Below, in pieces: positions 1 to 64,000 of a stretch of 64,000 nt of DNA. The first letter of the stretch is position 1; each line of letters opens with the position of its first letter. The notes beneath the pieces were generated by a model. The model saw only the letters and a program-made list of their open reading frames with translations. It searched no databases and had not been told where the DNA came from. The DNA comes from Nibricoccus sp. (GTDB lineage: Bacteria > Verrucomicrobiota > Verrucomicrobiia > Opitutales > Opitutaceae). The position numbers were made by a program, and so were the translations under genes. Where the stretch lies: NCBI GenBank assembly GCA_047602425.1, contig JASGHG010000001.1:1344001-1408000 (forward strand), in the 5' to 3' direction.

Positions 1-4
1 GAAA

Positions 5-262
5 ATGACGATGCACATTGACGAGGAGGTTTTGGATCGGGTGATGAAGATCACAGGCGCAAAAACCAAGCGAGAGGCGGTCGAGATCGCCCTCAAAGAC
101 ATAGCGCGGCGTCACAAAATGAAAGAGCTGTTCACCGCTGGCCTCGGCCTGACCCCGGATGAATTAAAGGCGGCTTTTGCCAACGAGCCAGTTCCCGACG
201 ACACAGCCCACATCCGCGTTGCCGAAGAAAAAGCGCCCTATGGCAAACCTGATCATTCCTGA
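5..262 (+). CDS. vapB: VapB-family antitoxin (type II TA); true start may lie just outside the window (M-K-M-T-M)
   Basis: Short protein MTMHIDEEVLDRVMKITGAKTKREAVEIAL matches the RHH/DUF2191-type VapB pattern; overlaps the downstream PIN gene. Confidence 0.8.
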   Translation: MTMHIDEEVLDRVMKITGAKTKREAVEIALKDIARRHKMKELFTAGLGLTPDELKAAFANEPVPDDTAHIRVAEEKAPYGKPDHS

Positions 263-632
263 CAGCAACGTTTTCATCAATGCTACCCGCGCCGGACTCG
301 ACCCGTTCGTTGAGTTCGGCGCTCACGTTGAAGAATGGGAGTTCGCCACCTGCGGCATGATTGTCCTTGAGGTCACCCGAGGCCTGCGCTTCCCAAAAAT
401 TCTCCAAAGTTTCCGCGAGCGCTTTGCCGTAATGATCTACATTTCTACCACCAACCAGATATGGGAACGCGCCGCACAACTCGCCTGGTCGCTCGACCGA
501 CAGGGCATCACCCTGCCCGCACAAGACATCCTCATCGCCACCCATGCCCTCCATGCCGATGCCACCGTGCTCACCCACGATGCGCATTTCCAACATATTC
601 CGGGACTTCGCGTTGTTGATCGGTTGACCTAG
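240..632 (+). CDS. vapC: VapC PIN-domain ribonuclease toxin
   Basis: PIN motifs IPDSNVFI, LEV, QDILIATHA, VLTHDAHF; ATG at 240 overlaps the vapB end. Confidence 0.88.
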   Translation: MANLIIPDSNVFINATRAGLDPFVEFGAHVEEWEFATCGMIVLEVTRGLRFPKILQSFRERFAVMIYISTTNQIWERAAQLAWSLDRQGITLPAQDILIATHALHADATVLTHDAHFQHIPGLRVVDRLT

Positions 633-660
633 CGATGGTTTCACGCAGGATTTTGCCTGC

Positions 661-2040
661 ATGCCGCTCGTCTCGATCAACCCGACCACTGGACAGACGA
701 TCCATCGCTTCATCGAACACTCGCGACAGGAAGTCGATCGCGTGCTGGAGCGGGCACACCGCAGTTTTCTCGCCTGGCGTGAACTGGCCGTGACGGATCG
801 CGCACGTTTTCTGCGCAACACCGCAACCATTCTCAAGGCGGAACGCAACGCCCTCGCCGCGCTGATCACTTCCGAGATGGGCAAACCCATTACCCAAGCG
901 CGCGCCGAAATCGAAAAATGCGCCGCCGCGTGCCTCTACTATGCCAAGCACGGGGCCAAATTTTTAAAAACCGAGCACCCGCCGGAAGCGCCGCGCGGCA
1001 CCAAAGTCGTCTATGAGCCGCTCGGCCCCGTTCTCGCGATCATGCCGTGGAATTTTCCGTTCTGGCAGACGTTTCGCGCCGCCGTGCCTGCTCTGTTGGG
1101 CGGCAACACCATTGTTCTCAAGCACTCCTCCAATACCTGCGGTTGCGGCCTCGCGATCGAGGAGGTCTTCAAGCGCGCCGGCCTCCCCGCGGGAGTTTTT
1201 CAGACTCTGCTGGTTGGTTCGGCAGCCGTGCCCCGTTTGATCGCGAGCGAACAAATTGCCGCCGTCACGCTCACCGGCAGCACCGCCGCCGGCAAGGAGG
1301 TCGCCGAACTGGCCGGCGCCGCGCTCAAGCCCTGCGTGCTCGAACTCGGTGGCAGCGATCCGTATTTGATTCTTGGAGACGCGAATCTCGCCCTAGCCGC
1401 CGAGATCTGCGCCACCGCCCGTCTGGTCAATTGTGGACAGAGCTGTATTGCCGCGAAGCGTTTTATCGTCGTCGAGTCCGTGCGCGCCGCCTTCGAAGAC
1501 CAACTCGTCTCGCGCATCATGGCGCACCGCGTCGGCGATCCTTTTCTCGCCGATACTGCGGTCGGCCCGATGGCGCGGGCCGATTTGCGCGACGAAATCG
1601 ATCGCCAAGTCCGACAGAGCGTCCGCCAAGGCGCCTGTCTGCTGCTGGGCGGAAATATTCCCGACGGCCCCGGATTTTTCTACGAACCAACCGTGCTCGC
1701 TCACGTTTCGAAGGGCATGCCGGCTTGCGACCAGGAACTTTTTGGTCCGGTTGCCGCCATTGTCCCGGTCGTGGACGAAGAAGCCGCGATCACGGCCGCC
1801 AACGACAGCCGTTTCGGCCTCGGAGCCGCCATTTTCACCCGCGACATCCGGCGCGGCGAAGAAATCGCACACGAGCGTCTGGATGCCGGCATGGTGTTTA
1901 TCAACGATTTCGTCCGGTCCGACGTCAGTCTGCCTTTTGGCGGTGTAAAACAGTCCGGTTTCGGCCGCGAACTCTCCGCCCACGGGATGCATGAGTTCTT
2001 GAATATCAAGACGATCTGGACAAGTTCCGCCAAGCGTTGA
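661..2040 (+). CDS. NAD(P)-dependent aldehyde dehydrogenase, succinate-semialdehyde dehydrogenase (Sad/GabD1-like)
   Basis: IMPWNFPFWQ, TLTGS, LELGGSDP, catalytic GQSCIAAKR, ELFGP, PFGGVKQSGFGRELS. Confidence 0.88.
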   Translation: MPLVSINPTTGQTIHRFIEHSRQEVDRVLERAHRSFLAWRELAVTDRARFLRNTATILKAERNALAALITSEMGKPITQARAEIEKCAAACLYYAKHGAKFLKTEHPPEAPRGTKVVYEPLGPVLAIMPWNFPFWQTFRAAVPALLGGNTIVLKHSSNTCGCGLAIEEVFKRAGLPAGVFQTLLVGSAAVPRLIASEQIAAVTLTGSTAAGKEVAELAGAALKPCVLELGGSDPYLILGDANLALAAEICATARLVNCGQSCIAAKRFIVVESVRAAFEDQLVSRIMAHRVGDPFLADTAVGPMARADLRDEIDRQVRQSVRQGACLLLGGNIPDGPGFFYEPTVLAHVSKGMPACDQELFGPVAAIVPVVDEEAAITAANDSRFGLGAAIFTRDIRRGEEIAHERLDAGMVFINDFVRSDVSLPFGGVKQSGFGRELSAHGMHEFLNIKTIWTSSAKR

Positions 2041-2155
2041 CCGGTCGGGCAGACGGGTAAACTAGGCAGGGACCGATTTGTAACAAGCGGGTGACGCTGC
2101 GCTTTTGTGTCGTTTTACACGAGCCGACCCGTAGTTTCGCTGTCCCTTTTCAACC

Positions 2156-4330
2156 ATGACACGGCGCGCGAAAAAAATCCTGACCCCTCCCTCCGAGGAA
2201 CGTGTCGTGGAGCCGCGCAATACCGCGAGTCCCATCGTACCTGATTCCGCCAAGCCAGTTAAAGCGGCCTATTTCAATCGCGAACTCAGCTGGCTGGCCT
2301 TCGATCGACGCGTCCTCGAACAAGCCCAAAATCCCAAAGTCCCGCTGTTGGAGCGCATCAAGTTCCTCGCCATCGTCAGTTCCAATCTCGACGAATTTTT
2401 TGAAATCCGCGTCGCCGGCATCATCCAGCAGGTCGACTCCGACGTCACCGAATCGAGCATCGATGGACTCGGCCCGCGCGAGCAACTTCGCCGCATTCAC
2501 TCGGTCGTCGCTTCGTTGGTGGAGGACCAATATCAGTGTTGGCACGAGCAACTCGTCCCCGCTCTGGCCGAGGAGAACATACTCATCAAAACCGCCAAAG
2601 ATCTGACCAAGTCGGAACTGGCTTGGGTGCAGACGTATTTTTCGGAACAGGTCTACCCAGTGCTTACGCCGCTCGCACTCGATCAGTCGCATCCATTTCC
2701 CCAATTGGGCAACAAGACGCTCAATGTGGTCGTTTCGCTAGATAACCCTGAAACGTCAGAGGCCGAGAAAGCGGTCGCGCTTCTGCCCGTGCCCCGCATC
2801 CTTCCGCGGCTCGTCGCCATCGATCCCACCGCCGAGGGGCCGCAACGCTTCATCTTCCTCACCGAAATCATCAAGCTCTGCGCCGGCGAACTTTTCCCGG
2901 GTTACAAAATTCTCGGCGCCCACGCCTTCCGCGTCACCCGCAATAGCGACCTCTACATCGATGAGGAAGAAGCGGCCAATCTCCTCCAAAAAATCGAGGA
3001 GGAACTCCGCAATCTTCGTCGCGGCGCCGCCGTGCGCTTAGAGATAGAAGATGGTGTGGACGACAAAATCTTCGCCACCCTCTGCGAGCATCTCGATCTC
3101 TCGCACGAGTACGTCTTCCGCCTGAACGGGCCGATCAATCTCCTCCGGATCATGAGCCTGACGGAAATTCAGCGGCCCGATCTCAAGTACCCGCCTTTCA
3201 CGCCGGTCAATTGCACGCTACTCAAGCAAACCGAACGTATCTTCGACACCGTGCGCCAGCAGGACGTGCTGCTCCACCACCCGTACGATTCGTTCACACC
3301 GGTCGTGGATTTTGTCGAACAGGCCGCGCGCGATCCACAAGTCTTCGCCATCAAGCAAACGCTCTACCGCACCAGCGGCGATTCGCCCATCGTGCGCGCC
3401 CTCATCGAAGCCTCGCACAATGGCAAACAGGTCACCGCCTTGGTCGAGCTCAAGGCCCGTTTCGACGAAGCCAACAACATCCAGTGGGCTCGTCAGCTTG
3501 AGGAAGCTGGCGTACACGTGGTGTATGGACTGGTTGGGCACAAGACACATTGCAAATGCAGTCTCGTCGTCCGCCGCGAAGGCAAGGGAATGAAACGCTA
3601 CGCCCACCTCGGCACGGGCAATTACAACCCCCGCACCGCCAAGCTCTACACAGACCTGAGCTGCTTCACCGCCCGCGACGAGATTACTTCCGACGTCGCC
3701 AATCTTTTTAACTCGCTCACCGGCCTCAGTCGCGCGCCTGAATTCGAAAATCTCCTCGTCGCCCCGTTCAACCTGCACCGTCGCATCCAGGAATTGATCC
3801 AGCGCGAAACCGACAACGCCGCCGCCGGCCGCCCGGCCCGGATCATGGCGAAAATGAATTCGCTCGTCGACCGCGTCACCATCGACAACCTCTACGCCGC
3901 GTCGCAGGCCGGCGTAAAAATCGACCTCATCGTGCGTGGCATCTGTTGCCTGGTTCCCGGTGTGCGCGGGCTCAGCGAAAACATCCGCGTGCGCAGCATC
4001 GTCGGTCGTTTTCTCGAACATGCCCGCGCTTTCTATTTTGAAAACGATGGCGGCGGCGGACCTCGCATTTACCTCGGCAGCGCGGACTGGATGCCTCGCA
4101 ATTTTTTCCGCCGCATCGAAGTGGTCTTTCCCGTGCTCGATGCCGGCTTGCGTCGCTGGGTCAGCCAGGAACTTTTTGGCATCGAATTCCAGGACAACGT
4201 CGACGCCCGCGAACTGCATGCCAACGGCGCGTATCTTCCCGTCGCGCGTTCCTCGACGCAGCCTTCGTTTTCCACGCAAAACTACTTTGTCGCCGCCAGC
4301 GGCGAACGTTTGCGCAACAGTCTGGTTTGA
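2156..4330 (+). CDS. ppk1: Polyphosphate kinase 1
   Basis: [60 protein letters not shown]. Confidence 0.97.
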
Positions 4331-4374
4331 CCAAATGATAGGGCTGGCAGCGGCAAATAAGGACCGCGATGGAA

Positions 4375-4797
4375 TCAGTTTTTCAGCACGGTCTTTTCCA
4401 CCCGCTTTACTGAAACGAACTTGGCGCGGAAAAGCTCATCCAAAACCTCGCGAGCGGCATTGGGAATACGCTTCACTAGTTCGTCAAGCGATGGCAGCGG
4501 AGTATCAGGCGCGCGTTCATCGTCGGGCGCGCTCCCGTTTGCGACCATCGCTCCGGTTGGCGCGGAACCTTCGGGCCAGACAAATCCTTCTTCGTCGGGA
4601 GGCGCACCATTTACTTCATTGGACTGGTTTGGCTCAGCCTTCGCCGTAGCCTCAGTCTCGGACTCTTCTTCTTCCACCCCTTGACCGCCAGCTTCCGATG
4701 TTTGGCTTCCCGTTTCCGGCCTTTGGTTCCCAGCGCCCGGCTTCTGCTCAGCCGCGATGGCGGTCCGCAATCTCAATTCCAATTCAGCAATCAGGTC
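4375..4797 (-). CDS. Probable C-terminal part of DnaX tau (linker plus domain-V-like end), reached by a -1 shift from dnaX
   Basis: The -1 frame is open from the A10 run ([11 protein letters not shown]...) with only a TTG as independent start; acidic/Pro linker, then LDELVKRIP...[18 protein letters not shown] resembling tau C-termini. Confidence 0.65.
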
Positions 4798-5945
4798 TTT
4801 TTTTTTTCGCCGTCGGCCGCCGAATCCGGGGCTTCCTCAGCCAGGGCGGAGAGTTCCTTGATCAAGCTGTCGATCGCGCGTGCGCGGCTGGCTTCGACAG
4901 CTTTGAGGAGTGTGACTTCGAAATTAATTTTCTCCGAAAGGCCAAGCTTCACGCTGCCTTCGCCTTCGCGGAGACCGTCGAGCAAACGCGTCAATTGCTC
5001 GGTCGTCATCGAGATATTCCCGAGTTTGTCGCTATGACCGCCCTTGGCGATCGCGTCGAGCAAAGCTTGCCGAACCAGCGCCTGGAGGTCAGTGAGCAGA
5101 CGCACCAGGTCACGGCCGTTCTCGTCGCAATCGTCAACGATTTCGACGATCTTCTGGTGATCGCCTGCGGCCAGGGCGCCGGCGAGCGCGGCGATTTTTT
5201 CGGCAGCCACCAAGCCATAGACGTCGAGGACGTCGGGCTCGTCGATTTCGGTGCCGCAGAAAGAAATCATCTGGTCGAAAATCGATTGGGCGTCGCGCAT
5301 GCCGCCGTCGGCCATGCGAGCGATGCAGGCGAGCGCGGCGTCGGTGACTTTTATTTTTTCCTCGGTCGCGATCTGCTTCAGTCGTTGCACGATCAATTCC
5401 GCCGAGATCGGCTTCAGGTCGAAGCGCTGGCAACGCGAGATGATGGTCGGCAGCACCTTTTGCACGTCAGTCGTCGCGAAAACGAATTTCACGTGCGGCG
5501 GCGGCTCTTCCAGAGTTTTGAGCAGCGCGTTAAAGGCCGCCGTCGAAAGCATGTGCACTTCGTCGATGATGTAGACCTTGAACTTGCCCTGAGTCGGCGC
5601 GTAGCGGACGTCGTCGCGTAGATCGCGGATTTGATCGACGGAGTTGTTGGAAGCGCCGTCGATTTCGATCACGTCCATCGAAGTGCCGTCGGCAATGGCT
5701 TTGACCACCGGGTCGTTTGGATCGAAGTTTGCGTTCGGGCCGTTCGTGCAATTGAGCGCTTTGGCGAAAATTCGAGCTGTCGAGGTCTTGCCCGTGCCGC
5801 GCGGACCGACAAAGAGGTACGCGTGCGCAATGCGGTTGCGCACGATGGCATTTTTTAGAGTCCGCATCACGTGGTCCTGCCCAACGACGTCATCGAACGT
5901 CTGGGGACGCCATTTACGGGCTATGACTTGGTAGGTTGCGGACAT
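4791..5945 (-). CDS. dnaX: DNA polymerase III subunit gamma/tau (0-frame product 384 aa, gamma-sized)
   Basis: [56 protein letters not shown]. Confidence 0.97.
4797..4807 (-). other. Slippery site: A10 run ending in A_AAA_AAG, just upstream of the dnaX stop
   Basis: Minus strand reads GAA AAA AAA AAG ACC TGA; T10 at 4798-4807 on the plus strand. Confidence 0.7.
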
Positions 5946-5958
5946 GCGGACTATAAAA

Positions 5959-6046
5959 AGCTGAAAGACTGAAGGACTGACGGACTGAAAAATCCAGCCT
6001 GCGTTTCGCAGATCGAAAAAAATTTAGCCTTCCAGTTTTTCAGCCT
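5959..6046. repeat. Octamer tandem repeats (GACTGAAR-like x4) with inverted counterparts, forming an imperfect hairpin between ffs and dnaX
   Basis: AGCTGAAA GACTGAAG GACTGACG GACTGAAA at 5959-5990; TTTAGCCT TCCAGTTT TTCAGCCT near 6023-6046. Confidence 0.55.
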
Positions 6047-6060
6047 TTGGAAAAAAAAGT

Positions 6061-6156
6061 GGCCAGGCACTCCACGGCACTGGGAGAACGTCGTTGCCGT
6101 TGCTACCTTCCGGTCCTGGCGGAGTTCACGCGTCTGCCCATGCATGGCACCTGGCC
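6061..6156 (-). ncRNA. ffs: Signal recognition particle RNA (small, 4.5S type)
   Basis: Minus strand has the conserved domain IV CAGGACCGGAAGGTAGCA; ends GGCCAGGT...GCCTGGCC pair; followed by a U8 tract; classic ffs-dnaX synteny. Confidence 0.93.
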
Positions 6157-6299
6157 GAGGCGAACAGTGCCCCGCTTCCGCGCCCCGGCAACAACTATTT
6201 TCAAGCTTATAACCGCCGTGGGCTTTGGAGTTTCGCCCACAAGCGCTTAAATTATGCAACCCCGTCAGGTTGCCAGCGTCATTTCAACTTCCCGCTTCG

Positions 6300-7517
6300 A
6301 TGAAAACTTCCATCTTCATCGCCTTTTTCGCCGCCACTGCGCTCTCCGCCTTCGGTGCCGATGCCACCGCCGGCAAAACCACGCCGCCGGAGAAAGCCAC
6401 CGCCTCGCTCAAGGGTAAAATCTATCCGGACGAACATAAAACCTTCGTCGCGCCCGAGTCCGGATTGGAAGTCATCCAACTCACGTCCGACCCCGCCGAT
6501 GACGCACATCTCTATTTTACCGGCGACGGTTTCGTGCCCGATGACCATGGACTCGTCTTCACCTCCAAGCGCACCGGCCGTTGGAATCTTTTCTACCTGA
6601 ATCTGGAAACCTTCCAGTTTGTACAACTCACAGACGGGAAAAAAATCAGCGGGACTGGCGCCGTCGTCTCGCCCGCCACCATGGAGGCGTATTTCCGCGA
6701 TGGCTCGGAAATCAAAGCCGTGCACCTCAAAACGCTCGCCGAGCGCACCATCACAACCGTGCCCAAGGGCTACAACGTCTCCACCCTTTCGGTCACGGTC
6801 GATGGCCGCTCCCTCGCCTACTCGATCCAGGAAGACATTCCGATCACATCAAAAACCGACAAAATCTATTCCGACATGGCGGAGCGGTTTCAAAAACGCC
6901 CTTGGAGCGCCGTTGTCACGGGCCGTACGGATGGCACCAACTGGCGTGAATCCATTCGCATCAAGAAATGGCTCAGCCACACGCTCATCAATCCGCTCAA
7001 CGAAAACATCATTCTCTATTGCCACGAAGGCTCGTGGGGCGACGTCGAACAACGCCTGTGGCTCATCAGCTCTGGCGGCCGCGACAATCATCCGCTTCGC
7101 CGTGAGGAAACGCCCGCGGTGAAGATTGGCCACGAATTCTGGTTTCGCGACGGCATCCATGTCGGGTATCAGGTGCAAGTCCCCGGGGAACCAAAATCCA
7201 TCGGCATCGCCGATATTCTTGACGGTTCCTATGTCGAACATCCGGCGCCCTACAATGACAGCCACGTGCAGGCCAACAGCACGGGCGAAACGTTCGTTGG
7301 CGACGGGTCCGAAAAGGAGCCGTACATCAATCTCTACCAACTCGCCAACGGCAAACTCACCGGCCGCCACCTCTGGAAGCATGAAGGCTCCTTCTCGCAA
7401 CAGCACTGGCATCCGCATCCACGCTTCTCGGCCGACGACAAATATGTGCTCTTTACCAGCTCACGCGGTGGCAATGGCAATGTCTACCTGATCAAGCTGG
7501 AAGAGCCAAAAAAGTAG
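6300..7517 (+). CDS. Oligogalacturonate lyase family (PL22/Ogl-like) beta-propeller with signal peptide
   Basis: LYFT, LYCHEG..QRLW, GHEFW, QQHWHPHPRFSADDKYVLFTS; N-terminal MKTSIFIAFFAATALSAFG. Confidence 0.8.
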   Translation: MKTSIFIAFFAATALSAFGADATAGKTTPPEKATASLKGKIYPDEHKTFVAPESGLEVIQLTSDPADDAHLYFTGDGFVPDDHGLVFTSKRTGRWNLFYLNLETFQFVQLTDGKKISGTGAVVSPATMEAYFRDGSEIKAVHLKTLAERTITTVPKGYNVSTLSVTVDGRSLAYSIQEDIPITSKTDKIYSDMAERFQKRPWSAVVTGRTDGTNWRESIRIKKWLSHTLINPLNENIILYCHEGSWGDVEQRLWLISSGGRDNHPLRREETPAVKIGHEFWFRDGIHVGYQVQVPGEPKSIGIADILDGSYVEHPAPYNDSHVQANSTGETFVGDGSEKEPYINLYQLANGKLTGRHLWKHEGSFSQQHWHPHPRFSADDKYVLFTSSRGGNGNVYLIKLEEPKK

Positions 7518-7527
7518 TCTTCGGCCC

Positions 7528-9792
7528 TCAAGCCATCCAGGTCTGACTCACCGGCGGAAGCGCGGAGCCAGTCGCGCTCGCGGTGAGCTTGAACTGGCGA
7601 ATGCCGGCCGGCAGTCGCAAAAGCACCGACGCAATTCCAGCCTCAGCAGCAATTTTAGCGGGACCGACAATTTCGGCACCGCCTTCTGCGACAAACGCAA
7701 TTTCGCCGGTCTCGCCCACGCAGAGGTTGCTCTTCGCGTCCAACCAGCTCGCATGCGCAAAAAGCAAATCGGATTCCTCTCCAGTGGCTGCCACCCCTTC
7801 GTTGTCGATGCGGAGTTGGATTTTCACCGGCGCACCGGCCGTGCCGACACCATGGGTGGCAACTTCCTTGCCGCCAATCAGGCCCACGGCTTCCAACCGG
7901 CCAGGCTCGAAGCGCGGAAGATCGAAAACGAACGGCGGATGCGGAAGAAACTGCGTTGAAATGGCCTTCGCCGGCGATTGACGTCCAATAACCGAACCAT
8001 TGAGACGAAGCTCCACTTCTTCGCAATTGCTGAAAATGAGCACGCGAAGATTCGACGACTCCAACCAGTCTGAAGCGATAAAAACGGACGGCCCGCCCGC
8101 CCAATTCGTCCCACCTTCGTCCGGATCGCGCTGACTGCGGTAGAAATGATATGAGTACTTGGGCAGACGAAAAACATCCATCACGCCGGTGGCCGCGCGC
8201 ACCGGGTGATAACCGCGCGCGTAGTCAAATACCGTCCATTGGCCGTCGAGCACGGCGGGCGACGAAAGCGTGTCGTTTAGGGCTACAATATGGTTCGTTG
8301 CCTGCTGGCGTTGACCGCGTTCGCCGGAGGAGCGGAATTGACGACTGTTGCTCCAGGCGGCGTGCAGACCCGCGCCCGTCTTTTGATCGAAGCCGTGATT
8401 GCAGGCGTAGAACTCCCAATCGCCATATTCGGCGACAACGAGCGCCTTGTCGGCGTTGCGCCAGCGATGCATTTCCCCGTGTTGACGCGAGTGAATGTAA
8501 ACGTCGTAGCGATCCATCCAGCCACAGGTGAACATCTGGTCGCCTGGCATCTCTTCGTGGCCGATTGCGTGCAGCCGAGCCATGAAATCCTCGGGCATAT
8601 CGGTCTCGTTGAGCGAAAGTTCCCAGAGCACGATACAGGGATGATTGCGATCGCGGCGGATGACGTCGCGGGCATTTTGGTAGCAGGCTTCGCGAAACTT
8701 TTCCCCACCGATAAACTGCCAGCCAGGGATTGCATTCATCACCACAAGGCCGAGTTCGTCGCAGGCATCGAGGAAATCGGGCGATTGGGGATAGTGCGAA
8801 AGACGGACGTAGTCGAAACCGGCTTCCTTGATTCGTTTCGCGTCGCGAACCTGGGCGGCGCGCGGAAGCGCATAACCAAGATAAGGATATTCCTGATGGC
8901 GATTAGTTCCGCGCAGTCGCACCCGGCGGCCGTTGATCACAAAACCGCCCGAGCGGGAAAACGCGATGCGCCGGACGCCAAAGCGTTCCGTGCGTTGGTC
9001 GAGCACCGCGCCGCCGGAATCCAGCACTGTCACTCGGACCTGGTAAAGCGAAGGTTTGAATGGGCACCAGAGCCGCGGGTTGCGCAACGTCAGTTCAATT
9101 TCCGCGTGGGCGGCCGCACCGGCGGCAAGAGCGAGCGCGGGACAACGGCCGGTGGCGGCAACTTCGCCGCCGAACAGAAATTCGACCACCACGACCGGCA
9201 TCTGATTGGTCGCGGACGTATTTCGCACGTGCGTTTTGACGGCAACAACGGCCTCCGTCTCGGAAGCGCGCAACGTTTTAACGAACAATCCACCACCGGC
9301 AACTTCTCCGGCCGCCACGGCATCGGTGATATGAACGGGCGGATAAACGCGCAGTTCCACTTCGCGGTAGAGCCCGCCATACCAGCAAAAATCGAGATCG
9401 GCGAAAGGCTTGCCGGGAGGCACGTCGAGGTTGTCCCGATTGTCGATCTTGATTGTGAGTTCGTGGGAGCGCCCGTCGTGCAAAGGCGCAGTGAGATCAA
9501 CTTCGAAAGGCAGATAACCGCCGCTGTGCCGTGCGATCGAAAGGCCGTCGACCAAAACTTCAGCCGTGTGCATGGCGGCGCCAACGTGCAACACGATGCG
9601 CGAGTCGGCCGCGGGCGGCGCGATTTGCACCGTACGTCGATACTCACAAATACCGAACCAATGGCCATGCCCATCGACATTCACCGTGGCAGCCGAGTGC
9701 GGCAGATCGACCTGCGCGGCGGGTTCTGCAACGCCCGAGGAGTTCAGGCGTCGGAAATTCCAACCGCGGTCCAGCTTGAAAATCTGCAACAT
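7528..9792 (-). CDS. Glycoside hydrolase family 2 (beta-galactosidase-like), no signal peptide
   Basis: HSGGYLPFEVD, YGGLYREV, GTNRHQ, RLSHYPQ, WELSLNE, AEYGDW. Confidence 0.9.
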   Translation of the reverse strand: MLQIFKLDRGWNFRRLNSSGVAEPAAQVDLPHSAATVNVDGHGHWFGICEYRRTVQIAPPAADSRIVLHVGAAMHTAEVLVDGLSIARHSGGYLPFEVDLTAPLHDGRSHELTIKIDNRDNLDVPPGKPFADLDFCWYGGLYREVELRVYPPVHITDAVAAGEVAGGGLFVKTLRASETEAVVAVKTHVRNTSATNQMPVVVVEFLFGGEVAATGRCPALALAAGAAAHAEIELTLRNPRLWCPFKPSLYQVRVTVLDSGGAVLDQRTERFGVRRIAFSRSGGFVINGRRVRLRGTNRHQEYPYLGYALPRAAQVRDAKRIKEAGFDYVRLSHYPQSPDFLDACDELGLVVMNAIPGWQFIGGEKFREACYQNARDVIRRDRNHPCIVLWELSLNETDMPEDFMARLHAIGHEEMPGDQMFTCGWMDRYDVYIHSRQHGEMHRWRNADKALVVAEYGDWEFYACNHGFDQKTGAGLHAAWSNSRQFRSSGERGQRQQATNHIVALNDTLSSPAVLDGQWTVFDYARGYHPVRAATGVMDVFRLPKYSYHFYRSQRDPDEGGTNWAGGPSVFIASDWLESSNLRVLIFSNCEEVELRLNGSVIGRQSPAKAISTQFLPHPPFVFDLPRFEPGRLEAVGLIGGKEVATHGVGTAGAPVKIQLRIDNEGVAATGEESDLLFAHASWLDAKSNLCVGETGEIAFVAEGGAEIVGPAKIAAEAGIASVLLRLPAGIRQFKLTASATGSALPPVSQTWMA

Positions 9793-9886
9793 GGGCGAAA
9801 AAATTCAGGTATGTTCGATTTAAAATTTAACTCTTTAATCTTTTGAGGTGCGAAGTTTCAGAGCGTTTCCATTTACTGGTGTCAGC

Positions 9887-10942
9887 TTAGGCGACCGAAT
9901 CGCGTTCGATCAGTCGCACCGGAAGCGTGATGGAGCGCGGGGAGACGCGCGTGCCGGAGGTGAGCCGGTCCATCATTTCGACCGCTTGCTCGGCCATGTC
10001 TTTGAGGGGCTCTTCGATCGTGGTAAGCGGTGGATTTTGCAGGGTCGAAATGCCTTCGTTTTCCCCGCCGATGAGGGAGATATCCTGCGGAACTTTTAGT
10101 CCCATGACGTAGGTGAGCAAATGCAGGCATTCCATCGCTTGAAAGCTGGTGCCGGGCACATAGATCGAGTCGGCGCCGCTGCGCACGAGGCGCGTGATCG
10201 CGGAGGCGCGGCCCATGTCGGGACCGGCGAGGAGTTGCAGGCGTTCATCGCCTTCGACACCGGCGTCGGCGAGGGCTTTTTGAAAACCTTTCAGCCGTTC
10301 GACAAACGGCCGGTTGTGCGCCCCGAAAAAAGCCGGTGCGCGACGGCCACGCGCGATAAAATGTTTTGCAGCGAGGTAGCCGGCGTTGAAATGGTCGGAG
10401 CGCACCACATACTCGCGGGCATCGGCGTCGAACTTGTCCATATAGACAACCGGCATGCGCGTCTCGAGTTCGCGCAGCATGCTTTCGAGCTGCTTGTCGA
10501 AGGTGACTGCTATCACGCCGTCGAGAAAGCTGCCAGGCAGTTGCTCGATGGGGTTCGACGGAAGGATGACGCCGATGTTACTGCGCGAAAAAGCGAACGC
10601 TAGATGCGCGGTCAATGTCGCGGCATAACCTTCGATGCGGTCGGTGAAAGTCGGTTCGCTCAGGATCGCAACCTGGCGCGTGCGGACAGAAACCTGGGGT
10701 TTCAGGTTGAGTTCTTTCGCAGCGCGGAGAACGCGTTCGCGCGTCGCGGCTTTGACCTTGTCGCGGTTATTGAGCACGCGGCTGACGGTGCCGGGCGAAA
10801 CATCGGCCAGGCGAGCGAGGTCGTAGATCGTGGCTTTTTTGCGAGGAGTATCTGGGGACGCTGAACGGCTCATGTCCTCAGGTGTGGACGCATCGGGGCG
10901 CGCGGGCGAATCCTTTGTGGTGGTTTTGGACAAAACAGTCAT
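9887..10942 (-). CDS. LacI-family transcriptional regulator (start could be 10873)
   Basis: TIYDLARLADVSPGTVSRVLN HTH; C-terminal PPLTTIEEP...LIERDS. Confidence 0.92.
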   Translation of the reverse strand: MTVLSKTTTKDSPARPDASTPEDMSRSASPDTPRKKATIYDLARLADVSPGTVSRVLNNRDKVKAATRERVLRAAKELNLKPQVSVRTRQVAILSEPTFTDRIEGYAATLTAHLAFAFSRSNIGVILPSNPIEQLPGSFLDGVIAVTFDKQLESMLRELETRMPVVYMDKFDADAREYVVRSDHFNAGYLAAKHFIARGRRAPAFFGAHNRPFVERLKGFQKALADAGVEGDERLQLLAGPDMGRASAITRLVRSGADSIYVPGTSFQAMECLHLLTYVMGLKVPQDISLIGGENEGISTLQNPPLTTIEEPLKDMAEQAVEMMDRLTSGTRVSPRSITLPVRLIERDSVA

Positions 10943-10954
10943 ACTGTTTCAGTC

Positions 10955-12364
10955 TCAGATTTTGCCCCGGCGGGCTTCGAGTTGGGCCCGGATCTCGTGC
11001 GCGCGTTTGCGATCCAGTGGATACATACGCAGAAGGACAATTGCCAGAATCGCCCATGCTGCAGTGGAAAGCGCCAGAATCAGGCGGAGACGAAGAATAG
11101 TTTCAGGAGTCTGCTGGCCGCCAAGCTCGGCGTTGAAACCGGTCATTTTAAGGGAAACGAATGCGCCGAAGAACGCCGTGGAATAACCAACTTTTTGAAT
11201 CCACGAAAAAATTGCGCCAAAAACGCCCTCGCGACGAAGCCCGCCGCGCAGTTCATCCTCGTCGCAAATATCCGCAAGCATTGCAGGCGTCAGAACGTTG
11301 ATCGCGATCCACACCGGACCGCAGAGAAGCGGATCGAGGAGAATCGTCCAGGAATGTCCCGGTGTAAAAAAGAACCATTTGCCTAATGCCCCGATGAACG
11401 TGAGCACAAACGCAATCGCCACTGTTTGCGTCTTGCCGATTTTCTGCGCGAGCCATGAAACCGGATAAATGGAGAGAATGCCGACGATCGCGTAGCCAAG
11501 CGAAAGGTGGCCTTTCCATGTTTCGCCGAGCGCGACGTCGCCCCCAAAAAGATAATAGACCAGAATATAGCGATCGAGATTGCTCGCAAACATGCCGGCC
11601 ACGATTTGCAGAAGCGTAAGCGCCACAAGGATCGTGAAGGCGCGGCTGGAAAAAGCCGCGCGTATACCCGGCACCAGCCTCACAGTCTCCTGTTTCTCTG
11701 TTTTGTGAAAAAAACGCTCACGCACGAACAGCGCCGGCAAAATCGCGACAATGCCGAGAAAGACAATACCGACAATCCAGCCGAGCGTGCGCACGCCCGT
11801 GATCGCCGAGGCAAACATCACCGAACTGGCGATGGGGAAAATGTAGTTGTAGCCCATTTCGCCGGCCTTGCCGAAAAAACCGACGTACGACGACACGCTC
11901 GTGCGCTCGTCGTAATCGGGCGTGATCTCATACTGCAGGGCGAGAAACGGAACGGAGAAAAACGAATAACCGATGTAGAAAACGATTTGCGTGGCGACGA
12001 GCCACGCGGTGAGCGCGACCTGACCGAAGGTCGTCGGCACCATCCAAATCAGGCCGAAAGCAAGCGCCTGAATGATTGCGCCTATCGCGACAAGCGGACG
12101 CCGGCGACCGAAACGCGAATGGAAATTATCGGAGAAACGACCGACCAGCGGATCGATGAACGCATCCAAAAACCGCGGCACGGTCAGCGCCGCCGCAAGC
12201 CAGATAGGATCCAGCTTGAGCGTCATTTGATAAAACGGCGTGGCAAAACTGCCAACAGCCGCAAGGCCCAGGAAGATCGGCAAACCGCCGGATCCTAGGG
12301 CCATTTTTTCGGAAAAACCAACCCTGTCCCGAGGACGGGTTTGCTGAACGGTGTCCGTGCTCAT
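10955..12364 (-). CDS. MFS glycoside-pentoside-hexuronide (GPH) symporter
   Basis: DAFIDPLVGRFSD..SRFGRRRP, ITPDYDERT, MLADICDEDE..G.RREG; about 12 hydrophobic segments. Confidence 0.9.
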   Translation of the reverse strand: MSTDTVQQTRPRDRVGFSEKMALGSGGLPIFLGLAAVGSFATPFYQMTLKLDPIWLAAALTVPRFLDAFIDPLVGRFSDNFHSRFGRRRPLVAIGAIIQALAFGLIWMVPTTFGQVALTAWLVATQIVFYIGYSFFSVPFLALQYEITPDYDERTSVSSYVGFFGKAGEMGYNYIFPIASSVMFASAITGVRTLGWIVGIVFLGIVAILPALFVRERFFHKTEKQETVRLVPGIRAAFSSRAFTILVALTLLQIVAGMFASNLDRYILVYYLFGGDVALGETWKGHLSLGYAIVGILSIYPVSWLAQKIGKTQTVAIAFVLTFIGALGKWFFFTPGHSWTILLDPLLCGPVWIAINVLTPAMLADICDEDELRGGLRREGVFGAIFSWIQKVGYSTAFFGAFVSLKMTGFNAELGGQQTPETILRLRLILALSTAAWAILAIVLLRMYPLDRKRAHEIRAQLEARRGKI

Positions 12365-12463
12365 ACGCGGGGTGTCGTTTGTCTCACGGAAACAGTTCGG
12401 CTAGGCCTGTTGTTCATCAGCAGGACAGGTTGGTCGGTTTACCTTATTTAAGCGAGGCAGGGC

Positions 12464-15400
12464 TTAGAAGTGCAGCGTGGCGGACAAGGTGCACTTGCGG
12501 GGATCCTGCAGGCCGATGCGCTCGGCGGGACGGGTGACCGCACCGTTGGGAGCGACTTGAGCCCACCAAGTGAGGGTGAAGATCTGGTCGTCGCGATTGT
12601 CGAAGAGATTGGCGACGTTGAACTGAATGTCCATCGTCGAACCCTTGCCGGCCCATTCGGTTTTGAAGGTGTAACCGATGTTGGCATCGTAGAGCAGAAG
12701 ACTGCGGCCGTAGTGGACGGTCGGATTGTACTTCGCATCGAGAGTGTCGTCATACATGCCGAGCACATTTTTGCTCTGATAACGACCGCCACCACCGATG
12801 GAGAAGCCCTTGAGGGCACCCTTGTCGAAGGTGTAGTTGGTATAAAGATTGCCGCCGTACTTACGCTGACCGCGCGCATTGTGGCCGTCGAGTGTCGTGA
12901 CGTTGTTGATGGCGTACTGTTCCATCCAACGAATCTGGTTGCCCAGCGTATCCCACGAGAAATCGCCAGGATTATTCGTTGTCGGGGTGTTGTCGCCGGT
13001 GTAGGTCCCGGTCGTCGGAGCTTTCGAACGCCAGAAGGCCTCGTTCTTGGTCGCCCATTCCCTGACCTCGGCCATCGAATTGCGGGCGATGACATTGTTG
13101 ATCGAGAAGTTTGCCGATATGCGCCAGTTTGTGGTGGGGTTGGCCACCAGGGTAAATTCCCAACCGCTCGAGTCGCGATCGAACATGAAGCCGTTGGCAT
13201 TTATCAGGTGCGAATCGTATTCAGCCTGGGTGATGAGCGGGGTCGCCGAAACTGCAGCGTTCGGAGCGCGCAGGGCATTCAGGATCTTCGTATTGCGATC
13301 GCTGATGTCGGTCTTGACGGTGCCCCAGTCGGTCATGTGTTTGACCTTGGTTTTGTAGTAACCAACCGTCGCGTAGAGCTTGCCTTCGAGAAGATCGAAC
13401 TTGAAACCGGCGTCGCCACCCTTGCCCTCAGGCATCGGAGGCAGATCGGCGCCAATAATGTGGATGCGAACGTTAGGAATATCGCGGCTGGAGGAAACGT
13501 TACCAAACAACGAGACCCACTTGGTTGCGTGATAAACCGCGCCGGCAGTTACGGTGTTGGCGTTGAAGGTCTTGTTCTTTTCGTAGCGCGGATCGAGGTA
13601 AATTCGAGCGCGACTGTCGCGAACACTGGCGCCACCAGTGCCGTAGTTGTACGTGTACTTGAGCGAATCAGCACGGTAACCGAGGATCGTCACGAGCTTT
13701 TCGTTGAAGAAGAAGCTCTGCAACGCACCCATGCCAGTGGTCTGTTTTTCGGTTGTGTCTTCGGGTTCCTGCGTGGTGACCCAAGTCGTACCGGGGACAG
13801 CAATACGCCAGGATTGCACGTGGATATCCTTGGTGTCTCCGCCAGTGAAATAGTGACGACGGTAGAGGCGGTTGACGTCGGCCTCGGCCGCGGTTGGATC
13901 GAAGGCCCAGCCGGAGATGTCGCTAAAAACTTCGCATTCCTCGACGCGTTTGAATGTGCGTTGCCTGTAATTGAGCATACCGGCAGCGCGGTGCTTGCCC
14001 CAATCGCCGGTGTTGAAGTTATACGCAACGGTGGCGCGGAGATCGGTGGCCTTGGTGCGCACATCGCGACGGGTCCAGTTATTTTCGACGTAAAGTTTTC
14101 CCGCATTTGGATTGGTTCCGGCAGCGTTGCCCCAAATGTCGGGCAGATCGGCGCTCGCTTCGCCCCAAATTTCGGTGCTGTTGCCGTAGTAGGCGGTCGC
14201 GCGGCTGCCGTCTGGATCGTAGCCGAAAAAGTCGATCGCTTGGTGATTGAAAGCGAGTTCGTAAGAAAGACTGTCGGTCAACTTGCTTTCAAAAAATGCG
14301 CTGGCGGTTTTGTATTTGGTCTCACGCGTCGCATCGGGGCCACCGGTGTTGGCGTTGCGGGGGATGATCGCGTTGTTGGCCGGAGTGTCGGCCCAGGCAG
14401 ACCACGTGGGACGAGCCCAATCGTCGGTTGCGCCGATATCGCGATAGGTCGCGCTCAGGAAGGCGCCATCGACGTTGTTGCTGCCTTGCGCACGGCCGAG
14501 CCAGTTGCGGACAACACCGTCGTCGCCAACGACGCGGTGGTCGGGCCAGAAGGTGTCGATGGCAGGAGCCCAAGGCCAGGCACCGGAAAAGGTCGGGCGG
14601 CCAGCTTGACGCCAGAGGAATGACTGGTCGATCGCGAGCCAAGGGCGTGCAACGTTATCGTTGACCTTGCCGATTTCGGCCTCGACACGCAGGGAGGTTT
14701 CCCGGGAGGGAGCCCACTTTGCAGCGAGATGCGCGCGGCGGGAACGATCATAGGCGAATTCGCGCCAATCCTTGCCGCTCTCGGCCATGGCGTTGACGCG
14801 GATGGCGAATTGATTTGGAACAAGCGAAAGGTTCGTGTCGATCGTGCCGCGATTCCGGTTCCAGCTGCCAACCAGATAACTGACCGCGTGCTTGTTCACG
14901 TCCAGCATGGCCTGTTTGGTCGACGTGTTGACCAAACCGCCGGGGGCACCAAAGCCGAAGAGAATGCCGTTGGGACCACGCGATTGGTCGATGCGCTCGA
15001 CGTTGTAGAAATCGGAGGACGCTTCCCATTTGAAGAAATTGCGCGAGTAGCTGGCGGAGAGACCGCGAATACGCAGCTGCCACTCGTCATTGCCGATCAT
15101 GGGATTGCCATTGACGCTGAGGTCCGCGTCGCCGAAGTCGGGCACGGCGTTGTTTTCGAAAAGGATCAGGTCCTTCATGTTCGTCGCGCCGATATCCTTG
15201 ATGAACTCGGGCGTGAACACGGAGATGGCGGCGCCGGTGTCCTTCAACTTCGTGTTGAGGCGGCTGCCGGCGAGGGTGTTGCCGGCGAGGTAGCCGACGT
15301 CTTTCTTGGTGCTGACGGTGAACGGACTGAGGACGAGGGTTTCGTCTTCGACGGGAACGTCCGCGGTGGATGCAGGCTGCGCGGGTGTACTAACGGCCGT

Positions 15401-15478
15401 TTGAGCTGACAGAGTCACCACCGGTGCGAGGGCCAGGGCCGCACACAGGGTGAGTTTTTGCAGGCTTGGGGGGTTCAT
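12464..15478 (-). CDS. TonB-dependent receptor (glycan import)
   Basis: Signal peptide, TonB-box-like ETLVLSPFTVS, plug NTLAGSRLNT...RIRG...RGPNGILFG, C-terminal Phe (LSATLHF). Confidence 0.92.
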   Translation of the reverse strand: MNPPSLQKLTLCAALALAPVVTLSAQTAVSTPAQPASTADVPVEDETLVLSPFTVSTKKDVGYLAGNTLAGSRLNTKLKDTGAAISVFTPEFIKDIGATNMKDLILFENNAVPDFGDADLSVNGNPMIGNDEWQLRIRGLSASYSRNFFKWEASSDFYNVERIDQSRGPNGILFGFGAPGGLVNTSTKQAMLDVNKHAVSYLVGSWNRNRGTIDTNLSLVPNQFAIRVNAMAESGKDWREFAYDRSRRAHLAAKWAPSRETSLRVEAEIGKVNDNVARPWLAIDQSFLWRQAGRPTFSGAWPWAPAIDTFWPDHRVVGDDGVVRNWLGRAQGSNNVDGAFLSATYRDIGATDDWARPTWSAWADTPANNAIIPRNANTGGPDATRETKYKTASAFFESKLTDSLSYELAFNHQAIDFFGYDPDGSRATAYYGNSTEIWGEASADLPDIWGNAAGTNPNAGKLYVENNWTRRDVRTKATDLRATVAYNFNTGDWGKHRAAGMLNYRQRTFKRVEECEVFSDISGWAFDPTAAEADVNRLYRRHYFTGGDTKDIHVQSWRIAVPGTTWVTTQEPEDTTEKQTTGMGALQSFFFNEKLVTILGYRADSLKYTYNYGTGGASVRDSRARIYLDPRYEKNKTFNANTVTAGAVYHATKWVSLFGNVSSSRDIPNVRIHIIGADLPPMPEGKGGDAGFKFDLLEGKLYATVGYYKTKVKHMTDWGTVKTDISDRNTKILNALRAPNAAVSATPLITQAEYDSHLINANGFMFDRDSSGWEFTLVANPTTNWRISANFSINNVIARNSMAEVREWATKNEAFWRSKAPTTGTYTGDNTPTTNNPGDFSWDTLGNQIRWMEQYAINNVTTLDGHNARGQRKYGGNLYTNYTFDKGALKGFSIGGGGRYQSKNVLGMYDDTLDAKYNPTVHYGRSLLLYDANIGYTFKTEWAGKGSTMDIQFNVANLFDNRDDQIFTLTWWAQVAPNGAVTRPAERIGLQDPRKCTLSATLHF

Positions 15479-15522
15479 GTGTTGTGTAGGATTACGCTGA
15501 GTGAACAGTAATAACCGAAATT

Positions 15523-16671
15523 CTATTTTGCAGGCGGACGGGCAAAACCAGCCGCCGGAAGCAATTCGCCTTTGCGATCAAAGAGTGCACAGGATCCTCC
15601 GACCCAAACCGGCATGCCCGCCACACGCACCGATTCCGGGTGCCACCAAAAAATTCCGCGCCCAAGGTCACCCGGGACTGCCTTCACGGCGGCGAGAACC
15701 TCGGACACAAACTGTTTTTGACCCTCGGGCGTCATGGGCCAGTGCATGTTTGGACGTTTGTCCCAATGCTCGTCGTGGGTCCATGGATACGCCGTCTCGA
15801 CGACCATGACGGGTTTCTTGAATTCTGCGGCGAGCCCATTGAGGCATTTGCTGAGTTCGGCAACCGTCTGATGCCAGTCCGGGTAATAACTCATGCCGAT
15901 CACATCGAAAGGTACATTGGCCTTCGTCGCTTCGCGGCAAAACCAAAGCGCGCGGTCGTACTGATGAGGACTTTCGATATGCAGGACCGAAATGGGCTTC
16001 GCTTCGTTGGGAAACGCATCCGCGAGCCCCTCGTGCGCCGCCCGAAGGAGACCACCCAAACGTTCCCACGCGGCTTGCGCGGCTGCAGGATCGCTCTCGT
16101 TCTGCGAAAATTCCACGCGGCCCTCCGGCCACAGCATGCCGTTGGTGATTTCGTTGCCGAGTTGAACGAGGTGAGGCTTCACCCCCTCCGCGGCAAAACG
16201 CTTGAGCACCTCCGCCGTATAGCTGCGCACCTTGGCCTTCAACTCGTCATAGGAAAGCTTCTCCCACGCGGCGGGTTTGTACTGTTTGGCCGGATCGGCC
16301 CAAGTATCCGAATAGTGGATATCGAGCATGAAGGCCGCCTTCAGCGCCTTGACGCGCTTCGCCAGGGCAATCGTGTATTCGAGGTCGTTGGTCACCACCG
16401 ATTTCCCATCGGGCGCCACAAACAGACGCAGGCGGAAACAATTGAAACCCTGCGCGCGCAAGATGCTGAGCCCGTCGGCCTTTTTACCTCCAAAACGGTA
16501 AACAGCACCGTGTTTTTCCAGCGTGGTCTGCGCCGAAACATCCGCTCCCACTAAAAACGGGACTTCGCCGCACATACCCGACGCGGCGAACCCCAAACAT
16601 ATTAGCGATAAAGCCGGCAAAAAAATTGCGCGGCGGACAAAGGAGAATTTCCGTGTAACAGGGAAAAGCAT
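15523..16671 (-). CDS. GH53 arabinogalactan endo-beta-1,4-galactanase, exported
   Basis: GADVS, RLRLFV, DIHYSDTWADPAKQ.KP.AW, VQLGNEI, GMSYYP, VVETAYPW; hydrophobic N-terminus from ATG 16671. Confidence 0.92.
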   Translation of the reverse strand: MLFPVTRKFSFVRRAIFLPALSLICLGFAASGMCGEVPFLVGADVSAQTTLEKHGAVYRFGGKKADGLSILRAQGFNCFRLRLFVAPDGKSVVTNDLEYTIALAKRVKALKAAFMLDIHYSDTWADPAKQYKPAAWEKLSYDELKAKVRSYTAEVLKRFAAEGVKPHLVQLGNEITNGMLWPEGRVEFSQNESDPAAAQAAWERLGGLLRAAHEGLADAFPNEAKPISVLHIESPHQYDRALWFCREATKANVPFDVIGMSYYPDWHQTVAELSKCLNGLAAEFKKPVMVVETAYPWTHDEHWDKRPNMHWPMTPEGQKQFVSEVLAAVKAVPGDLGRGIFWWHPESVRVAGMPVWVGGSCALFDRKGELLPAAGFARPPAK

Positions 16672-16773
16672 GAGCTGGAAAACGGACAGGCGAGGTCTGA
16701 GCAGACGTGACGTTCGGGTAACGGGGGCAGGGTTAGGGGCGACGAAGCAGTTTCTCAAACGATGCGAATTTTA

Positions 16774-16808
16774 AGTCAATAGTTTTATTATTTATAAAAC
16801 TGTTTTAT
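16774..16808 (-). promoter_or_regulatory. Putative promoter/operator of the galactan locus: TTGACT -35-like hexamer plus overlapping palindromes
   Basis: AGTTTTAT-N5-ATAAAACT (16781-16801) and ATAAAAC-T-GTTTTAT (16794-16808) in an AT-rich patch; TTGACT at 16779-16774. Confidence 0.5.
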
Positions 16809-16898
16809 TTTTCCATTTTCCACTGCTCCTCATAGCCGCCGACATCCCCTCCTTCTGTCATCGTCACCTCCAACAAAAATTTTAAAAGACAGCTCTCG

Positions 16899-16919
16899 TT
16901 GTCATCCAATAGATGACAA
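16899..16919. repeat. Intergenic palindrome, copy 1 (TTGTCATCCAATAGATGACAA)
   Basis: 8-bp perfect arms; near-identical to the copies at 24785 and 52647. Confidence 0.8.
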
Positions 16920-17164
16920 TCACCTGAGTCCTGACAGGAGCATTTTCTTTGTTTGCCAGTTGCTTAAGAAGATCCTGTTACACTCAGAGGGCAGTGGTCC
17001 GCGCGAGCATTCGCTTTCCTTTTCCCCTCCTTCAAAGCAAACAGGAGAATTGAATCTAAAAGAAAGGATTTTCGGGTGCGCAGCTGCTCAAAGGGAAAAG
17101 CGACTTCCTCATGCGCTTATTAAACGTCGGTTGAATTTCCGGCGTCATTACCCATCTTGGAGGA

Positions 17165-17848
17165 ATGGAAATGGAAATCGTCCTGCCCGAAGAAATCGCG
17201 GTTATGACTTTGCCCGATGTCACGTTCTTCCCGCAGGCACTCCTGCCACTGCATATTTTTGAGCCTCGTTATCAACAGATGCTGCGGGAATCGCTCGCCA
17301 GCGACCGTTTGTTCGCCGTCGCCGGACTCGATGCGAAAACCGCCCGCCAAACCGGCAGGTTCGAGCCTCCGCACCGTGTCGCCACCGTAGGCATCGTCCG
17401 CGCGTGTCAGAAAAACGACAACGGCACTTCGAATTTGCTCATTCAAGGCCTCGCCCGCGTCGAGATCGTTGAAATCGTTTGCGAGGAGCCCTATCGCCGC
17501 GTCCGGATCCGCGCCCTCGCCAGCGCCCAGGGAGCCGAACCATCCGTCAACGACAAACTCCGCGTCACGTTGGGCAAGCTCCTGCAAACAAAACAGCGGC
17601 TCGGCGGCACCGTGCCGCATGAGTTTACCCAGTTTCTCAAAACCGTGCACGATCCCGAGACGTTCGTCGACCTCGCCGCATTCACGCTCTGCGACGATGC
17701 CCGGCTCAAGCAAAAGTTGCTCGAAACCCTCGATGTTCATGCGCGCCTGCAACTTTACTCCACCCGCCTGCAACACGATATCGAGGCGATGAAGCTGCAG
17801 AAAAAACTTCAGGGGCGTCTACCCGATGAGCAGATAGAACAGAATTGA
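17165..17848 (+). CDS. Lon protease N-terminal (substrate-binding) domain protein
   Basis: FFPQALLPLHIFEPRYQQM, VGIV...NLLIQGLARV; GGAGG RBS; no ATPase or protease domain. Confidence 0.88.
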   Translation: MEMEIVLPEEIAVMTLPDVTFFPQALLPLHIFEPRYQQMLRESLASDRLFAVAGLDAKTARQTGRFEPPHRVATVGIVRACQKNDNGTSNLLIQGLARVEIVEIVCEEPYRRVRIRALASAQGAEPSVNDKLRVTLGKLLQTKQRLGGTVPHEFTQFLKTVHDPETFVDLAAFTLCDDARLKQKLLETLDVHARLQLYSTRLQHDIEAMKLQKKLQGRLPDEQIEQN

Positions 17849-17927
17849 ACCAGCCTCCGGAAACACAGTTTTACTGACCTACATCAAGGACCGGAAGCCA
17901 GATCGCGCCTAGAGTAAGCTCTCCGCA

Positions 17928-18179
17928 ATGAGTTTTTCCTGCCCGCATTTTCGTCCCGACGACGAGTATTGCTTTCGCCTCAAAACCGACTGCGTGCCCG
18001 GTCGACCCGGTTGCGTGTTGGGAAAAAACGCCGTTTTCGCCACACCCGTTGAAGAACGCATTCGCCTGAAAGAGGAGGAAAAACGCCAGCGCATCCTCGC
18101 AAATTCAGGAACCGGCGTGGCCCCGGTCACGTTTCCGCAACCACTCGCCAAGCGTAAAATTCCAAAGCGACGTTCCTGA
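17928..18179 (+). CDS. Small hypothetical protein with four Cys
   Basis: MSFSCPHF...YCFRLKTDCVPGRPGCVL followed by a charged helix; fills the intergenic space on the strand of its neighbours. Confidence 0.6.
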   Translation: MSFSCPHFRPDDEYCFRLKTDCVPGRPGCVLGKNAVFATPVEERIRLKEEEKRQRILANSGTGVAPVTFPQPLAKRKIPKRRS

Positions 18180-18454
18180 CGAGCAAGCCCGCAACTTCGC
18201 CGGCCAACGATCATACAATCATAATTACGATCGCGAATTGGCTCTATGAACTAGTTTTTAACGTAAAACGTGACAAATTTTACGGGCCATCGCGAGTCTG
18301 CCTTTCGAACGCGGCGAGCATCGTATATTTTAAAAATCACAGGGAAACGACCGCTTTCGCCATGGCGCGGGAATAGAATTTCGCGAAAGTGCACGAAGTG
18401 TATTTTGCAGAATTTCTCGACCGGGGGACGATGCTGGCATACGTTGAGCCTCCA

Positions 18455-19129
18455 ATGATTCTCAACGCACTCGAAGCCATGCATGCACGTCGCTCCATTC
18501 GCGAGTTCGAAGCCGAACTCGTGCCCGCCGACGTCATCAAGCAACTCGTCGAGGCCGCCGGCCGCGCGCCCAGTTCGAAGAACACGCAGCCCTGGCGCCT
18601 TTATCTCGTGCAAGGCGCCGCGCTCGAAGCCCTGCGCGCCGATTATCTCGCCGCTTTCGACAGCAGCCGCCCGGGAAAACCTGGTTATCAATATTCCCCC
18701 AACCCATTGCCAGAAGCATGGGCCGCCCGCGCGAAGGAAAATGGCATCGGCATCTTCAAACACAAGGGCATCGGCCGCGACGAAATGGACAAACGCCGCG
18801 CCCACGACCGCGAAAATTTCCGTTTCTTCGGCGCGCAACAGGTTTTCTTCATTGGTACGCAGGAAAACGCCTTCTCGTACGGCACATTCCTCGACTGCGG
18901 TTTTGTTCTCGACAACCTGATGCTAGGACTAACCGCGCTTGGCTACGGCTCCTGCCCTCAATTCAGCGCGATGGCTTATCCTGACCTGTTGAAAAAACAC
19001 ATCCCCGGCAGCGAAGACACGCTTTTCATCGCCGGCCTACCCTTCGGCCGGCCCAAGCCTACCGCTCACGTAAACGCCTATCAAACCACCCGCGAATCAA
19101 TCGACAAGTGGTTCAAGGTGGTCGGCTAA
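18455..19129 (+). CDS. Nitroreductase family protein
   Basis: RRSIREF, APSSKNTQPW, LDCG..LDNLML...LGYGSCPQ. Confidence 0.9.
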   Translation: MILNALEAMHARRSIREFEAELVPADVIKQLVEAAGRAPSSKNTQPWRLYLVQGAALEALRADYLAAFDSSRPGKPGYQYSPNPLPEAWAARAKENGIGIFKHKGIGRDEMDKRRAHDRENFRFFGAQQVFFIGTQENAFSYGTFLDCGFVLDNLMLGLTALGYGSCPQFSAMAYPDLLKKHIPGSEDTLFIAGLPFGRPKPTAHVNAYQTTRESIDKWFKVVG

Positions 19130-19140
19130 AGCCACAAGGC

Positions 19141-19584
19141 ATGAAGGTGCATTTCTGCGTCCGCCCTGTCAGCCCGGAGGATGCAGAAGCCATTGCTCAA
19201 TTGACGGCAACGCTCGGTTATTCGGCAGAAACGGTAACCGTCCGCAACCGTATCCACTCAATCCTTACGTCCGCCGAGAATCTATTCATCGTGGTCGTTG
19301 ACGACGCACAAAAACCAGTCGGCTGGCTCCAAGCCCACGCTTCTGAAATCGTAGAATCCGGTTACCGCGTGGAAATTGTTGGTCTGGTCGTCGCTCCGCA
19401 ATATCGACGTCTCGGCGCAGGCCGAATGCTGGTGAACGAAGCCGAAAGTTGGGCGAGAAAAAAACACGCGAACGCGATCGTAGTGCGCAGCAACGTGACT
19501 AGAACTGAAAGCCATTCCTTTTATCCTGCGTTGGGATACATTGCCGCCAAAACCCAGCATGTGTACCGCAAAGCGATCGAGTGA
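19141..19584 (+). CDS. GNAT family N-acetyltransferase
   Basis: LVVAPQYRRLGAGRML acetyl-CoA motif; HSFYPALGY. Confidence 0.88.
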   Translation: MKVHFCVRPVSPEDAEAIAQLTATLGYSAETVTVRNRIHSILTSAENLFIVVVDDAQKPVGWLQAHASEIVESGYRVEIVGLVVAPQYRRLGAGRMLVNEAESWARKKHANAIVVRSNVTRTESHSFYPALGYIAAKTQHVYRKAIE

Positions 19585-19598
19585 ATTTCGGGCTGCTG

Positions 19599-20816
19599 CT
19601 ACTTTGGCACTTCAACCCGCCACACCGAACGGCCGCCACCTTTGTTGGAGGTAAAATAAACGAACTTATCGCCAGGACTATAAATCGGGTGCGGGTGACT
19701 GTCCTGACAATCCCAGAGCGAATGATGCTGGCAGAGCGGCGTCCACTCGATCTGGCCAGCTTCCCAATTCACCTTGAGTTTCGTGATCCATTCGCCGCCC
19801 CAGAGTCCGTTTTCCGGCTCGCCGGCGGGATGCCAATAACCATCCGACACCAACCAATCGCTGTGCACCGTGCCGGCGGTGAAATGGCCGTAGCGCTGAT
19901 ACTCTTTTGGCAGGGCAATCTCGATATTGTCGCCCCCTTCGGGACCGACGCGGCCGATGTAGGCGGTGCCGTCGGCGAATTTGCCGTGATAAATGATATA
20001 TTTGCCGTCAGCGGTCCACATTTCGTGACAGGTCCAATCCTTGCGGCTGCGATTGCCTTCCTCGGTGCGGAGACGGCGATGCGTTTTCCCGTCCCAAAGC
20101 CACAGTCGGCGGATGCCGCAGTCGGACGGCCATTCGTGGTTGTAGAGAATCCAGTCGGGATTCACCGGTGAAAATTGCACGTGCGTAATCCAAGCCTGGG
20201 GCACGCGTTCGCAGGCGATTTGAGCGCCGGTCTCTGTATCGAAAATTCGGATATACGAGTTCAGTTTCTCCGTGCGCACGCGTTCGTCGATGTCGTAGGT
20301 GGGCTTGTCGCTGATGATTTCGTTGCGCTTGCCACCGACAAAATTCTCGCCGGCGCGTTGGCCTTCGACCGTTTCGTCTTCGAGCGCGCGCGCATCCGTC
20401 GTGGGCACGCAGATGCGTTTGCCGTCGGCACTGATGTGCGTGAACGCCGTCACCTGATCGTCGGGGATGTGCGTGAGTATCCGGCGCTGGCGCGAAAAAT
20501 TAACCAAGCAAAGATCGTTTCCTTGCAGGTAATAGACGATGCCGCGCTTCGCATCGAGATTGATGCTGGCCTTGCCGAGGCCCCGCAGCGGATTGCCGCG
20601 AAAGTAAACATAGGATTTCAGCGTGCCATCGCGGTTGAGCGAAAGCTCGCGCTCAACGTTGGTTTTCAGGTTGACCGAAACAATATTGGGATTGCCGTCG
20701 GCCGATTCGCGCACGGCGACGAGGTGGCGGCCGTCGGCCGTCACGCTGGAAGTGGTGAAGTAGAGAAGCTGCGCGGGGCGGCGCACATCGCCTGTCAGCT
20801 GGGCAGGGTCGAGCAT
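19599..20816 (-). CDS. Oligogalacturonate lyase family (PL22/Ogl-like) protein, cytoplasmic
   Basis: LLYFT, THVQFSP, LYNHEW..RRLW, TCHEMW, QDSHPHPIYSPGDKFVYFTS; no signal peptide. Confidence 0.75.
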   Translation of the reverse strand: MLDPAQLTGDVRRPAQLLYFTTSSVTADGRHLVAVRESADGNPNIVSVNLKTNVERELSLNRDGTLKSYVYFRGNPLRGLGKASINLDAKRGIVYYLQGNDLCLVNFSRQRRILTHIPDDQVTAFTHISADGKRICVPTTDARALEDETVEGQRAGENFVGGKRNEIISDKPTYDIDERVRTEKLNSYIRIFDTETGAQIACERVPQAWITHVQFSPVNPDWILYNHEWPSDCGIRRLWLWDGKTHRRLRTEEGNRSRKDWTCHEMWTADGKYIIYHGKFADGTAYIGRVGPEGGDNIEIALPKEYQRYGHFTAGTVHSDWLVSDGYWHPAGEPENGLWGGEWITKLKVNWEAGQIEWTPLCQHHSLWDCQDSHPHPIYSPGDKFVYFTSNKGGGRSVWRVEVPK

Positions 20817-20905
20817 GGAAAGTTACGAAGCAACATGGCATGGGCTCATGCGTTGGCAACCGTGTTTGGGCAAACGCATGCGGTAATAACATTTTCTCAC
20901 CTTCC

Positions 20906-20936
20906 CGTAACCAATAGCTTCAATCTTGTGTATCAG
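20906..20936 (+). promoter_or_regulatory. Putative ECF sigma promoter upstream of the ABC operon
   Basis: GTAACCAAT-N12-GTGTATCA; same motif and spacing as at 30032. Confidence 0.4.
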
Positions 20937-21053
20937 CCTAAATGAGCCGCAATATCCGCCCATGTCCGCCGCCACGTCCCCAGCGCGCAGCCGCCTGCCC
21001 CGGCCATCCGTCCGGCGTGAAAATTGCGCAACCCTGAGCGGCGCCTTCGATCG

Positions 21054-22004
21054 ATGCGCGATGTGATTATAGCAGCCCGCGGCTTGGGCAAAACTTTCGG
21101 TGCTCAGCGTGCCCTTGTGGACGTAAACATTGCCGTACCGCCCGGCACCATCGGCCTGCTCGGGCCCAACGGCGCCGGCAAGACCACTTTCATCAAGTGC
21201 TTGCTCAACCTTGAGACACCGACAGCCGGAACCGCCACGGTCCTTGGCTGCGAGATCCGCGCGCAAAATCGCGCCTCACGCGAACGCGTCGGCTACAGTC
21301 CAGAACAGGACTGCCACATTCCCGGCATGGCCGGCTGCGAATACGTGACGTATTGCGGGCAACTTTCCGGCATGTCGTTTCAACGCGCCCGCCAGCGCGC
21401 CCATGAAATCCTCGACCTCGTCGGCATGGGCCAGGAACGTTATCGGTCCGTCGACACGTATTCCACCGGCATGAAACAGCGCGTGAAGCTGGCGCAAGCT
21501 CTCGTGCACGACCCCGAGCTCATTATCCTCGACGAACCGACCAACGGTCTCGATGCCTCCGGTCGCGAAAGTATTCTCCAATTGATTGGTTCGCTCTGGA
21601 AACAACTCGGCGTGAGCGTGATGATTTCCTCGCACTTGCTGCACGACATCGAGCGGATTTGCGACCGCGTCATCATCATCGCCGATGGCCGCGTGATCGA
21701 GCACGACAGCATGGAGGCGTTAAAAAATCGCCACCAGCGCATTATCGAACTCGCTCCTTCGAGCGAGGCCGAACGTTTCGTGACCGTCCTGAAAACCGGC
21801 GGTTTTCCCGTCGAAAAACTTTCCAACGGCAAACTCCGCGTCGAGTCGCCCACCGAGTCGGCCGAACCTATTCTCAAACTTATGCGCGCGCACAACCTGC
21901 CGCCCGCCGAAATCGTCGCGAACCGCAATGCCCTCCACGAGCTCTTCGTAAAAGCATTGGCCGCCAGCAAAGAAAGGAGCCCAGCGAATGGAAACCGCAC
22001 TTGA
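21054..22004 (+). CDS. ABC transporter ATP-binding protein (exporter type)
   Basis: [33 protein letters not shown]. Confidence 0.93.
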
Positions 22005-22980
22005 TCTCCGTCGTTGGCAGGAAAAACCCGCCGGTGTGAATTACCGCCGTTGGGTGATTGTATCCACTGGGCTGCGACAACTCATGCGGATGCGGGTTTT
22101 CCAAATCCTGATGTTTCTCGCGTGGACCGCCGGGCTGGTTATGGCCATGGCAGGTTTCATTTTCACCCAATCGCTGGCCTCCGGAGGCTGGCTTGAAAGT
22201 TGGGCCATGGAACTCGGCCCCCGCCCACATGCCATCGTCTCGGCCTTCTGCTCGATGGTTCTGCTCTATCCCGACATCGTGATTCACGGGCTTTTTAGTG
22301 CGGTATTCTGGTGGCATTCGATCGTTGGTCTCGGGCTTAGCATGATTGGGCTCTCGATGGTTATACCACGATTGATTGCCCGTGATCGCGCGAGTAATGC
22401 CCTCACGATTTATCTTTCGCGCCCGCTCACTTCGCTCGACTACCTGCTTGGCAAACTCGGCATCATCGTTGGCATTCTTCTGCTGCTTTGGACCGGTCCG
22501 TTGGTTTTTGGCTGGGTGCTGAGCATGGCGTTCGCGCCCAATAGCGAGTTTTTCACCTATTCGCTCACGCCCCTGTTTCGCGCCGGACTTTTCAACCTAA
22601 TATCGCTGGTCACACTCGCCGCCGTGGCGCTTGCTGTTTCTTCGCTCGCAAAAACGACGCGCGCCGTGACGGGGCTCTGGCTCGGCGTCTGGCTTGGCGC
22701 CGGAGTCATTGCCAGCATCCCCACAACGCCAAGCATGATTCGCGCGGCCAGTTTCAGCCGCGATCTGCAGGACGTGCGTCAGGAGCTTTTTAAGCTCGAC
22801 GAAATTTTGGTCAAAGCCGGTCAAACGCTTCCACTGACCGATCGGAATATGGCGAAAAACATGCAAGAGGTGGGCCGCAAGTTTGCCGAGGCGCAATTTC
22901 CCAACTCGCCTTGGGCTGGCCTCACCGTGCTCGTCATTGCCTCAACCTTTGTATTCGCCCGGAGACTACGCCCCGAATGA
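21988..22980 (+). CDS. ABC-2 type transporter permease
   Basis: Multiple TM segments; ARDR..NALTIYLSRPL...YLLGK. Confidence 0.82.
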   Translation: METALDLRRWQEKPAGVNYRRWVIVSTGLRQLMRMRVFQILMFLAWTAGLVMAMAGFIFTQSLASGGWLESWAMELGPRPHAIVSAFCSMVLLYPDIVIHGLFSAVFWWHSIVGLGLSMIGLSMVIPRLIARDRASNALTIYLSRPLTSLDYLLGKLGIIVGILLLLWTGPLVFGWVLSMAFAPNSEFFTYSLTPLFRAGLFNLISLVTLAAVALAVSSLAKTTRAVTGLWLGVWLGAGVIASIPTTPSMIRAASFSRDLQDVRQELFKLDEILVKAGQTLPLTDRNMAKNMQEVGRKFAEAQFPNSPWAGLTVLVIASTFVFARRLRPE

Positions 22981-23903
22981 ACCCGATCGTCCAAGCTGAA
23001 AATGTAAGCCGCTTTTACGGGCTCTACCTCGGGCTGAACAACGTGACGTTCGCCATCCGACCCGGCATCACCGGCATTGTCGGTCCCAATGGTGCGGGCA
23101 AAACCACGCTCTTCCGCCTGCTCACCGGTCAGATCAAACCTGACTCCGGCACGCTGCGGGTCTTTGGCGACACGCCTTGGAACAATCCACTGGTTCAGGC
23201 TCAGCTCGCCTACTGTCCGGAAAGTGAAGCCGTTCCCGCCGGCATGCGACCGCTCGAATGGCTCATTGCGCTCGCGATGATTTCCGGCCATTCCGCCCGC
23301 CAGGCCGAACAACAAGCCCGCACCATGCTCGCCCGCGTGAAGCTCGCGCCCGAGCATTGGAAAAAACGCGTCACCATGCTCTCCAAAGGCATGAAGCAAC
23401 GCGTGAAACTCGCGCAATGTCTCCTGCATGATCCGAAACTGATCATTCTTGACGAACCAATGAATGGCCTCGACCCGATGGGCCGTGAGGATTTCAGCAA
23501 CGTTCTCCGTGAACTTGCCCGCCAGGGCGTGAGCATCGTCATTTCAAGCCACATTCTGCACGACCTCGAGGCGCTTTGCAGCGAATTCATTCTGCTGCGG
23601 TGGGGCCGCATGGCGCAGGCGGAAAATGAAGCTGCATCGCCCGACGCGCAAAAACGTTGGCCCGCGTCCACGACTTTTCGTTGCGACTCCCCGGAGAAAC
23701 TCGCGCATTACTTCTTCGATAAAAAACTCGTGCGCGGCTTCGACATCGCGAGTGAAGACGAACTGCGGGTGCAATGGCTGGAGGTCGCGCAGTTCTACGG
23801 CGATTTCAATGCGCTGCTTCTCGACAGTGGCGTGCAAATCTACGAAGTGCGCAGTACCGAATCCTTCCTCGAAAAGGCGGCGGGAGCGCCCCACGCGCCA
23901 TGA
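22977..23903 (+). CDS. ABC transporter ATP-binding protein
   Basis: [36 protein letters not shown] overlap with the previous gene. Confidence 0.93.
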   Translation: MNPIVQAENVSRFYGLYLGLNNVTFAIRPGITGIVGPNGAGKTTLFRLLTGQIKPDSGTLRVFGDTPWNNPLVQAQLAYCPESEAVPAGMRPLEWLIALAMISGHSARQAEQQARTMLARVKLAPEHWKKRVTMLSKGMKQRVKLAQCLLHDPKLIILDEPMNGLDPMGREDFSNVLRELARQGVSIVISSHILHDLEALCSEFILLRWGRMAQAENEAASPDAQKRWPASTTFRCDSPEKLAHYFFDKKLVRGFDIASEDELRVQWLEVAQFYGDFNALLLDSGVQIYEVRSTESFLEKAAGAPHAP

Positions 23904-24712
23904 ACACGCCTCCCCCCCTGCCTTCTCCCGTACCGCCCCCGACGCCCGATTGGCGCCGCGCGCTTGGCGGTGTCTGGCGGTTTACCTATCGCCGATTCCT
24001 GGCGCCAAAGCAGCTCGCCATCCTCGGCGGCTTGTTCGTTTTGCTGGCCTTGCTCGTGCTGTCCGCGCTGCACCACAACCACGAATTACGCCTAAAAAAG
24101 GATTTTGCCGAATGGAGCGTGCAGTTCTACCTGGCCTTCGTCGTTCCCGTGCTCGCATTTCTTTCCGCCGGTGGCGTCATTCGTGACGACATGACACCTG
24201 CCACGGTGGACTACGTGCTCACACGGCCGCTGCGCCGCCATGCATTTGTGCTCTATCGTTATCTCGCGCAAACAACCTGTTTGCAGGTGCAATGTTTACT
24301 CGCTCTGGGCGTTCTGACGGCGGTTGGCATCTATCGGCAGGTTCCCGATCTTTCTGAAACTCTGCCCTCGCTCCTGCTGGCGCAGATCCTCGCCATCCCT
24401 GCCTTTAGCGCGCTGGGGTTTGCGTTTGGGGCCTACTCGAGTCGCTTCCTCGTTTTTGGAATCTTCTACGGCGGCTTGGTCGAAGTCGGTATTGGAAATA
24501 TCCCTACACAGCTTAACAGCCTTTCGATGTCGCATCAGGTGCGCACGATCGCCAGCAGCGTCCTGCCATTCCGCGGCAAAGCCGCGCAGTACGCCGACAG
24601 CCTCCCCTCCGCCATTGGCACGTTACTGGTACTGACTCTCGTATTCCTCGCCCTCGCCGCCGTGCTATTCTCGTTCCGCGAAGCCGCGGGCACGAAACCG
24701 AAGGACGCGTAA
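23900..24712 (+). CDS. ABC-2 type transporter permease
   Basis: TM segments; IRDD...TVDYVLTRPLRR; ATGA overlap. Confidence 0.8.
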   Translation: MNTPPPLPSPVPPPTPDWRRALGGVWRFTYRRFLAPKQLAILGGLFVLLALLVLSALHHNHELRLKKDFAEWSVQFYLAFVVPVLAFLSAGGVIRDDMTPATVDYVLTRPLRRHAFVLYRYLAQTTCLQVQCLLALGVLTAVGIYRQVPDLSETLPSLLLAQILAIPAFSALGFAFGAYSSRFLVFGIFYGGLVEVGIGNIPTQLNSLSMSHQVRTIASSVLPFRGKAAQYADSLPSAIGTLLVLTLVFLALAAVLFSFREAAGTKPKDA

Positions 24713-24784
24713 TCCCGGCAGTTCAGCTCGCGCCAGCTGTGAAGGGCATGTCGCAACAATTTTAGTCGAATGCGCCTCAAACAA

Positions 24785-24809
24785 GTTTGTCATCTAATAG
24801 ATGACAAAC
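24785..24809. repeat. Intergenic palindrome, copy 2 (GTTTGTCATCTA-A-TAGATGACAAAC)
   Basis: Perfect 12-bp arms between convergent genes. Confidence 0.85.
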
Positions 24810-24872
24810 CGTCTGTTATAGCCAACCAAGGGAATGCGTTGCACTAAGGTGCTCGGCTCATACTTCTCCGGC

Positions 24873-25424
24873 TCAAACACCAGCGGGCAGCAGACGATTC
24901 ACCAGCAGGCGGGTCTCGTCGGCGAGTTTGTGCTCGGGGAAGAAGCGCGCGTAGGTGCTTTCCACCGAATCGAGGGAGCCGAGGCCCGCTTTTTCGATGA
25001 GAAAGGCGAGATCGTGGTGATCGGCGGTCGCCGGCACGACCTGCCCCTGGCAAAGATGCAATTTCATTGCGAGCAGATGCTCTGGTTCGGCCATCGACAA
25101 CACTAAGCTAGGACCAAATTCCTGCAAATGCGGCTGCCCTCGGGCCGCCGTGAGCGCGAGGTAGAACTTCACATCTTCTTCCAGCCAGTCGGCGGGCAGA
25201 CGCTGCTCGCTGGCAACCTGGCGCACGAGAGCGGCGGCGCGAGCGCTCGACTCGACAGCTTTGGCGGCTGAAGTTTGAACGTCGCGTGAGACCGCGTAAA
25301 CCACGGTGATGATCTGGCCGTGGCAGAGCGCCACTTCGAGGGCGACCTTTTCGTTATCGGCAAGCTCGGCCAGACGGCGAAGCGCGCGGTTGATGCGGCG
25401 GGGGGACATTATGCTGTAGGGCAT
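24873..25424 (-). CDS. Hypothetical protein resembling DUF6036/AbiEii-like nucleotidyltransferases, catalytic motif degenerate
   Basis: AGGAG RBS; LPADWL, AEPEHLLAMK and D..DL..L retained; no GG...RxTxDxD motif. Confidence 0.55.
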   Translation of the reverse strand: MPYSIMSPRRINRALRRLAELADNEKVALEVALCHGQIITVVYAVSRDVQTSAAKAVESSARAAALVRQVASEQRLPADWLEEDVKFYLALTAARGQPHLQEFGPSLVLSMAEPEHLLAMKLHLCQGQVVPATADHHDLAFLIEKAGLGSLDSVESTYARFFPEHKLADETRLLVNRLLPAGV

Positions 25425-25428
25425 GCGA

Positions 25429-26190
25429 TTATTCTCCTGTAAGATGGTTAATGTTGGAGCGGACCGACTGGCGCAAAGGCGCGTTGGGCAGATCGTGCAG
25501 CAGGGCATTCTGCGAGCGATGATGCTGTCGGCGCTCGATGTGCTTGAAAATCGCGTAACCCAGCCCGGTGCACCCGGCGAGGGTCGCAGGGAACAGCAAG
25601 GTGCTGTAACCAATCTTTGAATACCCAATTGCGCCAAGCCAGGCGCCTGACATGAAGCCGGTGAGCAGGATACCGTACAATTGCAGACGCCTCCATTCGA
25701 CCTGCTGGCCGCGCAGCAAGTGGCCGCAAGCGATTCCGAGGTCGGTCACGATGCCCGTAACATGGGTCGTTCGAATGATTGCCCCGCTATAGCTTGTGGC
25801 CATGGCGTTTTGGAGTCCGCAGGCCATGGCGGCAAAATAGTCTCCGGCGCGCAAATCCTGCCGCAACAAATGCACTGCGGCAAAAAGAAGCACCGATTCG
25901 ATGGCGAGCACAAAGCCATAGCGCCGGCCCGCCTTCAAGGTGGACTGACGCGTGATAAAACCGCTTAGTAGCGCACCCAGAAAAAACGCAAGAACAACGC
26001 TGACCGTATGTAGAATCAGCAGAGGATCACGCGCTGCGAGATCGATGCCCAGCATCGTGACCGTGCCCGACATATGGCTGACAGCCTGGTGAAACACGCC
26101 GAGCAGGCCGATCGAGTTGATGCAGCCGCCAATCAGCGACAGCGAGAAGCCTCCGATGAGGATCCAAATTGGTATTTCTTTTTTAAACAT
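25429..26190 (-). CDS. YoaK/DUF1275 family membrane protein
   Basis: AVSHMSGTVT, AMACGLQNAM, IRTTHVTGIVTDLG. Confidence 0.88.
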   Translation of the reverse strand: MFKKEIPIWILIGGFSLSLIGGCINSIGLLGVFHQAVSHMSGTVTMLGIDLAARDPLLILHTVSVVLAFFLGALLSGFITRQSTLKAGRRYGFVLAIESVLLFAAVHLLRQDLRAGDYFAAMACGLQNAMATSYSGAIIRTTHVTGIVTDLGIACGHLLRGQQVEWRRLQLYGILLTGFMSGAWLGAIGYSKIGYSTLLFPATLAGCTGLGYAIFKHIERRQHHRSQNALLHDLPNAPLRQSVRSNINHLTGE

Positions 26191-26439
26191 GGAAATTCCT
26201 TGAATGAAAATAGCGCGACGCCTTGGAGCGACCGGCACAACAACCGGTCTCTGCTCCCAACGTGGGCGTTCGTTTTAGCGTGGGCTCAGCAGCAGCCCTC
26301 CCCGCGGAATATCATGGGAGCGGGGCGGCTCAGTTTCGCTGGACAGATGGCATGCCGGGGTATTCCGCGCGACGGCGAAGTCGCGCTGGCGTGCAGGGAA
26401 GAGCGCCTTTGGCGCTTTGAAGTAGTTGAGATGTTCATC

Positions 26440-28194
26440 TCAGGAAAGGGAAACTGGAGCGGCGCCTGGCTGTACGCCGTGGTGTTTGCGCAGGACTTCG
26501 CGAGCGCGGACGAGCGCGTCGTCGAAGTGGGCACGGATGTTGGGACGGCCGATCTTTTCGATAAAACCCGCCTTCGCCAAAAGCTGGAGCGGCTGGCGAT
26601 GCGGACCGCTCAAGATCACGACGCCACCCGCCGCATGAATGCGCTCGACGATGCTTTCGAGCGCATTGAGCGCCGTGGCGTCCATCGCCGGAACCAGTTG
26701 CATGCGCAAAATGAGCACGCGCGGAAGCTTCTCGATGCGCAGCAGGGCGTTTTCCATCTTTTCAGCCGCACCAAAGAAGAAAGGGCCAAATATCCGGTAA
26801 ACCAATACGCCTTCGGGGATCTCCTTGCCATGCGCGACTTGCTCCTGCGTTTCGAGTTCGTCATGCGTGGTCACGAGGGAAATCTCCGTGGTGTCCGCCA
26901 TGCGTCGGATGAAAAGCATCGCCGCGAGCACCATGCCGACTTCGACGGCCACCACGAGATCGAAGATCACCGTGAGCGCCATGGTCGTCACGAGCACGAG
27001 CGCGTCGCTGCGCGGCATTTGTTTGAGCCGGGCCAGTTCGTGCCATTCGCCCATCCGATATGCGACCATCACAAGCACCGCCGCAATCGCGGCCATGGGC
27101 ACAAATTGCGCATACCTGGGAAAAACGAGCACAATCAACAGCAGTGTGACGGCGTGGACAATGCCGGCGACGGGCGTGCGTCCGCCGCTGCGAATATTGG
27201 CCGAGGTTCGCGCAATCGCGCCCGTTGCGGGCAAACCACAGAAAAAGGGACAAACAATATTGGCCAGGCCCTGCGCAATGAGCTCGGTGTTCGCATCGTG
27301 CTTGTCGTTCACGAGGCTGTCCGCCACGACCGCGGAAAGCAGGGATTCGATGGCGCCGAGCAGTGCGATCGTGGTGGCGGGCGCGATCAGATCGCGCATG
27401 CGGGCAATCGAAAACGTCGGCAGGGTTAGCGGTGGCAAATGTTGCGGGATGGCGGCAGGACCGAACTTCGAGCCCACCGTCGCGACATGATAAATGCTTT
27501 CCCAATTGAGAAAACTCACTGCGGCGGTCGCGCCGATCAACGCGATGATCGAGCCCGGCAAACGGCGCCAACCGAAGCGCGGCCAGATATAGATGAATAG
27601 CGCGCAACAAACGCCGACGATCGCAGTCAGCGGATTGATTTGCGGGATGTTGCGGAGGAGCCAGGGGATCTTCTCAAGGAATTCGCGCGGTGGCGTCGTA
27701 GAAGTTTGGATACCGACAAATTCCGCCGCCTGGCTGGCCATGATCGTGATCGCGATGCCCGTCGTAAAACCACTCGTCACCGGGTAAGGAATGAATTTGA
27801 TCAGCGTGCCCATCCGCGTGATGCCCATGACGAGCAGAATCGCGCCGGCCATGATGGTCGCGAGCAGCAGACCATCGTAACCGTAACGTTCGATGATCAG
27901 CAAAACGACCGGAATAAACGCCGCGGTCGGTCCGCCGATTTGCACCCGGCTGCCGCCAAAGGCCGAAATGATAAAACCCGCGATGATCGCCGTGAACAAA
28001 CCGACCGCCGGCCCGGGGAATGGCGTGGCCACCCCCGCCGGAATGCTTGCCACACCAAGCGCCAGTGCCAAAGGCAGCGCAATCAGTCCCACCGTCACGC
28101 CAGACAACCCGTCGCGAACCAATTCCGCGCGTCCGTATTTCTCGCGAGCAAGTTCGACGATGCGTGGCTGAAAACGTGCTCCAAAAAATTTCAT
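26440..28194 (-). CDS. SulP/SLC26 family anion (bicarbonate/sulfate/dicarboxylate) transporter with STAS domain
   Basis: GGSRVQIGGPTAAF, AIESLLSAVVAD, PATGAIART, GPFFFGAA...DATAL (STAS). Confidence 0.95.
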   Translation of the reverse strand: MKFFGARFQPRIVELAREKYGRAELVRDGLSGVTVGLIALPLALALGVASIPAGVATPFPGPAVGLFTAIIAGFIISAFGGSRVQIGGPTAAFIPVVLLIIERYGYDGLLLATIMAGAILLVMGITRMGTLIKFIPYPVTSGFTTGIAITIMASQAAEFVGIQTSTTPPREFLEKIPWLLRNIPQINPLTAIVGVCCALFIYIWPRFGWRRLPGSIIALIGATAAVSFLNWESIYHVATVGSKFGPAAIPQHLPPLTLPTFSIARMRDLIAPATTIALLGAIESLLSAVVADSLVNDKHDANTELIAQGLANIVCPFFCGLPATGAIARTSANIRSGGRTPVAGIVHAVTLLLIVLVFPRYAQFVPMAAIAAVLVMVAYRMGEWHELARLKQMPRSDALVLVTTMALTVIFDLVVAVEVGMVLAAMLFIRRMADTTEISLVTTHDELETQEQVAHGKEIPEGVLVYRIFGPFFFGAAEKMENALLRIEKLPRVLILRMQLVPAMDATALNALESIVERIHAAGGVVILSGPHRQPLQLLAKAGFIEKIGRPNIRAHFDDALVRAREVLRKHHGVQPGAAPVSLS

Positions 28195-28400
28195 CGCGTT
28201 TGCCACCCGCTTTCCGTGGCAACGCTCGTCAGCCCGGCGCCGAAGGGCGTAATCGCTTGGTCTTCTGCGCGCGACGACCAATGCAGCCCCGCAAGAAAAT
28301 TTTTCCTTGCCGACCGACGACCGCCCATCCGAATCAAACTTCGCTGAATCAGCGAGCGATGCGTTTGGAAAGTGTCCTTCAGTGGCATGAGCCTTGTATA

Positions 28401-28417
28401 AGCGGAAGTCCTGCCAA
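28401..28417 (-). promoter_or_regulatory. Putative sigma54 (-24/-12) promoter for the sulP operon
   Basis: TTGGCAGGACTTCCGCT: GG-N10-GC, divergent from a sigma54 activator gene; the -12 context is CCGC rather than TTGC. Confidence 0.55.
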
Positions 28418-28514
28418 TCTTTGGCGCTTAAGTTTAAGACCCTCATTATCCGCTGCATAAACATTTCAAAATGGCCACAATTAGCCAAACTTGGCTCTGG
28501 AAAACCTGCTAATC

Positions 28515-28550
28515 TGCAATTTTTGCATCGCATATATCGCATTTTTTGCA
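28515..28550. promoter_or_regulatory. Paired enhancer-like (UAS) palindromes for the sigma54 activator
   Basis: TGCAATTTTTGCA (28515-28527) and CGCATTTTTTGCA (28538-28550), 23 bp apart, about 100-135 bp upstream of the -24/-12 site. Confidence 0.55.
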
Positions 28551-28553
28551 GTC

Positions 28554-29948
28554 ATGGAGTTCGTGAATCATGCCGCCATCACCGTCGCCGTTTTGGACCG
28601 CAATGCCGAGGATCTCTCAAAGCTCACGGCGATTTTGGAAGATGTTGGCTACAGAGTGCTCGCCTCGTCGACCGAGGCGCACATCGAGCGCTATGCCGCC
28701 ACCGAACCGCTTAACCTTATCGTCAAGGGCTTCGATGCCGGTCACGCCGACGTGCCCGATTTTTTTAAACGCATCCGCGCGCTCTCCCCGGACACCGAAT
28801 TTATTTTGTGCGGACGCGGTGGTTCGGTAGCTGAAGCGATCGAAGCCATGCATCAGGGCGCGCGCGACTATTTGGTCAAGCCCGTGCAACCCGAAGCGCT
28901 GCAGGCCGCCGTCGAGCGCGCGTTGGAACGTCAGGCGCTCGTTGCCGAGGACCCGAAACTGCGTAGGAGTCTGAAGCGCCGCAGTTCTCCCGACGTGTTT
29001 GTCGGCACCAGCGTCCGCATGCGCAGCATCGCTGAAACCGTCGCCGAAGTTGCAACGACCAACGTGCCGATTTTGGTCACTGGCGACAGCGGCACAGGCA
29101 AGGAACTCGTCGCCCACGCGCTGCACGATCGCAGCCTGCGCAAACACGGGCCGTTCGTTGCGATCAATTGCGCCGGACTGCCCGACAATCTCATCGAGTC
29201 GGAACTTTTCGGCCACATTCGCGGCGCATTTACCGGCGCGATCAACGACCGTCCCGGCGCCTTTCAACACGCCAACGGCGGCACGCTCTTCCTCGACGAA
29301 ATCGGCGATCTCAGCCTGAAGGGCCAGGGCGATTTGCTTCGTGTCTTGGAAGACGGTGTGTTTCGCCCCGTGGGCAGCACGCGTTCCATTCGCGCCGACG
29401 TCCGCATCGTGGCCGCGACGAATCGCGACTTGGTGCGTTTCGGACACGAAGGCCGTTTCCGCGAAGATCTGCTCTTTCGACTCAACATCGTCGAACTCCA
29501 TCTGCCGCCCTTGCGCGAACGTCCCGAGGACATCCCCGCGCTGGTCGAGTCGTTCAATACGCACTTTTCCGCGCGTCACGGCCGCCGGAAAAAAGTTTTT
29601 ACCGATGAATTTCTCGCCGTGTTGATGCGGCACCGCTGGCCGGGCAACATCCGTCAGCTGCGAAATCTGATCGAACGTTTGGTGGTAACAGTTCGTTCGA
29701 GTCAGATCGGTCCCGAGCACGCGCCGCCTTTGCCGGCCGCTGTCGCCGCCGAAGGCGCACCCGCGCTTTTCACCGTGCAATCCGGCATGAGCATCCCCGA
29801 GGTCGAGTCGCGCCTCATTCGGGAAACCCTGACGCGTGTGACCAGCAACCGTCGCGAAGCCGCGCAAATTCTTGGCCTCAGCCCCCGCGCCCTCGCCTAC
29901 AAAATCAAACTTTTGCACATCGCGCCCCCGCCGCCCCGTCAAATTTGA
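28554..29948 (+). CDS. Sigma54-dependent Fis/NtrC-family transcriptional activator with atypical receiver domain
   Basis: GDSGTGKE, ESELFGH.RGAFTGA, LFLDEIG, WPGNIRQL, C-terminal HTH; receiver lacks the acidic pocket and phospho-Asp. Confidence 0.93.
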   Translation: MEFVNHAAITVAVLDRNAEDLSKLTAILEDVGYRVLASSTEAHIERYAATEPLNLIVKGFDAGHADVPDFFKRIRALSPDTEFILCGRGGSVAEAIEAMHQGARDYLVKPVQPEALQAAVERALERQALVAEDPKLRRSLKRRSSPDVFVGTSVRMRSIAETVAEVATTNVPILVTGDSGTGKELVAHALHDRSLRKHGPFVAINCAGLPDNLIESELFGHIRGAFTGAINDRPGAFQHANGGTLFLDEIGDLSLKGQGDLLRVLEDGVFRPVGSTRSIRADVRIVAATNRDLVRFGHEGRFREDLLFRLNIVELHLPPLRERPEDIPALVESFNTHFSARHGRRKKVFTDEFLAVLMRHRWPGNIRQLRNLIERLVVTVRSSQIGPEHAPPLPAAVAAEGAPALFTVQSGMSIPEVESRLIRETLTRVTSNRREAAQILGLSPRALAYKIKLLHIAPPPPRQI

Positions 29949-30030
29949 CCCGCGCAAGCCTCTCCATGGCAACATCCGCCACGCTTGCGCTGCGTGAGTG
30001 CAAAATATTTTCAGGAAATCCCCTGCGCGC

Positions 30031-30060
30031 TGTAACCAATCCGCCGCCTGTAGTGAATTA
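30031..30060 (+). promoter_or_regulatory. Putative ECF sigma promoter
   Basis: TGTAACC-N16-TGAAT just upstream of the operon that encodes the ECF sigma. Confidence 0.5.
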
Positions 30061-30087
30061 TCAGGTACAAAACACCACCCTCCTCTC

Positions 30088-31584
30088 ATGAACGCCTTCT
30101 TCACACGTACCGCGACTTTCTGTTTCGCTACCCTTGCCTTCAGCCCGTTCGCCCATGCGGCCTTGGAAACCAACTCAGTTCCAGCTGACGCCAAATGGAT
30201 CATCCATCTCGATCTCGACGCCGTTCGCGAAAGCCCCGTCGGCAAGGAAATCGTCACTTTTATCGAAAAAAATGCCGAACTGCCTAAAGCCGCCAATGTT
30301 CAGATCGACATCAAAAAAGTCATCGCCTCCATCAATTCCGCCACCGCTTATGGCACGACCTTTTCGCAGAATCCGAAAGAAATCGATGGCACGCTGATTC
30401 TCCAGGGGACTGACGAGCTGCGCAAAATCGCCGAGGCCGTCGTCACCCAATTCTCCATCTCCAATCCGGAAATCGTCAGCGACATCAAAGGCCTGCCCTT
30501 CGCCGCCTACTCCATCAAAAACGAGGTCACCGTCGCATTCCCGCCCGAACCCATCATCTTGATGAGCCGCTCACAGCCGCAGCTTTTGAAGGGATACGAT
30601 TTATTGCGCGGCAAAGGACCTGCCGCTGCCCGCGGGCCGTCGTCGCTCAAGGGTTTGATTCCAAAAACCCGCCCGCTCCTGGTTTTCGCAGCCAGTGAAG
30701 TACCCAACACCAATGGTCTTTTCCCCGAAAATCAGCCCCAGGCCCGAATCTTGAAAATGGCCAAGTCCGCCTCCATTGCGATTGGTCAGAACGACAAGCT
30801 CACCACCGCCACATTGCAGCTCGTGGCCTCGGACGACGACCTCTCCGAAAAGCTTCACACCATCGTCAAAGGCCTCGTCGCCATGCTTTCCCTCGCCCAA
30901 AGCGACGACCAGCAGCTCAACACTTTCCTCCAGTCCGCAAAGACCGAGCGCAATGGCCGCACCGTCATCGTCAATCTTTCCTACCCAACCGAGGGCTTGC
31001 TCCAAATGATCCGCGCCATCGCGGCCAGCGAGAACCGTCAGCGCGCCAACCGAAACAACAACCAATCGTCAAATACACCCGCAATTCCGGCCAAGATTGT
31101 GAGCACCTGGATAGCCGACAAGGACTTGGGCAACGACAGTGTTTCGCCCGAGACCCTGCAATTCCAGGTCATCGAAAATGTCGCCCTCAAAAACGGAACC
31201 ACCATCAGCCTGAATGGGCGGCGCGAGGGCGGGGAAAACGCCCGCTTCGACTACATCGACGTGATTCCGACCGGCGGCGGCGGAGCGCTCCACTTCGAAG
31301 CCGAAAATCTGCGGCTCTCGCGCTACAGCGTGGAAAGAACTTCCCACGCCTCGGGCGGCAAGGTCATCACCCTGCAAAACAACAGCAACGGCCATGCTCG
31401 CTTCGAGTTTCCCGGCGCCGACGGTACGTACACTTTGAAAGTCGGCTACGTCGATGAAAACGACGGCAAGGCCACCTTCTCCGTCAGCCTCCACGAAGCC
31501 GCGCCTGCCGTAGCGCCAGCGGCTCCCCAGCCTCCCACCCCGCCCGCGCCCCCCGCGCCAGCGGTTGCAACTCCGGCAAAATAA
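30088..31584 (+). CDS. Secreted hypothetical protein with C-terminal CBM6/35-like beta-sandwich and Pro/Ala tail
   Basis: Signal peptide (..SPFAHA); FEAENL, ASGGK, GTYTLKVGY.DENDG, ARFDYIDVIP. Confidence 0.7.
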   Translation: MNAFFTRTATFCFATLAFSPFAHAALETNSVPADAKWIIHLDLDAVRESPVGKEIVTFIEKNAELPKAANVQIDIKKVIASINSATAYGTTFSQNPKEIDGTLILQGTDELRKIAEAVVTQFSISNPEIVSDIKGLPFAAYSIKNEVTVAFPPEPIILMSRSQPQLLKGYDLLRGKGPAAARGPSSLKGLIPKTRPLLVFAASEVPNTNGLFPENQPQARILKMAKSASIAIGQNDKLTTATLQLVASDDDLSEKLHTIVKGLVAMLSLAQSDDQQLNTFLQSAKTERNGRTVIVNLSYPTEGLLQMIRAIAASENRQRANRNNNQSSNTPAIPAKIVSTWIADKDLGNDSVSPETLQFQVIENVALKNGTTISLNGRREGGENARFDYIDVIPTGGGGALHFEAENLRLSRYSVERTSHASGGKVITLQNNSNGHARFEFPGADGTYTLKVGYVDENDGKATFSVSLHEAAPAVAPAAPQPPTPPAPPAPAVATPAK

Positions 31585-31587
31585 TCC

Positions 31588-32190
31588 ATGCTCGCCGATG
31601 GAACAATGACCCTGCCGCCCCAGGCTGCCTCAGACGAACTTCTAGCCCCGCCGGCCACTCCCCCGGCGGACGCCCGTTTGATTGCGGACTGCCTCGGCGG
31701 CGACATGCGCGCCTTTGATGAAATCGTCCGCACGCATACGCCGCGGGTTTTCAACTATGTCCTCCACATGACGCGTCATCGCCAGGACGCCGAGGACATC
31801 GCCCAGCAAACCTTCATCAAGGCCTACACGCACCTCTCCAGCTTCGATCCGACGCGCTCTTTCATCGCCTGGCTTCTCACCATCGCGCGCCGCACCGCCC
31901 TCAACCACTTTAGATCGGCAAAAAATTTCGAGCAAGTCGACGACACCCACGCCTCGACTGAAACCGCGCCCGACAACCACGTCGAAAAACGCGACCAACT
32001 CGACACGCTCTGGGCTCAGGCCAAACGCACCTTGTCGGAACGCGAGTACGAAGTCCTCTGGCTGCGCTACGCCGAGGACATGTCGCTCGAAGAAACCGCC
32101 AAAATCGTGGGCCTTACCCAGACTCACACCAAGATCATCGCCTTCCGCGCCCGCCAGCGCCTCATCAAACTTCAATCACCCTCCTCATGA
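31588..32190 (+). CDS. ECF (sigma-70 group 4) RNA polymerase sigma factor
   Basis: DAEDIAQQTFIKAY, F.AWLLTIARR, region 4 LWLRY.EDMSLEETA. Confidence 0.92.
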   Translation: MLADGTMTLPPQAASDELLAPPATPPADARLIADCLGGDMRAFDEIVRTHTPRVFNYVLHMTRHRQDAEDIAQQTFIKAYTHLSSFDPTRSFIAWLLTIARRTALNHFRSAKNFEQVDDTHASTETAPDNHVEKRDQLDTLWAQAKRTLSEREYEVLWLRYAEDMSLEETAKIVGLTQTHTKIIAFRARQRLIKLQSPSS

Positions 32191-32792
32191 GCTCCCACGG
32201 AAAAATCCGCCTCGCCTGCCGCATCATACGCATCCGTGACGCAATGACCGGCTCCCGCGCCGGCCACGTCGCACACTGCGCCGATTGCCAGGCCTACTAT
32301 CGCACCGCCGAGTCGCTCTCCGACCAGCTCCGCGCCACCGCGCCACGCCCGTCCCAGCCCGTGCCCGACGAACTCGCCGCCCGCATCGCGCGCGCCGTGC
32401 GCCAATCGACTCCCACCGCGCGCGCCCCGCGCCGCACCCGCGCATTTGAGACTTTCGCCATTCTTGGCGCCGCCGCCGCGGTCTTCGCCTTTGCGTTCTA
32501 TCTGGTTCGTCAAAACGTAATCGCGCCCCGCGCCCATAAAACCGAATCAATTGCCAGTACCAACGCAGCCGACTTCACCGCCCTGGTTGCCGGTGTCGAT
32601 TCGTTGCGCAGCCGGTTGCTCGACTCCGTCGAACCCGCCGCCGAGACCCTCGCCGAACAAAACCCGCTCAGCCGGGAAATTGCTTCCGTGCAGGCCGATG
32701 CCCGTTCCGCCCTCGGCTTCCTCGCCTTGAACTTCCTCCCGGCCGATTCCGCCCAACAGCTCGAAGCCCGTATCGATCCGTCGCGCAGCTGA
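32187..32792 (+). CDS. Zinc-binding (ZAS) transmembrane anti-sigma factor
   Basis: HVAHCADC (HxxxCxxC), single TM helix, ATGA overlap with the sigma gene. Confidence 0.8.
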   Translation: MSSHGKIRLACRIIRIRDAMTGSRAGHVAHCADCQAYYRTAESLSDQLRATAPRPSQPVPDELAARIARAVRQSTPTARAPRRTRAFETFAILGAAAAVFAFAFYLVRQNVIAPRAHKTESIASTNAADFTALVAGVDSLRSRLLDSVEPAAETLAEQNPLSREIASVQADARSALGFLALNFLPADSAQQLEARIDPSRS

Positions 32793-32913
32793 CATCGCCA
32801 AAGACAGAACCGCTTTTTGCAACCGAACTAACTTCCGCATTTACAAGATCGTAAACATCAACAACCTCACCTGTTCCAGTTTCTGATTTTCATCAATTCA
32901 TACCGGGAACGAC

Positions 32914-35900
32914 GTGGGGAATGCGCTTAATTTAGTGCAAATCGCCGACTCCGCTGCGCAAGCCGCGGAGGTGATTCACGTTTTCGAGAAGACGGGCTTC
33001 TCGTTGCAGGCCAAGCTGTTCACCACGCCCGCCTCCTTGGATGGGGCCTTGAATGGGCAACCGAACCAGCTGGTTATCGTCCATATTTCAAATTCATCGA
33101 AAGACGTGCCAGCGACGCTGGAGGCGCTTCAACGTCACGCACACAAGGTGCCCTGTATCATCGTTTCTGATACAATCGATCAGTTCGCAATAGACTGCAT
33201 GAAAGCGGGTGCGCGCGACTGTATTGTCCGCGGCGATACAGTGCGCCTGCAAGAGGCGGCGAGAAATATTTTCCAGCCCGTCGACAACCACGGCGAAACG
33301 CTGCAAGCATTGCGCGAAAGCGAGGAAAAGTTTTCCCGCGTTTTCCATATAAGCCCCGATCCGATCACCATAACGCGGCTCGCCGACGGCGTTTATCTCG
33401 ACGTCAATGCCGGTTTCACTCAAATCCTTGGTTATGCCCGTGAAGAGGTCGTGGGAAAACGCTCGGCAGCCGGCAAGCAGGGCATCTGGGTCAACCTGGC
33501 GGATCGCGACCGGTTGATCGAAGGATTAAAATCCAAAGGTGAAGTCGTTGGATTGGAGGCTCCCTTCCGCACCAAGAATGGGTCCGTGGTCGTGGACCTG
33601 CTCTCCGCCCGCGTGGTGAAATTAGGCGGCGTCGATTGCATCCTCGCGTTCACCCGCGACATCACGGAACGGCGGCGAGCCGACCGCGCCATCAAAGAGA
33701 GTGAAGCGCGTTACCGCGGTCTTTTCGACCACATGGTCGAAGGTTTCGCCTATTGCCGGATGATTTACGACGACGGTATTACGGACTTCGTCTATCTCGC
33801 GGTAAACCCAGCTTTTTCAGAACTCACGGGGCTTCGGGATGTCATCGGCAAACGCGTCTCGGAAGTCATCCCCGGCATTCAGCAACGAGATCCCGGGTTA
33901 TTCGAAATCTACGGTCGGGTCGCCCGGACCGGCAGTCACGAAAAGTTTGAAATCTACGTGGAGGCTCTCGGCGATTGGTACGCCGTCTCCGTCTACGGAA
34001 CGGGCAACAGTTGTTTTGTGGCCATGTTCAGCGTCATCACTGATCGAAAGAGGGCTGAGCAACAACGCGACGCGACCATCCGCTTATTGCGTCTCTGTAA
34101 CCGGGCCCCTGATCTAAAAGGTCTGTCCCGCGAGATCACGCTTTTCTTCAAGCAACTCGCCAATTGCGAAGCCGTCGGTCTGCGCCTCCGCGATGGGCCG
34201 GATTTCCCGTACTTTGAAACCCACGGTTTCTCGAACGAGTTTGTGCAGGCCGAAAAGTTTCTTTGCACTTACCAGTGCGGCGGCGAACCCGCCTGTGATG
34301 ACGCCGGCAATCCCCTGCTAGCCTGCATGTGCGGCAACGTCCTGCAAGGCCGCATCGATCCCACCAAACCGTTTTTCACCCAATACGGCAGTTTCTGGAC
34401 CAACAGCACCACCGAACTAATTGCCACCACCACAGAAAAGGAACGCCAGACCAAGGCCCGGGGACGCTGCACTGGCGAAGGCTACGAATCCATCGCGCTG
34501 GTCCCCCTGCGCAGTGGACGTGGCACGCTCGGCCTGCTCCAGCTCAACGACCGTCAAAAAGGCCGCTTCAATCCCGATCTCATAAAATTGATTGAGTCGT
34601 TGGCAGGCTATTTGACCGTTGCGCTTGAAAAACTTCAATCGGACCAAGCTCTCCGCTCGAGCGAAGAACACCTGCGCCAAGTCCTGGCCACCGCCGAGGC
34701 AGGTTACTGTTTCATCGACAACGAAGGCATTTACCGTCGCGTCAATGAAGCGTTCGTGCGCATGCATGGTTACTCGCACGCCGACGAGTTGCTGGGACAA
34801 CATTTCAGCGTCACCCAGGTCGAATCCGAAAAACCCGCAGCCGAACAGTTCGCGCGGAAACTGCTCGCAGGCGGCACGATCGCGGGCGCTGAATTTAGTC
34901 GGCGCCAGAAGGATGGTTCGACTGCCTTTCACTCGTTTTCCGCGCATGCCGTGCGCGAACACAACCGTGTCGTCGGGCTCGAGGCCTTCCTCATCGATAC
35001 CACCCGATTGCACACGGTGAACCAGCAGTACCAAATGCTGTTCGAGCAGATGCTCGACGGTTTCGTGCTGCATGAAATGATCTACGACCCCGAAGGCGAG
35101 CCGGTTGACTATCGTTTCCTCGCGATGAATCCCGCCTTCGAGCAGATGACCGGCATGAAGGCTTCCCTTTGCAAAGGGCACACCGCCCGCGAAGTGTTAC
35201 CCGGTTTGGAAAGCAAGTGGCTCAAAACCTACCACGACGTGGTGAAGACCGGCGAGGCGCGACGCTTCGAGGATTTTTCCCGCGAGCTCAACAAGCATTT
35301 TGAAATCGTAGCGTTCAGCCCGGCCCACGACCAATTCGCCTGCCTCGTACGCGACATTTCCAATCGCAAGCAACTCGAGTTGCAACTGGTGCACTCGCAA
35401 AAAATGGAAGCCGTCGGCCAGCTCGCCGGCGGCGTCGCCCACGATTTCAATAATTTTCTCGCGGCAATCATGATGCACTTGAGCTTGTTGCAGCGCACGC
35501 CAGGCACAGGCGGCGAGGTACGGGAGTCGCTCAAGGAACTGGAAGCCGAAGCGCGACGAGCCGCCGGCCTCACGCGGCAACTACTGATGTTCAGCCGGCG
35601 ACAGGTCATGCAGCTCAATCCCACCGATCTCAACGACCTGCTCACCCATTTGCTGAAGATGCTCCGCCGTCTTATCGGCGAACACATCCGACTTATTTTC
35701 TCCAGCGAGGCCGCCCCGCTTTGGGCTGAGGCTGATCCCGGCATGATCGAGCAGGTTATTATGAACCTGTGCGTCAATGCTCGCGACGCCATGCCCCGCG
35801 GCGGCGATCTCAGAATCGAGGCCGCCTCGCTCCACCTCGGCGCGACCGAACATCTCGGCGATACTGAAAACCGCGCGGGCAATTTCATCTGCCTCACGGT

Positions 35901-36546
35901 CGCCGACAATGGCGTCGGCATGAGTCAGGACACGCTGGCCCGCATTTTCGAACCTTTCTTTACCACCAAGGAACCTGGCAAGGGCACGGGCCTGGGCCTT
36001 GCGACGGTTTATAGCATCGTCAAGCAGCACAAAGGATGGATCAACGTGAGCAGTGTGCTGGGACAGGGCTCGGCTTTTCGTATTTTTCTTCCGGCCATCG
36101 CAGCGCCCTCGGCCCACAGTCATTCTGCCACTCAAAGTCCCATTCAGGGCGGATCGGAAGGAATCCTTGTCGTCGAGGACGATGCTGGTTTCCGCAACCT
36201 CGTCGGTATGAGCCTCAAGGTCCTCGGGTACCGCGTGTTCGAAGCCGTTAATGCCCGCGAAGCTCGGGCCATTTGGGAGGCCCACCAAGCCGATATCGGC
36301 CTGCTCTTCGCGGACGTTGTTCTGCCCGGCGGTATGAACGGCTTGGAGCTTGGCCAGCAGTTGCGCACCGCCAAACCAACCTTGCGGATGATCGTAACCA
36401 CCGGATATCTTGGAGACAGTATTAAACCGGAGCAGTTGGAGGCCGAAAGTATAGTATTCCTACCCAAACCCTTTACCGCCGAAGCTCTCGCCAACGCCGT
36501 GCGCGAGTGTCTCGATCATCCGCCCATCGCCCCTGACGCCTCATGA
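32914..36546 (+). CDS. Hybrid sensor histidine kinase: degenerate REC-PAS-PAS-GAF-PAS-PAS-HisKA-HATPase-REC, soluble
   Basis: AGGVAHDFNN H-box, NLCVNARDAM, FEPFFTTK..GKGTGLGL; GTG start; no TM segment. Confidence 0.92.
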   Translation: MGNALNLVQIADSAAQAAEVIHVFEKTGFSLQAKLFTTPASLDGALNGQPNQLVIVHISNSSKDVPATLEALQRHAHKVPCIIVSDTIDQFAIDCMKAGARDCIVRGDTVRLQEAARNIFQPVDNHGETLQALRESEEKFSRVFHISPDPITITRLADGVYLDVNAGFTQILGYAREEVVGKRSAAGKQGIWVNLADRDRLIEGLKSKGEVVGLEAPFRTKNGSVVVDLLSARVVKLGGVDCILAFTRDITERRRADRAIKESEARYRGLFDHMVEGFAYCRMIYDDGITDFVYLAVNPAFSELTGLRDVIGKRVSEVIPGIQQRDPGLFEIYGRVARTGSHEKFEIYVEALGDWYAVSVYGTGNSCFVAMFSVITDRKRAEQQRDATIRLLRLCNRAPDLKGLSREITLFFKQLANCEAVGLRLRDGPDFPYFETHGFSNEFVQAEKFLCTYQCGGEPACDDAGNPLLACMCGNVLQGRIDPTKPFFTQYGSFWTNSTTELIATTTEKERQTKARGRCTGEGYESIALVPLRSGRGTLGLLQLNDRQKGRFNPDLIKLIESLAGYLTVALEKLQSDQALRSSEEHLRQVLATAEAGYCFIDNEGIYRRVNEAFVRMHGYSHADELLGQHFSVTQVESEKPAAEQFARKLLAGGTIAGAEFSRRQKDGSTAFHSFSAHAVREHNRVVGLEAFLIDTTRLHTVNQQYQMLFEQMLDGFVLHEMIYDPEGEPVDYRFLAMNPAFEQMTGMKASLCKGHTAREVLPGLESKWLKTYHDVVKTGEARRFEDFSRELNKHFEIVAFSPAHDQFACLVRDISNRKQLELQLVHSQKMEAVGQLAGGVAHDFNNFLAAIMMHLSLLQRTPGTGGEVRESLKELEAEARRAAGLTRQLLMFSRRQVMQLNPTDLNDLLTHLLKMLRRLIGEHIRLIFSSEAAPLWAEADPGMIEQVIMNLCVNARDAMPRGGDLRIEAASLHLGATEHLGDTENRAGNFICLTVADNGVGMSQDTLARIFEPFFTTKEPGKGTGLGLATVYSIVKQHKGWINVSSVLGQGSAFRIFLPAIAAPSAHSHSATQSPIQGGSEGILVVEDDAGFRNLVGMSLKVLGYRVFEAVNAREARAIWEAHQADIGLLFADVVLPGGMNGLELGQQLRTAKPTLRMIVTTGYLGDSIKPEQLEAESIVFLPKPFTAEALANAVRECLDHPPIAPDAS

Positions 36547-37196
36547 CCCTGACCCCCTCGACCAAAATCCTCCTCGTCGACGACCACGTTCTCGTACGCC
36601 ACGGCATAAGATTGATTCTCCAAAATGAACCCGGTTTTGAAGTCGTCGGAGAAGCCACCGATGAAAACGAAGCGTTGAAAAAAGCCGTAGAGCTCCTTCC
36701 CGACGTCATCGTGATGGATCTCGACCTCGCCGGCATCAACGGCCTCAACGTCTCCCGTCAAATCCTGGACGCCCAGCCCAAAACGAAAATCGTCGTACTC
36801 TCCGCCGAAAGCTCGGCTGAAACCGCGCAACGAGCCCTGCAAGCAGGAGTCTTGGGCTACGTCATAAAAGGTTCCTCCAACGAAGAACTCGTCCGCGCCA
36901 TCCATACTGTCGCCAGCGGCCGCTGCTATCTTTGCCCGGAAATCACCACGGCCTTGATCCGGACGCAGACTCTTAAACCAACGTCTACCGACACGCCGCC
37001 GCTTCTCACCGATCGCGACCGCGAGCTCATGCGCCTCGTCGCCGCCGGTCTGCGCAACAAGGAGATCGCCGAGAAATTTTCCCTCAGCATCAAAGCCATC
37101 GAAGCGACTCGCTCGAAGTTGATGCACAAGCTCGGCTGCAATAGCGCCGCGGAACTCGTGCGTTACGCCGTCCGCGAAGGCATCGCAAAACTTTAG
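36543..37196 (+). CDS. NarL/LuxR-family response regulator
   Basis: LLVDDH, VIVMD, GYVIK, HTH LTDRDRELMRLVAAGLRNKEIA. Confidence 0.93.
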   Translation: MTLTPSTKILLVDDHVLVRHGIRLILQNEPGFEVVGEATDENEALKKAVELLPDVIVMDLDLAGINGLNVSRQILDAQPKTKIVVLSAESSAETAQRALQAGVLGYVIKGSSNEELVRAIHTVASGRCYLCPEITTALIRTQTLKPTSTDTPPLLTDRDRELMRLVAAGLRNKEIAEKFSLSIKAIEATRSKLMHKLGCNSAAELVRYAVREGIAKL

Positions 37197-37316
37197 GCCG
37201 AATAGCCGCAATAGCGGCCGCGTAAAGTTCTGGCCGGATTCGGCTTAAACCCAAAAAAAGGGTAAACCCAAATGCGTGCGCGGGTTTGCAGGGACCACCG
37301 CGGGGTTTCTTCACGT

Positions 37317-37343
37317 TCAGGGCAAACGCCTTCAAGCCGATTA
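37317..37343 (+). promoter_or_regulatory. Putative sigma28 (FliA) promoter of the carbonic anhydrase-che operon
   Basis: TCAG-N15-GCCGATTA versus consensus TAAA-N15-GCCGATAA. Confidence 0.6.
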
Positions 37344-37508
37344 CTTCCACTATTCGTAGAAGTCGTCCGCAGCTCTTCTGACTTTGGAAGATCCTAGCGA
37401 GCGGGTCCAGCTCCACGAAAAAACATACGCGCCGGCGAGAACTCAAATAACAAAACCATCATCCTGATCTAATTTTTCCGCTCCGCGTCTGAAAAAATTC
37501 CATCATCC

Positions 37509-38189
37509 ATGAAAATCGGTTCGCTGCCTCCCGTACTCACTCCCGTCGCCCTGCTTTTCGTGCTCGCCATCGGCGCCCTCGCGGCGGATCCCGTGCACAA
37601 AGACCCCGCGCCAGTTTCACCGGACACCGGCCTTGCACGTCTTACAGAAGGCAATAAACGGTTCGTCGCCGGTACCCCCGCCCGCAATACCCCCACCGCG
37701 CAGCAGTGGGCCGAACTTGCCAAGGGCCAGCATCCTTTCGCCATCGTGCTCACCTGTGCCGACTCGCGCCTTTCCCCCGAACTAATCTTCGACCAAGGAC
37801 TCGGCGACCTCTTCGTCCTGCGCAACGCCGGCAACCTCGCCGATCCCCACGTCCTCGGTAGCATGGAATACGCCGTCGAGCACCTCGGCTGCCGGCTCAT
37901 CATCGTGCTCGGCCACACCAAATGCGGCGCCGTCACCGCCGCCGTCTCCGGTGGCGAAGCCCCCGGCCATATTAAGGACATCGTCGACGACATCATTCCC
38001 GCCGCGAGCATGGCCAAAAAGAAACCGGGCGATCCGGTCGAAAACGCCGTGCGCATTAACACCAAGTTCACCGCCAACGCCATTTCCCAGGCCGAACCAA
38101 TCCTCGGCCACGCCGTGAAAGCCGGCCAGCTCAAGGTCGTTTCCGCCCGCTACGACATCTCCACCGGCGCCGTGGAGTTCCTCCAATAA
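37509..38189 (+). CDS. Beta-class carbonic anhydrase with signal peptide
   Basis: Zn ligands CADSR and HTKC; FDQGLGDLFVLRNAGN; hydrophobic leader ending ALA. Confidence 0.93.
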   Translation: MKIGSLPPVLTPVALLFVLAIGALAADPVHKDPAPVSPDTGLARLTEGNKRFVAGTPARNTPTAQQWAELAKGQHPFAIVLTCADSRLSPELIFDQGLGDLFVLRNAGNLADPHVLGSMEYAVEHLGCRLIIVLGHTKCGAVTAAVSGGEAPGHIKDIVDDIIPAASMAKKKPGDPVENAVRINTKFTANAISQAEPILGHAVKAGQLKVVSARYDISTGAVEFLQ

Positions 38190-38225
38190 CCACTCTCAAC
38201 CGCTACAGCTTCAAAAAATTCCGCC

Positions 38226-40415
38226 ATGTTCAACAACCTAAAGCTCGCCGCAAAACTCAACGGCTCGTTCATCGCCGTCGCCAGCCTCACTCTTATCCTG
38301 GGTGGTCTGGCGATTTTCAACATGCTCAAGGTCAAGTCCGTCGCCACGGTCCTGGCTCAGCAAAAGGTGCCCGCCGTCGGCATCGCCAATGAGGTCGAGC
38401 GCGACACCCAGGCGGCGATGCTGCAAATCCGCACGTATGGTTTGATCGAAGATATGGCCGCTCTCGAGAAGGGCCGCGAAAATCTCACACAGGTGAAGAA
38501 GGATCTGAAAGAGGCCTCCGCTCACGCTGAGAAATATGATCTCAAGGTCTTGCGCGCCAACGCGCAAATCGCCGGTGAAAAGGCCGCGGCCTACGAAGGT
38601 TTGATCTCAGAAACCGTCAAGGTCACCGACGAATTGCGTCAGGACAGAGAGGAAATGAACGCGGCCGCTGCTCTCTACATGAAGTCCTGCGACGATTTTC
38701 TCGAAAATCAGATGAAAGCACTCGACGCCGATCTTTCCTCGCTCGTCGGCGAAAAAATCACTGAGGAAAAAGTCAGGGAGCGCATCAAAAAAACCGCCCT
38801 CGTTAACGACATCATCGATATCGGCAATGAAGTTCGCATCGACGTTTGGAAAGCCGTCGCGAACCGCAATCCCGCACTTTTCAGGGAAACGATGAAGCGC
38901 TTCCCCGAAATCCACGCCAAGTTGGACGAACTGAAAACCATCACGCACCGGGAAGTGGATCTCAAGGAGATCGCTGAATGCCGCAAAGCCGGCGACGCGT
39001 ACCTTCAAGGCATGACCGACTTCCTCGCCAACTGGTTGGCGCGCGAAGAGCTCAGCAAAAAACGCGGCATCGTCGCCGACGAAGTACTCAAAGCCGCACA
39101 AGACACCGCGCGCTACAACATGCAGGCCACTGAGGAATCCGCGACCCACGCCGCCAACTCGCTCGCCACCGCCTCCACCGTCCTGATCGTTGGCTGTATC
39201 ATCTGTTTCGCTCTCGCCCTGAGTCTTGGAATTATCATCACCCGCATGATCACCAAGCCCGTGCATAATCTCGTCACCGGCCTGGGCCAGATCGCCATTG
39301 GTGACCTCACCGCCCGGGTCGAAGTTACCTCTGGCGACGAGATCGGCAACCTCTCCGCCGCAGCCAACAAGATGGCCGAGGCCCTCGATGCCAAAGCCAA
39401 ACTCGCTTTGCAAATCGGCGAAGGCGATCTGCGTCATGACGTCACGCTCGCCTCCGAAAAAGACACCCTCGGCATCGCCCTCAAGAAAATGGTCGCCAAT
39501 CTCCGCGACGTCGTTGGCAATGTTCGCTCCGCAGCCGAAAACGTCGCCTCCGGCTCCGAGGAAATCACCGGCACCGCTCAAACCCTTTCCACGGGCGCCT
39601 CCGAACAGGCGGCCAGCGTCGAGGAAGTTTCCGCTTCCATGGAAGAATCCACCGCCTCGATCCAGCAGAACACCGAGAACGCGCGCCAAACCGACAAAAT
39701 CTCCACCAAAGCCGCGCAAGATGCCCAGGGCGCCGGCCAGTCAGTCGGCCAGACGGTGCAGGCGATGAAGGATATCGCTCAGAAAATTTCCATCATCGAG
39801 GAAATCGCCCGCCAAACCGATCTGCTCGCCCTCAACGCCGCGATCGAAGCGGCCCGCGCCGGCGAACATGGCAAGGGCTTCGCGGTGGTCGCCTCCGAAG
39901 TGCGCAAGCTCGCAGAGCGCTCGCAAAAAGCCGCCGGCGAAATTTCCAAGCTCTCCAGCTCTTCCGTCGAAATTGCGGAATCCGCTGGCCAGATGCTCGA
40001 CAAACTCGTGCCCGACATCCGCAAGACCGCCGATCTCGTCAAGGAAATCGCCTCCGGCTCGGAAGAGCAAAACACCGGTGCCTCCCAAATCAACAAGGCC
40101 ATTCAGGAGCTCGACAAGGTCATTCAGCAAAATGCCTCCGCCTCCGAGGAAATGGCCGCCTCCGCCGAGGAACTCGCCTCCCAAGCCGAACAACTCCAAA
40201 GCGCCATTGAATTCTTCAAGGTCTCCGACGAGGGCACCCGCGCCGTCGCCACCAAACGCAAGGTCGCCAAAGCCCAGGCCGCGCAAAAAGCTTCGCATCA
40301 TCTCTCGCATTCGCTCGCCAAAAAACCGGCGGACGAAAACGGCCACGGCGTCATGATCGAGCTCGACAAACCCGACCTGCCGCCGGTCGACGAGGGCGAC
40401 TTCCAGCGCTACTAA
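38226..40415 (+). CDS. Methyl-accepting chemotaxis protein (2 TM, large helical periplasmic domain, HAMP, C-terminal pentapeptide DFQRY)
   Basis: [40 protein letters not shown]. Confidence 0.96.
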
Positions 40416-40435
40416 ACCTCCGCCCAGCAAAACCT

Positions 40436-40933
40436 ATGAGTACCGCTAAAATCACCGAAACCGCGCGCTACCTCACCTTCCGCTTGGGCGACGAGGTCTT
40501 TGCGATCAACGTCTTCAAGGCCCGCGAAGTGCTCGATCTCTCGCACATTACTCGCGTGCCCACGGCGCCCGGCTACCTCCGCGGTGTCGTCAATGTTCGC
40601 GGCAACGCCATCCCGGTCGTCGATCTTCGCAACAAGTTCGGTCTTCCGCAGACCGCCGACACCTTGCACACCCGAATCATTGTCATGGACCTCCAAATGG
40701 ACGGCCAGACCGTGGTGGTAGGCGGTCTCGCCGACGCCGTGCACGAGGTGCTCGAGCTCGAACCGCAGGACATAAACGATCCGCCGTCGCTCGGCATGCG
40801 CTGGCGCACCGATCTCATTGTGGGTCTCGGCCGTCGTGACGACAACTTCATCATCATTCTCGATATTGAACGGGTGTTCTCAACGGAGGAACTTTCTAAC
40901 TTAATTCAAGAGCCAAGCGCCGCCACCGTCTAG
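40436..40933 (+). CDS. cheW: Chemotaxis adaptor CheW
   Basis: YLTFRLGDE.FAI, GVVNVRGNAIPVVDLR. Confidence 0.95.
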   Translation: MSTAKITETARYLTFRLGDEVFAINVFKAREVLDLSHITRVPTAPGYLRGVVNVRGNAIPVVDLRNKFGLPQTADTLHTRIIVMDLQMDGQTVVVGGLADAVHEVLELEPQDINDPPSLGMRWRTDLIVGLGRRDDNFIIILDIERVFSTEELSNLIQEPSAATV

Positions 40934-40965
40934 TGCCCCGGCGCAGCCTTTGGGGAAGGCTGCAC

Positions 40966-41817
40966 ATGCACCAAGCTGAACTCACCAATCAACAGTTCGA
41001 GGATTTCCGCTCTCTCATCTCGGACCGGCTCGGCATAAAAATGCCTCCGGCCAAGCGGACGATGCTTCAAAGCCGTCTGCTCCGCCGCGCCCACGAACTC
41101 GGCCTGCAAAACGTGCAGGCTTACCACTCCCGGTTTTTCTCCGATCCCAATGAGCAGCAGGAGGAACTGGAGCATCTGCTCAACCTGGCGACGACGAACA
41201 AGACCGACTTTTTCCGCGAGCCCGATCACTTCGACTTTCTCGCACAACAGGCGCTGCCAGCTTGGCGGGCCCGCTCCCCCGGCGGACCGTTCAAGGTCTG
41301 GTGCGCCGGTTGTGCGACAGGCGAGGAGGCTTATACCCTCGCAATGGTGCTCAAGGAGCAACAGGCCCGTGGCGTATTCGAGTTTTCGATACTGGCGACC
41401 GACGTCTCTACTCGCGTTCTCCAAAAGGCGATGGATGCCACCTACGACGAGGAGCATGCCCTGCCTATCCCCGTGCCGCTGCGCAAAAAATATCTGCTGC
41501 GCGGTCGCAAGGACAGCGACGGTCTCGTCAAGATCGCGCCCGAGGTTCGCCAGCATGTTCGCTTCGGCCATCTCAATTTCCTCTCACCGCACTACGGCAT
41601 CCGTGAAAAGTTCGATGTCATTTTCTTTCGCAATGTCATGATCTATTTCGATCGCCCCACCCAGCGGGAGATCGTGGGGAAAATGTGCCAGCTCATGCCG
41701 CTTGGCGGCTGGCTCTTCACCGCCCACGCCGAGACTTTGCACGGCCTCGACCTGCCGATCGATCCCGTCGCCGCCGCCGTCTACGTCCGCACGAAAGGAG
41801 CGCCTTCCGTCGCATGA
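40966..41817 (+). CDS. cheR: Chemotaxis methyltransferase CheR
   Basis: TTNKTDFFREP, VWCAGCATGEEAYTLAM, FFRNVMIYFD. Confidence 0.95.
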   Translation: MHQAELTNQQFEDFRSLISDRLGIKMPPAKRTMLQSRLLRRAHELGLQNVQAYHSRFFSDPNEQQEELEHLLNLATTNKTDFFREPDHFDFLAQQALPAWRARSPGGPFKVWCAGCATGEEAYTLAMVLKEQQARGVFEFSILATDVSTRVLQKAMDATYDEEHALPIPVPLRKKYLLRGRKDSDGLVKIAPEVRQHVRFGHLNFLSPHYGIREKFDVIFFRNVMIYFDRPTQREIVGKMCQLMPLGGWLFTAHAETLHGLDLPIDPVAAAVYVRTKGAPSVA

Positions 41818-42335
41818 GCAAGCTTCGTCCAGGCAATCCTCGGCATACTCCACGACTGCTTCCTCCGTCGGTCGGAAGCGAAATTCGCGAGGAAACAATC
41901 TGGGCGGGCGATATCCTCGTATCGAAAGAACAAATACGCATGACGACGGTGCTTGGTTCATGCGTGACGGTCTGCCTCTTCGACAGTCTGCATTGTTACG
42001 GCGGCATGAACCACTACCTGCTTCCCTCGCCCGGCTCCGATGGCCGCCACGGGGAATGGTCGATTCGCGAACTCCACCAGCGCATGCTCAATCTCGGCAG
42101 CCGCCCGCGAAATCTCCAGGCCAAGGTCTTCGGCGGCGGCAGCCCGCTCGCCTTTGTCAATGAAAGTTCCGGCGTCGGTCCCGACAACGCTCGCGTCGCG
42201 GGCGAAACCCTCGCCGATTTGAAAATTCCCGTCGTCAGCGAATGTGTCGGCGGGAATTCGGGTATGCGCATCTATTTCGAAAATTGGAGCGGGCTCGTCC
42301 TCGTTCGTTCGCACCGGGAGGGGCGGTCCTTATGA
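41814..42335 (+). CDS. cheD: Chemoreceptor glutamine deamidase CheD
   Basis: [32 protein letters not shown]. Confidence 0.92.
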
Positions 42336-43390
42336 GCGATGCGATAAAAGTTTTGATCGTCGACGATTCCGCCGTCGTCCGCCAGACACTGAGCGACATC
42401 CTTGGCACCGATCCTGAGATCGCCGTCCTCGGCGCGGCTGGCGATCCTTACCAGGCGGTAGAACTAATGAAGGCGCAGCGCCCCGATGTCATTGTCCTCG
42501 ATATCGAGATGCCCCGCATGGACGGCCTCACCTTTCTGCAAAAGATCATGGAGCAGCACCCGATCCCCGTGATCATCTGCTCCACGCTGGCCATGGCGGG
42601 CGCTCCCGCCGCCTTGCGCGCTCTCGAACTTGGCGCGGTCGATGTCATCACCAAACCCAATCTTGGCACCCAGGAATTCCTGCTAGAATCGCGCATCACC
42701 ATCTGCGACGCCGTCAAGGCCGCTTCCCACGTGCCGGTTCACCGCCTCCAACCCAAGGCCGAGCGAAAACTTTCCGCCGATGCCGTCCTCGCCAAGGCAG
42801 GTTCCCGCCCGTCCTTCGAGACCACGCAAAAAATCTGCGTCGTCGGCGCCTCCACCGGCGGCACCGAGGCCCTCGCGGAATTTCTCACTGACCTGCCAAT
42901 GAATGCCCCGGGAGTTGTCGTCGTGCAGCATATGCCCGAACAATTCACCCGCACCTTTGCCGAGCGTCTTGATTCGCTTTGCCGCATCAGCGTCAAAGAG
43001 GCAGAGACAAACGACGTCGTTTCTCCCGGCTGCGCCCTGATCGCGCCAGGTGGCAAGCACACTCTCGTCAAACGCTCCGGCGCCCGGTACTACGTCGAAG
43101 TACGCGATGGCCCGCTCGTCAGCCGTCATCGGCCTTCCGTCGACGTCCTTTTCCGCTCCGCCGCCCGATATGTCGGCCACAACGCCGTCGCCGTTATCCT
43201 CACCGGCATGGGCAACGATGGTGCCGCCGGCATGAAGGAACTCCACGAAACCGGAGCCCGCACTATCGCCCAGGACGAAGCCACCTGCGTCGTTTTCGGC
43301 ATGCCCAAGGAGGCCATCCGCCTTGGCGGTGTCGACCAGACCCTCCCCCTTGGACAAATCGCACCCGCCGTCATGAAATACAGCCGCTAG
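42332..43390 (+). CDS. cheB: Chemotaxis methylesterase CheB (REC plus methylesterase)
   Basis: [34 protein letters not shown]. Confidence 0.96.
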
Positions 43391-43404
43391 CAACAACCAA
43401 TATC

Positions 43405-43803
43405 ATGCAACCAAATACTCCCGCCCCGGGCGCCCCCGCCGCCAAAACCATCCTCGTCGTCGACGACTACGCCAGCGTACGTTTCTACCACGCCAATCTC
43501 CTCCGTCAGGCCGGCTACAAAACCCTCGACGCCCGCGACGGCAACGAAGCCCTCGACAAGGTCCGGCAAAATCGCGTCGACCTCATCCTTCTCGATCTGA
43601 TCATGCCGAAAATGAGCGGCGAGGAATTTATCCGCCGCCTCCGCGCCATTCCGGAATTCGTTAATATCCCGCTGCTCATCGTTTCCTCCGAGGCGGCCGA
43701 GGATAGGATCCGTCCTATTGCCGGTAGTGGTCGTTTCGGCTTCGCCATCAAGCCGATTGTGCCCGGCTCCCTCTTGGAATCCATTCGCAAGCTGATCGCC
43801 TGA
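43405..43803 (+). CDS. Single-domain response regulator (CheY-like)
   Basis: ILVVDD, LILLDLIMP, VSSE, IKP. Confidence 0.88.
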   Translation: MQPNTPAPGAPAAKTILVVDDYASVRFYHANLLRQAGYKTLDARDGNEALDKVRQNRVDLILLDLIMPKMSGEEFIRRLRAIPEFVNIPLLIVSSEAAEDRIRPIAGSGRFGFAIKPIVPGSLLESIRKLIA

Positions 43804-43808
43804 AGACC

Positions 43809-45857
43809 ATGCCCGTTGCCCCACCATCGCCCCGTCAGTCCTTTCCCTGGCTTCTCCACGCCAGGCGCTTGGGACTTTGCGTTCGGCAGAAAGCAGGGCC
43901 CTTGGTTAATCGTATTTTTCGTGGGAAAAACGGTGCCGCCTCGGGCGACCCGGTGACTGACGTGCTGGCTCTCCTTCCGTCGGTGGAATCGAATCGCGCC
44001 AACTTGCTCGATTTCGGCAAGGAGACCGATGCCGAGTTCACCGAACTCGCTCAGGGACTCTCCGAACTCAACACGCGCTTTTCCAACATTCGCGAGCAAG
44101 CCGAAGCGCTCGACACGATCCTCCATCAACGCGACAAGGAAAACATTCTCGCCGCCGCATACCAGGTCTACCGAAGCTCCGTGGATCTCGTACATGCCAG
44201 CATGGGCATTGCTCTTTCCGAGCAACAGCAGATGGAACAAGTCGAGTCCGCGTTGACCCACGCCTGCCGCGTTCAGGAAACATTTAACCGCAACAACCTT
44301 CTCCTGCGCATTCTCACCATGAGCATTCGCATGGAGGCCTCGCGTATCGACTCGGAAAACCGTGCCGTCTTCCTAAATGTCGCCGCCGCCATAGCGGAAA
44401 TCGACAGCAAAATCGCCCAAACCACCGCCGCCGCCTTCAACCGCATTGAACAGGTCATTGAAGAGGCCCGCCAGGAAAGACATGCCCTCCACGGTCTCGA
44501 ACAAAATCTCAAATCCCGCGCTCAACAAAGCATCGACAAGTTACAGGGCGAATTGGCCGGCTACAAGGAGTCGCTCCTTCCCTGCGCCGACCTTTCCTGC
44601 AAAATCGGCGAACTCTTTGCCCAGACCGGCCCACTCACGCTCCAGATCGTCACTTCGCTGCAATATCAGGATATCGTTCGCCAGCAGCTTGAACACGTCG
44701 CTTTCGGTTTCGGCGACATCACCAGCCATCTTCACGACCTCCAGGGCTCTTGCGGTGAAAATACTCAACCCGAACTAGGCTTTATCCACCACGCCGCAAG
44801 CGTCCAGCATGCGCACCTTGCCTCCTCTCGCGAAGAAATTGAAAAGGCGGGCCACAATGTCGCCGATGGCATCAAGCAACTGCTCGCCCTCGGCCAGATC
44901 CTTATCGGCCATTTCAACGACATGGAGAAGGCCGCACAAACCGTTTTCGGTCACGCCAATATTTCCGCCCTTTTCAAGCACGAGATCCACCAACTCGCCC
45001 TCATTGCCGACCAAAGCGAAAAGGCCAACGCCAAGATCTCCCTCCTCGTCGAAAAGATCGACGATGTCGTTCGCGTTTTCTCCCGGGAAATCACCGCCCA
45101 CGAATTCGAGGTCAAACTCGTCTCCCTGAACGCGCAAATCGCCGCCGCCCGCCTCAGCTCCGCCGAAGCCCTCAATAAACTCGCCGAGGAATCCAGCCTC
45201 GCCGCCACGTCGAACGCGGCCGCCACTGAGGAACTCACCCGCGAACTTCAAAACTGCCTCTCCCAACTCCAGGGCATCAAAAACGACGCCGACCAGTTCA
45301 TGGAAATCGTCACCCAGGAGAAAACCGAAATGGAGAAAAACGCCGCCAACGTCAGCCAACAACTCGCGCTCCTCGGCGAACGAATCGGCAGCCGTTCCAG
45401 CGACGTGCGAAAACAATTCTCAACCATTCATGAGGCCCAAAACGAACTCCTTTCCCGTTTGCGCTTCAGTGAACTCATTGACGCCACTTACCAGCCGGCA
45501 ATCGTACTCTGCGACAACCTTCGCGCCGCCACTCGTGCTTACGCGCTTCCCGAGGATCTTACCGAGGAAGGCCACCGCAAGCTCACTGCCCACCAAAGCC
45601 GTTATACGATGGAAAGCGAAAGTGAGCTCCATGCCAATGCCCTCGGCCAGACCAAAACCGCCAAAATAACACAAACCGGAAGCGGCGCGGGCGATATCGA
45701 TCTTTTCGACACCGTTTCCGCTGAGTCTTCGCAAATTCCAGAGATCGCTGCCCCAACTACATCTCCGGAGGAGACGTCCGTGCAGTCCGACGCCGCGCCA
45801 ACGCCCGAAAGCCGCGACAAGAAAGAGGACCTCGGCGACGGGATTGAACTTTTCTGA
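43809..45857 (+). CDS. Soluble MCP-like coiled-coil chemotaxis protein with two degenerate signalling-tip repeats
   Basis: LRILTMSIRMEASRI and VKLVSLNAQIAAARL, LQYQDIVRQQLEHV, SRYTMESE...H, C-terminal DLGDGIELF. Confidence 0.7.
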   Translation: MPVAPPSPRQSFPWLLHARRLGLCVRQKAGPLVNRIFRGKNGAASGDPVTDVLALLPSVESNRANLLDFGKETDAEFTELAQGLSELNTRFSNIREQAEALDTILHQRDKENILAAAYQVYRSSVDLVHASMGIALSEQQQMEQVESALTHACRVQETFNRNNLLLRILTMSIRMEASRIDSENRAVFLNVAAAIAEIDSKIAQTTAAAFNRIEQVIEEARQERHALHGLEQNLKSRAQQSIDKLQGELAGYKESLLPCADLSCKIGELFAQTGPLTLQIVTSLQYQDIVRQQLEHVAFGFGDITSHLHDLQGSCGENTQPELGFIHHAASVQHAHLASSREEIEKAGHNVADGIKQLLALGQILIGHFNDMEKAAQTVFGHANISALFKHEIHQLALIADQSEKANAKISLLVEKIDDVVRVFSREITAHEFEVKLVSLNAQIAAARLSSAEALNKLAEESSLAATSNAAATEELTRELQNCLSQLQGIKNDADQFMEIVTQEKTEMEKNAANVSQQLALLGERIGSRSSDVRKQFSTIHEAQNELLSRLRFSELIDATYQPAIVLCDNLRAATRAYALPEDLTEEGHRKLTAHQSRYTMESESELHANALGQTKTAKITQTGSGAGDIDLFDTVSAESSQIPEIAAPTTSPEETSVQSDAAPTPESRDKKEDLGDGIELF

Positions 45858-45863
45858 CGACCG

Positions 45864-48800
45864 ATGAAATCGCGCATTCTCATCATCGAAGACGAACCTT
45901 TTTACGCCGCCATTTTGATGCAGCAGCTAAGGGAGCTCGGTTATGACACCGCCGGTCACACAACCAGCGGCGAGCAGGCCATTGCCCTGGCGTCACCGGG
46001 AAAATTCGATCTCGCCTTCGTCGACCTGCGGCTGGATGGCGAACTCGACGGCATCGATACCGCCCGTCTCCTCCGCGACAAATCTGGCCTCGAGTCCGTC
46101 CTCATGACGGGCACAACTGACCAAAATCTCATTGAACGCGCTCTTGCCGCCCAACCTTACGGATTCCTTTCCAAGCCGTTTCATCCCCAAGCGCTCAAAC
46201 TTTCCGTCGAGATGGCTCTTCAGCGCCTCCGCGCGGAGTCGACTCTCCGCGAACGCGAAGAACAACTCGTGACGGTGCTCAAGACCTCCATGGACGGCTT
46301 CTGGACCGTTTCCTTCGAAGGCCTGATCCTCGACGTCAATGATGCCGCCTGCCAGATGACGGGTTACAGTCGCGAAGAGCTGCTTATGATGAGCATTTCG
46401 CAACTCGAATATGGTCGAACACCCGAACAGATCGCCACCGGCTTGGAATTGGTGATCAAGCAAGGTTCTGTGCAAATCGAGCGTCTTGCCCGCTGCAAGG
46501 ATGGCCGGGTGCGCCTCATCGATATGAGCGTGACCTGCTCGCCGACGCCTTTGCGCCGACTTTACTGCTTCGGCCGCGATATCACCGAGCGGCGCATGGC
46601 GGAAAATTCCCTGCGCGAACGCGAACATCACCTCCGCGCCATCATCGATAATATTCCCGATGCGGCTTGGTTAAAGGACAATCAGGGACGCTACCTCGCG
46701 GTGAATTCCGTCTGGTGCAAATACTACAACAAGAAACCGGAAAATGTAATCGGCAGAACCGACTACGATTTTTTCCCGCCCGAACAAGCCACGGCCTACT
46801 GGCAGCGCGACGAACAAGTTCGCCAATCTCGCGAGCCTATCTGCACGGAAGTCGAGCATGCGGGTGAAAATGGCCAAATCGCGTGGCTCGAAGTGCGTAA
46901 AGCTCCGTTCTTCGATGCACAGAATAATTGCGTTGGAATGGTCGGCATTACTCGTGATGTGACTCAGCGTCGTGAAGCCGAACTCAAGCTTCAACTCCTT
47001 AAGCGCGCCGTCGAACAAAGTCCCGCCTCCATCGTCATCACAAATACAGCCGGAACCATCGAATATGTTAATCCCTACTTCGAAAAGCACACCGGTTATT
47101 CCTCCAGCGAAGCGATTGGGTCGAATCCCCGTATGCTGAATTCCGGCGAGCATCCTCAGGAGTTTTTCAAAAACCTCTGGAACACCATCATCACCGGCCA
47201 GGAATGGCGCGGCGAGATCCGCAACCGGCGTAAAGACGGCACACTTTATTGGGAACAGGCGTCGATTTCCCCGATGCGCAACGAAAATGGCGAGATCGTC
47301 AACTTTGTCGCCGTCAAGGAAGACATCACCGATCGCAAGAATGCCGAACTCACCATGGCCTGGCAGTCCGCCTTGGTGGAAAACTCGGTCGATATCTGCT
47401 GCGTCAAGGACCTCAACCTTCGCGTGCTCACTGCCAATCAGGCCATGGCACGTGCCGCCGGTTTCGATACTCCGGAACAACTTATCGGCAAAACCGACGC
47501 GGAAATTTTCCGCAAGCCGTTCAACTCCGAGGAAGCGCGCATCTACATGGAGGACGACCTCGCCACCCAGCTTCTCCAGCCCGGCCAGGTGCTCGTCCGC
47601 CAGGAAAAATTCCATAGCCCCGATGGCTCCGAAAAGTTCCTGCTTACGCGCAAATTTCCCGTTTTCAATCGCGAACTAAAACTCATTGCCACCGCCAATA
47701 TTTCCACCGACATCACCGATGCCAAGCGCTCCGAGCGCGAGCTCATCCGTGCCCGCGACGAAGCCGAGGCGGCCAACCGCGCCAAGAGCACGTTCCTCGC
47801 GACCATGAGCCACGAGTTGCGCACGCCGCTCAATGTCATCAATGGCATGGCCGCCATTCTCGCCCAGTCCAGCTGGCCGCCCGAGCAACAACACGCCATC
47901 GAAATGATCTCCGAGGGAGGCAACACGCTCCTCACCATTATCGAGGAAATCCTCGATTACTCCGGCCTGCAGGCAGGCAAAACCAAACTCGAGCTCGCGA
48001 CGTTTTCTCCCCTCAGCGTTGCCGGCAACGCCCTCCGGTTGTTTTCGGCCACCGCACTTTCGAAGGGCATCGTTATCACCTGCGCCTTCGATCCCAATAC
48101 GCCCGCTGAGGTGATCGGCGATCCACGCCGCCTTCAACAGGTGCTCGTCAATCTCCTTCAGAACGCCGTCAAGTTCACCGAGCGCGGTCGCGTCCATCTC
48201 AAGCTCAGCGTGACCGCGGAAACCGCGCAGGATTACACGATCAATTTCATGGTGCTCGATACTGGCATCGGCATCACACCCGAGAGCCTCAGCCGACTCT
48301 TCCAGCCCTTTACCCAGGCTGACGGCACCATCACCCGGCGTTTCGGAGGCACGGGTCTCGGCCTCGCCATCTCCAAGTCTTTCATCGAACTCATGGGCGG
48401 AACCATCTCGGCCCGCAGCCGGCATGGGCGCGGCTCCGCCTTCAGCTTCTCGGTAAAACTATCCGCCACCGCCAACCGCTCAACCGCCTTTGCCTCGCTC
48501 GCCCAACCTGTTTTCCGCGGCCGCCGGGTGCTCGTTGCCGCGCGAAAGGGCGCTCAGCAACGCACTCTGCTCGCCCTCCTGCGGTCCTGGCAAATGGCGC
48601 CCGAAACCGTTGATCTCAGCGCGCATCACGACGGGGTACCACCTTTTGATGTCGCCGTCCTTCCGGCGCCACCCGTAGACGGCGCAGCACCCGCGCTTCT
48701 CGATCCTGCTCTCCCTGTCGTTTGGTTCGGACGCAAGGAAAACTCCGTTGCGCAAAATTCCCGGGCGCGCTGCATCGGCACAGCGCTCGATGCCACTGCC

Positions 48801-49736
48801 CTCGCTTCAACCCTTGCGGAACTGTTCGCGCATCCAATCTCGAGCGCCGCACAATCGTCCCAACCTGCGGAAACAGCGCCTTCAACCAAACTCGTCCCGC
48901 CGTCCATCTCGATTCTCGCCGCAGAAGATAACCGAACTAATCGCGAAGTCATAAAACTCGTTCTCAACCATCTCGGCTATACCGCGGACTTGGTCATCAA
49001 CGGAGCCGAGGCCGTTGAAGCCGTCCAAAAGAAACGCTACGACCTTCTTCTCCTGGACGTCCAGATGCCTGTCATGGACGGCCTCACCGCCGCATCGGAA
49101 ATCTGCCGCCTCTTCCCCGATCCCGCAAAACGCGTCCGCATTGTCGCCCTGACCGCTAACGCTCTCCCTGGCGACCGTGAACGCTGCATCTCTGCCGGCA
49201 TGGATGACTACTTGAGCAAACCCATCCTTCCCGCGGAACTCCATGCGTGCATCCAGCGTCATTTCGGCAAAACTCCCGGAGGCAATGTGCCCAAAACTGT
49301 CGCCCCCGCCACACCGGCTCAACCGTCCCGATCGGAACCCACTCCCGCACCTCTGATCGATCGGTCCCATCTCCAGACGATTACCGCAGGCATGACTTGC
49401 GAACAGGTCATCGAAACCCTCACTCACCTCCACGGCTCCGTTTGTACCGATTTTTCGGATACATTTCCGCTGATTTCAAAAATCTGCATCGCCCGAAACC
49501 AAAAGCAATTCGCCGAAACCATCCATGGACTAAAAGGTTGTTTCATGATGACAGGATGGACCCGCGCCGGAAAACTCTGCGCCCAGGCCCTCGCCGCCGC
49601 GCGTCAGGACAACTTTTCAAACTGGGAGAAATTTCCCAACGAATTGCAGGAACTTTATGCCATCTCCAATCAGGCCATGACCGCTCACCTCTCCCTCCTG
49701 CAAACGCAGAATAAAGAATGCGGAATTAAGAGTTAA
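45864..49736 (+). CDS. Hybrid (unorthodox) sensor kinase: REC-4xPAS-HisKA-HATPase-degenerate REC-REC-Hpt, soluble
   Basis: FLATMSHELRTPLN, NLLQNAVKFT, GGTGLGLAIS, LLDVQMP, Hpt IHGLKG. Confidence 0.92.
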   Translation: MKSRILIIEDEPFYAAILMQQLRELGYDTAGHTTSGEQAIALASPGKFDLAFVDLRLDGELDGIDTARLLRDKSGLESVLMTGTTDQNLIERALAAQPYGFLSKPFHPQALKLSVEMALQRLRAESTLREREEQLVTVLKTSMDGFWTVSFEGLILDVNDAACQMTGYSREELLMMSISQLEYGRTPEQIATGLELVIKQGSVQIERLARCKDGRVRLIDMSVTCSPTPLRRLYCFGRDITERRMAENSLREREHHLRAIIDNIPDAAWLKDNQGRYLAVNSVWCKYYNKKPENVIGRTDYDFFPPEQATAYWQRDEQVRQSREPICTEVEHAGENGQIAWLEVRKAPFFDAQNNCVGMVGITRDVTQRREAELKLQLLKRAVEQSPASIVITNTAGTIEYVNPYFEKHTGYSSSEAIGSNPRMLNSGEHPQEFFKNLWNTIITGQEWRGEIRNRRKDGTLYWEQASISPMRNENGEIVNFVAVKEDITDRKNAELTMAWQSALVENSVDICCVKDLNLRVLTANQAMARAAGFDTPEQLIGKTDAEIFRKPFNSEEARIYMEDDLATQLLQPGQVLVRQEKFHSPDGSEKFLLTRKFPVFNRELKLIATANISTDITDAKRSERELIRARDEAEAANRAKSTFLATMSHELRTPLNVINGMAAILAQSSWPPEQQHAIEMISEGGNTLLTIIEEILDYSGLQAGKTKLELATFSPLSVAGNALRLFSATALSKGIVITCAFDPNTPAEVIGDPRRLQQVLVNLLQNAVKFTERGRVHLKLSVTAETAQDYTINFMVLDTGIGITPESLSRLFQPFTQADGTITRRFGGTGLGLAISKSFIELMGGTISARSRHGRGSAFSFSVKLSATANRSTAFASLAQPVFRGRRVLVAARKGAQQRTLLALLRSWQMAPETVDLSAHHDGVPPFDVAVLPAPPVDGAAPALLDPALPVVWFGRKENSVAQNSRARCIGTALDATALASTLAELFAHPISSAAQSSQPAETAPSTKLVPPSISILAAEDNRTNREVIKLVLNHLGYTADLVINGAEAVEAVQKKRYDLLLLDVQMPVMDGLTAASEICRLFPDPAKRVRIVALTANALPGDRERCISAGMDDYLSKPILPAELHACIQRHFGKTPGGNVPKTVAPATPAQPSRSEPTPAPLIDRSHLQTITAGMTCEQVIETLTHLHGSVCTDFSDTFPLISKICIARNQKQFAETIHGLKGCFMMTGWTRAGKLCAQALAAARQDNFSNWEKFPNELQELYAISNQAMTAHLSLLQTQNKECGIKS

Positions 49737-49757
49737 ATTTCCACCAATACGCAGCCC

Positions 49758-50045
49758 ATGCCTTTCACGCTTCACCTCGATGGCTCCTGCCTCCAAGTCA
49801 CCCTCTCCGGTGAACTCAACATTGCGCAGGCTCGCGAATTTGCAGACGCACTCAAACCGGCCCTGCAACCGGAATGCACCCTCGCGATCGACGCCTCTGA
49901 ACTTTCCCGACTCGACGCCGCCATTTTGCAAATTCTCCTCGCCGGCACCCAATTCGCCGCCGAAGCGACCCTCGTTGCCGCCAGCCCCGCTTGGAAAACC
50001 GCCTTTTCCCGCTACGCCTCGCCTGATCCATTCCGTATTCTCTAA
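49758..50045 (+). CDS. STAS domain protein
   Basis: LSGELNIAQA, IDASELSRLDAAILQIL; typical STAS-cheY-cheA arrangement. Confidence 0.85.
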   Translation: MPFTLHLDGSCLQVTLSGELNIAQAREFADALKPALQPECTLAIDASELSRLDAAILQILLAGTQFAAEATLVAASPAWKTAFSRYASPDPFRIL

Positions 50046-50056
50046 AACCACCCGCC

Positions 50057-50425
50057 ATGCCCAAAACCATCATCACCGTCGATGACTCCATGAGCATCCG
50101 AGAAACCGTAAAAATGACTCTTCAGTCCGCGGGCTACCGGGTCGTCACCGCCGAGGATGGCGCGCGCGGACTTCAGGTTTGCCAGCAGGAAAAAGCCGAC
50201 CTCGTCATCACCGACCTCAACATGCCCAACGTCGATGGCATCACCCTCATCGCAAATCTCCGCGCACTGCCGCAATACAAGTTTACCCCGATTCTCATGC
50301 TCACCACCGAATCGAACGACGAGAAAAAGAACGCCGGCAAACGCGCTGGCGCTACCGGCTGGATCGTCAAACCTTTCGACCCCGCCCGTTTCCTCGCTGT
50401 CGTGCAAAAAGTCTGCCCGGCCTGA
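50057..50425 (+). CDS. cheY: Chemotaxis response regulator CheY
   Basis: TVDDSMSIR, ITDLNMP, YKFTPILMLTTES, GATGWIVKPF. Confidence 0.92.
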   Translation: MPKTIITVDDSMSIRETVKMTLQSAGYRVVTAEDGARGLQVCQQEKADLVITDLNMPNVDGITLIANLRALPQYKFTPILMLTTESNDEKKNAGKRAGATGWIVKPFDPARFLAVVQKVCPA

Positions 50426-50455
50426 GCCGTTTTCCATTCTTACATCAACATCTCC

Positions 50456-52558
50456 GTGAACTTCGACGAAATCCAACAACGCAGCCGTGAAATTTTCCGC
50501 ATCGAAGCGGCCGATCTCCTCGGCGAACTCGAAAGTTCTCTCCTGGAACTTGAAGCCGCGCCCGGCGAAACGGCGATTCTTCACCGCGTCTTTCGCGTGA
50601 TGCATACTTTGAAAGGTTCGGGTGCCACCAGTGGTTATCAAGATCTCTCATCCTTTCTCCATCATGTGGAAGACGTCTACAATGCCGCTCGTGAAGGCCG
50701 CGTAGCCGTTTCATCCACGCTCATCGACCTCACCCTCAAGATTGGCGACACGATTCGTCGTTATCTCGCCGCCACCGCAACGGAGGCTCAAGCCGTCCTC
50801 GCCGCGGCCCAGCCACATCTGAACGCCTTGCTCGCTTTCATGCCCACGGCCGGCACCGCCCATGAAACTATCGCTACCGCCAAACGCCTGTCCGTCCGCT
50901 TTCAGCCCCACGCTCACCTTTTTCAAACGGGCAATGACCCCGGCGTCTTTCTCGACGACCTCCGCAACCTCGCGCCGTGCGTCATCAAGATTTCCGACAC
51001 GCAAATTCCGCCGCTCCAAACCCTCGATCCTGAAGCCTGCTATCTCAGTTGGAATATCGAGTTCACGGCCCCCGTGAAAGAAGAAGCAATTCGGGAAGTG
51101 TTCCAATTTGTCGAAGGCGACTGCGACCTCGATATCCAACCCGTCGCCGATCCCGTAGACGATCCTGACGCCGACCTATTTCGCGATCCCACCACTTCAA
51201 AATCCGAAATTCAAAATCCTAAATCCGACATCGCGGACTTCAAAATCACTCTCCCGCCAGCAGCCGCTTCCTCTGAAATTTCAAATTTCAAATCGGACCC
51301 CCTCAACAACAATACCCTATCTCCAAACGCGGAAATATCGCCTCAAAATGGCAGACGTCCCACGGCTACTGTAAGCGATACGCTGCGCGTCTCCTCGGAT
51401 CGGCTCGACCGCCTCGTCAATCTCATTGGCGAACTTGTCATTCTCAAATCGGTGGTGAGCAATGCCTGCGCTCAAAACCCCGACATTCCTCCCGCCCTGC
51501 ACGCCGCCTCGGAGACGCTACAAAGCCTCACGACTCAACTTCGCGACGAGGTGCTCAACATCCGGATGATGCAGATTGGGCAGACCTTCTCCAAATTCCG
51601 GCGTCTCGCCCGCGATCTCTCCCGCGAACTCGGCAAACAAGTCGAGCTTGTCGTCGAGGGTTCAGAAACCGAGATGGACAAAACCATTCTTGAGCGCCTC
51701 AACGATCCACTCGTCCATCTGGTCCGCAATTCGCTCGACCACGGGCTCGAAACGCCTGACGAACGCATCGCCACCGGCAAGCCCGTCGTTGGAAAACTGC
51801 GACTTTCCGCCGCGCAAAAAGGCGACCGCGTCGTCATCTCCGTCGGCGACGACGGCCGCGGCCTCGACCCTGCCGCCATCCGCGCCAAGGCCATTGAACG
51901 CGGCCTCCTGCAGCCAGATGCCACGCTCACAGACAATGAACTTTTCCAGATGGTCTTCCTGCCGGGATTTTCCACCGCAAAAGCCGTGTCGTCCCTTTCG
52001 GGACGCGGCGTCGGCCTCGATGTGGTCAAACGCACCATCGATCAGCTACGGGGCCGGATCGAACTTCGCAGCACGCACGGGAAAGGTGCCGAATTCCGCC
52101 TCTCGCTTCCTCTCACCCTCGCCATTATCGATGGGCTGATGGTTTCGGTTGGCAAAGATCACTACATTCTCCCGCTCAGCGCCGCCCGTGAAACGATCGA
52201 TCTGCCGCCCAGCCATCGAGCCGATGCCGGCCGTCGTAACCTCGTCGATCTTCGCGGCGAATTCATTCCCTATCTCCGTCTCCGCGATCTCTTTGACTAC
52301 GGGACTCCGCCTCCCGCATTGCGCGAACGCGTGGTCATCGTCGAGCTGGAACAATCCCGCCTTGGGCTCGTTGTCGACGAAGTTTTAGGAAACCACCAGA
52401 CAGTGATAAAATCGCTCGGCTGGATCGCGCCCGAAGCGCCTGTCTATTCCGGTGCCACCGTCCTCGGCGACGGCCGCGTCGCCCTCATCATCGACATTCC
52501 CGCCCTCGCCGCCTACGCCGCGCAACAAACCGGCATCTCGTCCCTCGCCAAAACCTGA
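50456..52558 (+). CDS. cheA: Chemotaxis histidine kinase CheA
   Basis: P1 HTLKGSG, LDRLVNLIGELVI, HLVRNSLDHG, SGRGVGLDVV, LPLTLAII, C-terminal CheW domain; GTG start. Confidence 0.96.
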   Translation: MNFDEIQQRSREIFRIEAADLLGELESSLLELEAAPGETAILHRVFRVMHTLKGSGATSGYQDLSSFLHHVEDVYNAAREGRVAVSSTLIDLTLKIGDTIRRYLAATATEAQAVLAAAQPHLNALLAFMPTAGTAHETIATAKRLSVRFQPHAHLFQTGNDPGVFLDDLRNLAPCVIKISDTQIPPLQTLDPEACYLSWNIEFTAPVKEEAIREVFQFVEGDCDLDIQPVADPVDDPDADLFRDPTTSKSEIQNPKSDIADFKITLPPAAASSEISNFKSDPLNNNTLSPNAEISPQNGRRPTATVSDTLRVSSDRLDRLVNLIGELVILKSVVSNACAQNPDIPPALHAASETLQSLTTQLRDEVLNIRMMQIGQTFSKFRRLARDLSRELGKQVELVVEGSETEMDKTILERLNDPLVHLVRNSLDHGLETPDERIATGKPVVGKLRLSAAQKGDRVVISVGDDGRGLDPAAIRAKAIERGLLQPDATLTDNELFQMVFLPGFSTAKAVSSLSGRGVGLDVVKRTIDQLRGRIELRSTHGKGAEFRLSLPLTLAIIDGLMVSVGKDHYILPLSAARETIDLPPSHRADAGRRNLVDLRGEFIPYLRLRDLFDYGTPPPALRERVVIVELEQSRLGLVVDEVLGNHQTVIKSLGWIAPEAPVYSGATVLGDGRVALIIDIPALAAYAAQQTGISSLAKT
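51193..51297 (+). repeat. Heptamer tandem repeats inside the CheA P2-P3 linker
   Basis: AAATCCG AAATTCA AAATCCT AAATCCG ... ATTTCAA ATTTCAA; encodes KSEIQNPKS and SEISNFKS. Confidence 0.65.
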
Positions 52559-52646
52559 CAGGCTCACGACCGCCCGCCTCCGCTTAAATACCACTTCCGC
52601 TCCCCTCGGTATTCAAGCCGTGCTTCTAAATATTTGTCCCTACCCG

Positions 52647-52677
52647 ATAGTTTGTAATCTAATAGACTACAAACTAT
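52647..52677. repeat. Intergenic palindrome, copy 3 (ATAGTTTGTAATCTA-A-TAGACTACAAACTAT)
   Basis: 15-bp arms with one mismatch, between convergent cheA and GDSL genes. Confidence 0.85.
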
Positions 52678-52727
52678 TCCGGTCACCCCAGATTAAATCT
52701 GACACCCAGACTTGTCCACCGAACCAA

Positions 52728-53672
52728 TCAATTGCAGCCGGCGTGCTGTTTGCGATGACGTAGCTGCGGATAAAGCTGCTGGAGGCGTGCGTAGGCAAAA
52801 TCGGCCAGTTCGCCATGCCCCATTGTGGTCGGGTGAACTCCGTCCCAGAACAGAAATACGTCAGGGTTGCCAGCCAGCACCGTCAGGTATGGATAAGTAA
52901 CATTGGAAAAACCGAACAAGTCCGCATCGTCAACGATCGCATGCATTGCGTCGAAAAGGCTGAACAGGCCAACAGCCGGCCCTGGACAGTGTTTGTTCGT
53001 TTTGAATTTCGCCGCTACAGCCGTATTCACCGTCTGGGTCACGACTGAAAGCAGTTCGTCATAACCGCTCGCCTGGGCATCGGGAGTCAGACCCAGATCT
53101 GCGACATCCACCACGAGAATGTGGCGCGCGCCCATCTTTTTGAGGCGTGAAACAGCTTCAAATAGGTTGCTGGCGACTTGATCGGCAAAAGCGGCGAGGG
53201 ACGATGGCATGCCCGATTCGGTCCAGAGAAAAATATCGTTGGCACCTGCTTGCACAATATAGAGCGCATGCGGGTCGGCGCGTCCGCCTGATGCTTTGGC
53301 AAACAGGTCGATTTCATCCTGCAAGCCCGGCAAACCGGGAATGCCGTAGGCAAAACTCACGTAGCTTTCGCGGCCCGAACATGCCCCGCCAAACGCGTAG
53401 TTCTCCAAGTCATCCGCGAGTCCGAGCTGCTCCGCAAGATACTCCACCCAAACCGGTCCATTGGAGAAATGGCCGTTTACATAATAAGGGGCCGGGGGAA
53501 TGGCGCCGCCTGTCGCGGTGAAAAGATTGCCGTCGTCGCTGATACTGTCTCCAAAGACCACGAGTTTTGAAAAGGGCGAATGGTCACGGGTCGAACCCGC
53601 TTGAACCACCACCGCCAAAAACATCGCCGCCACCAAAAAGCAACGACGAGCCAGAGCATGGGTCGTATTCAT
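52728..53672 (-). CDS. SGNH/GDSL hydrolase, secreted
   Basis: VFGDSISD, FSNGPVW.EYLA, AGAND, FWDGVHPT; signal peptide. Confidence 0.92.
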   Translation of the reverse strand: MNTTHALARRCFLVAAMFLAVVVQAGSTRDHSPFSKLVVFGDSISDDGNLFTATGGAIPPAPYYVNGHFSNGPVWVEYLAEQLGLADDLENYAFGGACSGRESYVSFAYGIPGLPGLQDEIDLFAKASGGRADPHALYIVQAGANDIFLWTESGMPSSLAAFADQVASNLFEAVSRLKKMGARHILVVDVADLGLTPDAQASGYDELLSVVTQTVNTAVAAKFKTNKHCPGPAVGLFSLFDAMHAIVDDADLFGFSNVTYPYLTVLAGNPDVFLFWDGVHPTTMGHGELADFAYARLQQLYPQLRHRKQHAGCN

Positions 53673-53804
53673 GCGGCGAAAGATTGCGCCGTATTAACGA
53701 CTTGGCAAGGTTTCAGGCTCCGGGGGGAGTGACAAATCCGTGAATTCAGTCCCGCGTGCGCCAAAAATTTGCAGTTCGCCGCCGGTTTTGTATCTTTTCC
53801 GCAG

Positions 53805-54410
53805 ATGGCTTTTGGTCTCACAGGCATTTCCAGCACTGCTTACGATCCCTATCGGAACTTTCAATTCACACCGAAAGACCGTAGTGACGCGGGCATCTCG
53901 GAAGCCGACGCCGTCACGGACGAAAACTTCCCCGGCCAGTACGAGGCAACGGATGACACCGCGCAAACAGCCGCCGCAAAAGAAGCCGCGGCCTCGGAAC
54001 TTCAGTCGACTGACCGAGAAGTTCGTTCCCACGAAGCGGCCCACATCGCTGCCGGCGGCAGTCACATCACCAGCGGCGCAACCTACTCTTACCGAACCGG
54101 ACCCGATGGGAAACAATACGCGGTCGGAGGCGAAGTGGGCATCGACATTTCGCCCGTGCCGGGCAATCCACAGGCAACCATTACCAAAATGATGATGGTG
54201 CGCGCAGCCGCACTGGCTCCCGCCAACCCCTCGCCGCAGGATCTCGCCGTCGCCGCGGCTGCGGCACAAATGGAAGCCAATGCCCGCGCCGAACTTACGG
54301 CACAGAACCAAGCCCGAATTTCTGAAACACAGCCTATCGGTAAAAGTGCCGCCAGCGTCTACCGCGCCCGCGTGGGGCGGGTCGGCCGGCACGTCAATAC
54401 CGCCGCCTGA
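53805..54410 (+). CDS. SprA-related family protein (HExxH putative metalloprotease)
   Basis: DREVRSHEAAH, GPDGKQYAVGGEV.ID, AALAPANPSPQDLAVA. Confidence 0.85.
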   Translation: MAFGLTGISSTAYDPYRNFQFTPKDRSDAGISEADAVTDENFPGQYEATDDTAQTAAAKEAAASELQSTDREVRSHEAAHIAAGGSHITSGATYSYRTGPDGKQYAVGGEVGIDISPVPGNPQATITKMMMVRAAALAPANPSPQDLAVAAAAAQMEANARAELTAQNQARISETQPIGKSAASVYRARVGRVGRHVNTAA

Positions 54411-54506
54411 ACCGCAATTGGCGGTATGCAGGCGTAAAGTAAAGCTTCCGGATTTCCCTCCGATCGCGGTGTAAATATGTCCGTTTGGTTGATTTCGTCC
54501 CCTTTC

Positions 54507-54523
54507 TTGGCATAGTCAGTGCT
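54507..54523 (+). promoter_or_regulatory. Putative sigma54 promoter for the TonB-dependent receptor
   Basis: TTGGCATAGTCAGTGCT: GG-N10-GC, about 80 bp upstream of the ATG. Confidence 0.55.
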
Positions 54524-54603
54524 CAAACGAGGGACAAACACAACTCAATGGCGGCCGTTCTCTGTGCGGGAACCAACCGTCAGAACCTAAACACAAGCAT
54601 CAT

Positions 54604-57261
54604 ATGTCTACTATTATGACGCCAGGTACGACGTTATCCAAACCGGTACTGGCACTCTGGGGCATTTTGGCTATAACGACAAGTTCGTTTGCGCAAACTG
54701 CCGTCACCACCCCCACCTCTGAAAAGGAGGACGAAAAACCAATCACGCTGGATACGATGACCACCGTCGGGTCCCGCGTTAAAAACATCGAGGCCGCGGG
54801 CCCCAACCCCGTGACCTCTTTCGACCAGTCCACGTTGCAGGCCGCCGGTTTCGCCAATGTCGGCGAGGCCTTGCGATCTCTCCCGATGATCTCGGGAACA
54901 TCGCTGAATCCCGCGGCGTCAAACAACAGCTTCACGCCCGGAGCCTCGACGGTGAATATGCGCGGCCTCGGCAATAACAACGTTCTGGTTTTGCTGAATG
55001 GCCGCCGCGCCGCCCCGCTTTCCACGCCGGGCTTTGACGGATTGCAGACGATGTTCGATTTTAACAGCATCCCGTCGGCGGCAATCGAATCGATCGAAAT
55101 CCTGAAGGACGGTGGTTCGGCAATCTACGGTTCCGATGCCGTTTCCGGTGTCATCGATATTAAACTGAGAAAACGCTACAGCGGCCTTTCGGTATCGGCC
55201 CAAGTTGGCAATACGACACACACCGATTCATTGGAAAAAACATTCTCACTCGTCGCTGGCACGACGAAGGGAGCGTTTTCCATCATCACCACCGTCGACT
55301 ACACCGATCGCCACCCGATCAAGGACCACGATTATGCGTTCTCTTCGGACGCGAATACAAAAAGCCGGGGCGGTGTGGACCGGCGAAGCTACGCAGGTTA
55401 TCCAGGCTTGGTTTACGTGCTCAGCCTCGACGATTACTATACACTGCTTGCACCTAAATCGAATCCCACGCTTTCCGATTTTGTTGTGGCCGACGTCAGC
55501 CATGGCTCGTACAACTTTCAATCGGTCACCGATCAGACGCCTGAAATACGAAACTATGGTTTCTATTCGAGAGCAAACTATGACTTCACTCCGTACTTCT
55601 ACGGTTTCATCGAACTTTCGTTCCGCCGCTCGCAGGCAAAAATCGGCGCCGCCCCTTCCCCGGTTTTCAACTACAATGAAAATGGCGACGGTGCCACCAC
55701 TGGTTATTTGACCATACCGGCCTCAAATCCGAACAATCCGTTTGGCGAGGATCTTGAAGACGAATGGTATGCTCGGCTCGTCCACGGTGGGAATCGTGTC
55801 AACGATGTCACCTCGGACACACCGAGAGGACTGATTGGCGTCGGCGGAAAAATACCGGAGACCTCTTGGACCTGGGAAACGGGTGTGGTTCAAACTCGCA
55901 ATGCCCAGAAAAACCTCAACCACGGCATGGCTTTTGACGACCTCTATCAGAATGCCCTCAACGGCGTATCCATTGGCGGGACCGTCCTCTACGCAAATCC
56001 GTTCGGTCCGGAAGACCCGCGTGTAACGAACTATTATGTACACGATAATCCGGAGTCTTCCCGATTCACGCTCAGCACCTACGATTTTTCCGCGACCGGC
56101 AACCTGGTGGAATTGCCCGGCGGACACCTCGCGCTCGCTTTTGGCGGCGAAGGCCGTTCCGAGAAGTTCGAGAATATCCGCAGCCTCGATAGCACGATGG
56201 GCAATGTCATAGGTGGATCTGAAGGTTCGTCAATTCATGGCAGCCGCACCGTGCGCGCCGCCTATGCCGAGCTGCGTATTCCGCTTTTCTTCAAAAGCCT
56301 CCAGGCGCAGATCGCCGGACGCTTCGAACATTATAGCGATTTCGGATCGACCACGAAACCCAAGTACGCCCTCTCCTATCGGCCTTTCGATTGGCTTCTA
56401 TTGAGAGCTTCCTACGGCCAGTCGTTTCTCGCGCCCAATCTTTCCTATCTCTACACCGCCCAGGTCACCCAGTTTTCCGACAATTCCCTGGAAGACCCGA
56501 AACGCCCGACTGACGCTCCTCGACAGATCATGACGCGCTCCGGTGGAAATCGGGATTTGAAACCGGAACAGACCACCGCCTACTACGCCGGGTTTAAGGT
56601 GGAGCCGTCGTCGGGCCCGTTGAAGGGCTGGGCTGCCGGTTTGGATTGGTTTGAATTCAAACAGAAGGACCTCATCGCCCAGCTCGGAGAAGACTTCATT
56701 CTTACAAATGAGGATACGCTACCCGGCCGAGTCGTCCGCAATCCTCCGGCCGCGGGCGAAACCGTGGGCGTCATCAACTATATCATCGATACCTACGCGA
56801 ATATCGACAAACAGACCTATCGCGGCTTCGACGCCGAAATCAGCTATCGTTTCAAGTCGGCATACTTGGGCAAATTCAAGATCTCAGCCAGCACGACCTA
56901 TCTGACAGCGCTAAAATACAATGACGACGATTTTGCGAGTTCCTATAACTTTCCCCGCGTCCGGGCGATTTCTTCGCTCGAATGGGAAAAGGGAAACTGG
57001 GGCTCGGCAATTTTCGTTAGTTATATTGGAACGTTCGACAAATACGACGAAAGTGGAGCAGTGGGAAAAATCGGATCGCAGACCCTCGTCAATCCCCAGA
57101 TCAGCTATTCGGGCCTCTTCGACGTAAAAATCACCCTGGGCGCGCGTAATATCTTTGATCGGGATCCGCCGTTCGACCGTCATACATCGACCGGTTGGAA
57201 TTCCGACATTCACAGCCCGGAGAAACGTTTCGTTTATCTCCGCTTGGAAAGAGAATTCTAA
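54604..57261 (+). CDS. TonB-dependent receptor
   Basis: NMRGLG..NVLVLLNGRR, IEILKDGGSAIYGSDAVSGVI, NIFDRDPP, C-terminal Phe. Confidence 0.94.
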   Translation: MSTIMTPGTTLSKPVLALWGILAITTSSFAQTAVTTPTSEKEDEKPITLDTMTTVGSRVKNIEAAGPNPVTSFDQSTLQAAGFANVGEALRSLPMISGTSLNPAASNNSFTPGASTVNMRGLGNNNVLVLLNGRRAAPLSTPGFDGLQTMFDFNSIPSAAIESIEILKDGGSAIYGSDAVSGVIDIKLRKRYSGLSVSAQVGNTTHTDSLEKTFSLVAGTTKGAFSIITTVDYTDRHPIKDHDYAFSSDANTKSRGGVDRRSYAGYPGLVYVLSLDDYYTLLAPKSNPTLSDFVVADVSHGSYNFQSVTDQTPEIRNYGFYSRANYDFTPYFYGFIELSFRRSQAKIGAAPSPVFNYNENGDGATTGYLTIPASNPNNPFGEDLEDEWYARLVHGGNRVNDVTSDTPRGLIGVGGKIPETSWTWETGVVQTRNAQKNLNHGMAFDDLYQNALNGVSIGGTVLYANPFGPEDPRVTNYYVHDNPESSRFTLSTYDFSATGNLVELPGGHLALAFGGEGRSEKFENIRSLDSTMGNVIGGSEGSSIHGSRTVRAAYAELRIPLFFKSLQAQIAGRFEHYSDFGSTTKPKYALSYRPFDWLLLRASYGQSFLAPNLSYLYTAQVTQFSDNSLEDPKRPTDAPRQIMTRSGGNRDLKPEQTTAYYAGFKVEPSSGPLKGWAAGLDWFEFKQKDLIAQLGEDFILTNEDTLPGRVVRNPPAAGETVGVINYIIDTYANIDKQTYRGFDAEISYRFKSAYLGKFKISASTTYLTALKYNDDDFASSYNFPRVRAISSLEWEKGNWGSAIFVSYIGTFDKYDESGAVGKIGSQTLVNPQISYSGLFDVKITLGARNIFDRDPPFDRHTSTGWNSDIHSPEKRFVYLRLEREF

Positions 57262-57283
57262 CCACGCATCATCGGCAGGTGAT

Positions 57284-57315
57284 AAAAAAGGGCGACCCGT
57301 GTCGGTCGCCCTTTT
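57284..57315. terminator. Bidirectional intrinsic terminator
   Basis: AAAAAAGGGCGACC-CGTGTC-GGTCGCCCTTTT between convergent genes. Confidence 0.85.
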
Positions 57316-57335
57316 GCCTTTTAAACGCGTGCGGC

Positions 57336-58733
57336 TCAGATGTGGATCGCTTCGCCCATGGTGGCGGCAGCAGCTTCCATCAGGGCTTCACCGAGCGTCG
57401 GGTGCGCGTGGATTGTCTGGTGGATTTCCTCGACGGTCGCTTCGAGATGAATCGCAAGACCGTACTCGGCGATGAGTTCGGTGGCTTCGGCGCCGATGAT
57501 GTGCGCGCCGTAGATTTCACCCGTTTTGGCATCGCTGATGACTTTAACGAACCCGTCACTATCGGCCGAAGCTACGGCCTTGCCGGAAGCGGTGAAGGGG
57601 AACTTGCCAATCTTGAAGTCGAGTTTCTTCTCCTTCGCGGCTTTTTCGGTCAAACCCGTGCTGGCCACCTGCGGCTGGCTGTACGTGCAGCCCGGGAAGT
57701 TTTTCACGCGTTTCGGCTTACCGTGGCCGAACATGCCGTTGACGGCGTTGATCGCCTCGTAGTTGGCCACATGCGCGAGCCAGGGTGGACCAATGATGTC
57801 GCCGGCGCCATAGATGCCTTTGACACTCGATTGGTAATCGTCGCCGACTTTCAGGTAATTGCGGTCGAGTTCGGGTTTCACGGCGGCCGCGAGCAAACCA
57901 TCGAGATTGGCTTCGACACCGATTGCAGAGAGCAAAACCTCGGCTTCGACTTCGGTTTTCTGGTCACCTTTGACCAGGTCGACTTTGACGCTGTCTTTGC
58001 CGACGCGGAAATTTTCGCACTTTGTGCCGGTGTGAGAAACGATGCCCTGCTTGTCGAAAGCGCGGTTGAGCGTCTTGGCCACTTCCTCGTCCTCGATGGG
58101 AAGAAGTTGCGGCAGCATTTCGACCAACGTCACTTTTGTTCCGAGCGCGTTGAAAAAGTAGGCAAATTCCACGCCGATCGCACCAGCTCCAACGATGATG
58201 ATGGATTTTGGCTGCTTGGTGTTGGCAAGGGCCTCGCGGGACGTCATCACGCGCACGCCGTCGTAGGTCAGGCCGGGGATTTTGCGCATCTTGCAACCGG
58301 TCGCGACGAGGATGTTCCTGGCTTTGAAGAACTGGCCTTTGCGGTCGCCTTCCGTGAGTGAAACCATGCCGGGCGCATCGATGCGGGCTTTGCCGACGAT
58401 GTAGTCGACCTTGTATTTTTTGAAAAGGAACTCGACGCCCTTGGCCATTTGGTTGGAGACGCCGCGGGAGCGCTCCATGATTTTCGCGAAGTCAAAGGTT
58501 ACGTCCTTTGCGCTGACGCCGAAGGTTTCCGCCTTCTTGATCTTTTGGTAGAGCTCGGCGCTCTTGAGCAACGCCTTGGTCGGAATGCAGCCCCAATTGA
58601 GGCAGGTGCCGCCGGCACGCTCCATTTCGATGCACGCGACTTTCTTGCCGAGTTGGCCGGCACGAATGGCGCCCGCGTAACCCGCAGGTCCGCCGCCGAT
58701 GACGATGAGATCGTATTCAGTATTTTCAGCCAT
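57336..58733 (-). CDS. lpdA: Dihydrolipoyl dehydrogenase
   Basis: IGGGPAGY, GGTCLNWGCIPTKALL, GAGAIGVE, IHAHPTLGEA. Confidence 0.96.
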   Translation of the reverse strand: MAENTEYDLIVIGGGPAGYAGAIRAGQLGKKVACIEMERAGGTCLNWGCIPTKALLKSAELYQKIKKAETFGVSAKDVTFDFAKIMERSRGVSNQMAKGVEFLFKKYKVDYIVGKARIDAPGMVSLTEGDRKGQFFKARNILVATGCKMRKIPGLTYDGVRVMTSREALANTKQPKSIIIVGAGAIGVEFAYFFNALGTKVTLVEMLPQLLPIEDEEVAKTLNRAFDKQGIVSHTGTKCENFRVGKDSVKVDLVKGDQKTEVEAEVLLSAIGVEANLDGLLAAAVKPELDRNYLKVGDDYQSSVKGIYGAGDIIGPPWLAHVANYEAINAVNGMFGHGKPKRVKNFPGCTYSQPQVASTGLTEKAAKEKKLDFKIGKFPFTASGKAVASADSDGFVKVISDAKTGEIYGAHIIGAEATELIAEYGLAIHLEATVEEIHQTIHAHPTLGEALMEAAAATMGEAIHI

Positions 58734-59021
58734 GGTGGGAAAAGTGACGTTGGTTGAACAAAGTGCAAACGTCTCCTCCGGCTGAGGGCCGGTCAACGGG
58801 GAAATCCGACCCGCCGACGGACATTAGTTGGCGGCGTGGCGGTTCGCACCTTCAACGAAGCTATCTCATGTTGGGGCTATCTCGCATTTAGCTGTTAGAC
58901 ATTGAACCGGAAAACAATGCAGGCCGCTAGAGACAGAAAATAATCACAAGAATGTCCCAGCAATCGCATCCAGTTTTGAGCTGACGGATGCGCGACGACT
59001 CCCCACGCTCCGAATTTAGGA

Positions 59022-59564
59022 ATGAGTACCCTGCCCTCTGATTACGGTTCCCGCATCGATGAGTTGCTACGCGAACTCGGCATTCCCGCCAACTATGCCC
59101 AAATTCGCCAGCTGACGCTTCAGATCGAGGCCGCCTCAACCGATCTCGTGTCCGTAGGCAACAGCCCCGAGGGTAAGCCCTGCCGGTTGATCCGTCCCGC
59201 CGCCCGCGCCTGGCACAGCATGTACGCTGCCGCCCGCAAACTCGAAATTGAGCTCCAACCGCTTTCCGGGTTCCGCAGCGTCGAACGCCAAGTGGAAATC
59301 ATCCGCGGCAAACTCGCCGTCGGCGAAAATATTTCCGAAATCCTCCACTCGATCGCCGCTCCCGGTTTCAGTGAACATCACACCGGGCGCGCGATCGACG
59401 TCGGTTCCGACGAAGCCCCTCCGCTGGAGGAAGTCTTCGCCGACACCCGTGCCTTCGCCTGGCTGCGCCTGCATGGAGAAGAGTATGGTTACAGAATGAC
59501 CTATCCCCGCCACAACCCCCACGGTTTCGTTTACGAACCCTGGCACTGGTGCTGGCAGGGCTAG
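59022..59564 (+). CDS. M15B (VanY-like) D-Ala-D-Ala / LD-carboxypeptidase
   Basis: SGFRS..RQ, APGFSEHHTGRAID, YEPWHW. Confidence 0.9.
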   Translation: MSTLPSDYGSRIDELLRELGIPANYAQIRQLTLQIEAASTDLVSVGNSPEGKPCRLIRPAARAWHSMYAAARKLEIELQPLSGFRSVERQVEIIRGKLAVGENISEILHSIAAPGFSEHHTGRAIDVGSDEAPPLEEVFADTRAFAWLRLHGEEYGYRMTYPRHNPHGFVYEPWHWCWQG

Positions 59565-59569
59565 GCGAA

Positions 59570-59758
59570 CTATTCGCCAGCGGGAATTTCCGGGTTGTCC
59601 GTCGCGCTCTTGCCCTTTCGCCGCTTCACCGCGTCGCGCAGCAAAAACTCGATCTGGCCATTCACACTGCGAAGTTCGTCGGCCGCCCACGCTTCCAGTT
59701 CGGTCCACAACTTGGGATCGATCCGCAACAAAAACGTTTTTCTATCTTCTGCGGCCAT
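59570..59758 (-). CDS. Arc-family ribbon-helix-helix DNA-binding protein
   Basis: [31 protein letters not shown]; typical partner of SPFH genes. Confidence 0.85.
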
Positions 59759-59838
59759 GAAAAATCGGGTGCTCGCACGAGTTCGTGGCCCGTAAGCCGG
59801 GCCACGCCAATGAAAAACTCTCGGCTCCAAAAACCACG

Positions 59839-60741
59839 TTAGGAATAAAGCGTGCCCGCGTTGATCACCGGCTGGGCTTCGGCTTCCCCGCAGAGCACCA
59901 CCAACAGATTTGAAACCATCGCGGCTTTGCGCTCTTCATCGAGCGTAACCACTTTCTTTGCCGATAGTTCGTTGAGCGCCATTTCAACCATGCTCACCGC
60001 GCCTTGAACAATTTTCTGCCGCGCCGCGATCACGGCTTCGGCCTGCTGACGTCTCAACATCGCCTGCGCGATTTCCGGCGCATAGGCGAGGTGCGTGAGC
60101 CTCGCCTCTTCGATTTCGACGCCAGCCTTGTCGAGCCGTTCCTGCAATTCGCGCCTGAGCGCCGCCACGATTTCGTCGCCGCCGCTGCGCAGAGTCAGCT
60201 CGTTCGTTTCCCCGTCGTCGTACGCATAACTATTCGCCACGTGGCGCAGCGCCGTTTCGCTTTGAACGTTCACGTAGGAACCATAGTCGTTCACATCGAA
60301 AACCGCCTGTGCCGTGTCGCGTATCCGCCAAACCACTACCGCGGCGATCTCGATCGGATTTCCACGCTTGTCGTTAACCTTGATCTTCTCGCTGTTGAAA
60401 TTCCGCGAACGCACCGATACGCGCAGCCGCCGATTAAAAGGATTGGTCCAATTGAACCCGGCCCGGCGAATCGTTCCCACATAGCGGCCAAACAACGTCA
60501 GTACCACGGCCTCGTTGGGCTGCACCGTGAAAAGCCCGGCGAAAACGAAAATCGCCGCCATGATTGAGAGAATCCCGAAAATCGCCGGTGTCGCCCCTGC
60601 TCTGTGCTGCGTCGCCGCATAGATAAGCAGCATCGCTGCAACGACCGACATAAAAATACCGAGGCCAAGCATCGTGCCGCCGGACAGCGGCGAGAGCGGA
60701 CGCTCACGGTTTACGGACTGATCCAGCTGTGGAGTATTCAT
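59839..60741 (-). CDS. SPFH/band 7 domain membrane protein
   Basis: [52 protein letters not shown]. Confidence 0.93.
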
Positions 60742-60754
60742 AGGTTGAAGAGGT

Positions 60755-60788
60755 TTTGATTTCTAAATGATATCACTTCGAAATCAAA
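60755..60788. promoter_or_regulatory. Palindromic operator with three TGATATCA-like boxes at 11-bp spacing (candidate Arc/RHH site)
   Basis: TTTGATTTC-TAAA-TGATATCA-CTTC-GAAATCAAA just upstream of the SPFH gene. Confidence 0.6.
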
Positions 60789-60823
60789 TACGAGCAAAAT
60801 CGCGCAGATTTTTGTGATTTTCG

Positions 60824-60867
60824 TTAGAATAATTCCAATTCTCACTTGAAACTTAGAACCATTCCAA
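60824..60867 (+). promoter_or_regulatory. Two ICE-like (Irr/Fur-family) boxes
   Basis: TTAGAATAATTCCAA (60824-60838) and TTAGAACCATTCCAA (60853-60867) flanking a TTGAAA hexamer. Confidence 0.65.
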
Positions 60868-60886
60868 TCTGTTAGGAGCCCTTTCA

Positions 60887-61315
60887 ATGATCGAGCAGCA
60901 CACAAATACTTCCTCCGACGGCTTGGCGCAAAAACTCGCCGACAGCGGCCTTCGCGCTACTCCTCAGCGAGAATTGGTCTATCGCTCACTCCTCCAGCAA
61001 CGCGATCATCCGACTGCCGAGGAAGTCTTTGCCCGCGTGAAAAGCGAGATGCCTTCCATTTCATTGGCAACGGTTTACAATTGCCTAGAAACGCTTGTGC
61101 AGTGCCGCCTCATTCGGCAGGTCCATCACGAGCGAAGTTCGACTCGTTACTGCCCGAATCTTCACCCTCACGCCCACTTTCACGACGAAAACACCGGCGA
61201 AATCCACGACGTCGATCTTCCCGCCAACCTCTTGGACCAACTCAAGGCCGCCCTTCCGTCCAATTTCCAGGCGTCGGTCGTCGAGATCACGTTTACCGGC
61301 AAAGACAGCAAATAA
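60887..61315 (+). CDS. Fur-family transcriptional regulator (Irr/PerR-like, no CxxC)
   Basis: [38 protein letters not shown]. Confidence 0.9.
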
Positions 61316-61361
61316 CCATCAACTCCCCGCCAACGCGCGGACCACCTCTTTTTTATACAAC

Positions 61362-62117
61362 ATGCACTCGCTCGAAATCAAAGACCTCCACGTCTCCATC
61401 GGTGACAAAGAAATCGTCAAGGGCCTGACCCTCACGATCAAAACCGGCGAAGTCCACGCCATCATGGGGCCGAACGGCACCGGCAAATCCACTCTTTCCA
61501 AAGCCATCGCCGGCCATCCCGACTACGCCATTACCAGCGGCGACGTGCTAATCGACGGCAAATCCATCCTCGAAATGGAGCCCGACGAACGCGCCCGCGC
61601 CGGCATCTTTCTCGCCTTCCAATATCCGAGCGAAATTCCCGGCGTCACCATCGCCAATTTCCTCCGCGCCGCGCAACAAGCCCGCCTCGGCGAAGGTGAA
61701 GAACTCGACGCCACCGCCTATTACAAAAAACTCTACAGCAAGATGGACCTGCTGAAGATCGATCGGAAATTCACCTCCCGCGCGGTCAACGAAGGTTTCT
61801 CCGGCGGCGAAAAGAAACGCTGTGAAATTCTCCAGATGGCCATGCTCGAGCCCATCTTCTCGCTCATGGACGAAACCGATTCCGGCCTCGACATCGATGC
61901 CCTCCGCATCGTCGCCGAAGGCGTCAACGCCCTTCGCGGCGAAAAGCTCGGCGTCCTCCTCATCACCCATTACCAGCGCCTCCTCAACTACATCGTCCCG
62001 GACTACGTGCACGTCATGTACGACGGTCGCATCGTCAAAAGCGGCGACAAAAATCTCGCCCTCGAACTCGAGGCCAAGGGCTACGACTGGGTCAAAAAAG
62101 AACTGGTCCACGCTTAA
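61362..62117 (+). CDS. sufC: Fe-S cluster assembly ATPase SufC
   Basis: [57 protein letters not shown]. Confidence 0.97.
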
Positions 62118-62150
62118 CCAGCAGCCACCACTAGCGCGGCGACCGCCGCC

Positions 62151-62186
62151 AAGTCTCAAATCACCAATCTCAAAATTCAGATTCCG
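62151..62186 (+). repeat. Heptamer tandem repeats between sufC and sufB
   Basis: AAGTCTC AAATCAC CAATCTC AAAATTC AGATTCC. Confidence 0.5.
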
Positions 62187-63644
<1,458 letters not shown>

Positions 63645-63659
63645 CCAAATCCCAAACCA

Positions 63660-63757
63660 GTTACACAGAGTTCACCAGAGGATCCACAGAGACCACCGAG
63701 AAAACTTGCCCACCTGCTCCGTGACCTCCGTGCCTCCTCTGGTGCCCTCTGTGTAAC
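63660..63757. repeat. About 100-bp hairpin element built of inverted 9-10-mer repeats, between sufB and sufD
   Basis: GTTACACAGAG...CACCAGAG...CACAGAG...CACCGAG versus CTCCGTG...CTCCGTG...CTCTGGTG...CTCTGTGTAAC; 11-bp perfect terminal inverted repeat. Confidence 0.75.
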
Positions 63758-63773
63758 AAAAGAAATTTCACAA

Positions 63774-64000
63774 ATGTCCGCATCCACTCTCTCCGCCAAA
63801 TCCAGCATCGGCGCTTTCACCGCCGAGGCCTTTGCCGAACATCTTGCCACCCAGAAAAGCGCCCCCGCTTGGTGGCTGGAGCGCAAACGCGCCGCTTATG
63901 AAAAATTTGCGTCGCTGCCCATGCCTGCCCGTACCGACGAAACCTGGCGTTTCAGCAACATCGGCACGCTGACGCTCGAAGGGTTCACGCCTTCGCCCGT
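63774..64000 (+). CDS. sufD: SufD, N-terminal part (runs off the window)
   Basis: MSASTL...WWLERKRAAYEKFASLPMPARTDETWRFSN (P...E.W+F motif) directly after sufCB. Confidence 0.8.
   Translation, partial: MSASTLSAKSSIGAFTAEAFAEHLATQKSAPAWWLERKRAAYEKFASLPMPARTDETWRFSNIGTLTLEGFTPSP

Follow-up and report, generated by a model that had tools for sequence, protein, structure and literature searches.

The analysed window is a stretch of 64,000 nucleotides of the Nibricoccus sp. genome (contig JASGHG010000001.1, positions 1,344,001 to 1,408,000), and all coordinates below refer to it. On its minus strand, a 384-aa ORF (4791..5945) was identified as dnaX by TIGR02397 (429.5 bits, cut-off 250), with PF13177, PF22608 and PF12169 covering the clamp-loader domains I-III, and corresponds to a gamma-like default product. 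No second dnaX was found in the Nibricoccus genome. The 3' end of the gene reads GAA AAA AAA AAG ACC TGA on the minus strand, and includes a run of ten A's (4798..4807, minus strand), here regarded as the recoding site, whose final six A's form with G4797 an in-frame A_AAA_AAG heptamer. The zero-frame stop TGA (4791..4793, minus strand) lies one codon past the Lys codons, just beyond the run, so that a one-base slip at the run is needed for the synthesis of tau. The -1 frame contains no stop from 14 codons ahead of the zero-frame stop onwards and extends for 140 codons beyond the A run (4375..4797, minus strand), closing at TGA 4377-4375. The third (+1) frame is closed by a TGA at 4784..4786 (minus strand), giving products of 386/387 aa.

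When run-length variants of dnaX were translated, A11 led to a 523-aa protein and A8 and A14 also led to the long form, while A9, A12 and A13 gave 385-387 aa; owing to the third-frame stop, A9 and A12 transcripts (386/387 aa) would thus also give a gamma-length product. The 384-aa dnaX, the A10 run, the A_AAA_AAG heptamer, the 140-codon -1 frame and the fusion of about 523 aa, all described in the initial annotation, were confirmed on the sequence. The A10 run is unique, being the only A/T run of length 10 in the 5,158,924-base genome, where runs of length 9 and 8 occur 11 and 196 times, respectively.

As to the surroundings of the gene, a polyphosphate kinase 1 gene (TIGR03705, 2156-4330, plus strand) is convergent with the end of the tau frame, at a distance of 44 bases, and a small SRP RNA (RF00169, 65.7 bits; 6058-6156, minus strand) is located immediately upstream of dnaX. 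A weak terminator-like site between the SRP RNA and dnaX (6012-5998) was not above chance, and no sigma-70-like promoter was found in 4250-6350.

Conservation of the run was evaluated on 157 dnaX loci of the order Opitutales, one per genome and with the Nibricoccus locus included. The sample was made up of 27 loci (27 of 31 genomes matched), 30 loci representing one further genus each, drawn from the family genomes that matched dnaX (244 of 251), and 100 loci chosen from 137 matched genomes out of 141, those omitted being mostly already sampled or small genomes. Ten A's were found in 110 loci, nine in 26, eleven in 4, eight in 3 and seven in 1, with no run in the remaining 13. A run of A8-11 lies at codons 364-394 in 143/157 loci, and none of the 157 has an A run of at least 9 within codons 1-345; the run at dnaX codons 364-394 is conserved far beyond chance.

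Within the family Opitutaceae (45 loci), a -1 shift is needed in 43 loci (36 with A10 and 7 with A9); of the other two, one is in frame with A11 (L051) and one is cut at a contig end. The phase xxA AAA AAA AA(G/C) and the -1 direction are therefore nearly fixed within the family (43/45). The alignment of Opitutaceae loci that the initial annotation had proposed as a check thus reveals a conserved poly-A run and frame break, and the reversed gamma/tau logic that it had advanced, in which gamma is the unshifted product, gains comparative support. Among 40 loci from other orders or classes of the phylum, in which short ORFs had been deliberately picked, the -1/A10 layout was observed in four (L178, L180-L182), an in-frame A9 at codons 379-428 in eight (L169, L170, L175, L187, L190, L194, L195 and L198) and a contig-end cut in two; L170 has two runs, A9 and A10, with 27 codons between them.

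Many members of the order with small genomes (0.8-1.8 Mb; L020, L025-L027, L151, L154-L157) lack an A run of at least 8, and their tau is short or its tail cannot be recognised; two of about 1 Mb (L152 and L153) retain A9 and the -1 layout. In two genomes a second dnaX match was observed: in G036 (G036:C18:947841-948137) it is a divergent copy, and in G362 (G362:C3:1506189-1509035) the two copies lie in tandem and score identically; these may be binning or assembly artefacts.

The tau extension starts, immediately past the run, with a conserved short helix, which is followed by a variable acidic/Pro-rich linker and a C-terminal module of 46 aa (4378..4515, minus strand). The start of the -1 frame (4756-4797, minus strand; L002-L049) encodes an amphipathic helix with a consensus like DLI-x-x-LE-x-RL, present in most family members and absent from several A9 and divergent ones. 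The module, of which the genome has a single copy, is modelled as two helices (mean pLDDT 88), and its alignment (A1) comprises 88 sequences; in 52 loci it is the in-frame C-terminus of DnaX itself. Neither the extension nor the module had a match in Pfam, NCBIfam, PDB sequences or Foldseek PDB; the one strong PDB-sequence match was discarded, being a designed repeat protein. Sequence links of the module to the E. coli tail are weak. Compared with the DnaX tails of other classes (30 tails, 28 from single ORFs) the module gave an E of 5.5e-4 and a probability of 30%, and in this bridging alignment the other-class tails matched the E. coli tail with an E of 0.015; a direct hhalign comparison of the module with the tail of E. 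coli fell short of significance (E 0.14). In this last alignment the conserved Leu and Phe of the module fall on E. coli L627 and F631, residues of tau whose mutation is reported to weaken alpha binding (PMC1888804).

A complex was then modelled between the module and residues 930-1213 of the genome's own DnaE, along with three controls. The score was 0.73, versus 0.01 for the best control, and passed a mark that is reached by 116/157 solved pairs and 2/215 mismatched ones, with contacts agreeing at 84% or more, partner pLDDT of at least 78 and a site at DnaE residues 1125-1195. The module is thus predicted to bind the C-terminal domain of DnaE (alpha), a prediction that the complex model supports along with the alignments and the in-frame fusions. 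Since tau and alpha are a textbook pair, resemblance to structures already solved may lie behind this pass. The genome also encodes a further and more divergent member of the DnaE family (L159, G000:C1:4312382-4315411; 557 versus 1288 bits), possibly an error-prone DnaE2. The view of the initial annotation that the -1 frame encodes the tau C-terminus is hence sustained as regards a tau-like identity, by the 52 fusions and the DnaE model. Pfam, NCBIfam and PDB returned no match in sequence or fold; the likeness observed is that of a short alpha-binding-like tail, and kinship with E. coli domain V as a folded unit would be conjectural.

The frame in which tau is encoded relative to the run was assigned by an iterated HMM of the C-terminal module, from which all counts reported here derive; a tighter, family-seeded HMM left unassigned 22 of the loci that the iterated one assigned, and reversed no assignment. 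Among 136 assigned loci with a run, the tau frame is -1 in 76, 0 in 43 and +1 in 17. Outside the family (112 loci) the corresponding figures are 33 loci with -1, 17 with +1, 42 in frame with a run and 9 in frame without one; no frame was assigned in the remaining 11 of the 112, of which six combine A10 with a +1 frame that stays open over a long stretch. Between the run and the module, the alternative frame contains no stop in any of the 93 split loci. Four multi-genome clades (support 0.98-1.0) have the +1 polarity, and the assigned loci most closely related to them are either in frame or -1; one of these clades includes a single-contig genome (G369, L104).

Parsimony on a FastTree phylogeny of the DnaX core of the 136 loci requires at least 16 changes of polarity, versus at least 44 (mean 51) when labels are shuffled, so that polarity appears to be inherited in clades and yet to have switched many times. 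Most surveyed loci come from fragmented assemblies and the deep nodes of the tree are poorly supported. Five isolated changes (A11 in L051, L109, L119 and L140; A10 in L108) may be one-base errors, and with the weak deep nodes they prevent 16 from being taken as a firm count. On balance we favour the view that within this order the A10 tract has kept its length and place while tau has moved repeatedly between the -1, 0 and +1 frames, several clades being +1. If true, such free flipping would imply that slippage supplies each of the three frames well enough for the choice of the "default" subunit to be almost neutral, or else a tunable setting for the tau:gamma ratio. Neither a +1 polarity at the junction of gamma and tau nor three-frame flipping was found described in the literature searched, in which subscription journals are largely absent.

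Taken together, we consider the site to be a programmed recoding site through which one dnaX gene would supply both clamp-loader subunits by RNA-polymerase slippage, a reading to which we give a probability of about three in four. RNA polymerase would slip on the A10/T10 tract, generating mRNAs of differing run length; on templated A10, as well as on A9 or A12 messages, translation would stop within few codons and yield gamma (384-387 aa), while A11 (or A8, A14) messages would lead into the -1 frame and yield a tau of about 523 aa, whose C-terminal 46-aa module would bind the C-terminal domain of DnaE. Both RNA polymerase as the slipping agent and the tau:gamma ratio are here what we infer. 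Antonov et al. 2013 (PMC3711429) take shifts in both directions among orthologues as diagnostic of transcriptional realignment, and by that token the loci of the order, which shift both ways, point to slippage. Slippage on an A9 run has been experimentally established in Thermus (as reported in PMC1088944 and PMC5009743).

Slippage would also send ribosomes into both non-tau frames, both of which should then close early. The third frame is in fact closed within 8 codons in 40/43 of the family -1 loci (9.4 expected), 29/33 of the other -1 loci (10.1 expected) and 15/17 of the +1 loci (2.5 expected), and both off-frames are closed within 10 codons in 31/42 of the in-frame loci outside the family (5.5 expected). 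These expectations are drawn from linker positions, whose DNA differs in composition, and, kin not being independent, the enrichments are not to be read as p-values.

The most serious alternative is that ribosomes produce most of the tau through programmed -1 frameshifting at A_AAA_AAA / A_AAA_AAG, as in E. coli with the wiring reversed, a mechanism that may also add to slippage. It is consistent with the in-frame A_AAA_AAG of the Nibricoccus locus and of 37/43 family -1 loci (versus only 10/33 of the -1 loci outside the family) and with the -1 direction of 43/45 family loci; a phase, a direction and a heptamer so fixed would suit ribosomal -1 shifting as well, and count against slippage as the sole route. 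Moreover, in the 2016 review (PMC5009743) the reversed cases are described in terms of ribosomal frameshifting and E. coli-like stimulators are attributed, from unpublished data, to Chlorobium phaeobacteroides, and a bare dnaX heptamer is reported to shift at 14% in vitro (bioRxiv 10.1101/2025.10.02.679949).

However, no conserved Shine-Dalgarno (SD) stimulator was found among the 43 family loci (pairing of -6 kcal/mol or stronger in 12/43, median control percentile 0.37), nor any conserved 3' hairpin (z below -2 in 3/43), the values for the Nibricoccus site being -5.0 kcal/mol for SD pairing and z +0.44 for downstream folding, in agreement with the absence of SD and stem-loop stimulators noted in the initial annotation. 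In addition, ARAGORN predicted one CUU and two UUU tRNA-Lys genes in the genome, and the shiftiness of the E. coli site is ascribed to its sole tRNA-Lys (PMC5009743). The same run serves the +1 and 0 polarities in relatives, third-frame stops are enriched, and ten A's are kept although the heptamer needs six or seven. The three polarities, the third-frame stops, the lack of a conserved SD or hairpin and the tRNA-Lys(CUU) lead us to favour slippage, the preference already expressed in the initial annotation, and to regard ribosomal shifting as an improbable main source of tau.

It could also be argued that the downstream frame is no extension of dnaX but a small gene of its own, reached by translational coupling from a CTG over the TGA or from a downstream TTG, so that tau would be split in two proteins. 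A CTG does overlap the stop in the -1 frame in 46/76 of the -1 loci, and gene callers do list such frames as stand-alone proteins (39-190 aa among the best 150 matches). Nonetheless, the overlapping codon is CTA, GTA or TTA in 28/76 of these loci, an aligned TTG occurs in 10/43 family loci and 16/43 frames contain no ATG whatever, so that no start codon is conserved, a separate gene becomes highly unlikely, and the earlier observation that the segment has no convincing independent start holds. This reading, which leaves the A run unexplained, is also opposed by the 52 loci that carry the module as an in-frame fusion and by the 93/93 split loci with no stop between run and module.

Homopolymers are, on the other hand, typical sites of phase variation (PMC3711429), and A11 in-frame variants occur at 4/157 loci, as would suit slipped-strand changes of the tract at the DNA level by which cells switch between tau-on and gamma-only states. 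Against this stand the exact A10 of 110/157 loci and the presence in the genome of a single dnaX and a single module copy; since in E. coli the tau tail is required for alpha binding (PMC1888804), a gamma-only state should not be viable, and we hold phase variation for just as implausible as a separate gene. Finally, an assembly error hiding a true A11 and a continuous dnaX, which the in-frame A11 of L051 might suggest, is the least credible explanation, since the -1 break is common to 43/45 separately assembled family loci and occurs in both same-genus relatives with a dnaX match, as well as in the single-contig genomes G004, G007, G039 and G052, and the same frame is kept by A9 variants. Reads of one DNA run (0.05 share) matched as fragments only, 36/45 of them less than 90% alike, and do not bear on the run length of the Nibricoccus strain. 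These last three readings were accordingly rejected, on start-codon, run-conservation and family-break evidence respectively.

With slippage at the A10 run as the preferred reading, the cell would rely on recoding for an essential subunit of its replisome. Gene callers detach the C-terminus of this subunit and list it as a small hypothetical protein; among representative proteins, 772 match the module at E of 0.001 or less, and the best 150 are all of 39-190 aa. The three natural polarities would offer a ready series for weighing slippage against ribosomal shifting and for assessing the tolerated tau:gamma ratio. No experimental test of the two-ORF dnaX layout with tau made by recoding was found in the portions of the literature surveyed.

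Among known systems, transcriptional slippage at dnaX of Thermus thermophilus was reportedly described by Larsen et al. in 2000. With it the Nibricoccus gene shares an A run at the gamma/tau junction and nearby stops in both non-tau frames, and exactly the Thermus thermophilus layout is seen in the 43 run-bearing loci that have tau in frame; in Thermus, as reported, the run is A9 and tau lies in the templated frame, whereas in Nibricoccus it is A10 and the templated frame gives gamma. Like E. coli dnaX with its -1 frameshifting, the Nibricoccus gene has A_AAA_AAG, two products and an alpha-binding C-terminal tail, predicted in our case, but it differs in the opposite gamma/tau logic, in the lack of a conserved SD or stem-loop, in a second tRNA-Lys and in a 140-aa extension for which searches of Pfam, PDB and folds returned no match to E. 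coli domains IV-V.

For Blochmannia, too, transcriptional slippage at a poly-A tract has been put forward as the route to tau (Williams & Wernegreen 2010, PMC3017870); there the break, as described, is a rescued frameshift of a reduced genome, downstream of the gamma site and within the tau-only region, unlike that of Nibricoccus, which is the gamma/tau switch itself. The closest precedent is found in Antonov et al. 2013 (NAR 41:6514, PMC3711429), who reported two-ORF dnaX in 12 genera (17 genes, all with -1 shifts and nine with A10) and proposed transcriptional realignment; such genes were reviewed again in 2016 (PMC5009743). As in the genes there described, the Nibricoccus ORFs are adjacent, with a -1 transition, an A10 and a stop straight after the site, a conserved poly-A run (7-10 in that set) at the transition and a second ORF corresponding to the tau C-terminus. 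The Nibricoccus gamma/tau recoding site is therefore real, conserved and of the kind published in 2013, and the caution in the initial annotation that the layout may already be known was well placed. The text of that study names Chlorobi members only, and four Verrucomicrobia genomes belong to its set, so that the Nibricoccus lineage may already be among its genes. The one feature for which we found no earlier description is the apparent repeated change of the tau frame at an A10 that stays in place, which would be the best comparative argument for slippage: unlike the 17 genes of that set, all reported as -1, the Opitutales show the -1, 0 and +1 polarities.
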